From positions 416,001 to 480,000 of the forward strand of contig CAYSCM010000001.1 in NCBI GenBank assembly GCA_964429815.1: 64,000 bases of DNA, in the 5' to 3' direction. The notes under the pieces are model-generated. The model saw only the letters and a list, made by a program, of their open reading frames with translations. It was not told the origin of the DNA and did no database searches. Positions 1 through 64,000 of the stretch are shown here, in pieces; position 1 is the stretch's first letter; each line of letters begins with the position of its first letter. The position numbers and the translations under genes were made by a program. Source of the DNA: an uncultured Candidatus Saccharibacteria bacterium (GTDB lineage Bacteria > Patescibacteriota > Minisyncoccia > Phycocordibacterales > CAYSCM01).

Positions 1-529
1 GCTCAGCGAGACAGTCGAAGCAATCGTCGCGGATGAGCGCGCGCGCCGCCGCGGGGAGCTCGTTGATATTTTTGCGCAAGTAGACTTGGAGCTCGCGGGC
101 AAAGCGCGCTGCCGAATCGCGGTCGCCGACGCTGTTGAGACGGATAGATATGTTCTTGACCCCGAGTTCGTCGAGTATCGCAAGCGAGGCCTTCATAATG
201 AGCGCTTCCGCGACGCTCTTACCGTTCCCCACTATGTCGAGGGATAGGCGTGTGGTATCGCGCTCGGCGCGAAGCGTATAGAGAAGGAGCGGGTTGGGGC
301 TCTCCGTGCGAGGCAAATCCGAGAAATGGACGAGCGCAGCGAGAGCTTCCTGGGTAAGCGGGGCGAAACTGCGCGGCAAATCCTTGAGCGCGCGCACGCC
401 GAACTCGCGCGTTTTCTTTTCGACGTCGTGGACGACCGCCTCGAGGGGGGAAAATCCGAAGTGCCGCGCGGCGAGGAGCGCGCGCTTCACGGACGCTGCC
501 GAGGGAACTTCGAAAATGGTTTCTGGCAT
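1..529 (-). CDS. histidyl-tRNA synthetase-like protein, N-terminal part (runs off window; truncated/degenerate class II aaRS core)
   Basis: Minus-strand ORF starting at ATG 529 and open to position 1, with an in-frame stop just upstream at 536-538. Translation MPETIFEVPSAASVKRALLAARHFGF...LDIVGNGKSVAEALIMKASLAILDELGVKNISIRLNSVGDRDSAARFARELQVYLRKNINELPAAAR aligns with the HisRS region after motif 2 (E. coli CEVFGL..DAELIML..LGI..LELNSIGS..AR..YR..L..FL). Only about 100 aa precede that region, and motif 1/2 arginines are not recognisable. Confidence 0.4.
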   Translation of the reverse strand, partial: MPETIFEVPSAASVKRALLAARHFGFSPLEAVVHDVEKKTREFGVRALKDLPRSFAPLTQEALAALVHFSDLPRTESPNPLLLYTLRAERDTTRLSLDIVGNGKSVAEALIMKASLAILDELGVKNISIRLNSVGDRDSAARFARELQVYLRKNINELPAAARALIRDDCFDCLAE

Positions 530-535
530 CCCGAC

Positions 536-1120
536 TTAGAGTGATGGCGTCGGCGTGACTTTACCGGGAAGAAGTTCAATGGAGGAAAGAGGGAAGAGGC
601 GTACCAGTGCGCGACCCACGAGGTCGCGTGCGGGAAGCGTTCCCCAGTAGCGAGAATCGGAACTTGCCTTGCGGTTGTCACCGAGAACGTAGTACTCGTT
701 GGGACCGAGCGTGACGCTCAAGTGGTCATTGCTTTGACGCTCTGGCGCAATGAAAGACTGGTTGAAGGCGGCCCCTTCGGGGTGTTCCTTGTTCACGATG
801 ACGATAGAAGAACCGTTTATCTTCAGCGTATCTCCGGGGAGCCCGATGATGCGTTTTATGAAAAATTTACTCCTGTCTTTTGGGTAGCGGAAAATAACCA
901 CGTCGCCATACGCCGGCTGCCCCAGCCGGTAGGAGAGCTCGTCGACGATGAGGTAGTCGGCATTCTCGAAGGTCGGCTCCATAGAAGCGCCGGAGACGAT
1001 AAAGGGCTGCGCGATGAAAGTGCGGATAGGAGCCACGATAATGAACGCGAGCACCGCGAATTTGATGAGCTCCCAGAGAAAGTTTCCTTGCTGCTTCGGG
1101 ATCTCAACGAAAGGTTCCAT
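536..1120 (-). CDS. lepB: signal peptidase I
   Basis: 194 aa with an N-terminal TM segment. Contains the S26 catalytic regions IVSGASMEPTF and YYVLGDNRKASSDSRYWG. Stop is 4 nt before the downstream hisS-like start. Confidence 0.85.
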   Translation of the reverse strand: MEPFVEIPKQQGNFLWELIKFAVLAFIIVAPIRTFIAQPFIVSGASMEPTFENADYLIVDELSYRLGQPAYGDVVIFRYPKDRSKFFIKRIIGLPGDTLKINGSSIVIVNKEHPEGAAFNQSFIAPERQSNDHLSVTLGPNEYYVLGDNRKASSDSRYWGTLPARDLVGRALVRLFPLSSIELLPGKVTPTPSL

Positions 1121-1217
1121 ACGACTTGGGCACCATTATAGGCGCGTGGCTTCGTTGACGCAATAGATTTTCTCGTGTCGTAGCGCGTCCGTGGCGATTT
1201 TTGGTACAATCGCACGC

Positions 1218-1808
1218 ATGCAGCCGATACTGGTGGGACTTGGAAATCCCGGGGAAGAGTACGAATCGACCCGTCACAACTCAGGGCGCGACTTTTGCGC
1301 GTACGTTTTGCGCAAGATGGGCGCGGGTGAGCCCGAGGCTCATAAAAAGAGCAACGCGCTCTTAGGTGAGACCAAGATCGGGAAGAAGAAGGTGCTCGTC
1401 GCCATGCCTCAAACGTACATGAACAGCTCTGGGAAGGCCGTGAAAGCGTTGGTGAAGAGTAAAAAGGCGGCCCAAAACCTCACCGTTGCCTACGATGACC
1501 TCGATTTACCGCTCGGCGCCATAAAAATATCCTATGGGCGCTCCTCGGGAGGGCATAACGGGGTGGATTCTATAATAAAGAGTCTCGGCACGAGGGAGTT
1601 TGTGCGCATCCGCATCGGCGTGTCGCCGGGAACTCCCTCCGGCAAAACAAAAAAGCCCTCCGGTGAGAAGGCCATACTCGACTTTTTAATGGGGAAGCGC
1701 CGCCCAATGGAAGAAGAAGTTCTTAAAAAAGTTTTCAAAAAGGCTCTCGAAGCTTTCGAGACAGTCGTTAACGAGGGCCGCGATGTCGCGATGAGCAGGT
1801 TCAATTAA
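1218..1808 (+). CDS. pth: peptidyl-tRNA hydrolase
   Basis: MQPILVGLGNPGEEYESTRHNSGRDF is the classic Pth N-terminus. The track ORF begins at 1191; the internal ATG at 1218 matches the family start. Confidence 0.85.
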   Translation: MQPILVGLGNPGEEYESTRHNSGRDFCAYVLRKMGAGEPEAHKKSNALLGETKIGKKKVLVAMPQTYMNSSGKAVKALVKSKKAAQNLTVAYDDLDLPLGAIKISYGRSSGGHNGVDSIIKSLGTREFVRIRIGVSPGTPSGKTKKPSGEKAILDFLMGKRRPMEEEVLKKVFKKALEAFETVVNEGRDVAMSRFN

Positions 1809-1816
1809 GAATGAGA

Positions 1817-1848
1817 AAACCCGATTCGCGCTTGCGCGAATCGGGTTT
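1817..1848. terminator. bidirectional intrinsic terminator between convergent pth and rpsA
   Basis: Perfect 14-bp stem aaacccgattcgcg/cgcgaatcgggttt with loop cttg. A-tract upstream and T-tract downstream. Confidence 0.6.
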
Positions 1849-1860
1849 CAGCAGACCAGC

Positions 1861-3000
1861 TTACTTCTTTCCAGCAAACGAGAGCGTCATACGATGCTCT
1901 TTCGGCTCGAATACGTTGATGGTGAAGGGGTAGGATTTGCCAAGCTCGAGCGCGGAACGCAATTCTGCCTCACTTTTGAACTCGGAGATGTGCACCAAGC
2001 CTGCAACACCCTCTTCAATAGAGGCGAGCGCGCCGTGCTTGTTGTACTTGATGATCACAGCGTTCACGGTTTGGCCCTTGGCATACTTCCCAGCTGCCTC
2101 AACCCACGGATTCTGCTTGAGCGCCTTGATGGAGAGAGAAATCTTTCCGTCCTTTATTTCGATGACTTTCACCTTCATCTTATCGCCGACACGGAAGAGC
2201 GCCTTCGGGTCTTCCACAAGACCCCAGTCAATTTCCGAAATATGCACGAGCCCCTCGAGGCCCTCTTCGAGCTTCACGAAGATGCCGAAGTCGACGGCGC
2301 CGGTCACCGTGCCCGTTACCTCATCGCCCACGCTGTAGCGGTCGATGAGCTTCGCTTTCTCTTTTTCGGCTTCACCTTTCTCGGAAAAGATAAGTTTTCC
2401 CTCCCGCGGGTCTGCGGTGATGATCATGACCGAGAGTTTCTCTCCGACGAGCTTTCGGAGTTCATCAAGAATCTTATCTTTGTCGGCATCCGGCACCCGT
2501 GGGTAGTGCTCGGCCTTGAGCTGGGAGGCGGGCAGGAACCCCGGGATGCCCTGCCACTCGAGAATGAGCCCGCCCTTGTTTGCCTCTTTGACCGGAAGCT
2601 CGAAGACTTTCTTTTCCTTGATGGCGCTGTCGGCCTCGCCCCAGATGACCGCTTGACGTGCCTCTTTGAGTGAGAGCTCGATATAGCCGTCTTTGTTTTC
2701 CGTCTCGACAACTTTCGCAGCGATCATGTCACCGGGGTTTACCTTGCGCAAAATCTCGCGCGCGTTCATGTACTCGCGTCCGTAAATGACGCCTGTGCCA
2801 AAAGGCGCGAGGTCTATGTAAATGCGAGCGCGGTCGATCGCGATGACGGGACCCTCGACGAGCTCGCCCACTTTCGGCGGCTCGTTGGTTTCGGCCAAGA
2901 GACGGCCCATGAGGCTCTCGTCTTTCTGTTTTTGCTCGGCCTGTGCGAGGAGTTCCTCCTCGGAAAGCTCGACCGGCGCTTTGGTTGCTGCTTCTGCCAT
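1861..3000 (-). CDS. rpsA: 30S ribosomal protein S1 (short 4-domain form)
   Basis: 379 aa with repeated S1 domains (GDKMKVKVIEI, VGDEVTGTVTGAVDFGIFVKLEEGLEGLVHISEI, GELVEGPVIAIDRARIYIDL). Confidence 0.85.
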   Translation of the reverse strand: MAEAATKAPVELSEEELLAQAEQKQKDESLMGRLLAETNEPPKVGELVEGPVIAIDRARIYIDLAPFGTGVIYGREYMNAREILRKVNPGDMIAAKVVETENKDGYIELSLKEARQAVIWGEADSAIKEKKVFELPVKEANKGGLILEWQGIPGFLPASQLKAEHYPRVPDADKDKILDELRKLVGEKLSVMIITADPREGKLIFSEKGEAEKEKAKLIDRYSVGDEVTGTVTGAVDFGIFVKLEEGLEGLVHISEIDWGLVEDPKALFRVGDKMKVKVIEIKDGKISLSIKALKQNPWVEAAGKYAKGQTVNAVIIKYNKHGALASIEEGVAGLVHISEFKSEAELRSALELGKSYPFTINVFEPKEHRMTLSFAGKK

Positions 3001-3219
3001 GTTTCTTAAAAATTAAAGGCCGCAGAGATTTCTCTCATGCGAGCCGTCCGCACAGTTTCTCCAGAATTCTCCCGTGACCGTCTCCGAAGGGGTTACTGCA
3101 CGCGCTCTAATAAGATATGTGACTTGTTTGCCCGGCATCGAAGATGCTTAGGGTTATCCGACGCCCGAAGGGCGTTTAGGATCCCGGCGCCCGGGCTCCC
3201 AGGACTATACACCAACGGG

Positions 3220-3276
3220 GGAAATAGAAAAGGCCCGTCCTTCCGTTTGCGCTGTAACGCAAACTTAGGACGGGCC
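3220..3276 (-). terminator. intrinsic terminator-like nested hairpin upstream of rpsA and downstream of small ORF
   Basis: Outer 9-bp stem ggcccgtcc/ggacgggcc (3232-3240 / 3268-3276) encloses an inner hairpin gtttgcg-ctgtaa-cgcaaac. On the minus strand it is followed by UUUUCUAUUUCC. Confidence 0.45.
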
Positions 3277-3298
3277 CGCCCACCGCCATGGGACTCGG

Positions 3299-3433
3299 TC
3301 AAATCTCGGTACCGCCGTCACCGTTGGTGTGGCCGCCGATGAGCATGGAGCCGCCGTCGATATAGCCGAGGTCTTTCTCGATGCCGCCCCAGCCCTCGCT
3401 GATATCGTCGCCGATCGGTCTGAAGAACAACAT
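3299..3433 (-). CDS. hypothetical small Gly-rich protein (44 aa), possible leader peptide
   Basis: ATG at 3433 is preceded by a consensus SD (minus-strand AAAGGAGGAAGUC-AUG). Peptide MLFFRPIGDDISEGWGGIEKDLGYIDGGSMLIGGHTNGDGGTEI. Flanked by terminator-like hairpins on both sides. No family recognised. Confidence 0.35.
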   Translation of the reverse strand: MLFFRPIGDDISEGWGGIEKDLGYIDGGSMLIGGHTNGDGGTEI

Positions 3434-3464
3434 GACTTCCTCCTTTCGTTTACGTAAGCGTAGC

Positions 3465-3500
3465 AATAAGGAGAAAAGCCCGCCACAGGGGGTGGCGGGC
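3465..3500 (-). terminator. terminator/attenuator-like hairpin immediately upstream of the small ORF SD
   Basis: Stem gcccgcca/tggcgggc (3478-3485 / 3493-3500). The minus strand is followed by UUUUCUCCUUAUU, which ends about 18 nt before the SD of the 3433 ORF. Confidence 0.4.
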
Positions 3501-3565
3501 TTCCACTGATCAACGGGTACGTTTGTGACCGAATCGAGCCTCCCTGGTAGTTTGCTGCTGTGGGT

Positions 3566-3616
3566 ATACAAAAGAAAGCCGCCCCGTCGCGCATTTGATT
3601 GCAGCTGACGGGGCGG
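3566..3616 (-). terminator. terminator-like hairpin (third in series) in rpsA upstream region
   Basis: 10-bp stem ccgccccgtc/gacggggcgg with an 18-nt loop. The minus strand is followed by CUUUCUUUUGUAU. Confidence 0.35.
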
Positions 3617-3991
3617 GGGCTCGACGGCACATCCTCGGAGGATATGCGAGAGCGCGTTCATTTTTTCCCGCGCGTACGCGGAGTAAGACTCAGTAACTAT
3701 GTCAATCTCGGGCGAGGCATGTTTCATCCCCGCTTGCTAGCGTCGATTTGCGGACCGATTAAGACCCGTGCCGGGGCCTACTTCCGGCTGCGCCTACGTA
3801 GGCTTCATATCCCCTCTTTGGCGCCACGAGCGCGGTCGGGTGGCGGGCCTGCCCCCCAGACTTCTACCCGAATGGTAGCATATAGTTACTACATTGTCAA
3901 TGTACCCCTATGGAATCTATACGTCACCTAATTTGTCCACATTTTAAGCCATTTTTCAGATATTTTAAGCCGTGCATTCACCGGTTGTTTA

Positions 3992-4000
3992 TGCTAGAAT
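3992..4000 (+). promoter_or_regulatory. extended -10 element TGCTAGAAT
   Basis: tgcTAGAAT lies 44 nt upstream of ATG 4044. The same (T/A)GCTAGAAT / ACTAGAAT -10 recurs at 29733-29738, 49651-49656 and 51615-51620. Confidence 0.4.
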
Positions 4001-4043
4001 GGCCCTACAAGCGGCATACGCTTTTTTCGTTAAACTACCCCTC

Positions 4044-4676
4044 ATGGTCATCAGCTACCACGGCGCAGAATTCATAAAAGCCTCCTTCGGCAACACGACG
4101 CTCGCCTTTAACCCTGTCTCGAAAGATTCTAAGCTCGCTAAAACCCGCTTCGGCGCCGATCTGGCGCTTGTTTCCCTCGACGATCCGGACATGAACGGCA
4201 TCGACCAGGTGACCCACGGGACGACGGTGCCCTTTCTCATCGACGGAGCAGGGGAATATGAAGTGAAGGGCGTTACGGTACGGGGCTATCCAAGCGTCTC
4301 CAAATACATGGGCGATGAGCGCCCCAACACCATTTACTTTGTCGAGCTCGAGGGGATGAACCTTTGCTTTCTTGGCGCGCTTGGCGATAAAAAACTCCCT
4401 GTCGAGGCGAAAGAGGGCAGTGCCTCCGTCGATATTCTCTTCGTCCCTATTGGGGGAGAGGGCGTGCTCACCCCGGCGGAAGCTGCGGAAGTAGCCGCCC
4501 AGATAGAACCCTCTCTCGTCATCCCCATCCACTTCGGCGACATCGGAAAAAGAGATGTCCTCAAAGCGTTCCTTAAAGAAGAGGGGGAAGAAGGACTCAA
4601 GCCGATCGATAAGCTCACCCTTAAAAAGAAAGACCTTGAAGGCAAGGAAGGAGAGGTCGTCGTACTTCAGGCATAA
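4044..4676 (+). CDS. metal-dependent hydrolase, MBL fold (UPF0173-like)
   Basis: MVISYHGAEFIKASFGNTTLAFNP...DILFVPIGGEGVLTPAEA...VIPIHFGD matches the UPF0173/MBL hydrolase family. Track ORF starts at 3972; the start is moved to ATG 4044, downstream of the putative -10 and matching the family N-terminus. Confidence 0.65.
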   Translation: MVISYHGAEFIKASFGNTTLAFNPVSKDSKLAKTRFGADLALVSLDDPDMNGIDQVTHGTTVPFLIDGAGEYEVKGVTVRGYPSVSKYMGDERPNTIYFVELEGMNLCFLGALGDKKLPVEAKEGSASVDILFVPIGGEGVLTPAEAAEVAAQIEPSLVIPIHFGDIGKRDVLKAFLKEEGEEGLKPIDKLTLKKKDLEGKEGEVVVLQA

Positions 4677-4678
4677 CC

Positions 4679-5083
4679 ATGTTCGAGCTTATCGCGAGAC
4701 TGCAAAAGAAATCCGAGCACGAGCGTCAGGCGATCGCTTTTTGGGTCGCCGCAAGCGTGACCGGCGTCATCGCGCTTGGCTGGTTTGTCTCCGTCATGAC
4801 GCTCCGGAGTGCACCGGCGGCGAATACCGCAGCCTCGGATTCATCGCTTCCCGGTACCGGGCAACTTCAAAATATCGGGACATCCGCCGTGAATTTCTAC
4901 GAACAATTCAAACAAAATCTTGACCAGGTCCGCTCGGGCCTCTCGGGCCAGACTCAAACTGAAGGTAGCGTACAGCCGGCACCCCCAGGGGGGAGTGTCA
5001 CTGATACGACCTCATCAAATAACGAGCCCCCGCCCGCGCGAGCGCCCTCTCAGCCTATATGGGAGGGGAATGGAGGGCAATAA
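4679..5083 (+). CDS. hypothetical membrane-anchored protein (one TM, low-complexity C-terminus)
   Basis: 134 aa. ATG overlaps the upstream stop (TAACCATG). TM segment [22 protein letters not shown]-terminus is S/T/P rich. Confidence 0.5.
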
Positions 5084-5085
5084 CC

Positions 5086-7554
5086 ATGGCTGACGATAAA
5101 AAAACGAACTACGAGCACCAAAGCATCCTTCCGCGCAGCATCAGCGCGGAGATGAAAGAAGCGTACCTCGACTACGCGATGAGCGTTATTACGAGTCGCG
5201 CACTCCCTGATGCACGTGACGGCTTAAAGCCGGTGCACCGCCGCATTCTCTACACGATGCATCGACTCGGACTCGCCTCGACCGCGAAGGCACGCAAATC
5301 AGCGACCGTCGTCGGCGATGTGCTCGGTAAGTTCCATCCGCATGGCGATGTGGCAGTCTACGATGCGATGGTGAAGATGGCCCAAGATTTCGTCATGCGC
5401 TACCCGCTCATCGTGGGGCAGGGCAACTTCGGTTCGATAGACGGCGACTCCGCCGCAGCCATGCGCTACACCGAGGCAAAAATGTCGCGCATCGCCGTCG
5501 AGCTCCTGCGCGACCTCGACAAAGAAACGGTCGAGTGGCGTCCCAACTACGATGGCACGCTCAAAGAGCCCGTCGTGCTGCCCTCTGCGGTTCCGAACCT
5601 TCTCTTAAACGGCACTCTCGGCATCGCGGTCGGCATGGCAACGAACGTTCCCCCGCACAACCTCGGTGAGGTGATCGATGCGACCATCCACCTCATTGAA
5701 AACGACGAAGCGGGAAATGAAGATCTTCTCCAGTTCGTCAAAGGCCCCGATTTTCCAACCGGCGGCATCGCGTACAACCAAAAAGATATTTCGCACGCCT
5801 ATGCGAGCGGGAAGGGGGGCGTGGTTGTTCGCGGCGAGACGGAAATTTCTGAAGATAAGAAAGGGCAGTTCCGCATCGTCATTTCCTCCATCCCGTACCG
5901 CGTTAATAAAAGTGATCTCATTGTAAAGGTTGCCGATCTGGTGCGCGAGAAGAAGCTCGAAGGCATCCGCGACATCCGCGACGAATCGACCAAGGACATC
6001 CACATCGTCGTTGAACTGAAGCAGGGTGCTCAGCCGCAGAAGGTACTCAACTATCTCTTCAAGCACACGCCGCTTGAGGAAACCTTCCACTACAACATGC
6101 TCGCACTTGTCGACGGCGTACCGCAGACGCTCTCGCTCAAGGGCATTCTCGAGGAATTTATCAAGCATCGTCGCGAGGTGGTAAAGCGCCGCACGGAGTT
6201 TGACCTCAAGGTCGCCGAGGATCGCGAACATATTTTGCTCGGTCTTTCCAAGGCGCTTGATCATATCGATGCCATCATAAAGATCATAAAGGCGGCTAAA
6301 GACGTGCCGACCGCTAAGGTGGATTTGATGAAGAAGTTTAAGTTTTCTGATCGCCAGGCGGATGCGATCTTGGAAATGCGACTTTCAAGGCTTGCGGGGC
6401 TTGAGCGCAAAAAGATCGAGGATGAACTCACCGAGGTACAAGCGCTCATCAAAAAGCTCAAAGATATTCTCTCGAGCCCGAAGAAAATCCTTGCCGTCGT
6501 CAAAGAGGAGCTCGTCGCGATTCGAGAAAAGTACGCGGACGACCGAAGGACGAAAGTCGTGAAGGGCGGCGTGAAAGAGATATCCGATGAGGATCTCATT
6601 CCGGATGAGGAGAGTGTGCTCGTTCTCACCGCTGGCGGCTACGTGAAGCGCACCAACCCTTCTGAGTACCGCAAACAGAAGCGCGGCGGTGTCGGCGTCG
6701 TCGACCTCGATACGAAAGAAGAAGATTTTGTCACGACCTTCCTCACCACCTCGACCCATGCGGACCTTCTCTTCTTCACCGACCGCGGCAAAGCCTACCA
6801 AATAAAAATGTACGACATTGCGGAGGGGCGCCGCGCGACGAAGGGGAAGTCCATCATGAACTACCTGCCGCTCAGCGACGGTGAAAAGGTCTCGTCCATC
6901 CTCGCGATGCCAAAATCAGCAAAGAAAGCCGAGGGACTCGCACTTCTCATGGTCACCAAAAACGGTGTCGCGAAAAAGGTGAAGGCCCAGAGCTTCTACG
7001 ACGTGCGCCGCTCAGGCCTCATCGCCATTACCCTTAAAGAAAAGGGTGATGAACTCATTTCCGCAAACTTTGTCGAGAAGGGGGACCATGTGATCGTCGC
7101 CACCAGCAAGGGCCAATCCATCCGCTTTAAGGAAAGCGATATTCGCGAAATGGGGCGCACCGCCGCAGGAGTGCGCGCTATGAAACTTGGGAAGAAGGGA
7201 GACGCGGTTGTCGCTGCAGAAATCATCAAAAAAGGTGACAACACCGCGGAGCTCCTCGTGCTTAGTAAAAAAGGCTACGGTAAAAAAACCAAAGCGAGCG
7301 AATACAAAGTACAGCACCGTGGCGGCTCGGGCATTAAGACTTCGAAAGTCACGGACAAAACAGGAGAAATTATTGCCTCGCGCATCGTGACCCCGGAAGA
7401 TGTCGCGGAGGGTGAGCTTGTCGTCATTTCTAAGAAGAGCCAGGTTATCCGCACCGACCTCAAGGCCGTGCCGACACTCTCTCGCGCAACGCAGGGGGTG
7501 CGTATTATGAAGCTTCGCGAGGGAGACGCGATCGCAAGCTTCGTCTGTCTGTAG
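5086..7554 (+). CDS. gyrA: DNA gyrase subunit A
   Basis: [30 protein letters not shown] and the full GyrA length. Start taken at ATG 5086 (MADDKK) right after the upstream stop, again a TAACCATG junction. No gyrB in the window. Confidence 0.92.
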
Positions 7555-7588
7555 TGGATTAAGAAAGAACACTCCCTCCTACTCGCGC

Positions 7589-7594
7589 TATACT
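7589..7594 (+). promoter_or_regulatory. -10 hexamer TATACT 8 nt before ATG (leaderless start)
   Basis: tatact at 7589-7594, then aattctgt, then ATG at 7603. Confidence 0.35.
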
Positions 7595-7602
7595 AATTCT
7601 GT

Positions 7603-8130
7603 ATGGCCTTTTTAGAACCGAAGAAGGCGGTGAAGTTCTTTGGTGTTAACGAAGGCATGAAGGTTGCCGATTTTGGTGCGGGTATCGGCGCATTTGCGCT
7701 CGCGGCCGCCGAAGCGGTCGGGGGAAGCGGCATTGTCTTCGCCATCGACCTCCAGAAAGAACTCCTCGCAGGGCTCAAGAAAGAGGCTCGACGCAGAAAA
7801 CTCAACCTCGAAGTGCTCTGGGGCGACCTTGAGAAAGAAGGCGGAAGTCATATCAAAGATGATCTTCTCGACCTCGTCATTGCGACCAATATTCTTTTCC
7901 AGCTCTCCGAGCGACCGGCGTTTTTGCGCGAGGGGAAGCGTATTCTCCACCCCAAGGGCCGTCTCATTCTCATCGACTGGAGCGATTCTTTCGGAGGACT
8001 GGGGCCGCGGCCGGAGGATGTTGTCACCGATACCCACGCCCGCAAGCTCGCCGAGGAAGCGGGCTTCGTTTACGATAAAGATATTCCTGCGGGGGACCAC
8101 CACTGGGGAGCTATTTTTAGAAAACCATGA
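7603..8130 (+). CDS. class I SAM-dependent methyltransferase
   Basis: Motif I VADFGAGIGAFALAAA, then IDLQKELL and a post-motif II region. 175 aa. Confidence 0.7.
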   Translation: MAFLEPKKAVKFFGVNEGMKVADFGAGIGAFALAAAEAVGGSGIVFAIDLQKELLAGLKKEARRRKLNLEVLWGDLEKEGGSHIKDDLLDLVIATNILFQLSERPAFLREGKRILHPKGRLILIDWSDSFGGLGPRPEDVVTDTHARKLAEEAGFVYDKDIPAGDHHWGAIFRKP

Positions 8131-8256
8131 ATCCCGTAGTAGAATTTTTGCTTGCGCGAAGCGCGATACGAAACCTCAAACCATGAGCGGCACGATCATC
8201 AGCTTCTCGTTACGAAATGCTATTTTTAGTTTATCTAGCCGAAATCTCACCACAGG

Positions 8257-9552
8257 ATGAAGACCTTTCAAACCGCCATTTTGCTTATTTTTGGGGCGCT
8301 CGCGCTCATCGGGGTGCTTGTCTTTGCGACCGTGAGCAACCAGAGCTCCGGCGGTATCGGAGCGGTTGCCGTTTGGGGGACGCTCCCGAAGGATTCCGTC
8401 GACTCGCTCCTCGCGCAAATAGAGACAAACCGTCATGACTTCGACCAGGTGCGCTACACTTACATCGACCCGGCGCTCTATGAGCAAAAGCTTCTTGAGG
8501 GGTTTGCCTCCGGCACAGGCCCCGATCTTTTCCTCGTACCGCAGGAGTCCCTTCTTGCACAAACGTCCCATATCGCTCCGATAGGTTATTCAACACTCTC
8601 GCAACGGGCGTTCAAGGACCGGTTCGTCCAGGAAGGGGAGCTCTACCTCAAGGACTCCGGCGCCCTGGCGCTTCCTCTTACGATCGACCCGCTAGTTCTC
8701 TATTGGAATCGGGACATGCTGGCGAATGGAGGCATCGCCAAACCGCCAAGCTTTTGGGATGAGCTCGTGACGCTCGCGCCGAAGCTCTCCGTGCGCGACA
8801 GCAAGGGGACCGTAACGCAATCGGCTATTGCACTTGGCGAGTACCGCAATATCACCAACGCAAAAGCCATTCTCTCCGCTCTTTTCATGCAGGCGGGGGA
8901 TTCTATCGTTTCTCGTGATGCGGACGGCAACCCCTACGCGTCGCTCGCGGCGGAAAATTCCTCGCTTACCTCCGCGGGACCCTCGGCGATTCGCTTCTAT
9001 ACGCAGTTCGCGAACCCCATCAACACCATCTATTCCTGGAACCGCGCGCTTCCCGAATCGCAAAAAGCGTTTTTGGCAGGGAGTCTGGCGTTTTATGTGG
9101 GGTTCGCGAGCGAAGCGGCAGGACTCCGCGCCCAAAATCCCAACCTAAACTTTGATGTCGCTCCATTGCCGCAAACGCGCGACATAAAAAATAAGCTCAC
9201 TTACGGCGCGATGCAGGCCATTTCGGTCCCCAAGACGACGCACAACCTCTCCGGCGCCACAGCGGTCGCGCTCGAGCTAGTGTCGGACGCCAACCTCGCA
9301 TATCTCGCCGACAAGCTCGGACTTCCGCCAGTGTCCCGCGCAGATCTTTCCTCACAGCCCCCCAGTGCCGCTCAGCAAGTGTTTTATGCGAGTGCGCTCA
9401 TAGCACGTGGATGGCTCGATCCGGCTCCGGAAAAAACGAATACTATCTTCCAGGATATGATCGAGGGGGTGACGAGCGGGAAGTTTGAAATTTCCGACGC
9501 ACTCTCTCGTGCATCCCTTGCGCTCGATGAGCTTTTACGAGGTAATCAATAG
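8257..9552 (+). CDS. extracellular solute-binding protein (ABC-type, family 1), orphan
   Basis: N-terminal TM/signal, then a DLFLVPQESL...LPLTIDPLVLYWNRDML...FLAGSLAFYVGFASE pattern typical of SBP_bac_1. No permease or ATPase genes adjacent. Confidence 0.6.
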   Translation: MKTFQTAILLIFGALALIGVLVFATVSNQSSGGIGAVAVWGTLPKDSVDSLLAQIETNRHDFDQVRYTYIDPALYEQKLLEGFASGTGPDLFLVPQESLLAQTSHIAPIGYSTLSQRAFKDRFVQEGELYLKDSGALALPLTIDPLVLYWNRDMLANGGIAKPPSFWDELVTLAPKLSVRDSKGTVTQSAIALGEYRNITNAKAILSALFMQAGDSIVSRDADGNPYASLAAENSSLTSAGPSAIRFYTQFANPINTIYSWNRALPESQKAFLAGSLAFYVGFASEAAGLRAQNPNLNFDVAPLPQTRDIKNKLTYGAMQAISVPKTTHNLSGATAVALELVSDANLAYLADKLGLPPVSRADLSSQPPSAAQQVFYASALIARGWLDPAPEKTNTIFQDMIEGVTSGKFEISDALSRASLALDELLRGNQ

Positions 9553-9553
9553 T

Positions 9554-9964
9554 ATGTTTCGCAAAAACCGTATTGCCTTATCCGCTCTTGCACTACTTTT
9601 AGCACCGGCCCTTACACTTGCGCAGCAAGGCAGTTTTTCGGGAAATGGCGTTCAATTTTCATTCCGAAACCCCCTTGGTCCAAATGTGAATGATCTCGGC
9701 ACCTTCCTTAAGCTCCTCCTTAATTTTGTGACTGAGCTAGCGATCCCCATAATTGTCCTCATGCTCATCTACACCGGCTTTAAATTCGTCGCGGCACAGG
9801 GGAATTCAGACAAACTCGCGGAAGCGCGGCGCATACTCTTGTGGACTCTCATCGGCGCGGGCATTATTCTCGGGGCCAACGCGATACTCCTTGCCATTCA
9901 AGGCACGGTGACCCAAATACGGGGGGCAACGGGGCTTGTCGATATCTTCTCGCACCTCACGTAG
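9554..9964 (+). CDS. TrbC/VirB2-like (T4SS-type) pilin-like protein, paralog 1
   Basis: 137 aa: signal peptide (ALTLA-QQ), then two hydrophobic helices (LAIPIIVLMLIYTGFKFV; ILLWTLIGAGIILGANAILLAI). ATG overlaps the upstream stop (ATAGTATG). Track ORF 9485 start is moved to 9554. Confidence 0.55.
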   Translation: MFRKNRIALSALALLLAPALTLAQQGSFSGNGVQFSFRNPLGPNVNDLGTFLKLLLNFVTELAIPIIVLMLIYTGFKFVAAQGNSDKLAEARRILLWTLIGAGIILGANAILLAIQGTVTQIRGATGLVDIFSHLT

Positions 9965-9967
9965 CCC

Positions 9968-10306
9968 ATGAAGCGACCACTTCGAACGCTTGTCCTCACA
10001 CTGCCACTCCTCGCGCCTTCCGTAGCGCTCGCGGCGGCGCGGCCGCAAAATTTCGCCGACTTCGTCCACCACCTCACGAGGCTCCTTAACCTTACGATCC
10101 CCATCGCATTCGCTATCGCACTTCTTGCGTTCTTCTGGGGGCTAGTGAAATTCATATACCTCTCCTCCGAGAGCGATTCGGCCCGTGAAGATGCCAAAAA
10201 CATCATGCTCTACGGAGTGCTCGCGCTTTTCGTCATGCTCTCGGTGTGGGGCTTCGTGCGGATTCTCCAGGAGACTATCTTTGGTACCTCGGGCATTCTT
10301 CCGTAG
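9968..10306 (+). CDS. TrbC/VirB2-like pilin-like protein, paralog 2
   Basis: 112 aa: signal peptide, then IPIAFAIALLAFFWGL...EDAKNIMLYGVLALFVMLSVWGFVRILQETIFG. Two-TM topology shared with paralogs 3 and 4. Confidence 0.6.
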   Translation: MKRPLRTLVLTLPLLAPSVALAAARPQNFADFVHHLTRLLNLTIPIAFAIALLAFFWGLVKFIYLSSESDSAREDAKNIMLYGVLALFVMLSVWGFVRILQETIFGTSGILP

Positions 10307-10405
10307 AGAGCTTGTCCACATTGACCCTTTTACGCTCCGAGAGCGAGGGCGTACTATAAGCTCGTACAACAATTAGCAAACCTTAGCCCATAAATCGACA
10401 TTTTC

Positions 10406-10759
10406 ATGCGTAAATACGCTTTACTCGCAACCGCCTATCTTCTCCCCGTCGTTGTATTCGCGCAGGGGAGCGGCGTTGAAGGGCTTCTCAACAAGCTCTC
10501 CCGCTGGATAAACATCGCGACCCCGATAGTTTTTGCGCTTGCACTCCTAGCGTTTTTCTGGGGCCTCGCGGTCTATGTTTTTAACACCGGTGATGAAGAA
10601 AAGCGCAAGCAGGGCAAGGACATCATGATCTGGGGCGTCATCGCGCTTTTCGTCATGGTCTCGGTCTTCGGCATCGTGCGCATTATTCGCGAGACTTTCG
10701 GCATTAGCGCCAACGAAACCGCTCATATCCCGACCGTTCAAGGGACGAACGCTCAATAG
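10406..10759 (+). CDS. TrbC/VirB2-like pilin-like protein, paralog 3
   Basis: 117 aa: signal peptide, then TPIVFALALLAFFWGL...GKDIMIWGVIALFVMVSVFGIVRIIRETFG. Clearly homologous to paralog 2. Confidence 0.6.
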   Translation: MRKYALLATAYLLPVVVFAQGSGVEGLLNKLSRWINIATPIVFALALLAFFWGLAVYVFNTGDEEKRKQGKDIMIWGVIALFVMVSVFGIVRIIRETFGISANETAHIPTVQGTNAQ

Positions 10760-10768
10760 CGTTGGCCA

Positions 10769-11032
10769 ATGACCGCGGCCACCACTTTCGTCAGGGCGAT
10801 AAACGACTACATCATCAACCCTATCATCGGGCTCCTCTTTGCTGCGGCCATGGTCCTTTTTATCTGGGGCGGCGCGCAAATGATTTTCTACCCTGGCACC
10901 GAAGATAAGCGCGAGGACGGCAAGCGTCACCTCTTTTGGGGCATCATCGGGATGTTCATCATGGTCTCGGTCTACGGACTCCTCAATCTCATCACGAGCA
11001 CATTCGGCCTCCCGCACGTCGTCAGCCACTAA
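10769..11032 (+). CDS. TrbC/VirB2-like pilin-like protein, paralog 4 (short N-terminus)
   Basis: 87 aa: IIGLLFAAAMVLFIWGG...GKRHLFWGIIGMFIMVSVYGLLNLITSTFG. Same core motif as paralogs 2 and 3. Confidence 0.55.
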   Translation: MTAATTFVRAINDYIINPIIGLLFAAAMVLFIWGGAQMIFYPGTEDKREDGKRHLFWGIIGMFIMVSVYGLLNLITSTFGLPHVVSH

Positions 11033-11037
11033 AAGAA

Positions 11038-11065
11038 AACGGGCCGCACTTGCGTGCGACCCGTT
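11038..11065. terminator. intrinsic terminator shared by convergent genes
   Basis: Stem aacgggccgcac/gtgcgacccgtt (1 mismatch), loop ttgc. On the minus strand it is followed by UUUCUUUUAG. Lies between the pilin-4 stop (11032) and the minus-gene stop (11081). Confidence 0.5.
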
Positions 11066-11080
11066 GGTCGTAAAGAACAG

Positions 11081-12109
11081 TTAGAGCTTGTTGTACCAAT
11101 ACTTGAGTGGAACCGGTTCACCCACGATCGAGCGGAACCGAATGCACTTAGTGGGCTTCATTCCTTCGTTGAAGAAGCCCTGATACACCTTGATGGTACC
11201 GTCGTGGAAGTATGCTGCGGCGACTATCTTCAAAATGCCCGGATTCTCCGTCCGGTACATCAAGTTGTAGCCGTCAGGAATGGGCACGCAGCGTGACCAC
11301 TCGGTCGGTACCAGGAAGGTTGAACCTTCAGCCGTAAAGGCAGGGTGGACACGTGGTTGGACCCGCGTTGGTGCCGCCTTGGCCTCCTGGAAGTAGTGGG
11401 GGAACATCTTCGGTGCGGTGTAGATCGCAATTGCGATTGCGAGCAGTGCCGCGAATCCGCCGGCGAAATAGTGACCGACTTCCTGCTTCGTCTTTCCCTT
11501 GCGCGACCCGAGGATGACCACCAACGCAACGGCCGCCACGAATGCGTAGTAAAACGCGAGGTAGGGCTTGAAGTTGTTGATCCACCAGAATTTAAGCTCG
11601 GGGTCGCCCTTCCAGTAGGCAAAAAAGTAGAGGATCGCTGGGATGAAGATCCCCATGAAGGCGATCCATACCATTGTGCCACCCGTGAGGTTGCCCTTAA
11701 TGAACTTGCCGATCTTCGGCAGGGTCCAAAGAAGGATGAACGCAACAAACAGGATGATGCCCGCTTGCATCAGGAAGTCGACGAGTGGCTCACCGGTGAG
11801 GGTGAGTAGGTCGAGCTCCTCCATAGTGTTGTACGTCCAGAGCGAAAGCACGGGGTAGTAGGCGTAGACGAGCAGGCCCACGATCGTCGCAAAGATGATC
11901 GCGAGGATTACGATGCGACGCCGTTGCTTTTTCGGCGCAGTGGTTGTGGTTTGGGTCGTCGTGGTCTGCTGAGCCTGCTGCGATTGTGCGGGCGGTTGAG
12001 CGGAAGCTTGCGCTTGCCCACCCTTGACGGTAGCGATGGTGCCCGAGGCGACCGCCCCGGTCATTTTCATTGCCGCCGTGCTCGCTGAGTAGCGTTGTAC
12101 GGCCATCAC
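11081..12109 (-). CDS. polytopic membrane protein (5 predicted TM + about 100-aa C-terminal soluble domain), function unknown
   Basis: 342 aa. Q/T-rich N-terminus, TM helices (IVILAIIFATIVGLLVYAYY, MVWIAFMGIFIPAILYFFAYW, others), C-terminal domain with two Cys. Start overlaps the upstream SPFH stop (ATGA). Confidence 0.5.
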   Translation of the reverse strand: MMAVQRYSASTAAMKMTGAVASGTIATVKGGQAQASAQPPAQSQQAQQTTTTQTTTTAPKKQRRRIVILAIIFATIVGLLVYAYYPVLSLWTYNTMEELDLLTLTGEPLVDFLMQAGIILFVAFILLWTLPKIGKFIKGNLTGGTMVWIAFMGIFIPAILYFFAYWKGDPELKFWWINNFKPYLAFYYAFVAAVALVVILGSRKGKTKQEVGHYFAGGFAALLAIAIAIYTAPKMFPHYFQEAKAAPTRVQPRVHPAFTAEGSTFLVPTEWSRCVPIPDGYNLMYRTENPGILKIVAAAYFHDGTIKVYQGFFNEGMKPTKCIRFRSIVGEPVPLKYWYNKL

Positions 12110-13299
12110 TTATCTCCTTCTTTTGGCTTGAGACCTTGGGGGACGGCTTTGATCACCGCCCCGAGCGTGGCCGCGGGGGATGCGAGACCGTCGGCGCCGA
12201 CGGCGATGAAGGTATCGACTTCCTTAGCCACTTGGACTGCAGTGTCGCGTGCGAAGATGAGTTCGAGCGCACGCGGCTTGTCGCCGCCTTGCGCCGCGAG
12301 CTTTTCGATCGCTTGTGCGTCTCCTTCCGCCTCGTACGAGGTAGCATCTCCCTTCGCCCGACCAGCAATACGGGTGGCCTCACCCTCGGCAAGCGCCTGA
12401 GCGGGCTTCTGTATCGACGTATTGAGCGCGTGAGAGAAATTGAAGAGCTTGATGTTGGCGGTATCGACTTCGACGCCGCCCTTGCCAAGTTTCTCTTCAA
12501 TGAGTGTTCGCAGGTCTACGTTGATAGTCGACGTGCCCCGAAGGGCCTCGGCTGCCGTCCTCGACGGAAGTGTTTCGCTCAGCCCCGTCACGATTGTGTC
12601 TTCAGCTTGCTTCATGGCGGCCGCAAGGTCGCCATTGTACAGGACGAAGAACTCTCGCAAATTTCCTTTTTCGGGTCTGATCTTAAGGATCGCAGCGACC
12701 TCCGCAGTGATGCGGCGGTCGAGCGGATCCTGACCATCCTTGCCGGCGAACGTGATACGCACCGGCGGGTAGTACCCCTCAGCGACGGTGTCTTTGTCGC
12801 CACGATCAACGAGTTCCGGCTCGCTCGGGATCTCTTTTTGCAGCAGCTCGAGATCGGTGATCCGGAGCATGCTGAGAAAGAGGGGAGCATAAACGGGCCC
12901 GTTGGGAAGTTCGCAAACGACCCAGCCGAAGATGCTGAGCACTGCTCCTTCGTTGATATCTACCTCCTCGAAGCTCTTCCACGTGTAGAGTGTGAAGAGC
13001 ACAAGAAGGATCGGGATCACGGGAATGTTGAGCTGGCCGAGCTTGATTGAACTTGCCCCGAGGTTGGAGTAAACGACCAGCAAGGCAAAACTAAGAAGGA
13101 GGATGTTGGCGAAGAGTGCAGCAAGGTGCCAGACGAACCAATTTCTGGTCAAGCGCCCCATCACCGAAGCCTTGTGCCGTTCCTCGTCGGAACCGCCTGA
13201 GGCGGGACCTGCAGGGGGCGTTGGTGGGGTGGGAGGGGCTGGAGGTGTTGGAGTCCCAGCGCCGTTTGGCGGCTGGGTTGGCGTTGCTGTCTGTTGCAT
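12106..13299 (-). CDS. SPFH/band-7 (stomatin/prohibitin-like) domain protein with Pro-rich N-terminus
   Basis: 397 aa. PTPP repeats, one TM, then a band-7 core (VDLRTLIEEKLGKGGVEVDTANIKLFNFSHA...AEGEATRIAGRAKGDATSYEAEG). Confidence 0.7.
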   Translation of the reverse strand: MQQTATPTQPPNGAGTPTPPAPPTPPTPPAGPASGGSDEERHKASVMGRLTRNWFVWHLAALFANILLLSFALLVVYSNLGASSIKLGQLNIPVIPILLVLFTLYTWKSFEEVDINEGAVLSIFGWVVCELPNGPVYAPLFLSMLRITDLELLQKEIPSEPELVDRGDKDTVAEGYYPPVRITFAGKDGQDPLDRRITAEVAAILKIRPEKGNLREFFVLYNGDLAAAMKQAEDTIVTGLSETLPSRTAAEALRGTSTINVDLRTLIEEKLGKGGVEVDTANIKLFNFSHALNTSIQKPAQALAEGEATRIAGRAKGDATSYEAEGDAQAIEKLAAQGGDKPRALELIFARDTAVQVAKEVDTFIAVGADGLASPAATLGAVIKAVPQGLKPKEGDK

Positions 13300-13392
13300 A
13301 ATGAACCTCTATGCAGTTGTGTGGGAACGGGATACTGCCTGGAATTCAAGCATAAAATTTCAAAAAAGTCAAGGATTGCGCGGCGGAATGGC

Positions 13393-13419
13393 AAAAAAGC
13401 CCTCAAAATGGGCTTTTTT
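13393..13419. terminator. bidirectional intrinsic terminator
   Basis: aaaaaagccc-tcaaaat-gggcttttttg. A-tract and T-tract flank a GC stem. Downstream of the tRNA-Leu(TAG) 3' end on the minus strand. Confidence 0.5.
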
Positions 13420-13434
13420 GCGTAGAGCACAATG

Positions 13435-13516
13435 TGGGCGAGAGAGGACTTGAACCTCCACCCCTTGCGGGACGCGGTCCTAAGCCGCGCGCGTATACCA
13501 ATTCCGCCACTCGCCC
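13435..13516 (-). tRNA. tRNA-Leu (anticodon TAG), type II
   Basis: Minus-strand cloverleaf: acceptor GGGCGAG/CUCGCCC, anticodon loop CUUAGGA, long variable arm UCCCGCAAGGGGUGGAG, T-arm GGAGG-UUCAAGU-CCUCU. No encoded CCA. Confidence 0.8.
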
Positions 13517-13568
13517 GTATGTGTATTCTACATCCTTGCCGTCACGAATAATTTGATTGCCGTCGAAG

Positions 13569-13678
13569 AGGACTCGGTCCTTACAGGACCAGTACCCCGA
13601 TTGGATAGTTTGCTTCGGCTCCTCGCAAACTATACTCAATCGGGCTTCGAGTCCTGCACGCAAACGCACCGCGTTTGC
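13569..13678. other. structured spacer between tRNA-Leu and tRNA-Lys (multi-hairpin element)
   Basis: 8-bp enclosing stem aggactcg(13569-76)/cgagtcct(13648-55). It contains hairpin ggtcc-ttaca-ggacc and a 16-bp hairpin cgattggatagtttgc/gcaaactatactcaatcg. Followed by hairpin gcaaacgc-acc-gcgtttgc. Confidence 0.3.
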
Positions 13679-13703
13679 TCGGGCGGCACTCGCTGCGCTC
13701 GTG

Positions 13704-13776
13704 TCCGCCCAGCAGGACTCGAACCTGCGACCAATTGCTTAAGAGGCAACTGCTCTACCAACTGAGCTATGGGCGG
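13704..13776 (-). tRNA. tRNA-Lys (anticodon CTT)
   Basis: Minus-strand cloverleaf: D-arm GCUCAGUUGGUAGAGC, anticodon stem GUUGC/GCAAU with loop CUCUUAA, T-arm GCAGG-UUCGAGU-CCUGC. Acceptor begins with a C1:G72 pair. Confidence 0.75.
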
Positions 13777-13818
13777 AAAAACAGAAACGATAGTAGCACG
13801 CTCTTCCGTATGAATGAA

Positions 13819-13838
13819 GCCCCGCATTGCTGCGGGGC
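13819..13838. terminator. intrinsic terminator after 13845-14186 gene
   Basis: gccccgca-ttgc-tgcggggc hairpin, followed on the minus strand by UUCAUUCAUAC. Confidence 0.4.
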
Positions 13839-13844
13839 TTTAGC

Positions 13845-14186
13845 CTAGGCGGCCATGAGGTTTTCGATGAGGACGACACCATCCCGGTAGCGTGGGTGTG
13901 TGCTTTCGAGTCCCCAGGCATGTACCGGCGTCGAGTTCTGGTTGTCGCTCTTGAGGACGATTTTCTTCCCGGATTCGTCGGTGAGCGTAAGATGCCACTG
14001 GTCGACGATCCAGAACTTGATAAAGTTGATCTTCTGTTCCTTCGCGAACCGAACAAAGGCCTTGGGATCGCGCGAGGTGAATTCGAGGCGATTCTCGTGA
14101 ACGGCTCGATCCTCGTATTCGCCTTCCCAGCGCTGGAAGATAACGACATGCTTCAGCTCCGGTGCACCCACTTCCATATTCGGCAT
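13845..14186 (-). CDS. hypothetical protein (113 aa)
   Basis: Start moved to ATG 14186, which has a consensus SD (AGGAGGCUAAC-AUG). MPNMEVGAPELKHVVIFQRWEGEYEDRAV...KINFIKFWIVDQWHLTLTDESGKKIVLKSD. No confident family. Track ORF start at 14270 lies inside a tRNA-derived repeat. Confidence 0.45.
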   Translation of the reverse strand: MPNMEVGAPELKHVVIFQRWEGEYEDRAVHENRLEFTSRDPKAFVRFAKEQKINFIKFWIVDQWHLTLTDESGKKIVLKSDNQNSTPVHAWGLESTHPRYRDGVVLIENLMAA

Positions 14187-14245
14187 GTTAGCCTCCTGTT
14201 TCTTGTTCCTGCCCGACTCTAGCAGGAAGCATTCTTTTTTCAATA

Positions 14246-14270
14246 GTGCCGGGGGTGGGGGTCGGCACAT
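14246..14270 (+). repeat. partial direct duplicate of the tRNA-Leu(TAA) 3' end (att-like)
   Basis: gtgccgggggtgggggtcg (19/19) plus cacat matches plus-strand 15813-15840, which is the 3' half of tRNA-Leu(TAA). Same orientation, 1.55 kb away. Confidence 0.6.
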
Positions 14271-14339
14271 CCGGCTTCCAAAATGCCGAACACGGCGCCT
14301 GCCCGTCCGAAGCTTTAGCGAAGGAGGGAGGCCGCTTCG
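14263..14339. repeat. 77-bp inverted repeat, left copy (IR-L)
   Basis: Reverse complement of 15543-15619 with one mismatch (76/77). Abuts and overlaps the tRNA-derived repeat by 8 nt. Confidence 0.8.
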
Positions 14340-14470
14340 TTGACAATATAAAATTTTTCTTTGGCGGACTAATTCGAGAATGCGCGGAGCGTATACAATA
14401 TTGTTCTTTGAAAAAATAAAGAGCGCCCCATCGCTGGAGCGCTCTGTGTCGAGTTGAACGGCGCGAGCCG

Positions 14471-14809
14471 CTACTTGTCGGACTTTTCGGCCCCTTGCAG
14501 CTTGCAGTCGGCGTAGGCCCAGACGTAGCGGGTGCAGGTGAATGCGCCGGGTTTCTGGAGATATGCCGAGATGAACTTCGGCTCCTTGGTCTCGTCCTCC
14601 TTGCCGCCGCAGTCGAGCTTCATCACCACTTTGGTATTGGTGGCATCGTAGGATTTCGCGGTGCAGATCGCGTCACGAGCGACGACGGTATTGCTGACGA
14701 TAGCCGCGTGGACGCCCCACTGAATGCCACCGCTGACGGCGATGACGATGCCGAAGCCGAACAGCTGCTTCCACGTCATGACGAAGTTGCCGACGAATCG
14801 GTTCCTCAT
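14471..14809 (-). CDS. hypothetical small signal-anchored protein with 4 Cys (112 aa)
   Basis: ATG 14809 overlaps the upstream stop (ATGA). N-terminal hydrophobic LFGFGIVIAVSGGIQWGV, then a domain with C-x-n-C-x-n-C-x-n-C (CTAKSYD...LDCGG...FTCTRYVWAYADC). Confidence 0.45.
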   Translation of the reverse strand: MRNRFVGNFVMTWKQLFGFGIVIAVSGGIQWGVHAAIVSNTVVARDAICTAKSYDATNTKVVMKLDCGGKEDETKEPKFISAYLQKPGAFTCTRYVWAYADCKLQGAEKSDK

Positions 14810-15309
14810 GACACCGCTCCCTGTGCTTGGTGGTTGAAGGTGATGATCGGGCAGACCTTCTGCTTGGCCGCCACGATGTATTGCCACACGACCTGCCAGA
14901 AGCCGGGACCCGTCGGCGCCGGAGCGGCGACCTTGGGCGGTTCCTTCTTCTTTTCAGGCTTGGGCGCGGGAGAAGGTTGCCGCCCCCACTCCTTCAGCCG
15001 TCGGAACAGCGCCTTCAGACCGATGATAACGCCGACGACGATTGCGAGTGCGCCGACGACATACGCATAGCCGGTGCCGCCCCAGAAGTAGATGGGTAGC
15101 GCCGTCAGTGCGGCGACACCCGAGCCGTACACCACTGCGTTGAGCAGCAGCACGAGCGGGCACCAGACCAGCATAACGCGCAGGAAATGGCACAAGTTTG
15201 TGCCGTCCCGATAGTGCCACGAGTCGTCGCCGCGGTCCTTGAACTCGTCCCAGACCGTCAAAGACCAGAAGAACCAACGGACGTACCACTGGCGTTTGTC
15301 CAACTCCAT
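14806..15309 (-). CDS. hypothetical membrane protein (167 aa; 2 TM, Pro/Lys-rich linker)
   Basis: Start set to ATG 15309 with SD AAGGGGAG-7nt-AUG. The track M at 15342 is a TTG codon. W-rich N-terminus, TMs VMLVWCPLVLLLNAVVYG and YAYVVGALAIVVGVIIGL, then PSPAPKPEKKKEPPKVAAPAP. Confidence 0.45.
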   Translation of the reverse strand: MELDKRQWYVRWFFWSLTVWDEFKDRGDDSWHYRDGTNLCHFLRVMLVWCPLVLLLNAVVYGSGVAALTALPIYFWGGTGYAYVVGALAIVVGVIIGLKALFRRLKEWGRQPSPAPKPEKKKEPPKVAAPAPTGPGFWQVVWQYIVAAKQKVCPIITFNHQAQGAVS

Positions 15310-15542
15310 GATGTTTCTCCCCTTGAAAATTGGCCAAAACAAGCCAAGGATTGTGTACCACTTCCAAGCATCAGTGTCAAGTTGTGGCGAACTGTCGCAC
15401 CGAAAGAGTGTTTAGTAGCTAATCGTTCTGTATGCCAAAAAGTTTTCTTTTTCCTGACATAGATTCAGAGCGGGCTTCGCCCGCACCGAGTGAGAATGGT
15501 TTGCACCGATGTTTTTCTCCGGGCTCTTTTGCGGTTTTCGAG

Positions 15543-15619
15543 CGAAGCGGCCTCCCTCCTTCGCTAAAGCTTCGGACGGGCAGGCGCCGCGTTCGGCATT
15601 TTGGAAGCCGGATGTGCCG
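15543..15619. repeat. 77-bp inverted repeat, right copy (IR-R)
   Basis: cgaagcggcctccctccttcgctaaagcttcggacgggcaggcgccgcgttcggcattttggaagccggatgtgccg is the reverse complement of 14263-14339. Confidence 0.8.
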
Positions 15620-15810
15620 CGCCGCCGCCCTCGCCACCGACGGCGCGGCTGGTTCGAGTTATTTCTAGTATTCTGCACTATAGCAGGCAACTGCTTGCCT
15701 GCGTGTGGGCATCGAAGGCCGCAGTGATGTTTCGTTAGGAGACGAAACCGCGGGGCGGGGTCGCGACCGAGGCGAGCGGCGGCGAGCTCTGATTTGTAGT
15801 TTCAAACTTG

Positions 15811-15897
15811 GTGCCGGGGGTGGGGGTCGAACCCACATCTCTTGCGAGGCACGATTTTAAGTCGTGTGCGTATACCAATTCCGCCACCCCGGCGTTC
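15811..15897 (-). tRNA. tRNA-Leu (anticodon TAA), type II, CCA encoded
   Basis: Acceptor GCCGGGG/CCCCGGC, anticodon stem CACGA/UCGUG with loop CUUAAAA, long variable arm, T-arm GUGGG-UUCGACC-CCCAC, 3' ACCA. 5' end is 2 nt from the NUDIX stop. Confidence 0.85.
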
Positions 15898-15899
15898 GT

Positions 15900-16295
15900 C
15901 TATTGTAAAACCTTTTCGAGTTTACTCGGAAGCGCGGGGTATGCAAACGGATAGTTTTGAAGCTCAGCGATCGAGACAAATGCATACTCCTGGTGCTCGT
16001 GGCTAAGTTTTAGTTGCGATAGGTCTTTGATTTGAACATCAAACACGACCGCGTACGTAAGCCCTGATGTACTAATGTCGACATCCACAATTTTATTCAT
16101 CCCGCCCACTTCGAGATCGGTCTCTTCTCGCGTCTCTCTCTGTAGTGCTTCAAAACATCCCTTATCGCGATGCTCCATGCGGCCGCCGGGCAGCATCCAA
16201 CCGTTTTTATTTTTCAAAATCAAAATTTTACCGTCCCCACTTCGGATGATTGTCTGCTGGCTGATGAAATGAGGTTTGTGATCGGTTTGATTCAT
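15900..16295 (-). CDS. NUDIX hydrolase
   Basis: Nudix box GGRMEHRDKGCFEALQRETREETDLEV. Start set to ATG 16295 because the track ORF N-terminus overlaps tRNA-Cys; the AUG lies 5 nt after the tRNA-Cys 3' end. Confidence 0.7.
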   Translation of the reverse strand: MNQTDHKPHFISQQTIIRSGDGKILILKNKNGWMLPGGRMEHRDKGCFEALQRETREETDLEVGGMNKIVDVDISTSGLTYAVVFDVQIKDLSQLKLSHEHQEYAFVSIAELQNYPFAYPALPSKLEKVLQ

Positions 16296-16299
16296 GTAG

Positions 16300-16374
16300 T
16301 GGAGGCCCAGACCGGAATCGAACCGGCGCATCGCGGTTTTGCAGACCGCTGTGTTACCACTTCACCACTGGGCC
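16300..16374 (-). tRNA. tRNA-Cys (anticodon GCA), CCA encoded
   Basis: Acceptor GGCCCAG/CUGGGCC, anticodon stem GCGGU/ACCGC with loop CUGCAAA, T-loop UUCGAUU, 3' UCCA. Confidence 0.85.
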
Positions 16375-16379
16375 AAGTA

Positions 16380-16712
16380 TTACTTTTCGCTATCTTCCTC
16401 GACAAGGCGATCTAGACGTTGCCGATTCCTTTCGCCCTGGTCAAGTGTAACACTAAGCGACGGTACCCTCGCGATGCGGGATTCCTTGGCAACGTACGTG
16501 CGAAGGTCGCCGAGGTTGCGCTTTAAGAATGCGAGTGCGGGTTTTTCTTTTTCCGTCGGAAACACGGTGACAAAAATAGTCGCGTACTTAAGGTCGGGGC
16601 TAAGTTGTATGCGCGTCACCGTAATAAGCGACGTGCGGTTGCTCTCCGAGGCTATATAACGACCGATAACGGTTCGAAGCTCCTCGCTCACTTTTTCCTG
16701 GCGCTCGCTCAT
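16380..16712 (-). CDS. rbfA: ribosome-binding factor A
   Basis: 110 aa. SLITVTRIQLSPDLKYATIFVTVF matches the RbfA KH-like core. TAATG overlap with the infB stop. Confidence 0.75.
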   Translation of the reverse strand: MSERQEKVSEELRTVIGRYIASESNRTSLITVTRIQLSPDLKYATIFVTVFPTEKEKPALAFLKRNLGDLRTYVAKESRIARVPSLSVTLDQGERNRQRLDRLVEEDSEK

Positions 16713-18214
16713 TAGCGTTTGACGACGACAAAGCTCTGGAGTTCGTCTCCGGGCATTATTTCAATCTTTGATTGCACTTCGGCGCCGAATTCTCCATCGG
16801 TTACCTTCTTTACATCAACTTTCTGCTGCTGGAGGTTGGTGATTTTACCCTTGCCGACCTCGAGCTTTTGGCGAATAATCTTTACCTGATCGCCGAGCGC
16901 GATGGCTCCTTCCTCCATCCGCGCGCCGATAACGTGCTTGTCCTTAGTCGTATTGAATTTTCGCAGCACTTTGAGACGAGCAGAGCTTTCTTCGACGTCG
17001 ACCTTCGGCGCGGCCGTGGTCAGTTTTTCAGCGAGCCACTCGGAGAGTTTGTAGATGATATCGAAAGTCGCTACTTCGACGCCATCGCGTTCCGCCAAAA
17101 TTTTCGCCGCCGACTCGACCGGGGAATTGAACCCGACAATAATGCCCTTTTCCGTACCAAGGGCCTTTACGTCGGCCTCGGAGACGGGTCCGACACCGCG
17201 CTCTACGATCTTCATAGTGATGCGTTCGTGGGAGAATTTCGCAAGCTCATGCTCGATGGCTTCAAGCGAGCCCGCGGTGTCCGCTTTTATTACGATAGGC
17301 AGCCGAAGTTTTTCACCCTCCGACGCGCTCACCGGAGTTTTCTTTTTCATGGCGAGACGTTCGGTCTTGGTTATTTCCTCGGCCTCCTTTTTCTTTTCGA
17401 CCGCTGTGAAGGGCGAGCCGACCTCGGGGAGTTCGCTCCAGCCGATGATGCGCGCGGGGGTGCCTGCAACGATCTTCTTTGCGGGCTTTCCCAAAAAATT
17501 TTCCATAATACGAACGGGGGAGTATGCCGCCCCCGCGATCACAAAGCTGCCGCTCGCCAAGGTACCGTCTTTGACGATAAGGGTCGCTGCGATGCCGCGC
17601 TTGGGGTCGCGGTGCGCTTCGATGACAACCCCGGAGGCAGGCGCGCGCGGATCTGCTCGAAGCTCTGCGAGGTCGGCGACGAGGAGAAGAATGTCGAGAA
17701 GTTGCGGAATACCCTCGCCCGATTTCGAAGAAATGGGAACGTACGGTACATCGCCACCCATGCCTTCAAGATAGATTTCATTCTCAATCAAATTTGCTTT
17801 GACGCGTTCGACGTTGGCGTTTGGCTTATCGATCTTGGTGATAGCGACGACGAAGGGACGCTTAGCGTCTCTGATCGATTTGAGCGCTTCGAGCGTCTGC
17901 GGTTTTACGCCGTCCTCTGCGGATACCACAAGGATGGCAATGTCGGCAGCATCCGCGCCGCGCGAGCGCATTTTTACGAACGCCTCGTGGCCGGGCGTGT
18001 CGAGGAAGGTGATCGTGCGCAAAGCGCCTTTCTCACCCTTATGCGTGACCTCGTACGCAGAGAGGTGCTGCGTTATGCCACCCGCCTCTTTTTCGACGAC
18101 GTTTGTTTTACGAAGGTAATCGAGAAGTGTCGATTTGCCGTGGTCGATGTGTCCCAACACGGCGATAACAGGAGCTCGCGTTGAAAGGGAAATAGCTTGT
18201 GTCGTTTTTTCCAT
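16712..18214 (-). CDS. infB: translation initiation factor IF-2 (short form lacking the long N-terminal region)
   Basis: GTP-binding [29 protein letters not shown], and the C-terminal IF2 domains. 500 aa. Confidence 0.9.
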
Positions 18215-18231
18215 ACAAAACGTGATGAAAT

Positions 18232-18711
18232 CTACTTGTCGCCGAGATACTCTTTAGCATCTTTGATCGCTGCCTTCTCTTCGTCGGTAAGCTCGTAGGA
18301 GGAGCTGCCTTTTTGGAGCGGCTTTCCAAACACACTCATACGATCCCTACTCCAGAGTGTCGAGAGGATCATGCCGTCTCCATCTTCGTTGAGGAATGCG
18401 GTAGCAAAGCTCTGAAATCCTCCCTCGCCGGTTCCCTTAAAAGGATTGAAGCGGATGGTTTTCACACCCTGCACGGCACGTCGGAGTCTTCGCTCGACGC
18501 GCGAGAGATATTTCTCCATCTCATCCTGCCACTCCCGCATCTCGATGAGCGACTTACCATGCTCGGCGATCGCGGACTCAAGGTCGGCGCCTTTCTTTCC
18601 GCGCGTGAGGCGATGAAGTCGCATTTCGAGGCGAATGATCCACAGCGTCGCGATGATGAGTGCGCCCGTAAGAATAAGAAGAAGCGTCGTGGTTTCAAAA
18701 GGAGCGGTCAC
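18232..18711 (-). CDS. DUF4446-like membrane-anchored protein
   Basis: N-terminal TM, coiled segment, then IRFNPFKGTGEGGFQSFATAFLNEDGDGMILSTLWSRD, the DUF4446 signature region. Confidence 0.55.
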   Translation of the reverse strand: MTAPFETTTLLLILTGALIIATLWIIRLEMRLHRLTRGKKGADLESAIAEHGKSLIEMREWQDEMEKYLSRVERRLRRAVQGVKTIRFNPFKGTGEGGFQSFATAFLNEDGDGMILSTLWSRDRMSVFGKPLQKGSSSYELTDEEKAAIKDAKEYLGDK

Positions 18712-18776
18712 GGCATAGCCATACTACACGCGGGGGACGCTTTTGCAAAACGGCACTCCCTGCGTAGAATGGCGCA

Positions 18777-19982
18777 ATGGTTTGGTTTCTGCGCCGAAAA
18801 GCGCCAGCATTGAAGCGAGTATACCTCGACTACGCATCGACTACGCCGGTCGACCCGCGCGTCAGCGCGGCCATGGCGCCATACCTTTCGGAGACCTTTG
18901 GGAATCCGAGCTCGCAGCACGAAGAGGGATTCGCGGCTCGCGACGCGCTCGCTATATTTCGCCGATCCATCGCGCGCACGATAGAGGCGCACGCGGACGA
19001 GATAACGTTCACCGGAAGCGGCTCGGAAGCAAACAATCTCGCCATTCTCGGTCTTGCGCGCGCGCTTGAGAGGAAGGGAAGAAAACTCTCCGACATGCAT
19101 GCCGTCGCCTCGGCCATCGAGCATCCCTCCGTGCTCGAGTGCCTTGCCAAGCTTCGTCGGCGGAGTCTCTCGGTCACTTTGGTGCGCCCCACCAAGGAGG
19201 GCATCGTAACGGCAGAGGCGATCGTGAAAGAGCTTACGGAGAGGACGGTGCTCGTTTCGGTTGGGCTCGTAAACGGCGAGATAGGGACGATCGCGCCATT
19301 GCGCAAGATCTCTCAGGTGCTCAGGGCCCGGAAGGGGGAGACGATCTACCTCCATACGGATGCGTCACAAGCGCCGCTCTACCTGTCGCTTCTTGTCGAT
19401 TCCCTTGGCATCGACCTCATGACGGTTGATGCACAAAAAATCTATGGACCCAAGGGCGTAGGGTTCCTCTACCACAAGCGCGGCGTGCCGCTCTCGCCAC
19501 AAACTCTCGGCGGTTCGCAAGAGTCGGGGCTACGCGCCGGCACTGAGCCGCTCTCGCTCATCGCGGGGCTCGCGACGGCACTTCGCCTCGCTCAGGAAGG
19601 GTGGAAAGAGCGTCGCGAGAGTACCATGTCGCTGCGTGACTATCTTATAGAAGGGTTGGAAGCGCGCATTCCCAAGGCTGTTCTCAACGGAAGCCGCAGC
19701 AAGCGCGTCGCGAACAACGTCAACATGTCGTTTCCAGGGATGGACGGAGAGTATCTGGCGGCGCTTCTCAATGCCGCGGGCTTTGCGGTCGCGACCAAAA
19801 GCGCATGCCTTAACAGAGAGCGTGTCTCCTACGTTATCGAGGCGTTGGGAGCGGACGAGGCCCGCTCTTCATCGGCGATTCGCATCACTCTTGGTATACA
19901 TGTAGGTCATGGGGAGCTCAATGCGTTCCTCAAATCACTCGCGACGATCGTTGCAAAATTTGACAAATCGCCTCAAAAGTGA
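18777..19982 (+). CDS. cysteine desulfurase (class V aminotransferase, IscS/NifS-like)
   Basis: VYLDYASTTPVDPRV...TGSGSEANNLAI...HTDASQA...MTVDAQKIYGPKGVGFLY (PLP-Lys region) and a C-terminal Cys loop (ATKSACLNRE). Confidence 0.85.
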   Translation: MVWFLRRKAPALKRVYLDYASTTPVDPRVSAAMAPYLSETFGNPSSQHEEGFAARDALAIFRRSIARTIEAHADEITFTGSGSEANNLAILGLARALERKGRKLSDMHAVASAIEHPSVLECLAKLRRRSLSVTLVRPTKEGIVTAEAIVKELTERTVLVSVGLVNGEIGTIAPLRKISQVLRARKGETIYLHTDASQAPLYLSLLVDSLGIDLMTVDAQKIYGPKGVGFLYHKRGVPLSPQTLGGSQESGLRAGTEPLSLIAGLATALRLAQEGWKERRESTMSLRDYLIEGLEARIPKAVLNGSRSKRVANNVNMSFPGMDGEYLAALLNAAGFAVATKSACLNRERVSYVIEALGADEARSSSAIRITLGIHVGHGELNAFLKSLATIVAKFDKSPQK

Positions 19983-20059
19983 CACGATGACGACATCGGT
20001 GCGCACTCCGTAAACGCTAGCAGTTGTAGAGGGAAGCGGCCCGGCTTACAATATTTCCA

Positions 20060-20905
20060 ATGAATATCGAAGAACTCACGAAAACCCAGCTCATTCTCCT
20101 CACGCTCCTCGTGGCCTTCGTGACCTCGATCGCGACCGGCATCGTGACCGCTTCGCTTCTCCAGGAAGCCCCGCAAACTCTCACCCAGACCATCAACCGC
20201 GTCGTTGAGCGCACGGTAGAGCGGGTCGTTCCCGACACCTCGACCGCTGCGGCGACCGTCGCCAAGGAAAAAGAGACGACCGTGGTCGTCAAAGAGGATG
20301 ACCTTGTGACGAGTGCCATCGCTAAAAACAGCGCCTCGCTCGTGCGCCTCACGCGCCACATTCCAAACGGCGGCACGGAGGAGTTCTCCTTTGCCGCGAT
20401 CGGCGTCATTCTCACGAAAGACGGGCTCGTGGCGACCGACGATGCGCAAATAAGCGCCGGCGGCTCCTATATAGCTTTGCTTCCGGACGGAACCCAGGTG
20501 AACGCTAAGGTAGTTACGGAGGGTGCGGGCCCGATAGCCCTTCTGTCCCTCGATATGACCTCCGCGACGACGACCAAGCTCACGCCCATCACGATCGGCG
20601 GCTCGGATTCGCTCAAACTCGGACAATCCATCGTCGGGCTCTCTGGGCGCGAGCGCACCACAGTCGCGACCGGCATCATTTCGGGCATCATCTCCGGAAA
20701 GGGCGGTACACCGGCCTTCATCGAAACCACAGTCGGGGGGCTCGCCGCCGGCGCGCCCGTCATAAACGTCTTCGGTGACGTTGTCGGGCTTTCGACCGGA
20801 AATTCACGCGAACACGACCCGTCTACGTTCACACCGGGCTCGGTCATCAGTGCCGAGCTCAAGAGCCTCTCCGGCACGGCGACGAGCACCCAAACAGGGA
20901 CTTAG
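20060..20905 (+). CDS. trypsin-like (S1C/DegP-fold) domain protein, apparently lacking catalytic His and Ser; N-terminal TM
   Basis: Fold-level resemblance to HtrA proteases (AIGVILTKDGLVATDDAQI; TVGGLAAGAPVINVFGDVVGLS). The canonical TNxHV and GNSGGP motifs are replaced. Confidence 0.4.
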   Translation: MNIEELTKTQLILLTLLVAFVTSIATGIVTASLLQEAPQTLTQTINRVVERTVERVVPDTSTAAATVAKEKETTVVVKEDDLVTSAIAKNSASLVRLTRHIPNGGTEEFSFAAIGVILTKDGLVATDDAQISAGGSYIALLPDGTQVNAKVVTEGAGPIALLSLDMTSATTTKLTPITIGGSDSLKLGQSIVGLSGRERTTVATGIISGIISGKGGTPAFIETTVGGLAAGAPVINVFGDVVGLSTGNSREHDPSTFTPGSVISAELKSLSGTATSTQTGT

Positions 20906-20923
20906 CACGTAAAAGAAATTACC

Positions 20924-23602
20924 ATGCCTCCATTCAGCAATTTCACAACTAAAGCGCGGGAAGCTATCCGGAAAGCACACGAACTCGCCATCGAGCGGGG
21001 GCAAAACCATGTGAACCCGCTCCACCTCCTCGCGGCCCTCGCTCTCCAAGAGGAGTCGATGGTCTTTTCCATTCTTGAAAAACTCGACATCGATACGATA
21101 CTCCTCACTGACTCCGTGCTCGAAGCGCTCGAAACGCCCGAAAACGCCTCGGTGCTCTCACCCTCTTACCAACTCTACCTGACGCCGGAGTTCGCACAGG
21201 TGCTTGAGAGCTCGACCAAGATCGCAGGGAACCTCGGGGAGAATTTCGTCTCGACCGAGCACCTCTTCGTCGGCATCATCGACAATCCGGGCCCGGCCCG
21301 CGACGTCCTTTCGCGCTTCAAGCTCGACCGCACCAGTGTCCTTAACGTTCTCTCGGAGCTTAAAAACAGCAAGGTCGCTGAGACGAAAGAGCCCAAGCGC
21401 TTCCGTGCACTCGGCAAATACACGCGCTCGCTCACCAAGCTCGCCGCGGAGAATAAGCTCGACCCGGTCATCGGCCGCGACAGTGAAATAAACCGCGTCA
21501 TTCAGATAATTTCCCGCCGTACGAAGAATAACCCGATCCTCATCGGCGAGGCCGGCGTGGGAAAGACGGCCATCGCGGAGGGTCTCGCTCAGCGCATCGC
21601 GAGCGGCGACGTTCCGGACTCTATTCGTGAAAAAGAGCTTCTCTCGCTCGATCTCGGGCTCCTCATCGCCGGCACTAAGTATCGTGGTGAGTTCGAGGAG
21701 CGTCTCAAGAATGTTATGAAAGAGGTGGAACGCGCGGAAGGGAAGGTCATTCTCTTCATCGATGAGCTTCACACGATCGTCGGTGCTGGGGCCGCTGAGG
21801 GCGCCATGGATGCTAGCAATATGCTCAAGCCCGCTCTTGCGCGCGGCGAGCTTCGTGTTGTCGGGGCGACGACTCTCAAGGAGTATCAAAAGCACATCGA
21901 ACGCGATCCGGCGCTTACGCGACGCTTCCAGCCGATCTACGTCCAAGAGCCGAGCCTCGACGATGCTATCGCCATTTTGCGGGGTCTCAAGGAGAAATAC
22001 GAGCTTTTCCATGGCGTGCACATCACCGATGACGCCATCGTCGCGGCGGCACAGCTCAGCTCCCGCTACATCAGCGATCGCTATCTCCCCGACAAAGCCA
22101 TCGACCTCATCGACGAAGCCGCTTCCGGACTGCGCATATCGCTTGAGAACAAGCCTCCCATCCTCGAAGAAGCCCATCGGAAAATCTTGCGCCTCGAAAT
22201 AGAGAAGGAAGCGCTCAAAAAGGATGTCGAAGCAGGCACCAATTCCGCCAAAAATCGCGTTAAGAAAATAGACAAAGAGATCGCCGACCTCAAGGAGAAA
22301 ACTTCCGAGCTCTCGCTCAAGTGGAGCAACGAAAAGGCGACCCTCGGGGAAATAAAGGAGGCAAAAAAGACGCTCGAGAGTTTGCGCGTCGAAGCGGACG
22401 CTGCGGAAGCGCGCGCCGACCTCGCCCGTGCGGCCGAGATCCGTTACGGCCGCATCCCGAACCTCGAAAAGGACCTCGATGCAAAAAGCAAGCGCCTCAA
22501 GAAGCTCCAGAGCTCGCGTCGCATACTTAAGGAAGAAGTCACTGAGTCCGATATCGCCTCGGTCGTCGCGCGTTGGACCGGCATTCCGGTCGCCCGCATG
22601 CTCGAGGAGGAGGCCGCGAAGCTCTCTCGCATGGAGGAGGAGCTCAGGAAGCGCATCATCGGCCAGGACGATGCCGTGAAGCGCGTCGCGGACGCCGTGA
22701 AGCGCTCACGTGCCGGCATCTCCGACCCCCACCGCCCCATAGGCTCTTTTCTCTTCCTTGGCCCCACCGGAGTGGGAAAGACCGAGCTCACCAAGGCGCT
22801 TGCTGAGTTTATGTTCGACGACGAGAAAGCTCTCATCCGCGTCGATATGTCGGAGTATATGGAGCGCCACGCGGTCTCTAAGATCATCGGGGCTCCTCCG
22901 GGCTACGTCGGGCACGACGAAGGAGGCTCGCTCACGGAGATGATCCGTCACCGACCGTACTCGGTGGTCCTCTTCGATGAGATAGAGAAGGCTCACCCGG
23001 AGGTCTTCAACATCCTTCTCCAAGTGCTCGACAACGGCCGCCTCACGGACGCAAAAGGACGCGTGGTGAACTTCAAAAACACCATAATCATCCTCACGAG
23101 CAACATCGGTGCCGAATTCATGGACAAAGGGAGCTCTATCGGCTTTGCCGCGAAGGGGGGCGAGGTTGCCGAATACGAGCAGATAAAAGAGAAAGTGACG
23201 GGCCGCCTCAAGGATTACTTCCGTCCCGAGTTCATCAATCGCCTCGACGAGATCATCAACTTCAACATTCTTTCGCAGGAAGCTATAGCCAATATCGTAA
23301 AGCTTCAGGTCGAGGTCGTGCGCAAGCGGCTCCTCGAAAAAGAAATCGAGCTCGAGATTGCGCCGGAGGTTTATGCCTACCTCGGCAAGGAGGGCTATAA
23401 CCCGCAGTATGGTGCTCGACCACTGAAGCGCTTGATCCAGAACAAAATTCTCACCCCCATTGCCTCACTTATGGTGTCCCACGGAGTCATGGAAGGAGGT
23501 CTTATCTCGATCGGCCTCAAGGGCGAAGAGTTTACCTTCGAGGTAAAGAAAGGGAAGATCCGCTCGCACTTCTCGGCAAAGAAGCAAAAAGCCACAGCAT
23601 AG
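20924..23602 (+). CDS. clpB: ATP-dependent chaperone ClpB
   Basis: Clp N-domain repeats, two AAA+ modules ([15 protein letters not shown]; [15 protein letters not shown]), long coiled-coil middle domain. 892 aa. Confidence 0.92.
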
Positions 23603-23664
23603 GTGGGGTTTGTAAAAAGAAAGCCGCCCAATGTGGGACGGCCTTTAGTCGGTCATCACGATGC

Positions 23665-24156
23665 CTAAAGTGGTACAGCTTCGTGAGCGATGTTCTCCAT
23701 GAAGTTTGAATCGCGGTGGGGGAGTAGACATTGGAGTGTCGACAGATTCTGCCTCCAGTTTGGAGGAAAGCAGAATATATCGAGGACTCCACAGTAGTGA
23801 GCGCTCAGTTTGTAAATGAGGTCATCGGCCGTGGGGCCAAAGGTATCACGAAGAAGTTCTCTCCAGGCCCCGAAGTCTTCATGTTGGAAGGTGGGATCTT
23901 GGTTGTCGTCGTAGTCATCGAGATCGCTGATTTCAAACGAGGTCCATCGCGTCTCGACCCCAGCTGCTATGTGAGCAGCTTCCTGGCGTTTTGCGACAAA
24001 AAAATGGGCAGCGATAAAATCTGGGACGGTCAGGATGATGTCAATATCGCCACCCCTTCCTTCGCGCGCGATGCTACCGAACAACTCTACCGATTGCACG
24101 TATGGACAACTGCGCAGTACCTCGGCCACCTTTTTTGCGTCCGCAAGTGTAGGCAT
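23665..24156 (-). CDS. nucleotidyltransferase-domain protein (Pol-beta superfamily, MNT-like) with about 100-aa C-terminal extension
   Basis: VELFGSIAREGRGGDIDIILTV is the GS-x9-DxD NTase motif. Strong SD (AAGGAGGCUAGC-AUG). No HEPN partner adjacent. Confidence 0.6.
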   Translation of the reverse strand: MPTLADAKKVAEVLRSCPYVQSVELFGSIAREGRGGDIDIILTVPDFIAAHFFVAKRQEAAHIAAGVETRWTSFEISDLDDYDDNQDPTFQHEDFGAWRELLRDTFGPTADDLIYKLSAHYCGVLDIFCFPPNWRQNLSTLQCLLPHRDSNFMENIAHEAVPL

Positions 24157-24263
24157 GCTAGCCTCCTTACATGTTCATTCTCTGAAAAATATTATATCAA
24201 TAAAAATTTAAAATGTCAAAGCTCGCCAGCGAGGGATTTTAAAAAGACAAAAAAAATGCTAGC

Positions 24264-24347
24264 CTAGCTTCGCGCGTCGGTGGCGGAGTGGTCAATCGCA
24301 CCTGACTGTAAATCAGGCGGCTTTATGCCTACGGGGGTTCGAATCCC
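24264..24347 (+). tRNA. tRNA-Tyr (anticodon GTA), type II
   Basis: Acceptor GCGUCGG/CCGGCGC (one U-G), anticodon stem CCUGA/UCAGG with loop CUGUAAA, long variable arm CGGCUUUAUGCCUAC, T-arm GGGGG-UUCGAAU-CCCUC. No encoded CCA. Confidence 0.8.
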
Positions 24348-24489
24348 TCCCGGCGCACTACGTGACAAGTACTCTAAATAAGAGTACTGTTAAGAGCAGA
24401 GTACCTGTAGCGCGACGCTGCAGGTGCGTTCCTAGGGCAAGCGTGATGCTTGTCTAACAATACGGCGCGATGCCGTAAGGAGTAGTACC

Positions 24490-24915
24490 ATGAGACGTTC
24501 GAATGTTGACGCAATTTATGCGGAAAATCCCTTTCTGTCGAAAGTGATCGCGAGAGTCAAGGTTCCAGATGCGCAGGTGAAGCGCTGGAACGAAGATTTC
24601 CTCGGCAGCACACCCGACACCTACCCTGATTCAGGAACTGAAAAGATTTACCTGATCGACGGACAAGGCAACAAGATCGTACGCGTGGGAAGTCTTTCTG
24701 ATCGAATCACTGGATTCTTTGGACTCCACCAGAACAGCGAAACGGTCGGACAGGCCTTAGCGCGTATCGGCGACAAAACTCGCCAGGTGCAGTACGCGGT
24801 CGGAGAGTGGAACGGGAGGGTCATTTTGTGGAAACTCCCGAACGGCTACAACAACGCAGCCGATTGGTTGAGGTCGCGGATTGCGGAAGCTCGGGCTGAG
24901 CTGAAAGCATCCTGA
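24490..24915 (+). CDS. hypothetical protein (141 aa), lower GC than neighbours
   Basis: Strong SD (taAGGAGtagtacc-ATG). Followed by two intrinsic terminators. No recognisable domain. Confidence 0.45.
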   Translation: MRRSNVDAIYAENPFLSKVIARVKVPDAQVKRWNEDFLGSTPDTYPDSGTEKIYLIDGQGNKIVRVGSLSDRITGFFGLHQNSETVGQALARIGDKTRQVQYAVGEWNGRVILWKLPNGYNNAADWLRSRIAEARAELKAS

Positions 24916-24940
24916 TCAACCTACCAGAATAATTGTTTGA

Positions 24941-24973
24941 CCCCAGGCAATCCGGCCTGGGGTTTTATGTTTT
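24941..24973 (+). terminator. intrinsic terminator
   Basis: ccccagg-caatccgg-cctgggg, then ttttatgtttt. Confidence 0.65.
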
Positions 24974-25013
24974 CTGATCTAAAACCATTCCGATATCGTT
25001 CCATACGGCGCAC

Positions 25014-25055
25014 CAAAACAAAAACCCACAGCGAAAGGCTGTGGGTTTTTGTTTT
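25014..25055. terminator. bidirectional intrinsic terminator
   Basis: A-tract, cccacagc-gaaag-gctgtggg, then tttttgtttt. Confidence 0.6.
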
Positions 25056-25073
25056 GGCTCTATACTTAACTCA

Positions 25074-26366
25074 ATGAGCAAAAAGCTCGCCTTCTTTATA
25101 TTTATTGTGTCTGTCGTTGCCGTGTTGGTCGCGACAGCAGTGCAGACATCCGCGGCTCCCATCGTGCCGCAGGTATCCGCCCAGCCCGGCTCTGTTGAAG
25201 GCGGTCCGCTTCGCGCCTGCGACCTCCTCACCCTCTACAACAACATCCTCCGGTTCGGGATCTATGCTGCGACGGTTATTGCGACCCTCATGCTTACCTA
25301 CGCGGGCTTCCTCTACATCACCTCCTCGGCCAAGATAGGAAACATTGAAAAGGCACACGGGATTTTTACCAATGTCATCATCGGCTTCATCATTGTCCTC
25401 GTCGCGTGGCTTATCGTCTCGACTCTTTTGCGCGTGTTTACCGCGCAATCGAACTACAATCCGTTCGCCGCGATACAGTGCAATGTTGAAACACCGACGA
25501 CGACGCGCAACGTCACCCCTGCCGGATTTGAAACACAGTCCTATTCTGACTATCCCACCGGTCTTCCCGCCGGAGAGGTTCCGGTGTGCCTCACCGCCGA
25601 TAGCGACAGCAATTGCACCACCTACGCTTCCATCGGGCTGCAAGACTCGACCCTTCTTGAGTGCCAGGATCCCGGAGCAACCGGCGAGCAGTACTGTTGC
25701 TCGATGACTAACGCCGACGGCTCATGTAAGCTAGCGGTCACGGTCGGGCCAAATGGCCAACCTTCCTACAACAACGATGTGGGTGAGAATCTCTACGTAA
25801 ATCCGAATGTGGGGCTCACTGGCGTTGCCCCGACAGAAGGTATTTGCTCCCCGGATGCGCTCCAGAGCGTGTGGGGAGATAACGCCGCAACCGCTGGGTG
25901 CATATGCGCTTCAGAAAGTGGTGGGGGGCTCTACAACGGCATTACGGGCCCGCGCACGGACGTCATGCTCATCGATCAACAGCAGCCAGATGGTTTTTAT
26001 CCAGGTTTTTCGGCATGCCCATTCCAGCTCAACGTCACGAGCCTTCCGGCACAATATGGTGGATGTGGCGCGTATACCTGCAATACCAACACACAGGCGT
26101 GTATGATAAACGGTGTATTAACGCCACCCAATCCCACGAAATGCGATACAAATGTATCAGCCTATGAGCAAACCCTTGGATACAAGGAAGGGGCTCTGAG
26201 TCGAAACGGAGGCTATTGCCATGTGATAACCAATCAACCCGCCTTTAACTCCTGCGTGCAAAACCTTCTTACACCCGGGGGATGTGCCAAGGGAGCTCAA
26301 TATCTTCTTGCCAATGGCGGCTGGGCGCACTGGAGTACGAGCGCTAAAAAATGCCGAGCTATATGA
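25074..26366 (+). CDS. pilin-like (TrbC/VirB2-type two-TM domain) N-terminus fused to a large Cys-rich extracellular domain
   Basis: Start set to ATG 25074 (MSKKLAFFIF); the track start 25041 lies within the terminator. Signal peptide, then LRFGIYAATVIATLMLTYAGFLYITS...NVIIGFIIVLVAWLIVSTLLRVF, then about 300 aa rich in Cys/Gly/Thr/Asn. The N-terminal domain is paralogous to 26920-27813. Confidence 0.5.
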   Translation: MSKKLAFFIFIVSVVAVLVATAVQTSAAPIVPQVSAQPGSVEGGPLRACDLLTLYNNILRFGIYAATVIATLMLTYAGFLYITSSAKIGNIEKAHGIFTNVIIGFIIVLVAWLIVSTLLRVFTAQSNYNPFAAIQCNVETPTTTRNVTPAGFETQSYSDYPTGLPAGEVPVCLTADSDSNCTTYASIGLQDSTLLECQDPGATGEQYCCSMTNADGSCKLAVTVGPNGQPSYNNDVGENLYVNPNVGLTGVAPTEGICSPDALQSVWGDNAATAGCICASESGGGLYNGITGPRTDVMLIDQQQPDGFYPGFSACPFQLNVTSLPAQYGGCGAYTCNTNTQACMINGVLTPPNPTKCDTNVSAYEQTLGYKEGALSRNGGYCHVITNQPAFNSCVQNLLTPGGCAKGAQYLLANGGWAHWSTSAKKCRAI

Positions 26367-26923
26367 GAAAACTATTACTCACCATCGTGCTCCTTCTTGT
26401 AGCGGTTGTCATCGGTGGTGGAATCTACGTATTCCTCGTTTCGCGCAGCACCCAGCCGGCAAGCGTACAAAACGAAACGGGAACTTCGCCTTTTGGCAGC
26501 GGCGCAGGAGCTATTCCTTCTGGCGGCAGCGGGCAAGGAAATACCACGTCCAGCCAAACCTCGGAGCAATTCATCGTCCTGGGAGCTGACGGTAGCATGA
26601 TTTCGGTAGCTGACTTCCGCTCAGAGCCGGGAGTGCAAGAGCTTTCTGACGGGAGCTATCGGCTCGGTCCATTCACCGGAAGCTCGACGTATCAAATTCT
26701 CTACTATGCCGCCGACAAGAGCTTCACGGTGACTCTTCTCGAGGAGCCACTGGGAGCCACGAGAGAGAGCGCAGAGCAGTACCTCATGAATGCTCTCCAA
26801 ATCGGCAAACCCCAGATGTGCAGATTGCGCTATGGTGTCTACGTGCCCATCAAGATCAGCCAGTTCTATGCGGCCACCAATCTCGGATTTAGTTTCTGTC
26901 CTCGCGCGATAAAACTACCATGA
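26351..26923 (+). CDS. hypothetical membrane-anchored protein (N-terminal TM, extracellular domain)
   Basis: 190 aa. Overlaps both neighbours; an alternative ATG at 26363 forms an ATGA overlap, and its 3' end forms ATGA with the next gene. TM LLLTIVLLLVAVVIGGGIYVFLV. Confidence 0.45.
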   Translation: MPSYMRKLLLTIVLLLVAVVIGGGIYVFLVSRSTQPASVQNETGTSPFGSGAGAIPSGGSGQGNTTSSQTSEQFIVLGADGSMISVADFRSEPGVQELSDGSYRLGPFTGSSTYQILYYAADKSFTVTLLEEPLGATRESAEQYLMNALQIGKPQMCRLRYGVYVPIKISQFYAATNLGFSFCPRAIKLP

Positions 26924-27813
26924 TACGCACCGCCGCAATCGCGCTCATTCTCTTGTGCGTCTTTGTCGTGACACCCTTTGCGCACGCGCAGAGTTTTGCT
27001 GGTCCCATAGTCCCCGATTGTGGTGGTGGCCCGTGCCAAGCCTGCCACCTCGTAAAGCTTGCGGACAACCTCCTGCGTTTCGGCATCTATCTGGCGACCG
27101 TCATTGCGACTCTAATCCTTGTCTATGCGGGTATTCTCTACATCACCTCAGCGAGCAACCCCAGCAATATTTCGAAAGCACACAGTTTATTTGGGAATGT
27201 CATTCTCGGTTTTATCATCATACTCATCGCTTGGATCGTCGTTGCTACGCTGCTGCGGGTTTTTCTCGGACAGGGCAAAGCTCTTCCGTGGGAGCAGCTC
27301 ACCTGTAACGTCACGGCGAATCCTGGCCCGACACCCTCGACCACGCCTCCAGGACTAACCGTAGCACCCCTTGCAGCTCCGCCAGGGGAAGGACAGCTCA
27401 CTGATCCGCAGGCGCGCCTTTCAATTGCCGCCTATAATGAGTCTCATCCTGACGCGCAGGTGTTAACTTGTGGTGATACAGCTTCCTGCCCGGCAATTCG
27501 CGACCGCGTCCTGTACGGCGGTATTGATAACGGCCTTCTCCAAAATGTCCTTGATACTACCTCTGCGGCCAATAGGGGGAACACCATTGTTACCTCCGCG
27601 GCAAATGAGCGTACTTCAGCTTCCAATCACCCAAGCGGCAATGCAATTGATATATACGGCACAAGCGCTTTCAATGCCTATGTTCAAAGCTTTCCGGCGG
27701 TCCCAGGTCTTTCAAACACATACCAGGTCGGGAATTATCGATACTGGTGGGAGCCATCAGGCACGGCTAATTCAACAGGGGACCATTGGCATATCTCAAA
27801 GACCGGACGTTGA
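26920..27813 (+). CDS. pilin-like (TrbC/VirB2-type) N-terminus fused to a peptidase-M15-like (Zn D-Ala-D-Ala carboxypeptidase/cell-wall hydrolase) C-terminal domain
   Basis: N-terminus LLRFGIYLATVIATLILVYAGILYITS...NVILGFIIILIAWIVVATLLRVF parallels 25074. C-terminus carries SNHPSGNAIDIY and GDHWHIS, matching the M15 S-x-H-x-x-G-x-A-x-D and D-x-x-H zinc-ligand motifs. Confidence 0.5.
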   Translation: MIRTAAIALILLCVFVVTPFAHAQSFAGPIVPDCGGGPCQACHLVKLADNLLRFGIYLATVIATLILVYAGILYITSASNPSNISKAHSLFGNVILGFIIILIAWIVVATLLRVFLGQGKALPWEQLTCNVTANPGPTPSTTPPGLTVAPLAAPPGEGQLTDPQARLSIAAYNESHPDAQVLTCGDTASCPAIRDRVLYGGIDNGLLQNVLDTTSAANRGNTIVTSAANERTSASNHPSGNAIDIYGTSAFNAYVQSFPAVPGLSNTYQVGNYRYWWEPSGTANSTGDHWHISKTGR

Positions 27814-27873
27814 CGCCTTCCTCGCGGTCTTGTATATTCTCCTTCACAGGGCAAGGCCCTTATTTTAATTTTC

Positions 27874-28032
27874 ATGTCACAAGATAGGCTTCTCAGGCTC
27901 AATTGCAGCGTCTGTAAGAACACCAATTATTGGACGAGCAAAAATAAAAAACTTGTCGAGCGCAAACTCGAGTTTAAAAAGTATTGCAAATTCTGCCGCA
28001 AGCAGACTATCCACAAGGAGGCAAAGAAATAA
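27874..28032 (+). CDS. rpmG: 50S ribosomal protein L33
   Basis: 52 aa, absent from the ORF track. MSQDRLLRLNCSVCKNTNYWTSKNKKLVERKLEFKKYCKFCRKQTIHKEAKK has the L33 CxxC...C..C zinc-ribbon and KLE-KK-C pattern. Confidence 0.8.
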   Translation: MSQDRLLRLNCSVCKNTNYWTSKNKKLVERKLEFKKYCKFCRKQTIHKEAKK

Positions 28033-28034
28033 TC

Positions 28035-28067
28035 AAAACACCGCCCCCAGGGGCGGTGTTTTGATTT
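28035..28067. terminator. bidirectional intrinsic terminator after rpmG
   Basis: aaaacaccgcccc-cag-gggcggtgtttt. Confidence 0.7.
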
Positions 28068-28098
28068 GAGGAGGGGAGTAAGGTAATTTAGATACGTT

Positions 28099-28170
28099 GG
28101 GCCTATAGTTTAATTGGTAAAACAGCGGTCTCCAAAACCGCCATTCCCCGTTCAAGTCGGGGTGGGCCCG
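28099..28170 (+). tRNA. tRNA-Trp (anticodon CCA)
   Basis: Acceptor GGGCCUA/UGGGCCC, anticodon stem GCGGU/ACCGC with loop CUCCAAA, T-arm CCCCG-UUCAAGU-CGGGG. The classic rpmG-tRNA-Trp linkage. Confidence 0.85.
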
Positions 28171-29071
28171 CCTGGAATTTATACGAGAGCGCTTTCTTCG
28201 CGGACGAAAACCAACGTATGCCGTTGTCACGTTTCCACCACGTCATCTGTCGACGCGAGAACTGCCAAATGGCAGCCTCAAGCCGCGTGAGCATCTCCTC
28301 TTTGGATAGTTTCCCCTCAAGGTAGTCGGCGAGATAGCGATACTCAAGTCCAAGCTCACGCATGCGCTTCAAGCGGAGCCCCCTTCGTCGTAGGCGCTTC
28401 GCCTCAGCGACCATTCCCTCTCGTATACGGGCATGAAGACGTTTCGCAATGTTGGCTCGGAGTTGCGAGTCTTTTGGCCGTATCCCGATTGTTACTGCCT
28501 CGTAGCGTGGTTTCGGGAGCTCTGCGGTTTTTTCTGCTGCGAGTGCGACCTCGATGGCGCGAATGAGACGCACGGGATTTTGCTTGTCGATAGTGAGATA
28601 GCGACGCGGGGCGAGCTCTTTAAGGAGTGTTTTGAGTTCTGGGAGCGTCTTCTTTCTTAAATGATGTCTGAGAGCGGCGTCTGGCCGGACATTGGCAAGC
28701 TTTGTCTTACCGAGTGCGGCATCGATGTAAAACGCCGAGCCGCCGACCATGATGGGCAGTTTACCGCGCCGCGCTATATCCTCGATAGCGGCGCGGGCAG
28801 CGATAGCGAAATCATACGCAGTGAAGACCCGCTTAGGGTCAGCGATGTCGAGGAGGTGATGGCGGACACCTTTCATCTCACGTTTCGTAATTTTGCCCGT
28901 GCCAATCGTGAGACCGCGATATACCTGTCGAGAATCCGCGGAAATTATCTCGCCGTTAAGTTTTTTTGCCAGTCGCACACCCAGGCCGCTTTTCCCAGAG
29001 GCTGTGGGGCCGACTATAACGAGCACTTTTGTTCTTACGGACCTGTTTTTGTATACTTCTTTCGTACTCAT
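28103..29071 (-). CDS. miaA: tRNA dimethylallyltransferase
   Basis: VLVIVGPTASGKSGLGVRLAKKLNGEIISADSRQVYRGLTIGTGK and the RRQMTWWKRD C-terminal motif. The last about 22 codons overlap tRNA-Trp on the opposite strand. Confidence 0.85.
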   Translation of the reverse strand: MSTKEVYKNRSVRTKVLVIVGPTASGKSGLGVRLAKKLNGEIISADSRQVYRGLTIGTGKITKREMKGVRHHLLDIADPKRVFTAYDFAIAARAAIEDIARRGKLPIMVGGSAFYIDAALGKTKLANVRPDAALRHHLRKKTLPELKTLLKELAPRRYLTIDKQNPVRLIRAIEVALAAEKTAELPKPRYEAVTIGIRPKDSQLRANIAKRLHARIREGMVAEAKRLRRRGLRLKRMRELGLEYRYLADYLEGKLSKEEMLTRLEAAIWQFSRRQMTWWKRDNGIRWFSSAKKALSYKFQAGPPRLERGMAVLETAVLPIKL

Positions 29072-29084
29072 TAACTACATACTT

Positions 29085-29663
29085 ATGGAAACCATCACAC
29101 CGATCCACATCGGACAAAAAGTCCCAGATCTAGCCTTCAATGTCTACCACAATGATAAGGAGAAGAAAATGAGCCTCTCTGATTTCAAAGGGAAGTGGCT
29201 TATCCTCTTCTTCTATCCAAAGGACTTTACCTTCGTGTGCCCGACCGAGCTCGAAGAGATGGCCGGCCTTTATGATAAGTTCAAAAAAGAGGGGGCAGAG
29301 ATCGTCTCGGTCTCAACCGATACCGTGCAGGTGCATAAAGCCTGGCATGACACGTCCGAAGCTATCAAAACGATAACCTTTCCGATGGCTGCGGACCCAA
29401 CGCACGCCCTCACGCACACCTTCGGTGTCCATATCGAGGAGGAGGGTGTGGCACTACGCGGCTCATTCGTGGTTGACCCTGAGGGAGTGCTTCAGGCGCT
29501 TGAGATAAACCCCGATGGGGTAGGGCGTAATGCGAAGGAACTTTTGCGCAAGGTGCAGGCGCTCAAATTCGTCCGGGAGCACGGGGACAAAGTGTGTCCG
29601 GCGAGCTGGGAACCGGGGGACGAGACTCTTACTCCCGGAATGGACCTTGTCGGGAAAATATAG
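29085..29663 (+). CDS. peroxiredoxin (typical 2-Cys, AhpC/Prx1 family)
   Basis: FTFVCPTELEE (peroxidatic Cys) and KVCPASWEPG (resolving Cys). Start set to ATG 29085 (METITPIH); the track ORF start at 28893 overlaps the miaA start. Confidence 0.85.
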   Translation: METITPIHIGQKVPDLAFNVYHNDKEKKMSLSDFKGKWLILFFYPKDFTFVCPTELEEMAGLYDKFKKEGAEIVSVSTDTVQVHKAWHDTSEAIKTITFPMAADPTHALTHTFGVHIEEEGVALRGSFVVDPEGVLQALEINPDGVGRNAKELLRKVQALKFVREHGDKVCPASWEPGDETLTPGMDLVGKI

Positions 29664-29707
29664 CCGCTAGAGAAGTACCCTCTCCGGGTCTTCTGATCTA
29701 CTAACTC

Positions 29708-29741
29708 CATATTCTAGTTTTTTGCAAAAAACTAGAATATG
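29708..29741. promoter_or_regulatory. 34-bp perfect palindrome catattctagttttttgcaaaaaactagaatatg (operator-like; contains symmetric ATTCTA-N16-TAGAAT)
   Basis: Exact reverse-complement symmetry over 34 bp. Related copies at 49628-49657 and 49931-49960 flank an ArsR-family gene. Confidence 0.55.
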
Positions 29742-29770
29742 AGATTTCTATTATATATAGCGTCGCGGTC

Positions 29771-29808
29771 GGGGAATAAAAAGAAAAGCGGCGGCTCGTG
29801 AGAGCCGC
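29771..29808 (-). terminator. intrinsic terminator of 29816-30559 gene
   Basis: gcggcggctc-gtga-gagccgccgc, followed on the minus strand by UUUUCUUUUUAUU. Confidence 0.65.
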
Positions 29809-29815
29809 CGCGGCA

Positions 29816-30559
29816 TTACCGGCGGTACAAATCCGTGTACTTGGTGATTATCTCAAGGGGTGACTTTTCATACCTTGGGTGAAAGAGCATTCGTCCCAAA
29901 ATATGATTCACCACTCGACCGTCCATGAGTGCAATAAGTTCTTCGGGCGTGATGGTATGGATTTGGTCGTCCTCCGCGATCCACGTGACCCACGTCGGGC
30001 GAATAGCGGGGATCCAAAAGATAACCTTATCGAAGCGAGGCTTTTCGAGCAGTGTCGGCAGATCCCTTCCCGAACAAACAATGTCATTGATACCGGCGTT
30101 GACTGCCTCGGTCGCGAGGAGTTCCACCGCCTCAGCTCGTGTCTCGACCTTGTGAAGTCGTCTGGTCTCAACAAGGGGCTGCGTCGTCGGAACCGTGACT
30201 GCAATCAGGGTAAGGTCGTGAGCTTTGGCAAGTGCGGCTCGCATCATGTGCTGCCCACCGACGGCAGCGACCGTGAGGTACTTCGCTCCAGCAAAGCGCG
30301 CTTTTTCAACGCGCTCCACCACGTCACTGTCGGCGCCATATCCTTTGTCGTCAACGAACACTCCTAGTGGGTCGAGTGGTCTTGCCGAGTGGATCGCGTT
30401 GACACCTCCTTTTAGGTTATGAGAGCGAAAGGGTCCGTGGATCTTGATACCCCGAACATGTGGATTCCTCGCGAGTTCAACTGCGAGGTTTTCATGCGTG
30501 TCTGGGAGCGGATGACCCAATCGCTCGTCAAGCGCTGGCCAAATTCTGAGTTCCTGCAT
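29816..30559 (-). CDS. OMP-decarboxylase/HPS-like TIM-barrel family protein (possible orotidine 5'-phosphate decarboxylase)
   Basis: 247 aa with a weak family-level resemblance (KYLTVAAVGG, C-terminal NHILGRMLF). Not confidently assigned. Confidence 0.3.
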   Translation of the reverse strand: MQELRIWPALDERLGHPLPDTHENLAVELARNPHVRGIKIHGPFRSHNLKGGVNAIHSARPLDPLGVFVDDKGYGADSDVVERVEKARFAGAKYLTVAAVGGQHMMRAALAKAHDLTLIAVTVPTTQPLVETRRLHKVETRAEAVELLATEAVNAGINDIVCSGRDLPTLLEKPRFDKVIFWIPAIRPTWVTWIAEDDQIHTITPEELIALMDGRVVNHILGRMLFHPRYEKSPLEIITKYTDLYRR

Positions 30560-30625
30560 TTCTCACCTCAGATGAACAGAGAATCTCGCGGTATAGTACG
30601 CTCCAAGAAAGGAAATGCAAGTTTG

Positions 30626-30709
30626 TGCCGGGGGAGAGAATCGAACTCTCATGACCGTGAGGTCGCACGATTTTGAGTCGTGTGCGTCTACCAATTCCGC
30701 CACCCCGGC
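30626..30709 (-). tRNA. tRNA-Leu (anticodon CAA), type II
   Basis: Acceptor GCCGGGG/CCCCGGC, anticodon stem CACGA/UCGUG with loop CUCAAAA, variable arm CGACCUCACGGUCAU, T-arm GAGAG-UUCGAUU-CUCUC. Confidence 0.8.
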
Positions 30710-30810
30710 AATTGGCTCCAATCTACACCACGCTGGATATTAAAGAAAATTCTTGCCGGCAGCGATAAGTTCGTGTAGATTCGGCGTAGCAGCTCTTAAG
30801 GGAGATCAAG

Positions 30811-31620
30811 ATGTCAGAGTCACTCACTAAGCGGCTCCGATTCGTGGAGACGTTTCAACGTCAAGCTGAACGAGAAAGTGAGAGGGACGAGTTTCAAATC
30901 GGGCGCCTCAAAGAACAACAGAGGCGGCGCAAGGAACGTGTCTATCAAATCCTTCGTCGCCTGAAGAGCGATCTGTCGACTGGAAGAATCCCGGTTCACA
31001 ACCGATTTCTCGCGTACGCCGCGCAGACGACCCACGCCGAAGGTCTGCACAATATTCCCTATCATTCCGCAGCTCTGAAGGCTCTCCACGGCGACTTATT
31101 GAAAAAGGAAGGGGAGTTGGCACTGGTAGCCACACTCTACATGCCCGAGTACCGACCGAGCGTCATAGTGGGTGTAATTGCTGCCGGCGGGTTACTAATC
31201 GGAGTAAACTCGCGAGGCGATCGCACCTGCTTCATTGATACTTCAAAACTCTCTCTCTGCTTCGGCGAGGAGGCTCATGATATGCCGGACGGACCGATGG
31301 CGATTGATGTTCCCCTTAGTCCCAGGTGGAGCAAGGATGACGGTCCACGACCTGAAGCGGGGTTTAACTGGCACTTTAAATTTTTCTTGGAGAACCACTT
31401 TGGTTGGCCAAAGCGGCGTGGGATTAAGGCGTTCGTCGCCGAATTACGTCGGGTGTGGTCCGGAGAAGGGATGCCGGAGAAAGGGTCTCAGTACCTTCTT
31501 TTGGGAAATGACGCCATCCGTAAAGCACAATACTTACTACAGCGTAGTGGAGTTGATCTTGGTCAGGTCAAAAAACTTTTTGGAGTCGATCTGAGCAAAT
31601 CAATTTCGGCGGCAGCCTAA
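30811..31620 (+). CDS. hypothetical protein (269 aa)
   Basis: Good SD (taAGGGAGatcaag-ATG). Charged coiled N-terminus, central hydrophobic patch, no recognisable domain. Followed by a terminator. Confidence 0.5.
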   Translation: MSESLTKRLRFVETFQRQAERESERDEFQIGRLKEQQRRRKERVYQILRRLKSDLSTGRIPVHNRFLAYAAQTTHAEGLHNIPYHSAALKALHGDLLKKEGELALVATLYMPEYRPSVIVGVIAAGGLLIGVNSRGDRTCFIDTSKLSLCFGEEAHDMPDGPMAIDVPLSPRWSKDDGPRPEAGFNWHFKFFLENHFGWPKRRGIKAFVAELRRVWSGEGMPEKGSQYLLLGNDAIRKAQYLLQRSGVDLGQVKKLFGVDLSKSISAAA

Positions 31621-31630
31621 TTCACCTACA

Positions 31631-31659
31631 AGCCCAGTGCGCAAGCGCTGGGCTTTTTG
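31631..31659 (+). terminator. intrinsic terminator
   Basis: agcccag-tgcgcaagcgc-ctgggct, then ttttt. Immediately followed by tacaat and the parB ATG. Confidence 0.5.
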
Positions 31660-31672
31660 TTACAATATCGAA

Positions 31673-32590
31673 ATGACCCCCTACGTCGGAGACTCCATTT
31701 TTTGGGTCGAGCTCGATCGCATCAAGCCCAACCCCTACCAGCCGCGGCGAGAGTTCGACGAGGGGAAACTTTCCGACCTCGCTGAGTCGATACGGCAGTA
31801 CGGCGTGTTGCAGCCCATCGTCGTTACGCGCAAAGAGGTCCGCAAGGAGGACGGTGGCATCGTAAGCGAGTACGAGCTCATCGCTGGCGAGCGTAGGCTC
31901 CGCGCCAGCAGGCTTGCTGGCCTTTCCCAAATTCCGGCCATTATTCGCAACGAAGCGGAAAGTGATCGGATGAAGCTCGAGCTCGCCATCATCGAAAATT
32001 TGCAGCGCGAAGACCTCAATCCCATGGACCGCGCTCGCGCGTTCGAGCGCCTCGTGAAGGAATTCGGCTTCAAGCAATCACAGATCGCGGACAAGGTGGC
32101 CAAGAGCCGCGAATATGTCGCCAACACCGTCCGCCTCCTCATGCTTCCCGCGCATATGCAGCAAGCCCTCTCGGAGGGGAAAATGACCGAGGGTCACACG
32201 CGGCCGCTTCTCATGCTTATCGACCGTAAAGACGAGCAGGAGGTCCTTTTCAAGGAAATACTCCTCAAGAAGCTTACCGTGCGCGAGGCGGAGGGTATCG
32301 CACGCCGCATTGCGGTCGACCGCGTCCGCAAGCGCGAGCTAGAGCCGGAACTCATTGAGCTTGAAAAAGCCCTCACCGAGCGTCTTGGCACGCGCGTGAA
32401 GATAGAAAAAAAGGAAGTTGGCGGCAAGCTTGTTATCGACTACTTTGACGCCAAGGACCTCCAGAGCATCGCCGATACGCTTTCGGCTAAAACCAGTTCT
32501 TCCGGTGGGGCGGAACCCGAAGTTCCGATCAATGACAAGCCGGAAAACGAGGAGGACGGCCTCTACTCGATAAAAAACTTCAGCGTTTAG
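31673..32590 (+). CDS. parB: ParB/Spo0J-family partition protein (orphan, no parA adjacent)
   Basis: IKPNPYQPRREFDEGKLSDLAESIRQYGVLQPIVV and GERRLRA ParB box. Start set to ATG 31673, 7 nt after tacaat. Track ORF begins at 31637. Confidence 0.8.
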   Translation: MTPYVGDSIFWVELDRIKPNPYQPRREFDEGKLSDLAESIRQYGVLQPIVVTRKEVRKEDGGIVSEYELIAGERRLRASRLAGLSQIPAIIRNEAESDRMKLELAIIENLQREDLNPMDRARAFERLVKEFGFKQSQIADKVAKSREYVANTVRLLMLPAHMQQALSEGKMTEGHTRPLLMLIDRKDEQEVLFKEILLKKLTVREAEGIARRIAVDRVRKRELEPELIELEKALTERLGTRVKIEKKEVGGKLVIDYFDAKDLQSIADTLSAKTSSSGGAEPEVPINDKPENEEDGLYSIKNFSV

Positions 32591-34157
32591 TCGAGACCTT
32601 CCCGCCCGCGGCTTCTTTACGTGCGATGGCGGCACGGATATGCTTCTGCGCGAACGACGTTTTGGCGACGTCGAGCCATTTGGCGTTCGGATGGGCCGAT
32701 TCTTTTGTCATGATTTCGACAATGTCGCCGTTATGAAGAGGGGTGTCGATGGAGACAAGCTTGCCGTTCACCTTGGCACCTGTGAGGTGATCGCCGATGT
32801 CGGAGTGGATGGCGTAAGCAAAGTCGACGGGAGAGGCGCCGATGGGGAGGTCGACGACGTCACCCTTGGGGGTGAAAGCAAAAACGCGGTGGCTGAAAAA
32901 GTCGGTTTTGAGCTTATCCATGAATTCTTTTCCTTGACCTGCTTCGTCCACTCCAGCCAGGTCTTCGACCCATCGGGGCACGGTCGAGATGCTGTACTTC
33001 GTACGTGATGCATGAGGCAGGTCTTTTTTTGGGTTTGCTTTTGGAGTCACTGCGGTTTTGCGTGAGCCCACGAACGGGATAAGGCTCCGAAGCCAGTTGA
33101 TGCTTTGTCGCTCGATCGTCCCGCCCGGCCGCTCTTTGTAGAGAACGTGCGAGGCGATACCATACTCGGCCTCCTGATGCATTTTTTCGGTCCGTATCTG
33201 TATCTCGACAAGGGAGCCATCTCCGGTAAAAACCGTGGTATGGATAGATTGGTAGCCGTTCGGTTTCGGAAACGCGATATAGTCCTTGATCTTGTTTGGA
33301 AGCGGGCGAAAATTGGCGTGCACGATGCCGAGCACTTTGTAGCAATCCTCGACGGAGGGCACAACAATGCGCAGCGCAGCAAGATCGTATATCTTGTCGA
33401 CATCCCCATCCTTGCGCTCGAGCTTTCGGTAGAGGCTGTAGAGCCCTTTTATGCGGTAGTCTGTTTTGAAATTCGTGATGCCGCCCGACGCAAGTTTTTT
33501 CTTAAGGTCCTTGAGAACCTTCGCGAGCCGCTCGGTCGTTGGGGTCGCGCGCTCTTTGCGTAGCTTCTCCGTCTCCTCGTACTCTTTTGGTTGAACATAT
33601 TTAAACGAAAGATCCTCAAGCTCGCGACGGAGGAGTCCCATACCGAGCCGATGAGCGATAGGCGCGAATATCTCGAGGGTCTCAAGTGCTATACGCCGCT
33701 GTTTGTCGGAGGGCACATGCTCGAGCGTCTTCATGTTGTGGAGCCGGTCCATGAGCTTGATGAGGAGGACCCTGATGTCCTGTGAGGTCGCGACCATAAG
33801 GCGGCGCAAGCTCTCGGTATGGCGCTCTAGGCCGCGGTACTTGAGATGCCCAAGCTTGGTGACCCCGCGGATAAGGAACAATATTTCATCCCCGAACTCT
33901 TTCTCAATAGTCTCCTCGGTCACCCCGACGTCCTCGATGGTGTCGTGGAGGAGCCCTGCGGAGATGGTGCGTGGACCGAAGCCCAGTTCTGCGAGGCTTT
34001 TTGCGGTTTCGAAAAGGTGGTTGAAGTAAGGCTCCCCGGAGAAGCGCTTATGGTCCTTGTGGGCGTTTTCAGCAAACGAGTAAGCTTTTTCAACGAGTTT
34101 TATATCCTCGGCGGAGGGGTCGTGCATCAGGGATGTGATGTCTTTGACAGATGCCAT
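32580..34157 (-). CDS. rel: bifunctional (p)ppGpp synthetase/hydrolase (RelA/SpoT homolog)
   Basis: HD domain (LLHDTIEDVG), synthetase region (YRIKGLYSLYRKL...DLAALRIVV), TGS and C-terminal domains. Start set to ATG 34157; the track M at 34175 is a GTG. Confidence 0.88.
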   Translation of the reverse strand: MASVKDITSLMHDPSAEDIKLVEKAYSFAENAHKDHKRFSGEPYFNHLFETAKSLAELGFGPRTISAGLLHDTIEDVGVTEETIEKEFGDEILFLIRGVTKLGHLKYRGLERHTESLRRLMVATSQDIRVLLIKLMDRLHNMKTLEHVPSDKQRRIALETLEIFAPIAHRLGMGLLRRELEDLSFKYVQPKEYEETEKLRKERATPTTERLAKVLKDLKKKLASGGITNFKTDYRIKGLYSLYRKLERKDGDVDKIYDLAALRIVVPSVEDCYKVLGIVHANFRPLPNKIKDYIAFPKPNGYQSIHTTVFTGDGSLVEIQIRTEKMHQEAEYGIASHVLYKERPGGTIERQSINWLRSLIPFVGSRKTAVTPKANPKKDLPHASRTKYSISTVPRWVEDLAGVDEAGQGKEFMDKLKTDFFSHRVFAFTPKGDVVDLPIGASPVDFAYAIHSDIGDHLTGAKVNGKLVSIDTPLHNGDIVEIMTKESAHPNAKWLDVAKTSFAQKHIRAAIARKEAAGGKVSTKR

Positions 34158-34164
34158 GTTTTCT

Positions 34165-34199
34165 AGTATAGTCACTTTCGGAATTTAGGCAAAACAACC
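34165..34199 (-). promoter_or_regulatory. putative sigma70-type promoter of rel (TTGCCT-16-TATACT), leaderless configuration
   Basis: Minus strand reads TTGCCTaaattccgaaagtgacTATACTagaaaacAUG, so the -10 lies 7 nt before the AUG. Confidence 0.35.
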
Positions 34200-34214
34200 T
34201 TAAGGGAGGGCAGT

Positions 34215-34508
34215 ATGCCCCTATGTAAGACGAAGGGGATGAAAACGCCTTTCTCCGCGACGCCCCCCGAGGGCGAGAAGGACGGTGTGCATCCGGCGGA
34301 GCTTCCGGCCAACGCGAATCTCCCAATCGGTCAAACGAGTTTCTCGACCGACAAGGAGTCGATCGAGATAGCTGCACAACGCAGCCTCGTCGAGAACTCC
34401 GGGGGCATCTTCAATGCTCCGACGACCTGTTCATGCCGTCCGCCCAAATCGCGCGTCAGCAAGGACGGCGGCGGCCGCCCGGGGGATACGGAAGACCCCG
34501 AATGCTAA
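34215..34508 (+). CDS. hypothetical small low-complexity protein (97 aa)
   Basis: Consensus SD (tAAGGGAGGgcagt-ATG). Intrinsic terminator at 34527-34560. No domain recognised. Confidence 0.4.
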   Translation: MPLCKTKGMKTPFSATPPEGEKDGVHPAELPANANLPIGQTSFSTDKESIEIAAQRSLVENSGGIFNAPTTCSCRPPKSRVSKDGGGRPGDTEDPEC

Positions 34509-34526
34509 CTAATAAGCCTCGCACGA

Positions 34527-34560
34527 ACGACCGGTCCAAGGCGCCCGGTCGTTTTCTTTT
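34527..34560 (+). terminator. intrinsic terminator
   Basis: acgaccgg-tccaaggcgc-ccggtcgt, then tttcttttc. Confidence 0.65.
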
Positions 34561-34663
34561 CGTTCAAAGGGCCACTTCGAGCAAAATAAATCAATCCTTT
34601 TGCCGCCCCTTCGTATCGATCCCGTCGTCGCTTACTGTCCATACTTCCTCTCGCACGCTCCGA

Positions 34664-36841
34664 TCACTCCGCGAGTTTCGAGAGCTTATGTGGGTTGTGC
34701 ATTTTGCAGGCTTTATTTGAGCATCTCTCAGGTATCGTTTTCGTGCCTTCCATCATGAGGGAGCCGCACTCTTTACAGATATTGCCGGTCGGACGCGCCT
34801 TGATGGCGTTCTTGCAATCAGGATAGTTGCTGCAGGAAAAAAACGGTCCAAAACGACCGCGACGCTCCACCATCTCACCCTTGCCGCAGGTGGGGCACTT
34901 CACGCCGGTTGAGTTGAGGAGAGCATCGCGCTTTATGTACTTGCACTTTGGATAGTTGCTGCAAGCGATGAACTTACCGAAGCGTCCTTCGCGCTCGATG
35001 AGCTTTCCATCTTTGCACTGCGGGCAGGGCTCCCCGGTGTCCTTGGGAGGCTCGAGTTCCTTACCCTCCGCTGTGCGCGCGCCCTGGCACTCAGGGAAGC
35101 GCGAGCAGCTCATGAATTTGCCGCCCCGCGAGAGCTTGTAGACCATGGGGCCGTCGCAGATAGGGCAGGGGAATTCCTTCGGCGCGTTCCCGATGTTGGT
35201 GAGCTTTTGTGCCGTTTTGTCCTTACTCTTCACTTCCTTGCGAAAGGGCGTATAGAAATCCCTGAGCGTTTTCTCATAGTCGCGCTTTCCCTCGGCGATC
35301 TGATCGAGCTCATCCTCCATCTCCGCGGTGAACGTGTCGCTTATGTAGTCGGTAAAATTTTTTTCGAGAAACGTTGAAACGACGTCGCCCACATCCGTGG
35401 GGAAAAGAGTCTTTCCTTCTTTGGTGACGTAGCCGCGGTCCGCGAGTGTCTTCATGATGGACGCGTACGTCGAGGGACGTCCGATCCCGCGCTTCTCGAG
35501 CTCCTTGATGAGCCCCGCTTCGGTGTAGCGGGAGGGCGGCTGCGTTTGCTTTCCTTCAGCATTTGCATCGATAAGCGCGAGCGGCTCACCCCCTGCGACC
35601 TTGGGAACCTCGACGTCCTCGCCGCGCGCCGCTGGGTCTGCCTTGAGCCACCCCTCAAAGAGCACGCGCGAACCAACAACGGAAAAGTCCGGAATTTTTC
35701 CCTCTGAAACATTTGCCGAAATTTTGGTCTTGAGCAGTTTCGCATCCGCCATTTGAGAGCTTATGGCTCTCTGCCAGATGAGGCGGTAGAGCTTTTTCTG
35801 CTCCTCGGTCGAGCCGGCGTTTCTGACGTTCGGATTGCTCGGTCGGATGGCCTCGTGCGCTTCCTGGGCAGATTTGCTCTTGGTCTTGTAGACGCGACTC
35901 TCCGCGTACTCTTTGCCGTACTCCTTCTCTACTATAGAGAGCATAGTGCGGCGGGCTCCCTCGGATAGATTCGTGCTATCAGTGCGCATGTAGGTTATGT
36001 GACCCGCCTCATAGAGTTTTTGGGCTATGGACATCGTGCGAGAAGGGGCGAATCCGAGTCGGCTGGAGGCGGATTGCTGAAGCGTTGAGGTTGTATAGGG
36101 GGCTCGCGCCGAGCGCTTCGTCTCGCTCTCCGAGACCTCGGTAACGCTCCACGAGCCCGTACGGACGATTTTGAGAATGCGTTCTACCTCCTTCTCGTCT
36201 CGCGGCTCTTCCTCGCAAATAAGGGTGAGCGCGTCGCCCTTCTTGGTTTTGACGTTCACGGTAAGCACCCAAAAATTTTCCGGCACGAATGCGCGTATCT
36301 CGCGCTCGCGCTCCATGAGAATGCGAAGCGCAGGGGACTGGACGCGTCCTGCCGAAAGGCCGTAACGCACCTTCTTCCAAATGAGGCCAGAGAGATCGTA
36401 CCCAACGAGTCTATCAAGGACGCGCCGCGCTTCCTGGGCGCGCTTAAGGTTCTCATCTATGGTGCGGGGGTGTTTCATCGCTTCCTGGACCGCCTCCTCT
36501 GTTATCTCGTGGAAAACGATGCGTTTCGGCCGCTTGAGCTTGAGCGCCTGTGCAAGATGCCACGCGATGGCCTCACCCTCGCGATCGGGGTCGGTCGCAA
36601 GGACCACCTCGTCGGCTTTTTCGGCAATGTCGGTGAGCTCGTCGATGACGTGCTGTTTGCCCTTTACGATCTCGTAGTGCGGCACAAAACCGCCCTCGAT
36701 GTCGATGGCTTTTTTGTTGCTCTTCGGAAGATCTCGCACGTGCCCCACGGAGGCTTTGACCGTGTACTTGTTGTCGAGATATTTCGAGATGGTCTTCGCT
36801 TTTGCGGGCGACTCAACTATGAGAAGTTTCGCCATAGTCAA
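34664..36841 (-). CDS. topA: DNA topoisomerase I
   Basis: Toprim N-terminus (MAKLLIVESPAKAKTI), catalytic Tyr region, multiple C-terminal C4 zinc ribbons. 725 aa. Confidence 0.92.
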   Translation of the reverse strand: MTMAKLLIVESPAKAKTISKYLDNKYTVKASVGHVRDLPKSNKKAIDIEGGFVPHYEIVKGKQHVIDELTDIAEKADEVVLATDPDREGEAIAWHLAQALKLKRPKRIVFHEITEEAVQEAMKHPRTIDENLKRAQEARRVLDRLVGYDLSGLIWKKVRYGLSAGRVQSPALRILMEREREIRAFVPENFWVLTVNVKTKKGDALTLICEEEPRDEKEVERILKIVRTGSWSVTEVSESETKRSARAPYTTSTLQQSASSRLGFAPSRTMSIAQKLYEAGHITYMRTDSTNLSEGARRTMLSIVEKEYGKEYAESRVYKTKSKSAQEAHEAIRPSNPNVRNAGSTEEQKKLYRLIWQRAISSQMADAKLLKTKISANVSEGKIPDFSVVGSRVLFEGWLKADPAARGEDVEVPKVAGGEPLALIDANAEGKQTQPPSRYTEAGLIKELEKRGIGRPSTYASIMKTLADRGYVTKEGKTLFPTDVGDVVSTFLEKNFTDYISDTFTAEMEDELDQIAEGKRDYEKTLRDFYTPFRKEVKSKDKTAQKLTNIGNAPKEFPCPICDGPMVYKLSRGGKFMSCSRFPECQGARTAEGKELEPPKDTGEPCPQCKDGKLIEREGRFGKFIACSNYPKCKYIKRDALLNSTGVKCPTCGKGEMVERRGRFGPFFSCSNYPDCKNAIKARPTGNICKECGSLMMEGTKTIPERCSNKACKMHNPHKLSKLAE

Positions 36842-36886
36842 ACACTAGTACGTTAGTTCAAATTATTTGTCAAATTCTTCGCTCCC

Positions 36887-37741
36887 TCACGCGCGGCGGA
36901 TTTCGCCCATTTCTTCTTTGATAAGACCGCGAAGTTCTAGCCGTGCGAGCGTGACTTGTATCTCGCTAGTGGGTAGCGATAGCGTATCGATAAGTTCATC
37001 CCGTGAGAGGGGATTTTCGAGGCTCGCGAGGATTTTCTGCTCAAGCTCGGAGAGGTTCTCGACGCTCGCCTGTCGCGCTTCACTCTTGAGACCAAGCGCG
37101 TCAAGAATCTCCTCGCTTTTTATCACTGGTGTGGCACCGAGTCGCAGGAGCATGTGCGGTCCAAACGAATTTCCGGAAAAAATAGAACCCGGTACTGTGA
37201 GCACGTCGCGATTGTAGTCAGTTGCGAGTTTGCTCGTGATGAGCGTTCCTGATTTTTCACTGGCCTCGACGACAAGGACCGCATGGGAAAGTCCGGCCAT
37301 AATACGATTGCGCAGCGGAAACGAGTAGGGAGTTGCCTTAAAATCATCGGGGAAGGGAGAAAGAAGGCAGCCGCCGGCCTTGAGGATGCGCTTCGCGAGG
37401 GCGCGGTTGCTGGCGGGGTAGAGGACGCTCCCGCCAAGTCCGGAGCCGGGCACGGCTACCGTCGTAAGACCCGCCTCCAGAGCTGCCTCGTGAGCGATGG
37501 CGTCTATGCCGAGGGCGAGTCCGGAGACAATAACGATTGGATAGCCGGCAAGTCCCGCGATAAGTTTTTGCACAGCCTGCTTGCCATAGGGGGTGTATTT
37601 GCGGGAGCCGACGACCGCGAGGAATTTATTCTCCGCTTTAGGAAGGGTTCCACGCGCATAGAGCTTCTCGGGTGGATCTGTAATCTCTCGCAAAAGCGGC
37701 GGAAATTGGGAGGGTTTGAGGACTATGGAGCCGCTATGCAT
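36887..37741 (-). CDS. dprA: DNA processing protein DprA (Smf)
   Basis: LAVVGSRKYTPYGKQAVQKLIAGLA...IVIVSGLALGIDAIAHEAAL...TVAVPGSGL is the DprA Rossmann core. C-terminal winged-helix-like tail. Confidence 0.85.
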   Translation of the reverse strand: MHSGSIVLKPSQFPPLLREITDPPEKLYARGTLPKAENKFLAVVGSRKYTPYGKQAVQKLIAGLAGYPIVIVSGLALGIDAIAHEAALEAGLTTVAVPGSGLGGSVLYPASNRALAKRILKAGGCLLSPFPDDFKATPYSFPLRNRIMAGLSHAVLVVEASEKSGTLITSKLATDYNRDVLTVPGSIFSGNSFGPHMLLRLGATPVIKSEEILDALGLKSEARQASVENLSELEQKILASLENPLSRDELIDTLSLPTSEIQVTLARLELRGLIKEEMGEIRRA

Positions 37742-37796
37742 ACCGTGATACTACTGTAAAAGAAAACAGGCCGCACGAAGCGACCTGTTCTATCCC

Positions 37797-37992
37797 TTAC
37801 GCGTTTAGGGGATCATCGTCGTAGAGCTGTTCGGCTCGCTTACGACTCATTTGGGGATTTGAGAGCATCAGTTGGCCGATGACGTAGGAACGACGTTGCG
37901 CCCTACGCTCTTCCGGAGTCATCTGGTGCTGCCGTGCGCTCTCGAGGAGTGCATCGAGTGCAGGACGCTTCGGGCTCGAGGGAATACGCATA
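37797..37992 (-). CDS. hypothetical small basic protein (about 65 aa)
   Basis: MRIPSSPKRPALDALLESARQHQMTPEERRAQRRSYVIGQLMLSNPQMSRKRAEQLYDDDPLNA. SD-like AAGGAUGG lies 7 nt upstream. Located between dprA and divergent serS. Start uncertain. Confidence 0.3.
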
Positions 37993-38069
37993 GGAACCAT
38001 CCTTTCTGGCCTCACTATACTAGTGAAGCGACGCCTATAAAAATCAAAAAAGCCGGCTATACTGTAGCT

Positions 38070-39338
38070 ATGCTCGATATTAAGTTCATCCGAGAAAACC
38101 TTGATCTCATCAAAGAAGGAGCTCGCAAAAAGCGCATTAAAGTCGATTTTGACCGGCTGACCTCCGTCGACGATGAGCGCAAAAAACTCCTCGCGGCGGT
38201 TGAGGAAAAACGCAGCAAGCAAAATGCCGCCTCCGAGACCATTACCCGGGCCTCTTCAGGGGACCGAGTTGTTCTCCTTAGCGCTATGAAGGTGCTCAAA
38301 GAGGAGCTTCGAAGGGAGGAGGAAAAGCTCAAAGAGATTATGAAGGAATGGCAAGGGCTCATGGTGCAGGTTCCCAACATTCCGGATATGTCAGTCCCGG
38401 AAGGGGATTCGGATGCAGATAATAAGGAAGTTCGGACTTGGGGAAAGCCAACGAAATTTTCTTTTAAGCCCAAAAGTCACATCGAACTCATGGAGGGGCT
38501 CGGGATGGTTGACCTCGAGCGCGGCACCAAGGTAGCTGGTTTCCGAGGGTACTTTCTCAAGGGTGCTGGCGTCGAGCTTAACTTTGCTATCTGGAATTTC
38601 GTCAATGAAATGTTCCGTGCGCGTGGTGACTTCACGCCTATCATCGCGCCCTCACTCGTGAAGCGCGAACCGTTCCTCGGCACCGGGTACCTCCCGCAGA
38701 GCGAGGAAGATCTCTACAAAACGCAAGACGGCGAATACCTCGCGGGTACCGCGGAGGTGGGGGTGATGGGCTACTACATGGACGAGACACTCGAGACAAA
38801 AGACCTTCCGGTAAAATTTTTCGGTTTTTCCCCATGTTTTCGCCGAGAAGTGGGAAGTCACGGCAAGGACACCAAGGGCATTATGCGGGTCCACGAGTTT
38901 TTCAAGTTCGAACAGGTGGTGCTCTGTGCCGCCTCGCACGAGGAGTCGGTGAAGCACCATGAAGCGCTCACGGAAAATTCTGAGAAGCTTCTTCAGGCGC
39001 TCGAAATACCCTATCACGTCGTCATCAACTGCGGCGGAGACTTAGGGCTCGGCCAGGTGAAAAAGTATGACATCGAGGCGTGGGTGCCCTCGGAAAATAA
39101 ATATCGCGAGACGCACAGCTCCTCCTACTTCCACGATTTCCAGACGCGTCGCCTCAACATCCGCTACCGCGACGAGGAGGGGAAGTTGCGTTTCGCCCAC
39201 TCGCTCAACAACACGGCCCTTGCGACCCCGCGCATTCTCATTCCGCTTATTGAAAACAACCAGCAGGAGGATGGCTCCATCATGATCCCGAAAGCGCTCC
39301 AGAAGTATCTTGGCCGCGAAAAAATAGCGGCGACATAG
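38070..39338 (+). CDS. serS: seryl-tRNA synthetase
   Basis: MLDIKFIRENLDLIKEGARKKR N-terminal coiled-coil and class II core (FRREVGSHGKDTKGIMRVHEF; GLGQVKKYDIEAWVP). Start moved from the track 37872 to ATG 38070. Confidence 0.9.
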   Translation: MLDIKFIRENLDLIKEGARKKRIKVDFDRLTSVDDERKKLLAAVEEKRSKQNAASETITRASSGDRVVLLSAMKVLKEELRREEEKLKEIMKEWQGLMVQVPNIPDMSVPEGDSDADNKEVRTWGKPTKFSFKPKSHIELMEGLGMVDLERGTKVAGFRGYFLKGAGVELNFAIWNFVNEMFRARGDFTPIIAPSLVKREPFLGTGYLPQSEEDLYKTQDGEYLAGTAEVGVMGYYMDETLETKDLPVKFFGFSPCFRREVGSHGKDTKGIMRVHEFFKFEQVVLCAASHEESVKHHEALTENSEKLLQALEIPYHVVINCGGDLGLGQVKKYDIEAWVPSENKYRETHSSSYFHDFQTRRLNIRYRDEEGKLRFAHSLNNTALATPRILIPLIENNQQEDGSIMIPKALQKYLGREKIAAT

Positions 39339-39339
39339 C

Positions 39340-40176
39340 ATGATCGAGAACCGCTGGCGCAAAAAGGCTAAGCCGGCGAAACTGGGCCGCCGCCGCCGCC
39401 GCCTCTTCTACATAAGAAGCGCGCTTATAACTACTGCAGCTCTCACGCTGGTAGCCAGCTCGATTCTCCTTTCGCACACCCCGGGGCTTCAGGTAAAGGA
39501 ATTTTCGGTTTCAGGCAACAGTACGGCGCTTACGGACGATATCGTCGCTCTTGCTCGTAAGATTGGGCGAGGAGCATATTTGTTCGTATTTCCGAAAATG
39601 AACATCGCATTGTATCCGCGCGAAGCGCTTGCCTCCGCGATTCTCTCCGAATTTCCCCAGCTCAAAGCCGCGAACATAAGCGAGCGAGGATTCACCGGAC
39701 TTTCGATCGCAGTCACTGAGCGCACCCCGATCGGGCTTTGGTGTGGACGGCAGACGTCGGAAGGGAGTCCGGCAGCGAACGATTGCTACTTTCTCGATGA
39801 GGATGGCTATATTTACGGCAAGGCGCCCGGCTTTTCTGGCCCCGTCTTTGTGCGCTTCTATGGACTTGATTTTGATGGCGAGGCAGTGGCAACACAGTAC
39901 CTTCCGCCCGGCACCTTCAGGTCTCTTGAGGCATTTTTTTTGCAGATGCGCCGCCTTGGTCTTACGGTGAGTTCGTTCACGATAAAAGACCGCTACGATT
40001 ACGAGGTCGATTTCAGCGAAGGGCCGTACCTCCTCTTTGCGCGCGCGAGCGACCTTACGGCGGTGCTCCAAAACCTGGAATCTGTCGCCGACTCCGATGC
40101 GCTCCGAGGCAAACTGAGTACGCTCGAATACCTTGACCTGCGTTTCGGCAATCGGGTCTACTACAAGGAACGATAA
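39340..40176 (+). CDS. FtsQ/DivIB-like cell-division protein (POTRA domain)
   Basis: Basic N-terminus, TM (ALITTAALTLVASSILL), POTRA-like VKEFSVSGNS...IAL, C-terminal beta domain. Confidence 0.6.
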   Translation: MIENRWRKKAKPAKLGRRRRRLFYIRSALITTAALTLVASSILLSHTPGLQVKEFSVSGNSTALTDDIVALARKIGRGAYLFVFPKMNIALYPREALASAILSEFPQLKAANISERGFTGLSIAVTERTPIGLWCGRQTSEGSPAANDCYFLDEDGYIYGKAPGFSGPVFVRFYGLDFDGEAVATQYLPPGTFRSLEAFFLQMRRLGLTVSSFTIKDRYDYEVDFSEGPYLLFARASDLTAVLQNLESVADSDALRGKLSTLEYLDLRFGNRVYYKER

Positions 40177-40202
40177 GAGGCGGTCCGTCGAGGACCGCCT
40201 CT
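40177..40202. terminator. bidirectional hairpin between convergent genes
   Basis: gaggcggtcc-gtcga-ggaccgcctc, a perfect 10-bp stem. Confidence 0.45.
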
Positions 40203-40358
40203 TCACTTGTTGCTCCTGCGTATGCGCTTGAAATTTTCTCTGCGGCGCTCTTCTCGTTCGATTTCCTCGAGCTGGCCGCGAAGAGACCCGCTTTTGAATA
40301 TGTCGAGCGCCACTTTCGGCAATCGAACGATGAGAGCGAGCATTCTGCGTATGCCCAT
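40203..40358 (-). CDS. hypothetical small basic protein (51 aa)
   Basis: Consensus SD (GAAAGGAGuucuucc-AUG). MGIRRMLALIVRLPKVALDIFKSGSLRGQLEEIEREERRRENFKRIRRSNK. Lies in the ftsQ-dus intergenic gap. Confidence 0.35.
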   Translation of the reverse strand: MGIRRMLALIVRLPKVALDIFKSGSLRGQLEEIEREERRRENFKRIRRSNK

Positions 40359-40426
40359 GGAAGAACTCCTTTCACGGTCATAGTAGCGTCTTCCAAAGAA
40401 GGCAGGCAAGTGTTACGGTCATAACC

Positions 40427-41395
40427 GTGCAGAAAAACTTTTGGCTTACGCTCCCACGACCGTTTTTCCTCCTCGCGCCGATGGCGGACGTCACCGACGC
40501 GGCGTTTCGGCGCGTCATAGCCCGCTATGGCAAGCCCGATGCGATGTTCACCGAGTTCGTCTCCGCTGACGGACTCCTTCTGGCGGACGAGGAAAGCAGA
40601 AACAAGCTCATGAAGGACCTCATCTTTACGCAAGCGGAGCGGCCCATCGTCGCCCAGTTTTTCACAGCGACCCCGGATCATTTGGAACAGGCGGCCGCAC
40701 TTGCCCGGGATATGGGCTTTGACGGCGTCGATATCAACATGGGGTGTCCCGATCGTGCTATAGAAAAACAAGGCGCCGGGGCGGCGCTCATAAAAAATCC
40801 CGCGCTCGCGCGGCAGCTCATCCGCGCCGCTAAGCGCGGCGCGGCCCCTCTTCCCGTCTCAGTGAAAACCCGCATCGGCTTCAATAAGAATGAGCTCGAT
40901 ACATGGCTCCCTGAGCTTCTTGCCGAGGAGCCGGTCGCCATTACCCTCCACGCGCGCACGCGAAAAGAAATGTCCAAAGTTCCGGCACAGTGGGATCAAG
41001 TTAAGCGCGCGGTCGAGATTCGCGATTCGCTCAATTCCAAAACGTTCATTGTGGGGAATGGCGATGTGCTTACACTCGCGCAAGCTCGGGAAAAAATTGA
41101 ACATACCGGCTGCGATGGGGTCATGATAGGCAAGGGAATCTTCGGTAACCCATGGCGATTCAATCGAAAACGCGATGAACCGACCCGACAGGAGCGACTC
41201 TCCGCGCTCGTCGAGCACGCAAGACTCTTTGAAGAGCTTCTCGGCGACACCAAAAGTTTTGCGGTCATGAAAAAGCACATCAAGGCGTACGTTGAAGGAT
41301 TCCCCGGGGCGAAAGAGCTTCGCATGCGCCTCATGGAGGCGGCGGACGCTGCAACGGTCGCGCGCGCGATTGAGGAAACCCCGATTGCTCCGTAG
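40427..41395 (+). CDS. dus: tRNA-dihydrouridine synthase
   Basis: LAPMADVTDAAFRRV and the FMN-binding TIM-barrel motifs (VDINMGCP). Confidence 0.88.
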   Translation: MQKNFWLTLPRPFFLLAPMADVTDAAFRRVIARYGKPDAMFTEFVSADGLLLADEESRNKLMKDLIFTQAERPIVAQFFTATPDHLEQAAALARDMGFDGVDINMGCPDRAIEKQGAGAALIKNPALARQLIRAAKRGAAPLPVSVKTRIGFNKNELDTWLPELLAEEPVAITLHARTRKEMSKVPAQWDQVKRAVEIRDSLNSKTFIVGNGDVLTLAQAREKIEHTGCDGVMIGKGIFGNPWRFNRKRDEPTRQERLSALVEHARLFEELLGDTKSFAVMKKHIKAYVEGFPGAKELRMRLMEAADAATVARAIEETPIAP

Positions 41396-41450
41396 CGCGA
41401 CTGGTGTTAGCGTGGCGTCAGAAATCAGGGAAATCCAGACAGGAGGTCTT

Positions 41451-42323
41451 ATGTCACAGATCCCCGTTCATGCAGTACGGCTCGTGAGCCGCTGCTCGGG
41501 CGTCGAGAGTGGTGGCAACGCGTACGCGACCATCCTCGTATCGGTGCACGAAAAAGAGTATACCCCTGCGTATGCGTGGATTCTCTACCGCGCGTACGGC
41601 AGTTCAACTAAGTCCGCGGAGAAGTACCTTATGCAGTGCTTCACGGACCAGGGCGAAGCGCTACGAAGCTTTCCGTGCGGCTATCCGGATCGACCATGGG
41701 AGGCGCAGAACGCGTGGCTCGCCGAGGTCGCATTCGACGAAGATCCGACTGTCATGCAGCGCACGTACTATCGCAAGATACCGGATTGGCTGTTTGGCCA
41801 AGAGCGAACGCTCGTCACACACCGGCCGTCTCTTTCTCCGGAGGAACCGATCGTGTGGCACTTTCCCGACTTCACGAAGGAAGAGAGCCGAATGCTCGAG
41901 GAGCTTGATATCGTTGTGCACGCGGCGTGTCGTGTCGCGATGGATGAACGTGCTCAAGAGCTTTCGGAGGAAGGGAAGCAGGAACACATTCTGGTCTTTT
42001 CCTCTCCAGAGCCGTTTGCCATCACAGAAGAGGCCCTGACGCGCGTATGGCTTCTCGAAGCTCGCAGTACGGTCGCACAGGACTACCGCAGTGCACGTTA
42101 CTTCGATCCCGGTGATACGCTCTTTCTGGTTTACGTCGAGTACACGGCAATGCGAGAGGAGTTTCGTAAAAAGCATGTCCTCTACGCATGGAGGGACGGA
42201 TTCCCGAGGGCGGCGCGGAAACAACTCATCAAAGGCGTTCGCGCCTGGGCGCGAACGCACGGGTTCAACTCTTCGTTCAAGCACTTCGGCCTTATCCTCA
42301 GGAGCGTTCACCGCTCGTCATGA
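41451..42323 (+). CDS. hypothetical protein (290 aa)
   Basis: Start set to ATG 41451 with SD CAGGAGGtcttATG. The track ORF begins at 41292, inside dus. No domain recognised. Confidence 0.45.
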   Translation: MSQIPVHAVRLVSRCSGVESGGNAYATILVSVHEKEYTPAYAWILYRAYGSSTKSAEKYLMQCFTDQGEALRSFPCGYPDRPWEAQNAWLAEVAFDEDPTVMQRTYYRKIPDWLFGQERTLVTHRPSLSPEEPIVWHFPDFTKEESRMLEELDIVVHAACRVAMDERAQELSEEGKQEHILVFSSPEPFAITEEALTRVWLLEARSTVAQDYRSARYFDPGDTLFLVYVEYTAMREEFRKKHVLYAWRDGFPRAARKQLIKGVRAWARTHGFNSSFKHFGLILRSVHRSS

Positions 42324-42329
42324 TCTATC

Positions 42330-42363
42330 AAGGCGCGCCTTGCGGCGCGCCTTTTTGTTTTTT
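42330..42363 (+). terminator. intrinsic terminator
   Basis: Palindromic ggcgcgcc-ttgc-ggcgcgcc, then tttttgtttttt. Confidence 0.7.
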
Positions 42364-42369
42364 CACCTA

Positions 42370-42375
42370 TATAAT
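42370..42375 (+). promoter_or_regulatory. -10 hexamer TATAAT 7 nt before dnaX ATG (leaderless configuration)
   Basis: cacctaTATAATgagagccATG. The -35 region would fall inside the preceding terminator. Confidence 0.4.
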
Positions 42376-42382
42376 GAGAGCC

Positions 42383-43423
42383 ATGTCGGAAAATCTCGCG
42401 CTCTACCGTAAGTACCGTCCGCGCTCCTTTACGGAAGTGCTCGGTCAGGATCAGGTCGTGAAGGTGCTTCAAGGGGCCATCAAGAAGGGTAACATCGCGC
42501 ACGCGTACCTTTTCGCCGGCTCGCGCGGCACGGGGAAGACTTCCATCGCGCGCATTTTCGCTCGAGAAATAGGCACTTCCGATAAGGATCTCTACGAGAT
42601 AGATGCGGCAAGCAATCGCGGCGTCGATGACATTCGCGAACTTCGCGAGGGTGTCCATGCCCTCCCATTCGGTTCCGCTCACAAGGTCTACATTGTTGAT
42701 GAGGTACACATGCTCACGAAGGAGGCGTTCAACGCGTTTCTGAAAACACTCGAAGAGCCTCCGAAGCATGCGGTATTCATTCTCGCCACCACCGAGATGG
42801 AAAAACTTCCCGAGACTATTATTTCGCGCTGCCAGGTATTTACCTTCAAAAAACCGACGCAGAAGATCCTCAAGGACATGGTGAGTGTGGTCGCCAAAAA
42901 AGAAGGCTTCAGCATAGAGCCGGCCGCAGCAGAGCTCATGGCATTGCTCGCTGACGGTTCGTTTCGCGACGCGCTGGGAGTTCTCCAAAAGATCCTGAGC
43001 TCCTCTAAAGACAAAAAGGTAAGCCTCTCTGAGGTCGAGCTCGTGACCGGCGCGCCCAAAGCAGGGCTCCTCGTCGGAGTCCTTTCCTCCATCGGCTCCG
43101 GCGATGCATCCGCAGGCCTCAGGGCGGTCAAACGAGCCGCCGTGGAGAACATTGACATGAGGGTTTTTCTCACGATGCTCCTCGAGCGCGTCCGCACTGT
43201 ACTTCTCTTGCGCTTCGCGAAAGATATGGAAAGCGCTCTTGCCGAAGAATTTAACGAAGACGAGTTCGCAACGTTAAAAAAAATCGCTGCGACGAAAGAC
43301 TCCAAAATAAACGCCGCAACCCTAAAACGCCTCCTCGAGGCGTACACGGAATCCGCTCGCGCCTACATCCCCGAGCTGCCGCTCGAGCTCGCGCTTATCG
43401 ACCTTGCGGGGGAAGAGAATTAG
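42383..43423 (+). CDS. dnaX: DNA polymerase III subunit gamma/tau (short gamma-like form)
   Basis: YRKYRPRSFTEVLGQDQV...AYLFAGSRGTGKTSIARIFAREI...VYIVDEVHML...FILATTE clamp-loader motifs. 346 aa, no tau extension. Confidence 0.9.
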   Translation: MSENLALYRKYRPRSFTEVLGQDQVVKVLQGAIKKGNIAHAYLFAGSRGTGKTSIARIFAREIGTSDKDLYEIDAASNRGVDDIRELREGVHALPFGSAHKVYIVDEVHMLTKEAFNAFLKTLEEPPKHAVFILATTEMEKLPETIISRCQVFTFKKPTQKILKDMVSVVAKKEGFSIEPAAAELMALLADGSFRDALGVLQKILSSSKDKKVSLSEVELVTGAPKAGLLVGVLSSIGSGDASAGLRAVKRAAVENIDMRVFLTMLLERVRTVLLLRFAKDMESALAEEFNEDEFATLKKIAATKDSKINAATLKRLLEAYTESARAYIPELPLELALIDLAGEEN

Positions 43424-43462
43424 CCTGATGTGACACTCGCACTTTTTCACACGCCGTAGGGT

Positions 43463-45325
43463 ATGCATAAGACTTCGCTGCAAACGGGATTCGAAATAGT
43501 ATTGAGCGCGGCTCTTGGCGTTATACTGCTCCTCCACTACCTACACCATCTCTCGGATCTGCCCGCGCTCATCATGTACGCGGCACTTGCCGGCACTGTG
43601 CCGGTCATCGTCGGCGCAGTGCTCGACCTCTGGAGAGGGGAGTGGGCATCGATGGACATGCTCGCCTCCATCGCCCTTATCTTTTCGCTCGCCGATCATG
43701 AGTGGGGGCCTGCTGCGTTCATCGCGCTCATGCTCGCAACCGCGCGTCTCCTCTCCCTCTACACGGCCACCCGCGCAGAGAAGAGTATCGACAGTCTCTT
43801 CAAGCTGCGTCCCGAGTCGGCCAGGATCGAGCGCGCCGGAGCGATAGAGATTGTGCCGCTTGAAAAAGTGGTACCTGGCGACACCGTCCTCCTCGACGTG
43901 GGCGAGCGCATACCTGTTGACGGCGTTGTCGTCTCGGGGGAAGCCGCTGTCGACGAGTCCTCCCTCACCGGGGAGTCGCTCCCAGTCGATAAGGAGAAAG
44001 ACTCGCAGGTCTTCAGCTCGACCCTCGTTTCCTCTGGCGGTCTCCGGGTGCGCACGGAGCGGGTCGGCAAGGACACGACGCTCGAGAAAATCATCGAGCT
44101 TGTAAAATCCGCCCGCGCCAAGCGCCCCGCGATCGAAACAGCCGCCGAGCGCTTCGGCAAAGCCTATCTCGTGGGCATGATAGCCCTCTCCGCCAGCCTC
44201 CTTTATCTCACGCGCGACATTCATCTGGTGCTCTCCGTCGTCCTCGTCGTCTGCGCGGACGATGTTGCGGTCGCCATACCGCTTGCGTTCATGGGTGCCA
44301 TCGGCTCGGCCGCCAAGCGCGGAGTAGTCGTAAAGGGAAGTGCCCACCTCGAGGCGCTGCGGCGCGCGACGACGTTCGTCTTCGACAAGACCGGCACCCT
44401 CACGACGGGCAAACTCACTGTCTCAGGCATTTCCTGCACGAAGGGCTGCGACGAAGGAGAGCTCCTCAGCTACTCCGCGCTCGCCTCGCGCGGCTCGAAG
44501 CACCCGCTCTCCCGCGCCATTACCGCCTACGCAAATGAGCGCGGCATTCCCCCGCTTACCCCCGATGAATCGCACTCGGTCGGCGGCAAGGGCGCGATCG
44601 CGACCTACCAAGGTTCGCGTATACTCATCGGGCGCCGCGCATTCATGCGCTCAGAAAAAATTGAGATACCGGAGGAAATAGAAAAAGCCATCGCCTCCTA
44701 CGGCGATGAGGGCAAGAGCATTTCCCTTACCGCCAAGGACGGAAAAATCCTCGGTATCATTGCGCTCCACGACGAGATACGCCCCGAGGCCAAAGACTCC
44801 CTCATGGCGCTCCGAGAGCTCGGCGCGAAGCGCCTCGTGATGCTCACGGGAGATAATGAGCACGTCGCGCGCGTCGTCGCGCGCGAGCTTAGCATCGACG
44901 AGTTCCACGCGGGACTTATGCCGCAGGACAAAGTCGCTCGCATCGAGTCTTTCGTAAAGGAAGGGTCGGTCGTCATGGTGGGGGACGGGGTGAACGACGC
45001 GGCGGCCCTCTCCGCAGCCACGGTGGGTATCGCGATGGGCGCCATCGGCTACGACACCGCCATCGAGTCGGCAAGCATCGTCCTTATGACCGACGATCTC
45101 GAGCGCATGGTGGAGACAGTGCGGCTCTCGCGGCGGGTCCAGCACATCGCGACAGAGGATTTCTGGATATGGGGCGCCACCAACGCGCTCGGGCTCGCGC
45201 TTGTCTTTCTGGGCTTTATCGGGCCGGCGGGTGCGGCGGCCTACAACTTCATTTCAGACTTTTTCCCGCTCGGGAATTCCGTGCGCGCGTGGTTCCCCGC
45301 GCGCCTCTCTACGAAAACGAGATAA
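43463..45325 (+). CDS. cation-transporting P-type ATPase (no N-terminal metal-binding domain, no CPC motif)
   Basis: VFDKTGTLT phosphorylation site, GDGVNDAAAL hinge, TGDN, about 6-8 TM helices. Specificity not assignable. Confidence 0.8.
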   Translation: MHKTSLQTGFEIVLSAALGVILLLHYLHHLSDLPALIMYAALAGTVPVIVGAVLDLWRGEWASMDMLASIALIFSLADHEWGPAAFIALMLATARLLSLYTATRAEKSIDSLFKLRPESARIERAGAIEIVPLEKVVPGDTVLLDVGERIPVDGVVVSGEAAVDESSLTGESLPVDKEKDSQVFSSTLVSSGGLRVRTERVGKDTTLEKIIELVKSARAKRPAIETAAERFGKAYLVGMIALSASLLYLTRDIHLVLSVVLVVCADDVAVAIPLAFMGAIGSAAKRGVVVKGSAHLEALRRATTFVFDKTGTLTTGKLTVSGISCTKGCDEGELLSYSALASRGSKHPLSRAITAYANERGIPPLTPDESHSVGGKGAIATYQGSRILIGRRAFMRSEKIEIPEEIEKAIASYGDEGKSISLTAKDGKILGIIALHDEIRPEAKDSLMALRELGAKRLVMLTGDNEHVARVVARELSIDEFHAGLMPQDKVARIESFVKEGSVVMVGDGVNDAAALSAATVGIAMGAIGYDTAIESASIVLMTDDLERMVETVRLSRRVQHIATEDFWIWGATNALGLALVFLGFIGPAGAAAYNFISDFFPLGNSVRAWFPARLSTKTR

Positions 45326-45611
45326 GAAGATAGCTAAGGTAAAGGCCGACCAAGAGCGCAAAGGAGCCGACGGTCCTGCCGAAGAAGACGAGTGCCTCAG
45401 GGCGCTTCTCATCGAGGTAGAGCTCGATGGGCACGGCAAGAAATAGGTAGCCCATGACCACCGCGGAGAGGACGAAAAATCCCAGTAAAAGTATGGGGAG
45501 AAAAAGCGTTTGCTGGAGCGCGTGCATCGAGGAGATAAGGTTAATTATAAAGACGATGCCGACGATATAGAGGCCGGCTAGGAGCGTGCGCACATAGGGG
45601 TTTCTGCTCAT
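45309..45611 (-). CDS. hypothetical small membrane protein (3 TM)
   Basis: 100 aa, strongly hydrophobic (LLAGLYIVGIVFIINLI...). Overlaps the ATPase 3' end by 17 nt. Confidence 0.4.
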   Translation of the reverse strand: MSRNPYVRTLLAGLYIVGIVFIINLISSMHALQQTLFLPILLLGFFVLSAVVMGYLFLAVPIELYLDEKRPEALVFFGRTVGSFALLVGLYLSYLLISFS

Positions 45612-45797
45612 GGTCTTTACAACTGTGCCGATAACTAAAAGTTATTTCTTGAACCTAAGAGGTATCTAGGCTTTCACTTTCATCATAGGGCCTGCCGCAA
45701 GCGCTTTACACAAATCCATAGGTGTCTTTCCCATCAGGAGTTGTAGCAAATCGACTGCTACGCCAGGCGCGCTGCTGAAGTCCCTGAAAAGGGTGTA

Positions 45798-47021
45798 TCA
45801 GGGATTATTGAGCGCCGTCAAAAGTGTCTGCAAGGCCACTTTGGCGGTTTGTGCGTTCGGATTCACTGCGCGAATTTCGCGCAGCACTGTATCGATCGCT
45901 CCATCTATATGTGTCCAAGCGGTCGGGTCCAACGGCTTCATTTGAGCCTGCGCATGGTCCCAATCGTACTCGAGGTCGTTGGCATGGCCATTTGCGCCTG
46001 GCCAATCCGCGGCATTCACGGAATCAAGAATGGCCTGCGTGACAGACTTCAACATAGATAGATCGCCGAGCGGTGAAAGGGTAGTATTTCCTAAAGCCAC
46101 GGCGGTTGATTTTGCAGCTTGCTGCTTGGTTTGGAGCTCATGGGTTCGCCAGATGTATCCGCCTATAGCCGCAATCGCAAGGAGCACAGTCACGATGACG
46201 ACTTGAATGAAAATGCGTCCCCCAGGCTCTCCCGAGGGTTTCTCCGCCGCAACGGTCTCACTGGTTATGTCTGGCTTGGCGATGATGAGGTAGAGGACAG
46301 TGAGCGCTATGGCGGCCGTAAAGATACCGGTCGTAAGAGTCGCACCGAACCCAAGGCCTCCATGCGCCTGTGTTTGCGTGAGAAAATCGCCGATCGATGC
46401 TCCTAGGGGCCGCGTAAAAATATAGATTATCCAAAACGCCAGTATCGAGTTGAGTCCCGCTCGCCAGGCGACGGCAAAAACCGCGATGAGAAGGGCGACG
46501 ATGACCCCGGTCGTGAAGTAGCCAAGCCCGAGCGCCTCGGCGTACAGATCGCCTGTTGCAGTACCAAGTGCAAATGTGAATAGAACCGCAAGCCAATAAA
46601 ATGCTTCGCGCTTAGTAGTAAAGATCGAATGAATCGAGAGTGTCTTTTCCTGCCAATACCAAACGGCAAAAGTAATAAGCAGGAGCGCACTAAAGATCAT
46701 TGTGCTGTACTCGAGCGGGAATCCGAGCGCGTCGGTGAGGTTGTCGGTCACCAGCGTGCCAAAGACGCTGATGAGGACGACGTTGAGCCAGTAGACGACA
46801 GGTATATATCGCTTGGCGCGGAATTGAACGGCGAGCGCTATAGCAAGCACTATGCCCATAACAAACGACGTGCCGCGGAGACCGAAATTCAGACTGACGT
46901 TGAGGAAATCCGACGCCGTTTCCCCGACCGTCGTGCAGAGGACCTTAATAATCCAGAAATACAGGGTGATTTCCGGAACCTTATTGAGCATCTTGCGTAT
47001 TATTTGAGCGTTCGTCGGCAT
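45798..47021 (-). CDS. hypothetical polytopic membrane protein
   Basis: About 10 TM helices, C-terminal soluble tail. Start moved to the internal ATG (MPTNAQIIRKMLNK) because the track N-terminus, a TTG start, runs through tRNA-Gln. The displayed line numbering near 47020-47040 looked off by one against the ORF track, so this end coordinate may be off by 1 nt. Confidence 0.5.
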   Translation of the reverse strand: MPTNAQIIRKMLNKVPEITLYFWIIKVLCTTVGETASDFLNVSLNFGLRGTSFVMGIVLAIALAVQFRAKRYIPVVYWLNVVLISVFGTLVTDNLTDALGFPLEYSTMIFSALLLITFAVWYWQEKTLSIHSIFTTKREAFYWLAVLFTFALGTATGDLYAEALGLGYFTTGVIVALLIAVFAVAWRAGLNSILAFWIIYIFTRPLGASIGDFLTQTQAHGGLGFGATLTTGIFTAAIALTVLYLIIAKPDITSETVAAEKPSGEPGGRIFIQVVIVTVLLAIAAIGGYIWRTHELQTKQQAAKSTAVALGNTTLSPLGDLSMLKSVTQAILDSVNAADWPGANGHANDLEYDWDHAQAQMKPLDPTAWTHIDGAIDTVLREIRAVNPNAQTAKVALQTLLTALNNP

Positions 47022-47057
47022 AGGGGAGATGCTATCACGGCGATTGTGCAGAATTTG

Positions 47058-47128
47058 CTGGGGGACAGGGATTCGAACCCCGATTAATGGCTCCAAAGGC
47101 CACTGTCCTACCGTTAGACGATCCCCCA
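47058..47128 (-). tRNA. tRNA-Gln (anticodon TTG)
   Basis: U1:A72 acceptor (UGGGGGA/UCCCCCA), anticodon stem GUGGC/GCCAU with loop CUUUGGA, T-arm CGGGG-UUCGAAU-CCCUG. Coordinates may be off by 1 nt because of the same local numbering discrepancy as 45798-47021. Confidence 0.8.
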
Positions 47129-47209
47129 ATGGAGAGATACTAACCCGTGAGTGGTGTCGAGGCAAAGTTGTAAAAAATCTTCAAACGGGTAGATTCGGGA
47201 GAGGAACGT

Positions 47210-47695
47210 ATGAGGAACAAGATGACGCTCGAGTATCTCTTGGTGCTACCCGTCGACCCGATGCCGGTCGGGGCAACCTATCGACGCAATGAGTCGCTGC
47301 CGCTTCACTGTACGCTGATGCCGTGGTTTCCGCTGAGCCTTGAGACGAGCTTTCAGATGCTCGAGGAGGTCTTGGGGCAGATCGCGCTTCGCACACCTCC
47401 TCTTGCGCTGGTGTCGGAGCGAAGTGAACTTTTCGGGCCCAACAAGAACGTGCATGTCCACACACTTCGGATGCCCGACGCGCTCGAGGACCTTCACTAC
47501 CGCGTTTGTGAGAAGCTCCTGGACTTTGGCAGTCTGCCGAAGAGCCCGTGGATAGGCGATGGGTACCGCCCGCATGTCTCCGACCACAATGGAAGGACGT
47601 ATCTCCCGGGCACGGTCACCATCGCCAAAAGGATTACACTTCTTTCGCGCAATGCCGTCGAAAAGAGCGTCATTCGAGAATTTGCCCTCGATTGA
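47210..47695 (+). CDS. 2H phosphoesterase superfamily protein (LigT/2'-5' RNA ligase-like)
   Basis: Two H-x-T/S-x motifs (PLHCTLMPW; RPHVSDHN). 161 aa. SD GGGAGAGGaacgtATG. Confidence 0.55.
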   Translation: MRNKMTLEYLLVLPVDPMPVGATYRRNESLPLHCTLMPWFPLSLETSFQMLEEVLGQIALRTPPLALVSERSELFGPNKNVHVHTLRMPDALEDLHYRVCEKLLDFGSLPKSPWIGDGYRPHVSDHNGRTYLPGTVTIAKRITLLSRNAVEKSVIREFALD

Positions 47696-47702
47696 GTACG
47701 CT

Positions 47703-47736
47703 GCGCCGCCCAGGGAACCTGGGCGGCGCTTTTTCT
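47703..47736 (+). terminator. intrinsic terminator
   Basis: gcgccgcccagg-gaa-cctgggcggcgc, then ttttt. Confidence 0.7.
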
Positions 47737-47774
47737 ACACTGGCGCTTCAGGCTCGCGGCGGTACACTACTCTC

Positions 47775-48374
47775 ATGCGCAACATTATCGTTCTCTCGTT
47801 TATCAGCCTTGATGGTATCATGCAAGCCCCCGGCGGACCGCAGGAGGATACCTCGGGCGGATTTACATATGGCGGTTGGACCGTGCCGTACTTTGACGAG
47901 GTAGCAGGACAGATGATGGGAGAGCAAATGAAGGAGCCATTCGAGCTTCTCCTTGGCAGGAAAACGTTTGATATCTTCGCCGCCTACTGGCCGCAGCATG
48001 AGAGTACATGGCCCGGCATCAATAGTTCAAAAAAGTATGTTGCTTCAACTATAAAAAGCTCGCACACGTGGGAGAACTCCATTTTCCTTAAAAATCCGGT
48101 CGTCGAGGAAGTAAAGAAACTTAAAGAGGGAAGCGGCCCCGATCTGCAGGTTCACGGCAGCGGCAATTTTATCCAAACGCTCCTCAAAAATGACCTCGTC
48201 GATGAGCTTTGGCTCAAAACATTTCCCCTCACCCTAGGCTCCGGCAAGCGCCTCTTTGCGGAAGGCACCATCCCCGCCGCCTTCTCGCTTGTAGAGACCA
48301 AAGTGACCCCGGCTGGTGTTATCTTTGCCAACTACAAACGCGCGGGCGAAGTCAAAACCGGTTCATTCGAATAG
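47775..48374 (+). CDS. dihydrofolate reductase-like (RibD C-terminal domain) family protein
   Basis: MRNIIVLSFISLDGIMQAPGGP...LLLGRKTF...LQVHGSGNFIQTLL...DELWLKTFPLTLGSGKRLF. Start moved from the track 47559 to ATG 47775, downstream of the terminator. Confidence 0.7.
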   Translation: MRNIIVLSFISLDGIMQAPGGPQEDTSGGFTYGGWTVPYFDEVAGQMMGEQMKEPFELLLGRKTFDIFAAYWPQHESTWPGINSSKKYVASTIKSSHTWENSIFLKNPVVEEVKKLKEGSGPDLQVHGSGNFIQTLLKNDLVDELWLKTFPLTLGSGKRLFAEGTIPAAFSLVETKVTPAGVIFANYKRAGEVKTGSFE

Positions 48375-48380
48375 TGCGGG

Positions 48381-49556
48381 CTATTTGAGCGCCAAGAAGG
48401 CGTTCAGGTAGTGGAGCGAAATGCCGCCGAAGTCGGAAGCGCTTGCAAACGCTTTTTCGACGGCGGCAATCTGCCGTTCGTAGCGAGCCCGTGAGGTATT
48501 GAAGTAGGTGGTATAGGGAGGGGGAACATCGCCAAACTCGCTTGCAATGACTATTTTTGCGGTATGTCCCTGCGCTTCACGCAGCTCGCCCTGCGAGATA
48601 TCTATGGCGCCATCGTGTCCTTGCGCAAAATTGCGGTACGCCATGACGATTATCGAGCTGCCCGGCCGGCGGTCGAGGAGTCGCACCAGCTGGTTGATGG
48701 TGTCGCCACGATGGAAACCGTAGAAAAATTTTCCGGCTGAGAGTGTGTCATAAAAATCAGGAACGACCACCGCAAAACGCAAATCCGAGCCGTAGAGCCA
48801 CTCGAGGCTCTGGTCAACAAGTGCTGTAAAACGCCGCAAGACAACGCGCGGCTGACTCTGGTACTCTGAGAGAAGGTAGGGTTCGACATCGTACTGAAAA
48901 CCGCGCAGTTTTTCCGTATTCATTTTATTGAAGTCGATGGCGTAGGCGACAACAGCCGCAGGTTTGTAGGTGTGGCCGGGCTCAGCCCAATTGCGCCAGC
49001 CCCCCTCTGCATCGACCGCGATGCCGGCCGCATGGGCGTGCGTCACGAAATCCTCAAGCGTTTCATCAAACTGTTTCTTCAAGGCACTCTTTTGCGACCC
49101 CTCAGGCATGATGAAAATATCGAGATACGAATCGATCGAAAGATAGATAGCCTTGATGCCCTCCTGTTTTGCCCCAGCGATTACGGTGTCGCGGTAGGTC
49201 GGCGTAATCTCGAGCACAGGAGTCCACAGCCACGTGCCTTTTTCAGCTGCCGTGTCGGTAGGGAGGATTTGCGTATGTCGCGGTGCAAAGGCGCTCAAAA
49301 TGCTGGCGATTTGTCCGCCGCCTTCGATGGTGACCGAGTCGGCGAAGTGCGGATCGGAGAGCTTGGCGTTTTCCGTGATGTGAGTATCGGAGTACAGATG
49401 GGGGAGGACCGCAGGGAGGGAGAGAGTGAGCGCGGAGGAGCTCGGGGAGCTCGAACGCACCACGTAGTAGTACGCGCCGACGACGAGCCCGACGAGGAAA
49501 AGGGCGACGTAGAGTTGGTGCTTTGGACTGCCCCGAGGATGTCGAGCTTTGTGCAT
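48381..49556 (-). CDS. hypothetical secreted protein, possibly glycoside-hydrolase-like TIM barrel
   Basis: N-terminal TM/signal (LYVALFLVGLVVGAYYYVV). Alternating beta/alpha pattern with acidic residues at strand ends (KAIYLSIDSY; IVMAYRNFAQGHDG). Family not identified. Confidence 0.35.
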   Translation of the reverse strand: MHKARHPRGSPKHQLYVALFLVGLVVGAYYYVVRSSSPSSSALTLSLPAVLPHLYSDTHITENAKLSDPHFADSVTIEGGGQIASILSAFAPRHTQILPTDTAAEKGTWLWTPVLEITPTYRDTVIAGAKQEGIKAIYLSIDSYLDIFIMPEGSQKSALKKQFDETLEDFVTHAHAAGIAVDAEGGWRNWAEPGHTYKPAAVVAYAIDFNKMNTEKLRGFQYDVEPYLLSEYQSQPRVVLRRFTALVDQSLEWLYGSDLRFAVVVPDFYDTLSAGKFFYGFHRGDTINQLVRLLDRRPGSSIIVMAYRNFAQGHDGAIDISQGELREAQGHTAKIVIASEFGDVPPPYTTYFNTSRARYERQIAAVEKAFASASDFGGISLHYLNAFLALK

Positions 49557-49627
49557 TCGCTCTATTTTATCCTATTTATCCTACGGCCAACCTTCCCACC
49601 CCAGCCTCCCCACCCCAGCCTCGTGTA

Positions 49628-49657
49628 TATTCCAGTATTTTGCAAAATACTAGAATG
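49628..49657. promoter_or_regulatory. palindromic operator/promoter motif upstream of ArsR gene (tattccagtattttgcaaaatactagaatg)
   Basis: 18-bp perfect palindrome agtattttgcaaaatact within an ATTCCA-N16-TAGAAT arrangement. The -10 (49651-56) is 30 nt before ATG 49686. Confidence 0.5.
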
Positions 49658-49685
49658 AGTTGTCTTCCTGGGGTACGATACAGCC

Positions 49686-49961
49686 ATGGCTCAGCACACT
49701 TTCCGTTCACTTGAGCGCATTATCAAAGGATTTGACAACCATCGACGGCTCGGGATTCTCGACCTTCTTAAGCGTAAACCTGAACTCTCCGTGGACGAAA
49801 TTGCGGAGCAACTTCGGATCGGCTACCAAAACGCCTCTGATCACATACGCAAAATGGCCATCGCAGGGTTGGTAGCTAAACGATATGAAGGGACGACCGT
49901 GCGACACAAACTCACGCCGCGGGCTGAGGATATTCTAATATTTTGCAAAAAACTGGAATAA
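49686..49961 (+). CDS. ArsR/SmtB-family HTH transcriptional regulator
   Basis: 91 aa. RLGILDLLKRKPELSVDEIAEQLRIGYQNASDHIRKMAIAGLV winged-helix region. No CxC metal site evident. Confidence 0.75.
   Translation: MAQHTFRSLERIIKGFDNHRRLGILDLLKRKPELSVDEIAEQLRIGYQNASDHIRKMAIAGLVAKRYEGTTVRHKLTPRAEDILIFCKKLE
49931..49960. promoter_or_regulatory. third copy of the palindromic motif, embedded in the last codons of the ArsR gene (tattctaatattttgcaaaaaactggaata)
   Basis: Encodes ...DILIFCKKLE-stop. Imperfect palindrome, closely similar to the copies at 29708 and 49628. Confidence 0.45.
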
Positions 49962-50076
49962 GGAAACAATAATAAGGAAACAATGAGGATACGAGAGGAC
50001 GAAAATGGAAAAACTTGAATAAAGAAGTAAGGAAAAGCGCAAAGGGGGAAACGCAGAGTCATACAAAATAAGTGAG

Positions 50077-51543
50077 CTATTTGAGAACGCTCCACATGCC
50101 CTGATCCTCGCCGCCGTCCATTTTAAAGACGGCAACGCCGCGCACGCCGAGGCCCCGTGCGAGGTCGACTTTGTCTTTGATAGCCTGCGCGTCGTTCCAG
50201 GTCATGTAGTTGAAAGGTTTGCTCGCATCGATTTGTGAGCCGAGATTTTGTGCAACGGAAGTTGTCGCGACCTCTTGCTGCGTTTGCGTGATGTTACCAT
50301 CGGCCGGCGCCTGCGGAAGCGTCGCTTTGTCGTAGATGAAACCTACCTCGTTCGCGCTTGTGCGATGCACGGCGATGCCAAGCCGCGCGGCGATGTCGGT
50401 CGCATATCCGGGGTTAAACGGCCAGAGCACTTCATACTGAAAACCCGAGCCGGAAAGTGGCGTCACGTGGTACTCGTAGCCGTAGGTCGGAATGCCGATG
50501 ATGAGCTTATTGCGGGAAATGGTTTGTGCTGCAAGACGCACAAGATCTTCAACCCAGCCGGGGTCCGCGACCGGTGCGTACGGGGCGGAGCGTGCGACGT
50601 TTAAGCGCTTATCGACCGTCGTCTGATCATAGGCCATGATCTCGACGCGATCGCAGTACTTATTGAGCGCGACGTAGTCGTTGGCGTAGTCGGTCGCGTC
50701 CGGCGGAATGGTGTCGCCCGGAAGATAGCGGTCCTCAAGCGGCATGCGGGCTTCGACGGTGCAGTACACCCACTTTTGCCCCATGCGCTGGTAGAGGCCT
50801 TTGAGGAAGGTCGAGAAGTAGTTGATGGTCTCATGCTTTTTGGCTTCAAAGTCGATGTCTATGCCGTCAAAGCCCATGCCCTTCACGGTCGCCGCGATCT
50901 CGTCTTCCAGCGCGATACGCTTTGTGGTATTGCTCAATACCGCCTGCATCGCATCTGCGTTGCCCCAGAGAATGCTCGGCACCACGCGCACCTTGGTGGC
51001 CTTTGCCTGTGCGATAAAATCGCTCCAAGGTTCAAAGCCAAGTTGTGCGGTATCGATAAGATGACCATCTGAGCTCACGTTGTAGGAGAAGGGCATTACA
51101 CTTGCTAGCTGAGGCAGGTGGGGGATGACGTCTCGGGTCGCTGTCGCTACTCGCCAGTAGGGAACCCAGCCGCTTATTTCAAATTTTCCGGTGGCAGCGG
51201 GTGTAAGAGTGAGGGAAATTTTTGCAGGATTTTTGGGGTACGTGGTCCCAAGCGTGAGAGCAGCTTGCGTTCTTGGGCCATACACACCGTAGCCGGTCGC
51301 ATCTTCTGTACAGATGACCTCCTGCGCGCACTGGAACTTTTTAATCGCTGCTTGTGTGAGAGGACCAAAGTAGCCGGAGTCTTTTCCGGAGGCAAGATAA
51401 CCCTGCGCGATGAGTTTTTGCTGGAGAGTAGCCACATCGCTTCCTGAATCGCCAAGCGATAGGGAGCGAGTCGCTGCGGAGGCCGTGGGCGCGATGAGGA
51501 GTACGAAGAAAAGCGGAAGTGCAAATAAAAAACGTCGTGGCAT
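50077..51543 (-). CDS. GH18 (chitinase-like) glycosyl hydrolase with N-terminal peptidoglycan-binding domain and signal peptide
   Basis: PG_binding_1-like LGDSGSDVATLQQKLIAQGY...FGPLTQAAIKKFQ. GH18 catalytic FDGIDIDFE. Start taken at ATG 51543 (MPRRFLFALPLFFVLL signal). Confidence 0.7.
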   Translation of the reverse strand: MPRRFLFALPLFFVLLIAPTASAATRSLSLGDSGSDVATLQQKLIAQGYLASGKDSGYFGPLTQAAIKKFQCAQEVICTEDATGYGVYGPRTQAALTLGTTYPKNPAKISLTLTPAATGKFEISGWVPYWRVATATRDVIPHLPQLASVMPFSYNVSSDGHLIDTAQLGFEPWSDFIAQAKATKVRVVPSILWGNADAMQAVLSNTTKRIALEDEIAATVKGMGFDGIDIDFEAKKHETINYFSTFLKGLYQRMGQKWVYCTVEARMPLEDRYLPGDTIPPDATDYANDYVALNKYCDRVEIMAYDQTTVDKRLNVARSAPYAPVADPGWVEDLVRLAAQTISRNKLIIGIPTYGYEYHVTPLSGSGFQYEVLWPFNPGYATDIAARLGIAVHRTSANEVGFIYDKATLPQAPADGNITQTQQEVATTSVAQNLGSQIDASKPFNYMTWNDAQAIKDKVDLARGLGVRGVAVFKMDGGEDQGMWSVLK

Positions 51544-51611
51544 GTTCACATAGTAGCAGACGAACATAAAGAGGGGCGCTTACTCTTCGGCATCGGGTAC
51601 TAGCAGCAATT

Positions 51612-51620
51612 TGCTAGAAT
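51612..51620 (+). promoter_or_regulatory. extended -10 TGCTAGAAT 6 nt before ATG 51627 (leaderless)
   Basis: caatttgcTAGAATtgacccATG. Confidence 0.4.
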
Positions 51621-51626
51621 TGACCC

Positions 51627-52082
51627 ATGCAAAAGATAACGCCGTTTTTATGGTTTGATACAGAAGCGGAAGAGGCTGCGCGTTTTTACACGTCGCTTTT
51701 TAAGAACTCAAGCATTACCCATGTGACCAAGGGGCCAGAGGGGAGAGTTGAGTGGATTTCCTTCACCCTCGCGGGAGAAGAGTTTATGGCCCTCAACGGG
51801 GGCCCTGTGTTCACGTTCACCGAAGCGATATCGTTGTTCGTTTCCTGCGAAACTCAGGAGGAAGTGGACGAATTGTGGGGAAAGCTCTCGGCAGAACCCA
51901 AAGCGGAGCGATGCGGCTGGCTCAAAGACCGCTACGGCCTCTCCTGGCAGATAATCCCGACTGCACTTTCGAGACTTCTTGCATCGAAGGACAAGGCGGC
52001 CGCAGGGCGCGTGATGCAGGCGATGCTCCAGATGAAAAAAATCGATATTGCAAAGCTACAAGAAGCCCACGACCATGCCTGA
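51627..52082 (+). CDS. VOC-family protein (PhnB/3-demethylubiquinone-9 3-methyltransferase-like glyoxalase fold)
   Basis: ITPFLWFDTEAEEAARFYTSLF...FMALNGGP...CETQEEVDELWGKLS...RCGWLKDRYGLSWQI. Confidence 0.7.
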   Translation: MQKITPFLWFDTEAEEAARFYTSLFKNSSITHVTKGPEGRVEWISFTLAGEEFMALNGGPVFTFTEAISLFVSCETQEEVDELWGKLSAEPKAERCGWLKDRYGLSWQIIPTALSRLLASKDKAAAGRVMQAMLQMKKIDIAKLQEAHDHA

Positions 52083-52752
52083 ACTGGTCAAACACACGCC
52101 GAGGTGGCAGTGGATAGCTCTTATTCTTATCATCGTCGCGTTCGGCACGTATCTGTGGTGGAACAAGATCGGAAAAGGGGCATCAAATTCCACGGGGAGT
52201 GCCTCGACAACGGCTACCATGGTCTCCGACGGTACCATTACGTTGTTCCGTCCGGGCGACTTTGGACTTGCGGTCACGAAGGAGCGGGTACTCGTGCGCA
52301 CCTACACTCCGCCTTGTGAGGAAGGCTTCGACTACTGTCTCTACTACAACGGCTCCGCGTATAAAAACACCAACTTCGAGAGTGCCGGCCTTTCTATCCG
52401 CAGGCGCACTGATCTTGCCGACAAAGCACGCTGTCTCTCGGCGCAGCCCTCCGGCTACAGCGGCGTGCCAATACGGATCCTTGACAAACCGAACTATTCC
52501 GTAAGCGTCGCGCAAACGGGGGAGGGCGCCGCAGGACACTACGCTACCGGCGAAGAATTCCGCCTCTTCACGGCCAGGAAATGCTACCAATTCGACACGC
52601 AGGTGGGGGAGTCGCAATTCGCCAACTATCCTGCCGGCTCCATAGAGGAGTTTTCCAAAGACAGTCGCACCGGAATGCTTCTCGTTCTCCGAAACCTCGT
52701 GCAGTCAGTGAAGCTCAACGCGACGGGAGAGTCGCTTACCCTCCCGCAGTAG
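52075..52752 (+). CDS. hypothetical membrane-anchored protein
   Basis: ATG 52075 overlaps the upstream stop. TM WQWIALILIIVAFGTYLWW, then a roughly 190-aa domain with 4 Cys. Confidence 0.45.
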   Translation: MPELVKHTPRWQWIALILIIVAFGTYLWWNKIGKGASNSTGSASTTATMVSDGTITLFRPGDFGLAVTKERVLVRTYTPPCEEGFDYCLYYNGSAYKNTNFESAGLSIRRRTDLADKARCLSAQPSGYSGVPIRILDKPNYSVSVAQTGEGAAGHYATGEEFRLFTARKCYQFDTQVGESQFANYPAGSIEEFSKDSRTGMLLVLRNLVQSVKLNATGESLTLPQ

Positions 52753-52837
52753 ATCTCACCCAGGCTTATTTGGTATACTTGCCTCACGGTGTCGTTCACA
52801 TTCGCATCGTCAATCGAGTAAATACTCTAAATACTCC

Positions 52838-53299
52838 ATGACGCTCAAACGCATCGGCATAGTCATTGTAGTCGTCCTTATCCTTGGATTCGGGTATTAT
52901 GCTATTTCGCCGCTTTTTATAAATGTCAAAGTAGATGAGGCGCTCCCACAGCAATCCTCATCGCTTGCCACAACCTCTCACGCCATGGCAGGAGCCGCAG
53001 CGGGAGATGTTATGGGAACCCTGGGGCACCCAGCAAGCGGAACGGCGCGCATAGTAAGCTCGGAGGGTAAAAACTATCTTCGCTATGAAAATTTCAAGAC
53101 CATTAATGGTCCGGACATTTACGTGTATCTTGCGAAGGATCTCGACGCAAAGGAGTTTGTAAGTTTGGGAAAGGTGCGGGCGACTGAAGGAAATATTAAC
53201 TACGAAATCCCCGCGGGTGTTGATCCCAAAGACTACCCGTATGCGCTTACCTGGTGCAAAACGTTTGCGGTGCTCTTCAATTCAGCAAAACTCTTTTAG
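52838..53299 (+). CDS. DM13 domain protein (membrane-anchored)
   Basis: N-terminal TM, then GTARIVSSEGKNYLRYENFKTINGPDIYVYLAKD, the DM13 signature. Confidence 0.6.
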   Translation: MTLKRIGIVIVVVLILGFGYYAISPLFINVKVDEALPQQSSSLATTSHAMAGAAAGDVMGTLGHPASGTARIVSSEGKNYLRYENFKTINGPDIYVYLAKDLDAKEFVSLGKVRATEGNINYEIPAGVDPKDYPYALTWCKTFAVLFNSAKLF

Positions 53300-53343
53300 A
53301 CGCGACGGTCTCGGCTTGGTATAGTGGGCAGAAATAATTTCAT

Positions 53344-54765
53344 ATGGCCGATTCACAAAAGTGGTACGCACTTGCATTCTTGGTTCTTGCTCAGTTTATG
53401 ATCGTGCTCGACGTTGCGATCCTCAATGTCGCCATCCCCTCCATTGAGCGCACCTTCGGCTTCAGTGTGGAAAATCTGCAGTGGCTGGTGACCGGCTATA
53501 CGCTTGCATTTGGCGGATTTCTCCTCCTCGGTGGCCGAGCTTCCGATCTCTATGGCCGCAAACGAGTCTTCATCGCGGGGGTCCTCGGATTCACGATGGT
53601 TTCCTTCCTTATCGGTGCCCTCAACTCAGGGTCCCTCATCGTTCCGATGCGGGTCTTGCAGGGGTTTTTCGCGGCGTTCATGTCACCCGCCGCCCTCTCC
53701 CTCGTGCTGACGCTCTTTAGCGACCATCGCCGACGCAGCATCGCCATATCGCTGTGGGGTGCTGTCTCCGCTGGAGGAGCCACGGTTGCGCTCTTGCTCG
53801 GAGGTCTCTTGACGCAGTATCTCGGGTGGCGATGGAATTTCTTTGTCAACGTGCCGATAGGGATCATCGTGATCGCCGCTGCATGGAGGCTGCTACCTGC
53901 GCATGTGGCGGAGGAAACGGACAAGACCCTCGACCTTCCCGGCGCTGCTCTGGTCACCTCGGGACTTATGCTCCTGGTCTACACACTCACCAAGGCGAAC
54001 GCGTGGGGATGGAGGTCGTCTCTCACGGTAGGGCTCCTGGCCCTTTCGGTAGTACTACTCGCGGGTTTTGTGGTGAACGAGTGGGTCGCGCGACATCCCC
54101 TCATGCCGCTCTCCATGTTCCGCATAGGAAATATCGCAGCCGCGAACCTCTACATGCTTCCCGTCGTCGGGAGCCTCTTTTCGGCGTTCTTTTTTCTCAC
54201 GCTCTACGCGCAGAACATACTTCACTACTCCCCGTTCGAGGCGGGACTCGCGTTTTTGCCGATGAGCCTTCTTATCGGCGTGTTCGCGATACTCGCTCCG
54301 AGAGTGTTGCGATTTATGAGCTACCGATGGCTTTTGGTCATAACACCTCTATTCCCGGCGTTCGGTCTCTTCCTTCTCACCTACATTCCGGTCGCGGGGA
54401 GCTACGCGACCCACATGTTGCCAGCGCTCCTTATCATGCCGATCGGCATGGGACTTTCATTCGTAGCGACCACCGTCGCGGCGACCTCCGGCATTCCTCC
54501 GCAGGAATCCGGACTTGCCTCGGGACTTCTCACCACATCTCAGCAGATAGGCGGATCCGTCGGCCTTGCGATCCTCACAGCCATCTCGACCTCCACGATC
54601 ACCGATGCGCTTGCGGGAGGAGCTTCTCAAGCACAAGCCGCGGTTTTCGGGTTCCATAGCGCGTTTTACACCGGGGTCGTCTTTGCGCTTCTGGCATCGG
54701 CCATGGCGCTTTTCTTTCTTAGGCGAGTCCCAACAAGCGGGGAAGTCTCTGTAGTGCAAGGATAG
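53344..54765 (+). CDS. MFS transporter (14-TM DHA2-like drug:H+ antiporter)
   Basis: LDVAILNVAIPSI, GGRASDLYGRKRVF (motif A-like), 14 hydrophobic segments. Confidence 0.85.
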   Translation: MADSQKWYALAFLVLAQFMIVLDVAILNVAIPSIERTFGFSVENLQWLVTGYTLAFGGFLLLGGRASDLYGRKRVFIAGVLGFTMVSFLIGALNSGSLIVPMRVLQGFFAAFMSPAALSLVLTLFSDHRRRSIAISLWGAVSAGGATVALLLGGLLTQYLGWRWNFFVNVPIGIIVIAAAWRLLPAHVAEETDKTLDLPGAALVTSGLMLLVYTLTKANAWGWRSSLTVGLLALSVVLLAGFVVNEWVARHPLMPLSMFRIGNIAAANLYMLPVVGSLFSAFFFLTLYAQNILHYSPFEAGLAFLPMSLLIGVFAILAPRVLRFMSYRWLLVITPLFPAFGLFLLTYIPVAGSYATHMLPALLIMPIGMGLSFVATTVAATSGIPPQESGLASGLLTTSQQIGGSVGLAILTAISTSTITDALAGGASQAQAAVFGFHSAFYTGVVFALLASAMALFFLRRVPTSGEVSVVQG

Positions 54766-54808
54766 TTCGCTTGTGGAAGAGAGGGCTTTTCGATAGCGTC
54801 AGTAGTGT

Positions 54809-55801
54809 ATGAGCGCGGATACGTGGGAATGGGTCGGCAGTGGCGTCGCACTTCTTGGGGTGCTGGCGATCGGTCTCGCCATTTATCTCGTGCCCTACGC
54901 TGCGCCTAAGCCGGTCCAGATCCCCTCTGCCGGGCCTATCTCCGTTCACGGACAGCTCGTGTGCTTACCGCACAAAAACGAGCGCGGCCCACAGACCCTC
55001 GAATGCGCGTTTGGCATTCAGGACGTCGAGAACCGCTACTTTGCGCTGCGCGATAGCGACCCTACCTACCACAACCTCACCGGCGTCCCCACCAATGTCC
55101 CCATTGTGGTCGACGGCACGTTCACCCCGCGGGAGGATCCGAAGTACCAGAGTATCGGTGTCATTGAGGTGACGAGGATTGCACGCACCGACACGGAGGA
55201 GCGCGCCACTCTTTCAGGAACGTTCGTTTGTCTGCCGCACAAAGATGGAACACCGACCGAGAGCGAAGAGTGCGCCTATGGGCTCCTCACGGATACCGGC
55301 GCCTTTTACGGCCTTGACCTCGGTATCACCAACACCGCAGTCCCGAACCTCACGGTGGGAGACCGCATATCAGCCTCGGGCGCGGTCATTCCCATCGACG
55401 AGCTTCCGGCGTCGTCGTGGGCGCGCTATCGCGCAGCCGCGATTTTTACCGTCACTGACTCGTTCACTTTTCTTAGTCCCGACGACTTAAAAAGTGGCAT
55501 ACGAGGAAGCGTACTCCTTGGTCCAACCTGTCCGGTGCAAAGGGTTCCGTCGGACCCGGCGTGCGCCGATAAACCCTATAAAGCGACCCTCTCGCTCACG
55601 AGCGCGGACGGCTCGCGGGTCATCACCACGTTCACCTCCGACGAGGAAGGCAACTTCAGCCTTTCGGTGACGCCGGGAACCTACCGCATACGGTCCGCCT
55701 CCTCTTCGTCCGTCTGGCCGCGCTGTGCCAGCGGCGATATCCTCGTCCCTCCCGACGTCTACGCCAAAGTGAGAGTCTCGTGCGATACCGGCATCCGCTA
55801 G
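54809..55801 (+). CDS. hypothetical secreted protein with internally duplicated about 90-aa domain (VCLPHK...EC) and C-terminal beta-sandwich-like domain
   Basis: Repeat 1 QLVCLPHKNERGPQTLECAFG; repeat 2 TFVCLPHKDGTPTESEECAYG. N-terminal TM. Confidence 0.45.
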   Translation: MSADTWEWVGSGVALLGVLAIGLAIYLVPYAAPKPVQIPSAGPISVHGQLVCLPHKNERGPQTLECAFGIQDVENRYFALRDSDPTYHNLTGVPTNVPIVVDGTFTPREDPKYQSIGVIEVTRIARTDTEERATLSGTFVCLPHKDGTPTESEECAYGLLTDTGAFYGLDLGITNTAVPNLTVGDRISASGAVIPIDELPASSWARYRAAAIFTVTDSFTFLSPDDLKSGIRGSVLLGPTCPVQRVPSDPACADKPYKATLSLTSADGSRVITTFTSDEEGNFSLSVTPGTYRIRSASSSSVWPRCASGDILVPPDVYAKVRVSCDTGIR

Positions 55802-55876
55802 GAATCCGCGAGCACTACGAGAGGCTAGACACAAAACACGCCCGCAGGTGTGGGCGTGTTTTCGTAATCGCTACGC

Positions 55877-56227
55877 TTAGAAGGTGAAATATTTTGAGAA
55901 CCCTCCCACTAGCGGTAACTCCTTTTCTTTTCCTTGAACGACGTTCACGATGCCGACGATAGAGAGGACCACGCAGCCCAGGTTGACGAGTTGCCAGAGC
56001 GTCCAGAGTTGCCAGAGTGTCATGCCGAGCACCCATACGATGATCTCGATGACGACGAGCACGAGCCCCTGCTTGATGTGAAATTTCACGACCGGATCGT
56101 CTTTCGCGACGATAAGGGGGACAACGACCAAAATACCAAGGTAGGCGAGGATTCCCATAAGGGTATTCGATTTTCCCTTAGCGCCCATTCCCGAGGCCGG
56201 AGCAGCCTGCTGTTTCTGTGGATCCAT
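55877..56227 (-). CDS. DUF4870-family membrane protein
   Basis: GILAYLGILVVVPLIVAKDDPVVKFHIKQGLVLVVI matches the DUF4870 core. Confidence 0.6.
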   Translation of the reverse strand: MDPQKQQAAPASGMGAKGKSNTLMGILAYLGILVVVPLIVAKDDPVVKFHIKQGLVLVVIEIIVWVLGMTLWQLWTLWQLVNLGCVVLSIVGIVNVVQGKEKELPLVGGFSKYFTF

Positions 56228-56295
56228 GAAAAAAAGTTATGTATTAAAGCTCTTTCAGTATAGCGCCTCGCTAGGTCGCGTTTCAACAGGCGGTC

Positions 56296-56640
56296 CTAGA
56301 GGTCGCGGCCATTATAGGGCTTGATGGTGAGCTTCCCGAAGTCGATGCCGTCGAGACAGCGCACGTTGATGGCCGCCTTGGGAAAGGTGACCCCTTCGGC
56401 AAAACTCTCGACGCCGCAGGTTCGGCAGAAGAGGTGGCGGATGCTTTTTTTGTTAAACCTGTAGTCGCTGAGGGCGTCTGCACCCGAGAGCAGGGTAAAT
56501 GTATCGTTATCGACGAAGAGGAGCAGGAGCCCTTTCATTTCGCAGTGGGAGCAGTTGCAGGAGAGGACCGGCACTGAAAGATTGAGCTCAACCTCGTAGC
56601 GTACTTTTTTGCAGTGACAGCCGCCCGAGTAGGATTTCAT
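56296..56640 (-). CDS. GFA-family (CENP-V/glutathione-dependent formaldehyde-activating-like) zinc protein
   Basis: GGCHCKKVRYE...CNCSHC...CRTCG cysteine pattern typical of the GFA domain. Confidence 0.7.
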   Translation of the reverse strand: MKSYSGGCHCKKVRYEVELNLSVPVLSCNCSHCEMKGLLLLFVDNDTFTLLSGADALSDYRFNKKSIRHLFCRTCGVESFAEGVTFPKAAINVRCLDGIDFGKLTIKPYNGRDL

Positions 56641-56656
56641 AGCTGTCTATGTTAGC

Positions 56657-58288
56657 ATGACGGCTCACACCCGTATCGCTATGCTGTATTTGCGCCTCAT
56701 TTGGAGACAATTGAAAATAGTCGGAGCGCACCTTAAGACCATCGGCAAAATTGTCTGGTCGTTCGCTAAATCGCACAAAATCGTGAGCTCGATCGTAGCG
56801 GCCGCCTTGGCCACAGGCCTTGGTGCGGCCGCTTATTTTGGCGCCAGCAAGGCCGCGACGACGATAGCGGAGGGTCCTGCCGTCCACCTCGTGCGCGTCG
56901 GCGACGTGTCCGCCTCAGCTCCCATTTCGCTCATCGGCATCGTGCGCGCCACGCGGGAGGCCAATGTCGCTCCGGATATTTCTGGCACGGTCTCGGCCGT
57001 GTACCGCAACCTCGGTGACTACGTGCCCGCCGGGACCATCATCGCGGAGCTTAAAAACGACACGCAGCGCGCTGCCGTGGCGGCTGCTCGCGCGGCGCTC
57101 CAAAAAGCCCAAAGCGGCAGCGTCGTCGGCGGCATCAGCGTCGAGAACGCCCAGAATTCCTACGCCGCAGCCATCGATACCGCACGGTCAACGGTACAAA
57201 GCGCATACTCGACCATTGATGACGCTATCGCACGAAAAGCGGATCAAACGTTTTCAAACCCCAACAGCCCGCAGCCGCATTTCAACGTCTCAAGCTCTAA
57301 TTCGCAGCTCGTCGTCAATGTTCAAAATGACCGTTTGGCTATGCAGGCCATTCGGGCGCGCGAGAGCACGGTAGTGGTAGCTACACTCTCTCCAGGCGAT
57401 CTCCTTGCCGAACTCTCCTTACTTGGAAGTGAAGTAAAGTCCGTTCAAAACTTCATGCAGGACCTGGTCGCCGCACTTAATGCCGCCGTTCCCACCTACG
57501 GGATCACTGAAGCGACTATCGCAGGCTATCGTGCGGACGTATCAGCAGGGCTCGCCAGCATTAATGCGCTTGCGAGCTCACTGCCGGGAGTATCCGAGAT
57601 GCTCAAAACAAAACGTGCCGCGGTCGACATCGCTCAGACGTCGCTTGCAACCGGCTCCACGGGAGAGAGCGCCGACGTTGCGGCTGCGGAGGCGAACCTC
57701 GCGCTCCAACTCGCCGGACTTGAGAAAACGCTCATCCGAGCCCCCATCTCCGGGACCGTCAATAGGCTCGATCTCGACGTCGGCTCTTTCGTCAACGCAT
57801 CGGTCCCAATCGTCTACATCACGAGCGCCGGTGGTCTTGAAGTGGTCGCCTTCGTTTCGGGAAATGACATCGCTGACATCGCCGTCGGAGCCAAAGCGAA
57901 GGTAGGCGCCAGTGTTGACGGGGTAGTCGCACGCGTCGCAAGCGCCCTCGACCCTCTGACGAAAAAGGCGGAAGTGCGGGTCTTTGTACCGCCGTCCGCT
58001 CCGCTGGTCGCAGGACAGTCGGCGACCGTCTCTGTAGAGCGCTCCGCGCCAAAGGTCCCGTCGGCAAATCCGACCCTCACCGTCCCCCTCACCGCGATCA
58101 AGATAACGCCGCAATCTCCCTTGGTGTTCACCGTGAACGACGCGCACCAGCTCGTCGGAAATCCCGTGGTTCTCGGAACCCTGCGCGGGGACAGCGTCGA
58201 CATTGTAAGCGGCGTTACCGCCACCATGCAGATAGTCGAGGACGCCCGCGGGCTTAAGGAAGGACAGGCAGTTATCGTAAATCCCTAA
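56657..58288 (+). CDS. efflux RND transporter periplasmic adaptor subunit (HlyD/MFP family)
   Basis: N-terminal TM, long alpha-hairpin region, beta-barrel/MP domains (LIRAPISGTVNRLDLDVGSFV). Directly upstream of the RND permease. Confidence 0.8.
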   Translation: MTAHTRIAMLYLRLIWRQLKIVGAHLKTIGKIVWSFAKSHKIVSSIVAAALATGLGAAAYFGASKAATTIAEGPAVHLVRVGDVSASAPISLIGIVRATREANVAPDISGTVSAVYRNLGDYVPAGTIIAELKNDTQRAAVAAARAALQKAQSGSVVGGISVENAQNSYAAAIDTARSTVQSAYSTIDDAIARKADQTFSNPNSPQPHFNVSSSNSQLVVNVQNDRLAMQAIRARESTVVVATLSPGDLLAELSLLGSEVKSVQNFMQDLVAALNAAVPTYGITEATIAGYRADVSAGLASINALASSLPGVSEMLKTKRAAVDIAQTSLATGSTGESADVAAAEANLALQLAGLEKTLIRAPISGTVNRLDLDVGSFVNASVPIVYITSAGGLEVVAFVSGNDIADIAVGAKAKVGASVDGVVARVASALDPLTKKAEVRVFVPPSAPLVAGQSATVSVERSAPKVPSANPTLTVPLTAIKITPQSPLVFTVNDAHQLVGNPVVLGTLRGDSVDIVSGVTATMQIVEDARGLKEGQAVIVNP

Positions 58289-58294
58289 ACCGCC

Positions 58295-61200
58295 ATGTCC
58301 GGCCTCTGGAACTTTTTTATTGAACGACGGCAGTTCACGATACTCGTCATGATAGCGCTCACCGCGGCAGGCCTTGTCGCGGTCATCGCCATACCCAAGG
58401 AAAACGCACCCGAGGTTAAGGTGCCGGTCGCGGTCATCGCGACGACGCTCCGAGGCGCTTCTGCCGCGGACGTTACCAAGCTCGTCACCAAAGAGATCGA
58501 GAAGGAGGTTGGGACGGTCGAAAATCTTCACAAGCTCACCTCCTCTTCGCGGGAGGGAGTGTCGGTCGTGACCGCGGAATTCGAAGCCTCCGCCAACCTT
58601 GACAAATCTATCCAGAACATCAAAGACGCGGTCGACCGCGCCAAGCCGAACCTGCCGCGCGACGCCGACGAGCCCGTCATAACCCGTGTTTCTTTCAGTG
58701 ATCAGCCCATTCTCATCATTTCGATCTCGGGCGGGCTTCCGCCGACGGAGTTTGCCTCGCTTGCGAAGGACGTGAAAGACCAACTCGAGCTCGTTGCCGG
58801 CGTTTCCTCTGTTGACGTGGCCGGGACACGCGAGCGCGAAGCGGACGTCGTCGTGCGCCGCGAGGCGCTCGACGCCTACGGACTTACGCTCTCCGATGTC
58901 GTCGGTGCGATCGGCGCCGCGAACGCCTCGCTCCCCATCGGCACCATTACCGTCGACAAGGTCGAGTACGCCATCGCCTTTCACGGCGATCTCAATGACC
59001 CTGAAGACCTCCTCGGGGTGACCGTGGGACAGGTTGGCGGGCGGCCCGTGTATCTGCGCGACATCGCGGACATCGTTAACGGCATCGAAAGGGCGAAGAC
59101 CATCTCTCGCGCGTCGGTGCACGGGTCGCCCGCCGAGCCTGCCGTGACGCTTTCCGTCCATAAGCGCGCCGGTGCAAACATTTTCCTCACCGGAAGCGCC
59201 GTCAAGAAGAAACTTTCCGAACTCAGCGCAACGACCCTCTCGGGCCTTACGACCTCGATATCGATAGACCTCGGAGCGGAAGTCTCCAAGAGCCTCGGCG
59301 AGCTCACTCGGGTCGGCGTCGAAACGGTCATTCTCGTTATTTTGTGCCTCCTTCTCACGATAGGCTGGCGGGAATCGATCGTCGCCGGACTCTCTATCCC
59401 GCTCTCCTTTGTCATCGCATTCTCCGGACTTTATCTTTCCGGCAACACCATCAATTTCGTTTCGCTCTTCTCGCTCATTCTCGCGATAGGAATCCTCGTC
59501 GACTCCGGCATCGTCGTCACGGAAGCCATCCACACGCGCCTCAAGCGTTTCGGAGAGCCGATCTTTGCCGCAAAGGAAGCGATACGCGAGTATGCCTGGC
59601 CGCTCACCGCGGGGACCCTTACGACGGTCGCGGTGTTTGCGCCTCTCTTTTTCATCTCCGGCATAACGGGGCAGTTCATCGCCTCCATCCCATTCACGGT
59701 AATTTTCGTCCTTATCGCGTCCATTTTCGTCGCGCTTGGCCTCGTGCCGCTTATTGCGATCATGTTCACGAAGACGGAGCTCAACGGCCTCGAGCGGCTT
59801 CAGGAGGAGTGGAACCTCAAGCTCCAGAGGCGCTACCGGGCGTGGCTGCTTCGCATACTCGGCGACGGAGCGTTCCAGCGGAAGTTTTTGCGCGGCATGA
59901 CCGCGGGTTTCATCATCGCCCTCATCCTGCCCATGACGGGGCTCGTCAAGGTCATCTTCTTTCCCCAAAGCGATTCCGAGTATGCGTACCTTGAAATAGA
60001 GACCAAGCAAGGGACGCCGCTTGCGCAAACCGATCTCGCCGCGCGTGGGGTCGAGGAGCTTCTCTATGGAGACCCGCGCATCGCCTCCTTCGTAACGACG
60101 ATCGGCGCCACCTCGCCGCTCTCCCAAAGCCCGACTTCGGGCACTAAGTACGCCAACATCACGATTCGCCTCGTGCCCGAAAAAAATCGCGCGCAAAGCT
60201 CAACGAAGATCGTGAACGAGCTGCGCAACAAGGTCGCAGTCTTCCACGATTTCACCGTGCGCGCGCTTGAGCCGCAGGGCGGCCCGCCGACCGGCGCGCC
60301 GGTTGTTATCACCTTCTCGGGGGAGAATCTCGATGATTTGGAGAAGGCGGCCGACCTCGGAGAGCGAACCCTCAAGGAAATCCCAGGGGCGATCGAGGTG
60401 ACGACCTCGACGAAAGATAATGGGACGCAGTTTGGGCTCACTATAGACCGAGGAAAAGCGGCGGAAGTAGGGTTGACCCCTGTCCAAGTCGCCTCCGCGC
60501 TTCGCACGGCGGTCTCCGGCACTATCGCGACTACCATCAAGAGCGATGCGCGGGACATCGACGTGCTCGTCCTTTCCAATCTCAACCCGAACTGGCGCGA
60601 TCCGACGGATACGACCGAGGCGACGATAGATTCCGTCATGAACCTTTCGATAAAGACACCGCGGGGGAGCGTGTTGCTCGGCTCCATTCTCGCCTCCGGC
60701 ATCGAGCGCAACAGCGCCATCATTAAACGCGAAGACCAAAAGAACATCGCGACGGTTTCCTCGTACTTGTTGCCGGGGAAGACGGCAGGAGAGGTTTCGT
60801 CCGCCTTTTCCACGGCGATAAAAAAGGTCGATTTTCCGAAGGGAGTGGCTATGAAGATAGGAGGCGAAACAGCAAATGTCGACCAATCGTTCCAGGAAAT
60901 GTTCTATGCCCTCATCGGCGGCATGGTTCTCATGCTCGCCATACTTGTTCTTGCATTCAACTCTTTCCGCTACTCCTTCTACCTCCTGATGCTCGTGCCG
61001 CTTGCGCTCATCGGCGTTTTTGCCGGGCTTGCGATAACGCGCCAGCCGCTCTCGTTCCCTTCGCTTCTCGGCGTCATCGCGCTCGCTGGCGTCATCATCA
61101 ACCATGCCATCATCCTTGTTGATTCAATGATCGTGCGCATGAAAAACCCGGAGGGCAGAGGGCTCCCCGAGGTCGTCGCGGACGCCGCCGTTTCGCGCTT

Positions 61201-61420
61201 CCGGCCAATAATCCTCACCACGCTTACGACCGTCATCGGCATGGTGCCGCTCGCGGGCGCGTCAGCGCTGTGGGGCCCGCTCGCGTTTGCCATTATGTTC
61301 GGCCTCGCCTTCGCGATGGTGCTCACGCTTGTATTGACACCCATCCTTATTTTCCGACATCCCGGTAAAGAGTTTTGGAAGGAGCCTCAATCTGCAGCGC
61401 ACGGTAGTGCAAACGCTTAA
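58295..61420 (+). CDS. efflux RND transporter permease subunit (AcrB/HAE1-like)
   Basis: 1041 aa, 12 TM with two large periplasmic loops, conserved TM4 region (LSLFSLILAIGILVDSGIVVTEAI). Confidence 0.9.
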   Translation: MSGLWNFFIERRQFTILVMIALTAAGLVAVIAIPKENAPEVKVPVAVIATTLRGASAADVTKLVTKEIEKEVGTVENLHKLTSSSREGVSVVTAEFEASANLDKSIQNIKDAVDRAKPNLPRDADEPVITRVSFSDQPILIISISGGLPPTEFASLAKDVKDQLELVAGVSSVDVAGTREREADVVVRREALDAYGLTLSDVVGAIGAANASLPIGTITVDKVEYAIAFHGDLNDPEDLLGVTVGQVGGRPVYLRDIADIVNGIERAKTISRASVHGSPAEPAVTLSVHKRAGANIFLTGSAVKKKLSELSATTLSGLTTSISIDLGAEVSKSLGELTRVGVETVILVILCLLLTIGWRESIVAGLSIPLSFVIAFSGLYLSGNTINFVSLFSLILAIGILVDSGIVVTEAIHTRLKRFGEPIFAAKEAIREYAWPLTAGTLTTVAVFAPLFFISGITGQFIASIPFTVIFVLIASIFVALGLVPLIAIMFTKTELNGLERLQEEWNLKLQRRYRAWLLRILGDGAFQRKFLRGMTAGFIIALILPMTGLVKVIFFPQSDSEYAYLEIETKQGTPLAQTDLAARGVEELLYGDPRIASFVTTIGATSPLSQSPTSGTKYANITIRLVPEKNRAQSSTKIVNELRNKVAVFHDFTVRALEPQGGPPTGAPVVITFSGENLDDLEKAADLGERTLKEIPGAIEVTTSTKDNGTQFGLTIDRGKAAEVGLTPVQVASALRTAVSGTIATTIKSDARDIDVLVLSNLNPNWRDPTDTTEATIDSVMNLSIKTPRGSVLLGSILASGIERNSAIIKREDQKNIATVSSYLLPGKTAGEVSSAFSTAIKKVDFPKGVAMKIGGETANVDQSFQEMFYALIGGMVLMLAILVLAFNSFRYSFYLLMLVPLALIGVFAGLAITRQPLSFPSLLGVIALAGVIINHAIILVDSMIVRMKNPEGRGLPEVVADAAVSRFRPIILTTLTTVIGMVPLAGASALWGPLAFAIMFGLAFAMVLTLVLTPILIFRHPGKEFWKEPQSAAHGSANA

Positions 61421-61565
61421 TGCGCGTGGCGTTCGATCATCACCGGGAGGGAAACCTGGGTCGCTTCTGCTCATTTCCACGACCAGCCCCTTGCCGCATA
61501 GGTACGTCGTACTCAGTAGTTGACCCGGTATCCTCCTTGGAGCAGGGAAGGTGGCGAGAGGTCTA

Positions 61566-61594
61566 TTGACCGTCGTGAATAAATATGCTTTAAT
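61566..61594 (+). promoter_or_regulatory. sigma70-type promoter TTGACC-17-TTTAAT for paralog A
   Basis: ttgaccgtcgtgaataaatatgctttaat. A paralogous promoter at 62587-62615 shares the ataaatatg spacer. Confidence 0.5.
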
Positions 61595-61629
61595 TTCCCT
61601 CAGTTCTTTGGCATTCAAGAGTACCGTGA

Positions 61630-61684
61630 GATGAGCTTTTTGTGGCTGAAAAGTCGGCCCCAAAAAGCTCGTCTCATCAGAGAC
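61630..61684 (+). promoter_or_regulatory. conserved 5'-leader stem-loop, copy A (candidate cis-regulatory RNA)
   Basis: 13-bp stem gatgagctttttg/caaaaagctcgtc encloses ggcug-aaaagu-cggcc, followed by hairpin gtctc-atca-gagac. Copy B at 62659-62702 differs by compensatory base pairs. Confidence 0.45.
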
Positions 61685-61733
61685 AGTCGCCAGTCCGAGC
61701 GCCACGGGCATCACACCACTAAGGAGGTATGCG

Positions 61734-62501
61734 ATGGAAACCATCGTGAGCCGCACCTTGTCGGTACACAAGGAACACGAAGTCCTTCTGAAGCTCGAAG
61801 CGGCGGGGTTCAGCGACGATCTCGCACAGAAGGTCATCGAATCGAGGGACAACGACCTCGCCAAAAAGGTCGTGCGCCTCATTCGGAGCGGCGGCCTCGA
61901 GCCGTCGACCTCACAGCAGAAGGCCCGCGAGATCATGGGCACGAACATGTTCGGCATCGAGGACGCGATCAAGCATTTCGACGTCAACCCGTCGAAGACC
62001 CAGCTTGCCGCACTCTGCGAAATCCCGTTCAGTGAGGAAGTGCTCGTGGCCTCTAAGGACACGCACGTTCTTGTGGCGCTGTTTCCACTTTCAATCCTCG
62101 ACGTTCGAGGCGAGGCCGACTGTAGGCTCTTCTACTTCCACGAAGGCACCTGGTACAACAAGAAGCAGGCGTTCGCGAAAGACAGGGGCGAGATCGGCTG
62201 GCAGCTCGTTCGCAAGACCCCGGTTGACAACTCGACGAGCAAGTCTTGGGGCGAGCAGCAGAAACTGCTCGGTAAGGACGAGGAGACGCCGAAGGCGCAG
62301 GTAATTGTCTATACGATCATTGCCCACTTTCTCTCAACCGGCGAGCGATTGTTCGAAAGCATCTACGTCAGATGTTCCGATCTCGGCTCGGACGGCTTCC
62401 GCATCAACGTCGGCCGTTTTAACGTCATAGGTCTCCACATCAACCACTACTGGGACGACCGCCGCCACGACAACCTCGGCTTATCCTCTGCCCGGAAGTA
62501 A
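61734..62501 (+). CDS. hypothetical protein, paralog A (255 aa)
   Basis: SD AAGGAGGtatgcg-ATG. C-terminal half is homologous to 62753-63538 (IYVRCSDL..G..VG.F...GL...YWDD.RHD.LGLSSARK). Confidence 0.55.
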   Translation: METIVSRTLSVHKEHEVLLKLEAAGFSDDLAQKVIESRDNDLAKKVVRLIRSGGLEPSTSQQKAREIMGTNMFGIEDAIKHFDVNPSKTQLAALCEIPFSEEVLVASKDTHVLVALFPLSILDVRGEADCRLFYFHEGTWYNKKQAFAKDRGEIGWQLVRKTPVDNSTSKSWGEQQKLLGKDEETPKAQVIVYTIIAHFLSTGERLFESIYVRCSDLGSDGFRINVGRFNVIGLHINHYWDDRRHDNLGLSSARK

Positions 62502-62536
62502 CCTTGAATCTTGGGGCCTCGGTCTCTTGTTCCCTT

Positions 62537-62576
62537 GAGCCCCTGCGAATTTTTTTTGCGGGGGCTCTTTGTTTTT
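62537..62576 (+). terminator. intrinsic terminator after paralog A
   Basis: gagcccctgcg...cgggggctc, then tttgttttt. Confidence 0.65.
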
Positions 62577-62586
62577 GGCACTGAGA

Positions 62587-62615
62587 TTGACTAGAGTCTA
62601 TAAATATGATAAAGT
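62587..62615 (+). promoter_or_regulatory. sigma70-type promoter TTGACT-17-TAAAGT for paralog B
   Basis: ttgactagagtctataaatatgataaagt. Confidence 0.45.
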
Positions 62616-62658
62616 GCGTCCGGCGTTCTTTTCCATTTACTACAAAGGTTACTTATGA

Positions 62659-62702
62659 GGCGAGCTTCCTGCGGCTGAAAAGTCGGCCCCAAAAAGCTCG
62701 TC
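62659..62702 (+). promoter_or_regulatory. conserved 5'-leader stem-loop, copy B
   Basis: ggcgagcttcctgc-ggctgaaaagtcggcc-ccaaaaagctcgtc. Outer-stem pairs G-U and C-G occupy the positions where copy A has A-U and U-G. Confidence 0.45.
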
Positions 62703-62752
62703 TCAATCAAGAGGTAGCCGCTCGCCCAAGCGTAGGGCACAGGAGAACGACG

Positions 62753-63538
62753 ATGACGACCGCCAGGTCTATCACGTCCGAACAGCGTACCCAGTACAAT
62801 CGCTTCGTGCAGGATGGAGGCCGCAAGGCTCTTCGCCAAGCCGGTCTCGACAGGGAGGGTCTGCAACGGCTCTTCAAACGCGGCGGCGAATTCCAAGCCC
62901 ATATCTTGGAAGGCGTCAAGCGTTTTTCGGCGAAGCAGCCGGACTACACGCTGGCGCAATCCATCCTCGGCGTCGATTTCATCACGCCGGAGGAGCTCAT
63001 GAAAGTGTCGGCGGTAATTTACGAGGACAAGCACCTCGCTTCGCTCCACGACACTGTCCCGCCGGAAGACGTTCTGCGTTGGTGCAAAGACCATAATTAC
63101 GTCGTGGTCGCGGCCCCACCCTATCCGATAAACTTGCTCAACATCCGCATGCTCGACAGCAGCCTCTTCTATTCCAAAACGGGCGGCTGGTATTCCGAGC
63201 AGAAGTTCGCGAGCGAGAACAAGACCAACACGGGCTGGCTCATGATCCGCAAGGATCCTGTGCCGAAATCGACCAGCAAGAACTGGGACGAGCAGAACCA
63301 GCTCGTCTTCGGCGTCGAGCACGTTCCGAATTCGGCCGAGGTGAGTTGGCTTGTCACGACCTATTTCAAGGTTCGCGGCGTCCGGCTCTTCGAGAACATC
63401 TACGTCAGATGTTCCGATCTCGACTCGGGCGGCAACCGCGTCTACGTCGGCTACTTCGACTCGGAGGGTCTCCGCGTCAGCTTCTACTGGGACGACTTCC
63501 GCCACGACCTCCTCGGGTTGTCCTCCGCCCGGAAGTAA
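62753..63538 (+). CDS. hypothetical protein, paralog B (261 aa)
   Basis: Start set to ATG 62753 with SD cAGGAGAacgacg-ATG. The track ORF 62606 includes the leader. Homologous to paralog A over the C-terminal roughly 150 aa. Confidence 0.55.
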   Translation: MTTARSITSEQRTQYNRFVQDGGRKALRQAGLDREGLQRLFKRGGEFQAHILEGVKRFSAKQPDYTLAQSILGVDFITPEELMKVSAVIYEDKHLASLHDTVPPEDVLRWCKDHNYVVVAAPPYPINLLNIRMLDSSLFYSKTGGWYSEQKFASENKTNTGWLMIRKDPVPKSTSKNWDEQNQLVFGVEHVPNSAEVSWLVTTYFKVRGVRLFENIYVRCSDLDSGGNRVYVGYFDSEGLRVSFYWDDFRHDLLGLSSARK

Positions 63539-63573
63539 CCTTGAATCTTGAGGCCTCGGCCTCTTGTTCCCTT

Positions 63574-63612
63574 GAGCCCCCGCGAAATTTTTCGCGGGGG
63601 CTCTTTGTTTTT
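63574..63612 (+). terminator. intrinsic terminator after paralog B
   Basis: gagcccccgcgaaa-tt-tttcgcgggggctc, then tttgttttt. Confidence 0.7.
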
Positions 63613-63644
63613 AGAGTGAAAAATTTGTTCTTAAGGAATGGTCA

Positions 63645-63673
63645 TTGACGCAATAGAAGCTATGTGTCATAAT
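63645..63673 (+). promoter_or_regulatory. near-consensus sigma70 promoter TTGACG-17-(TGt)CATAAT, leaderless start
   Basis: ttgacg(63645-50), 17-nt spacer, tgtcataat. ATG at 63680 is 7 nt downstream of the -10. Confidence 0.55.
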
Positions 63674-63679
63674 TGAGGC

Positions 63680-63856
63680 ATGACAGGCAAGCGAGCCCAT
63701 AACCCGACCCGAGGCCCCATCAAGACTTTTATGGAGAATGGCCACTGGAGCGTTAAGCGCCACAAGACGGTCATTTTGGTGTGCCGCTCATGCGGCGGGA
63801 AATATGTAAAGACGCGTGATCGGCAGACCATGTGTTTGCGCTGTCTCCTCGCCTAA
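63680..63856 (+). CDS. hypothetical small zinc-ribbon protein (58 aa)
   Basis: MTGKRAHNPTRGPIKTFMENGHWSVKRHKTVILVCRSCGGKYVKTRDRQTMCLRCLLA with CxxC-x17-CxxC. Absent from the ORF track (<60 aa). Confidence 0.4.
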   Translation: MTGKRAHNPTRGPIKTFMENGHWSVKRHKTVILVCRSCGGKYVKTRDRQTMCLRCLLA

Positions 63857-64000
63857 CGGGATCACAAACGAGCGCCGCGCATCAAAACGATGCGCGGCGC
63901 TTTGCGTTTACGACACACTCTGCCAGTATAGGAAAGCATGGACGTCTGCAGCAAAAGAAAAACGGCCGGCTTTGTGCCCTATCGGATGGGCGGCCACTCC

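Follow-up and report, generated by a model that had tools for sequence, protein, structure and literature searches.

Two tandem paralogous genes in the 64-kb stretch of DNA analyzed here (the window) each carry a long hairpin in their 5′ leader, and the question raised by this locus is whether the two hairpins are copies of one selected RNA structure and, if so, what that structure does for the mRNA. A sequence-only reading of the locus had quoted a leader sequence common to both genes, and it is indeed found upstream of each paralog. The hairpin, P2, lies at 61626-61677 (+ strand) in copy A, with 23 bp and the loop AAAG, and at 62656-62705 (+) in copy B, with 20 bp and two C·A mismatches. A 33-nt core, GGCTGAAAAGTCGGCCCCAAAAAGCTCGTCTCA, is found on the + strand at 61644-61676 and 62673-62705 and nowhere else in the 64 kb; shuffled sequence has no match to it. 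Segments of 51 nt spanning P2 fold at -33.8 kcal/mol in copy A (z = -9.2 against dinucleotide shuffles; -33.8 to -35.1 kcal/mol across folds) and at -30.9 kcal/mol in copy B (z = -6.7). The long stem described earlier is thus borne out, but not its six-nucleotide cap AAAAGU: the terminal loop in the window has 4 nt (AAAG) and is closed by an A-U pair. The distance from the end of P2 to the Shine-Dalgarno sequence (SD), given as about 45 nt for each gene, measures 43 nt (A) and 35 nt (B).

The differences between the two outer stems had been read as compensatory. The changes from copy A to copy B, A-U to G-U and U-G to C-G, keep the pairing, but they are one-sided, the 3′ arm being identical in both copies. 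Because of this, and because the two C·A mismatches of copy B (UUCCUG facing CAAAAAG) are uncompensated, the window pair by itself is weak evidence for selection on pairing, which is instead supported by homologous leaders. The same hairpin is present in more than 100 Patescibacteria leaders, with double-sided changes at 14-19 pairs; homologs that break the pairs without compensation had been named earlier as the case that would refute the structure, and the search for them did not bear this case out, 92-93% of cells being paired. In 65 leaders, the paired share of P2 cells is 93.2%; shuffles give 78.3%, and none of 500 gets as high, although such shuffle figures overstate independence since the leader sequences are related and metagenomic. 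When the partners are slid, pairing falls to only 32-45%, and double-sided changes are seen at 19 of the 25 pairs (245 cells). A set of 24 leaders picked without the search pattern gave 92.2% paired cells, with double-sided changes at 14 of 21 pairs. The R/Y position, which the search pattern left unconstrained, is A-U in 61 cases, G-U in 37, G-C in 16 and A·C in 1, where about 9 A·C would be expected, and single positions of the inner stem show up to 5-6 pair types.

Several observations bear on the strand and the shape of the element. G·U pairs are frequent (9:61 in 24, 20:50 in 40 and 25:45 in 41 of the 65 leaders), from which it follows that the active strand is the mRNA strand. Over the leaders, a covariance model scores 65-94 bits in the sense orientation and 30-50 bits in antisense, a difference of 20-45 bits. 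With the covariance model R1, copy A scores 78.1 bits on the + strand against 42.2 on the - strand, and copy B 64.7 against 43.7 bits. The hairpin always lies between promoter and SD, oriented as the gene. Its helix measures 21-24 bp in 88% of 115 hairpins and spans 23-25 positions in 77% of them; it is unbranched in all 115 and folds at -32 kcal/mol on average. Terminal loops have anywhere from 3 to 16 nt and no conserved sequence, and 29-43 nt separate the two arms. The outer 9-12 bp, AUGAGRCGAG/CUCGYCUCAU, are kept in sequence and hold all of the invariant columns; the inner stem and loop are constrained to pairing only. P2 is missing altogether from 9 of 26 orthologous leaders and is therefore not required for expression. 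Both window hairpins are true copies of a conserved RNA structure in 5′ leaders, and we consider it all but certain that selection maintains P2 as an RNA structure that works in cis on the mRNAs carrying it. As far as sampled, the motif appears to be confined to Patescibacteria.

The structure apparently has no earlier description. Neither the motif nor the gene family was found described in the literature searched, the coverage of which is incomplete. At the gathering threshold, the 4227 models of Rfam 15 returned only 8 tRNAs over the whole window; by eye, the sequence-only reading had recognized no known riboswitch class. A cmscan of 61400-64000 at E ≤ 10 gave mir-208 as the best match, at 26.1 bits against a gathering threshold of 56.4; this match is spurious, a generic hairpin found on both strands. 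The motif pattern had no match in IMG/VR viral contigs and the proteins had none in PHROG, and a phage origin was discarded for this reason. P2 resembles orphan cis-regulatory RNA motifs (e.g. Weinberg et al. 2017, PMC5737381), which likewise combine a covarying structure with an uncharacterized gene family and no known ligand or partner, but it differs from them in matching no Rfam 15 model and in being confined, as far as sampled, to Patescibacteria.

The genes behind the hairpins are paralog A (61734-62501, +), encoding 255 aa with N-terminal helices and a C-terminal C-type-lectin-like fold, and paralog B (62753-63538, +), encoding 261 aa, which was assigned from its ORF frame and its alignment with paralog A and has 152 homologs. 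The two proteins are 35% identical and the leaders 82%, so that the hairpin is far better conserved than the genes behind it. The motif precedes each tandem paralog and is nearly exclusive to one gene superfamily: 78 of 96 ORFs behind it fall into one linked superfamily, and 65 of the 96 match the A/B profile (E < 1e-3). Sequence searches of the paralog proteins against Pfam, NCBIfam, PHROGs and PDB were empty, and only the fold could be assigned, the C-terminal domain being structurally similar to CLec, FGE or DUF1566 domains. The encoded family is a Patescibacteria-specific, mosaic set of C-type-lectin-fold paralogs in ultrasmall cells. Because of their fold, we also considered the genes as targets of a diversity-generating retroelement and rejected this idea: within the 64-kb window, 61500-63650 has no DNA repeats other than the two paralog blocks and hence no template repeat, and variability in the family does not peak at the C-terminus, which is instead its best-conserved part.

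The 3′ arm of P2 has a second partner. Its sequence CUCGYCUC can pair either with the 5′ arm, as in P2, or with a repeat GAGRYRAG located 3-5 nt downstream, giving an 8-bp alternative hairpin. In copy A this repeat, GAGACAGU (61680-61687, +), is a copy of the P2 5′ arm, complementary to GUCUC of the 3′ arm; in copy B, GAGGUAGC (62711-62718, +) pairs with the 3′ arm at 6 of 8 positions. The alternative hairpin of copy A (61667-61687) folds at -8.1 kcal/mol (z = -3.1), and the isolated hairpin of copy B is weak (-5.8 kcal/mol, z = -1.0, no better than shuffles). Across the leaders, 93.8% of the cells of the alternative helix pair, a share that drops to 29-46% once the partners are slid; double-sided changes fill 11 cells where 2.6 would be expected, a covariation that rests on two positions. 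Pair 61:78 is UA in 47 leaders, CG in 9 and UG in 4. An arm C goes with a partner G in 15 of 17 cases and an arm U with a partner A in 76 of 98, and the association of arm C with partner G is independent of the base in the 5′ arm. Both pairings of the 3′ arm covary. In homologous leaders without P2, the repeat is absent or decayed. The alternative pairing contains neither a U-tract nor an SD; P2 is itself followed by AUCAGAGAC or AAUCAAGAG and not by a U-tract, as an intrinsic terminator or attenuator would be, and a terminator scan found hairpins only after stop codons.

P2 and its repeat belong to a larger arrangement. The covarying second partner, the modules of this larger leader and a conserved 3′ UTR were all absent from the sequence-only reading. 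The putative promoter of paralog A (61566-61594, +), read from the sequence, consists of TTGACC, a 17-nt spacer and TTTAAT, with TGC directly before the -10, and homologous leaders have a near-consensus TTGAC(A/T)-17-TATAAT at the same place. A promoter scan placed that of paralog B at 62587-62615 (+), with TTGACT, a 17-nt spacer and TAAAGT, and TG before the -10. The leader opens with a conserved motif, the 5′ box, which reads GUUCUUUGG in copy A (61603-61611, +) and GUUCUUUUC in copy B (62625-62633, +). With up to 2 mismatches allowed, 80 of 106 leaders have GTTCTTTGA ahead of the hairpin, compared with 15.5% of shuffles, and P2 starts about 25-40 nt after the box. The 5′ box GUUCUUUGA is kept as a sequence motif only; a 5′-terminal hairpin ("P1") formed from it was rejected, as it folds in the window at -2.0 and -0.4 kcal/mol, no better than shuffles.

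Downstream of the repeat follows a small hairpin, P3, which is part of model R1 in copy A (61693-61709, +; GUCCG / CGGGC) and was aligned to the P3 of that model in copy B (62724-62738, +; GCCC / GGGC). All 5 of its pairs show double-sided changes, with 82% of cells paired in the 65 leaders, and it is also present in homologous leaders without P2. We also inspected by eye whether the linker AGYCGY might form a pseudoknot with the P3 loop and dropped the idea, the complementarity not being consistent. The SD of paralog A, AAGGAGGU (61721-61728, +), precedes the start codon at 61734, and in a hairpin at 61726-61752 (+) codons 4-7 pair with the start codon and with the GGU of the SD (-13.6 kcal/mol, z = -3.0). 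RNAalifold predicted the same SD-AUG hairpin from 24 A-type leaders, with pair 203:218 as GC in 14, CG in 9 and UG in 1. Paralog B has the SD AGGAGA (62741-62746, +) and a start-region hairpin of -12.6 kcal/mol (z = -1.1).

After the stop codon, a 3′ UTR element of UUGA repeats and an intrinsic terminator extends over 62502-62576 (+) for paralog A (stem 62537-62567, from the terminator scan) and over 63539-63612 (+) for paralog B (stem 63574-63603). UUGA occurs 3.6 times per 75 nt in this element and 0.37 times in shuffles, and the element is kept after the stop codon in about 25 other genomes. The A and B cassettes have only two DNA blocks in common, the leader (77 nt, 82% identical) and the 3′ end (239 nt, 83% identical). 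The cassette order is a strong sigma-70-type promoter, the 5′ box, P2, GAGRYRAG, P3, a strong SD and the SD-AUG hairpin, followed by the gene, the UUGA-rich 3′ UTR element and the terminator, with one cassette per gene. Near-consensus promoters, a GGAGG SD and strong terminators are signs of high expression.

What could such a leader do? The hairpin probably governs how these mRNAs are processed, how stable they are or how they are translated. We speculated that P2 may be recognized as double-stranded RNA by a protein, most likely RNase III. A cut halfway along the helix would strip off the leader's 5′ portion; the conserved 3′ arm, which stays behind, could then pair with the downstream repeat to form a hairpin at the extreme 5′ end of the mature mRNA, and this would set mRNA stability and hence the output of an otherwise occluded translation start. 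The fixed length of the helix, set against a loop of free length and sequence, speaks for recognition as double-stranded RNA, and the 21-24 bp of most P2 helices agree with the regular helix of about two turns (20 bp or more) expected of an RNase III substrate. We advance this specific route of processing and refolding tentatively, as a possibility that falls somewhat short of being probable, and the steps beyond the conserved helix and its second partner are inferred. RNase III needs no particular sequence, and having to serve two partners accounts for only part of the sequence conservation in the outer stem. The alternative helix (-8 and -6 kcal/mol) is far weaker than P2 (-31 to -35 kcal/mol). 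The absence of P2 from a third of the orthologous leaders also counts against this mechanism.

A precedent is found in E. coli, where RNase III cuts the hairpins of the rnc and pnp leaders and the fate of the 3′ arm after cleavage decides how stable the mRNA is. The rnc (rncO) and pnp leaders are like P2 in being long, near-perfect 5′ UTR hairpins of about two helical turns in which the double-stranded character matters and not the loop. They have no sequence or covariance-model similarity to P2, however, and belong to another phylum and another gene family. We know of no counterpart in the rnc and pnp leaders to a covarying downstream repeat able to rebuild a 5′-terminal hairpin.

The main rival to processing by RNase III holds that an RNA-binding protein uses P2 as its operator, perhaps along with the 5′ box and the 3′ UTR UUGA repeats; the protein could be one of the encoded lectin-fold paralogs, in auto- or cross-regulation, or a dedicated regulator of the regulon. 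By binding, it would stabilize one of the alternative helices that the 3′ arm can form and thereby adjust translation or mRNA decay. A protein-binding autoregulatory element was also among the functions offered by the sequence-only reading, and P2 may yet prove to be recognized by a protein, as a binding site or as a nuclease site. As in autoregulatory leaders, the motif goes with the genes that would encode the binder, with a copy at every paralog, and in the outer stem the sequence is conserved and not just the pairing, with G·U wobbles kept at fixed positions. Leaders are more alike within a genome than between genomes (identity 0.67 versus 0.57, p = 0.002; 0.91 for the window pair), which fits co-evolution with a trans-acting factor, although gene conversion could also give such similarity; another binding protein is suggested by the UUGA repeats, which are conserved and single-stranded, and by the 5′ box. 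On the other hand, the paralog proteins match no RNA-binding family and no recognizable RNA-binding domain was found in them, and to our knowledge C-type-lectin-like domains include no RNA binders. Sequence-specific reading of a regular A-form helix is uncommon, and direct occlusion of the SD by a protein on P2 is impossible at a distance of 35-43 nt. The leaders of ribosomal-protein operons are comparable in that a conserved 5′ UTR structure accompanies one gene family in many genomes, with conservation in helices and in irregularities such as G·U; but those leaders mimic the rRNA site of their own protein and usually overlap or contact the SD, whereas P2 lies away from it and the encoded fold is lectin-like, with no known RNA binding. 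We therefore regard an operator as a possible but, on balance, doubtful account.

P2 might instead be a passive stem-loop that protects an abundant mRNA from 5′-end-dependent decay or insulates the start, with no processing or switch, a reading we judge rather unlikely. The hairpin is very stable, lies near the 5′ end behind strong promoters and is dispensable in some orthologs, all of which would suit such a role. A passive stem-loop would, however, have no need of a fixed length, a conserved outer-stem sequence or a covarying downstream partner. Known 5′ stabilizers act at the extreme 5′ end, and P2 begins well after the 5′ box. The ompA 5′ UTR hairpin of E. coli, aprE and ermC of B. subtilis and the cry3A STAB-SD of B. 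thuringiensis lengthen mRNA half-life; these are, like P2, structured or SD-like leader elements of highly expressed mRNAs, but they are gene-specific and work at the 5′ terminus or through ribosome binding, while P2 is leader-internal, fixed in length, conserved in sequence and common to a whole paralog family.

A feature acting at the DNA level, be it an operator for a dimeric transcription factor, a recombination or gene-conversion site or the remnant of a small hairpin-forming mobile insertion, is in our view highly improbable. P2 is a near-palindrome directly downstream of the promoter, both cassette ends are alike between paralogs and the middle is not, leaders are homogenized within genomes, and P2 and the repeat come and go together among orthologs. 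Yet an inverted-repeat operator is expected to have fixed spacing and equal conservation of both strands, and the palindrome was dropped as an explanation because the arm spacing varies, G·U pairs abound and the strands are asymmetric. The G·U and wobble-only changes are sensible only in the sense-strand RNA, and the inner-stem covariation, the higher sense-strand scores and the invariant orientation to the gene likewise speak against it.

The sequence-only reading had offered a riboswitch or a thermometer among its options, and both now appear very remote for P2. A conserved leader structure with an alternative pairing would suit either, and the separate SD-AUG hairpin could respond to temperature. 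P2 nevertheless has no Rfam family match and contains no conserved unpaired nucleotides, junctions or pseudoknot, as a riboswitch aptamer would; its conserved bases are all helical and its loop is fully variable. Thermometers such as ROSE and fourU are also 5′ UTR hairpins and control translation, but they are weak hairpins that contain the SD or AUG, whereas P2 contains neither, and it is too stable and too distant from the SD for melting of this kind; the one thermometer-like feature of these leaders is the separate SD-AUG hairpin. Least credible of all is attenuation by an upstream ORF, in which ribosomes starting at the AUG of the P2 base would free the 3′ arm for the repeat: this AUG is present in 90 of 110 leaders (GUG or UUG in 18 more) and some have AAGGU or GAGGU 7-13 nt upstream, but a stop falls within the hairpin in 77 of 110 (median 11 codons) and another frame has fewer stops, half of the leaders lack an SD-like sequence upstream, and the A of the AUG is accounted for by pairing with the U after the 3′ arm, so that it was rejected as the main mechanism, the frame not being kept open and the SD not being consistent.

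The locus introduces no new principle, structured leaders, RNase III sites and autoregulatory operators all being well known. The structure has more than 100 representatives, textbook covariation, a second partner, companions on its 5′ and 3′ sides and no Rfam entry, and it marks a large, uncharacterized family of lectin-fold paralogs as a co-regulated set. The covariance model, together with defined mutations, provides a handle for finding the partner protein or nuclease, and the natural high-expression cassette could serve the genetic tools now in development for these organisms. Gene regulation in the Patescibacteria (Candidate Phyla Radiation) is almost unexplored, and their genomes encode few transcription factors. 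As a long shot, we suggest that P2 may be the core of a Patescibacteria-specific system of post-transcriptional control, in which the bistable leader (P2 versus the hairpin of 3′ arm and repeat) would act with the 5′ box and with the periodic UUGA repeats behind the gene, read by one or more RNA-binding proteins or nucleases, and would coordinate the expression of the many paralogs or make it mutually exclusive. If so, the lectin-fold paralogs may serve in ligand or host recognition, and the leaders would represent an RNA-level analogue of variable surface-protein control in bacteria with very few classical regulators.

The final 2.5 kb of the window carries a tandem pair of lectin-fold genes, both on the + strand: paralog A (61734-62501) encodes 255 aa and paralog B (62753-63538) encodes 261 aa, and the two proteins share only 35% identity. 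Each gene has its own promoter (TTGACC-17-TTTAAT at 61566-61594 for A and TTGACT-17-TAAAGT at 62587-62615 for B, both + strand) as well as a separate strong SD and intrinsic terminator, and only two blocks of DNA are common to both cassettes: the leader (77 nt, 82%) and the gene 3' end with the 3' UTR (239 nt, 83%). Directly upstream lie genes for an AcrB-family RND transporter (1041 aa, E = 5.5e-177) and an HlyD-like adaptor (56657-61420), which would not be expected in the reduced genome of a patescibacterium. Downstream of paralog B is a 58-aa zinc-ribbon-like ORF (63680-63856) with CxxC...CxxC motifs (zinc-ribbon matches weak) and its own near-consensus promoter (63645-63673); a terminator-like hairpin nearby (63871-63901) is assigned by the scan to the - strand.

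Both leaders carry a hairpin, P2, on the + strand at 61626-61677 (copy A, -33.8 kcal/mol, z = -9.2) and 62656-62705 (copy B, -30.9 kcal/mol, z = -6.7). The shared sequence quoted in the sequence-only reading was found in both; the copies agree exactly over a 33-nt core, which has no third occurrence in 64 kb and none in shuffles. This reading had called the changes from A-U to G-U and from U-G to C-G compensatory; they are one-sided, since copies A and B do not differ in the 3' arm, and copy B has two uncompensated C·A mismatches mid-stem; as evidence for selection on structure, the comparison is weaker than stated. A recent duplication or a gene conversion could just as well produce such a pair within one genome, and homologs were needed to settle the question.

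Database searches returned 906 relatives of paralog A and 152 of paralog B, all hypothetical proteins, and the named relatives all come from Patescibacteria/Paceibacteria metagenome-assembled genomes. A protein-first search, with one genome per species, gave 26 loci, 15 with a clear P2 at the equivalent position, 2 with decayed remnants and 9 with no P2. Searching metagenome contigs with a degenerate DNA pattern for both P2 arms gave at least 120 loci; among the matches listed, about 100 are real leaders, preceded by a promoter and followed by a co-oriented SD and ORF. The same two-arm pattern had no match in 2.9 million viral contigs.

In a MAFFT alignment of 65 leaders, a metagenomic and phylogenetically related sample mostly recruited by a pattern or model favouring the consensus, 93.2% of the cells in P2 and in P3, a small hairpin further downstream, are standard pairs, against 78.3% in column shuffles (0/500 reach the observed value), and sliding the partner by 1-3 columns lowers pairing to 32-45%. 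Double-sided changes occur in 19 of 25 pairs (245 cells), with up to 5-6 pair types at single positions. Since most of the outer stem was predetermined by the pattern search, the count was repeated on 24 leaders that came from the protein search or from the covariance model alone: pairing reaches 92.2% of cells, and double-sided changes occur in 14 of 21 pairs, with outer-stem positions 7:61, 8:60, 9:59, 11:57 and 12:56 among them. At the only R/Y position left free by the pattern, we counted A-U 61 times, G-U 37 times, G-C 16 times and A·C once, where about 9 A·C were expected. On this pairing and these double-sided changes across homologous leaders, we conclude that the structure of P2 is under selection, as first claimed; the homologs do not break the pairing without compensation, 92.2-93.2% of cells being paired. 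G·U pairs are common at specific positions (9:61 in 24/65 leaders, 20:50 in 40/65 and 25:45 in 41/65), and a covariance model spanning P2, the linker and P3 scored 78.1 bits (copy A) and 64.7 bits (copy B) on the + strand of the window and 42-44 bits on the - strand, with sense scores exceeding antisense scores at all other loci too. By these sequence criteria P2 acts as RNA, not DNA, on the sense strand. A dimeric DNA operator is ruled out by the varying distance between the P2 arms, 29 to 43 nt.

P2 is unbranched in all cases, with a helix of 21-24 bp in 88% of 115, a mean folding energy of -32 kcal/mol and a terminal loop of 3 to 16 nt lacking conserved sequence. The inner stem drifts freely through compensatory change, and in the outer 9-12 bp (AUGAGRCGAG / CUCGYCUCAU) the sequence itself is conserved. 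Base conservation confined to the helix, a fixed helix length and an unconstrained loop are what would be expected of a dsRNA site read by a protein. The proposed comparison with Rfam was run and none of its models matched the P2 leaders; a full-text literature search of incomplete coverage found no paper on the leader motif.

The 3' arm of P2 has a second potential partner. A near-copy of the 5' arm, GAGRYRAG, starts 3-5 nt past P2 and is complementary to the 3' arm, with a mean of 6.5 of 8 positions pairing (5.2 for shuffled flanks) and, in the MAFFT alignment, 93.8% of cells paired against 29-46% when slid. An arm C goes with a repeat G in 15/17 cases and an arm U with a repeat A in 76/98, regardless of the 5' arm base, and double-sided cells number 11 against 2.6 expected (0/500 shuffles as high). 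The repeat is missing or decayed in orthologous leaders without P2; in nine paralog A orthologs the two are absent as a unit, and the promoter and SD, and mostly a 5' box and P3, are present. The alternative hairpin of 3' arm and repeat folds at -8.1 kcal/mol (z = -3.1) in copy A (61667-61687) and is weak in copy B (-5.8 kcal/mol, z = -1.0). Two partners for one arm suggest two states, and this double constraint explains part of the outer-stem sequence conservation.

The alignments show a dsRNA helix, conserved on the sense strand and kept to a fixed length, and a 3' arm with two covarying partners, located in leaders of cassettes that are predicted to be strongly expressed and whose translation start itself appears occluded. 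On this basis our best inference, held tentatively, is that P2 may be a switch for mRNA processing and stability. The ~23-bp helix would be cut by an enzyme specific for dsRNA, with RNase III the most plausible candidate; the conserved 3' arm would remain on the mRNA and pair with the downstream repeat, and the 5'-terminal hairpin so formed would set the mRNA half-life. The closest precedents are the E. coli rnc and pnp leaders. The main rival, to which we assign a lower probability, is that P2 is the operator of an RNA-binding regulator, possibly the paralogs themselves. An operator would better account for the sequence conservation of P2, for its conserved wobbles and for the greater similarity of leaders within a genome: in a comparison of the window copies with six further loci, identity in the variable inner part of P2 is 0.67 between paralogs of one genome and 0.57 between genomes (p = 0.002; window pair 0.91), which suggests either gene conversion or co-evolution with a trans-acting factor. 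Of the other functions offered by the sequence-only reading, a riboswitch is less likely, the conservation pattern being unlike that of a ligand-binding aptamer, and a thermometer is likewise graded below both the switch and the operator, as are a passive stabiliser, a role at the DNA level and an upstream-ORF mechanism.

Further elements accompany P2. P3, typically CCCGA-GCGAU-UCGGG, follows the repeat, covaries in 5/5 pairs and is retained even in leaders without P2. The 5' box GUUCUUUGA, located by motif search on the + strand at 61603-61611 (copy A) and 62625-62633 (copy B), lies directly downstream of the -10 in 80/106 leaders (75%), against 15.5% of shuffles, and forms no stable hairpin in the window. 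In genes resembling paralog A, GGU at the SD end and the AUG pair with codons 4-7 (61726-61752 on the + strand in paralog A, -13.6 kcal/mol, z = -3.0), and covariation links the untranslated base preceding the AUG to the third position of codon 4 (GC 14 / CG 9). By eye, a comparable pairing seems to occur in genes resembling paralog B, between a GAUGA preceding the start and the conserved AUCAC in the 'ITS' codons. Eight loci of a subfamily with an ...SGLWT... N-terminus have an extra conserved element, CUCUCUAAAGUCUCnnAGAGGGACAAAGAGAG, between P3 and the SD. Right behind the stop codon, sequence comparison revealed a 3' UTR element conserved in about 25 genomes, which reads GAACCUUGAAUCUUUGAGGGCUUGACCCUCUUGAUUCCUUGAGCC and leads into the terminator (+ strand, 62502-62576 for A and 63539-63612 for B; also the gene 3' flanks at loci L001-L023). 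It contains a small hairpin, GAGGG/CCCUC, and UUGA with a period of ~10 nt (3.6 per 75 nt, 0.37 in shuffles), and resembles either another RNA element or a multimeric protein-binding site. A CUUUGA/CUUGA core is common to the 5' box and the 3' UTR repeats.

Paralogs A and B belong to a large, Patescibacteria-restricted protein family with no Pfam model, in which N-terminal regions are exchanged between subfamilies and the C-terminal domain has a C-type-lectin-like fold, which Lcl/DUF1566 and the variable proteins of DGRs share. There is no sign of an active DGR here: conservation in the family is concentrated at the C-terminus, and no template repeat was found within the window. The sole frame of >250 codons in the window with a YxDD motif is a stop-free frame of 843 codons (5023-7551, + strand), far exceeding the usual length of a DGR reverse transcriptase. 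Among the ORFs downstream of the pattern matches listed, 78/96 form one single-linkage cluster and 65/96 match the protein profile of both paralogs. The same leader and a paralog B-like N-terminus recur in a second family (about 290-305 aa, ending in GSASGFLPQ, no Pfam match); its loci include L043, L037, L053, L128 and other pattern-found loci. Motif-bearing paralogs often stand in tandem arrays, each gene with its own leader. Covarying cis-regulatory leader hairpins are a familiar kind of object, of which P2 appears to be a new example, and the motif marks a mosaic paralog family.
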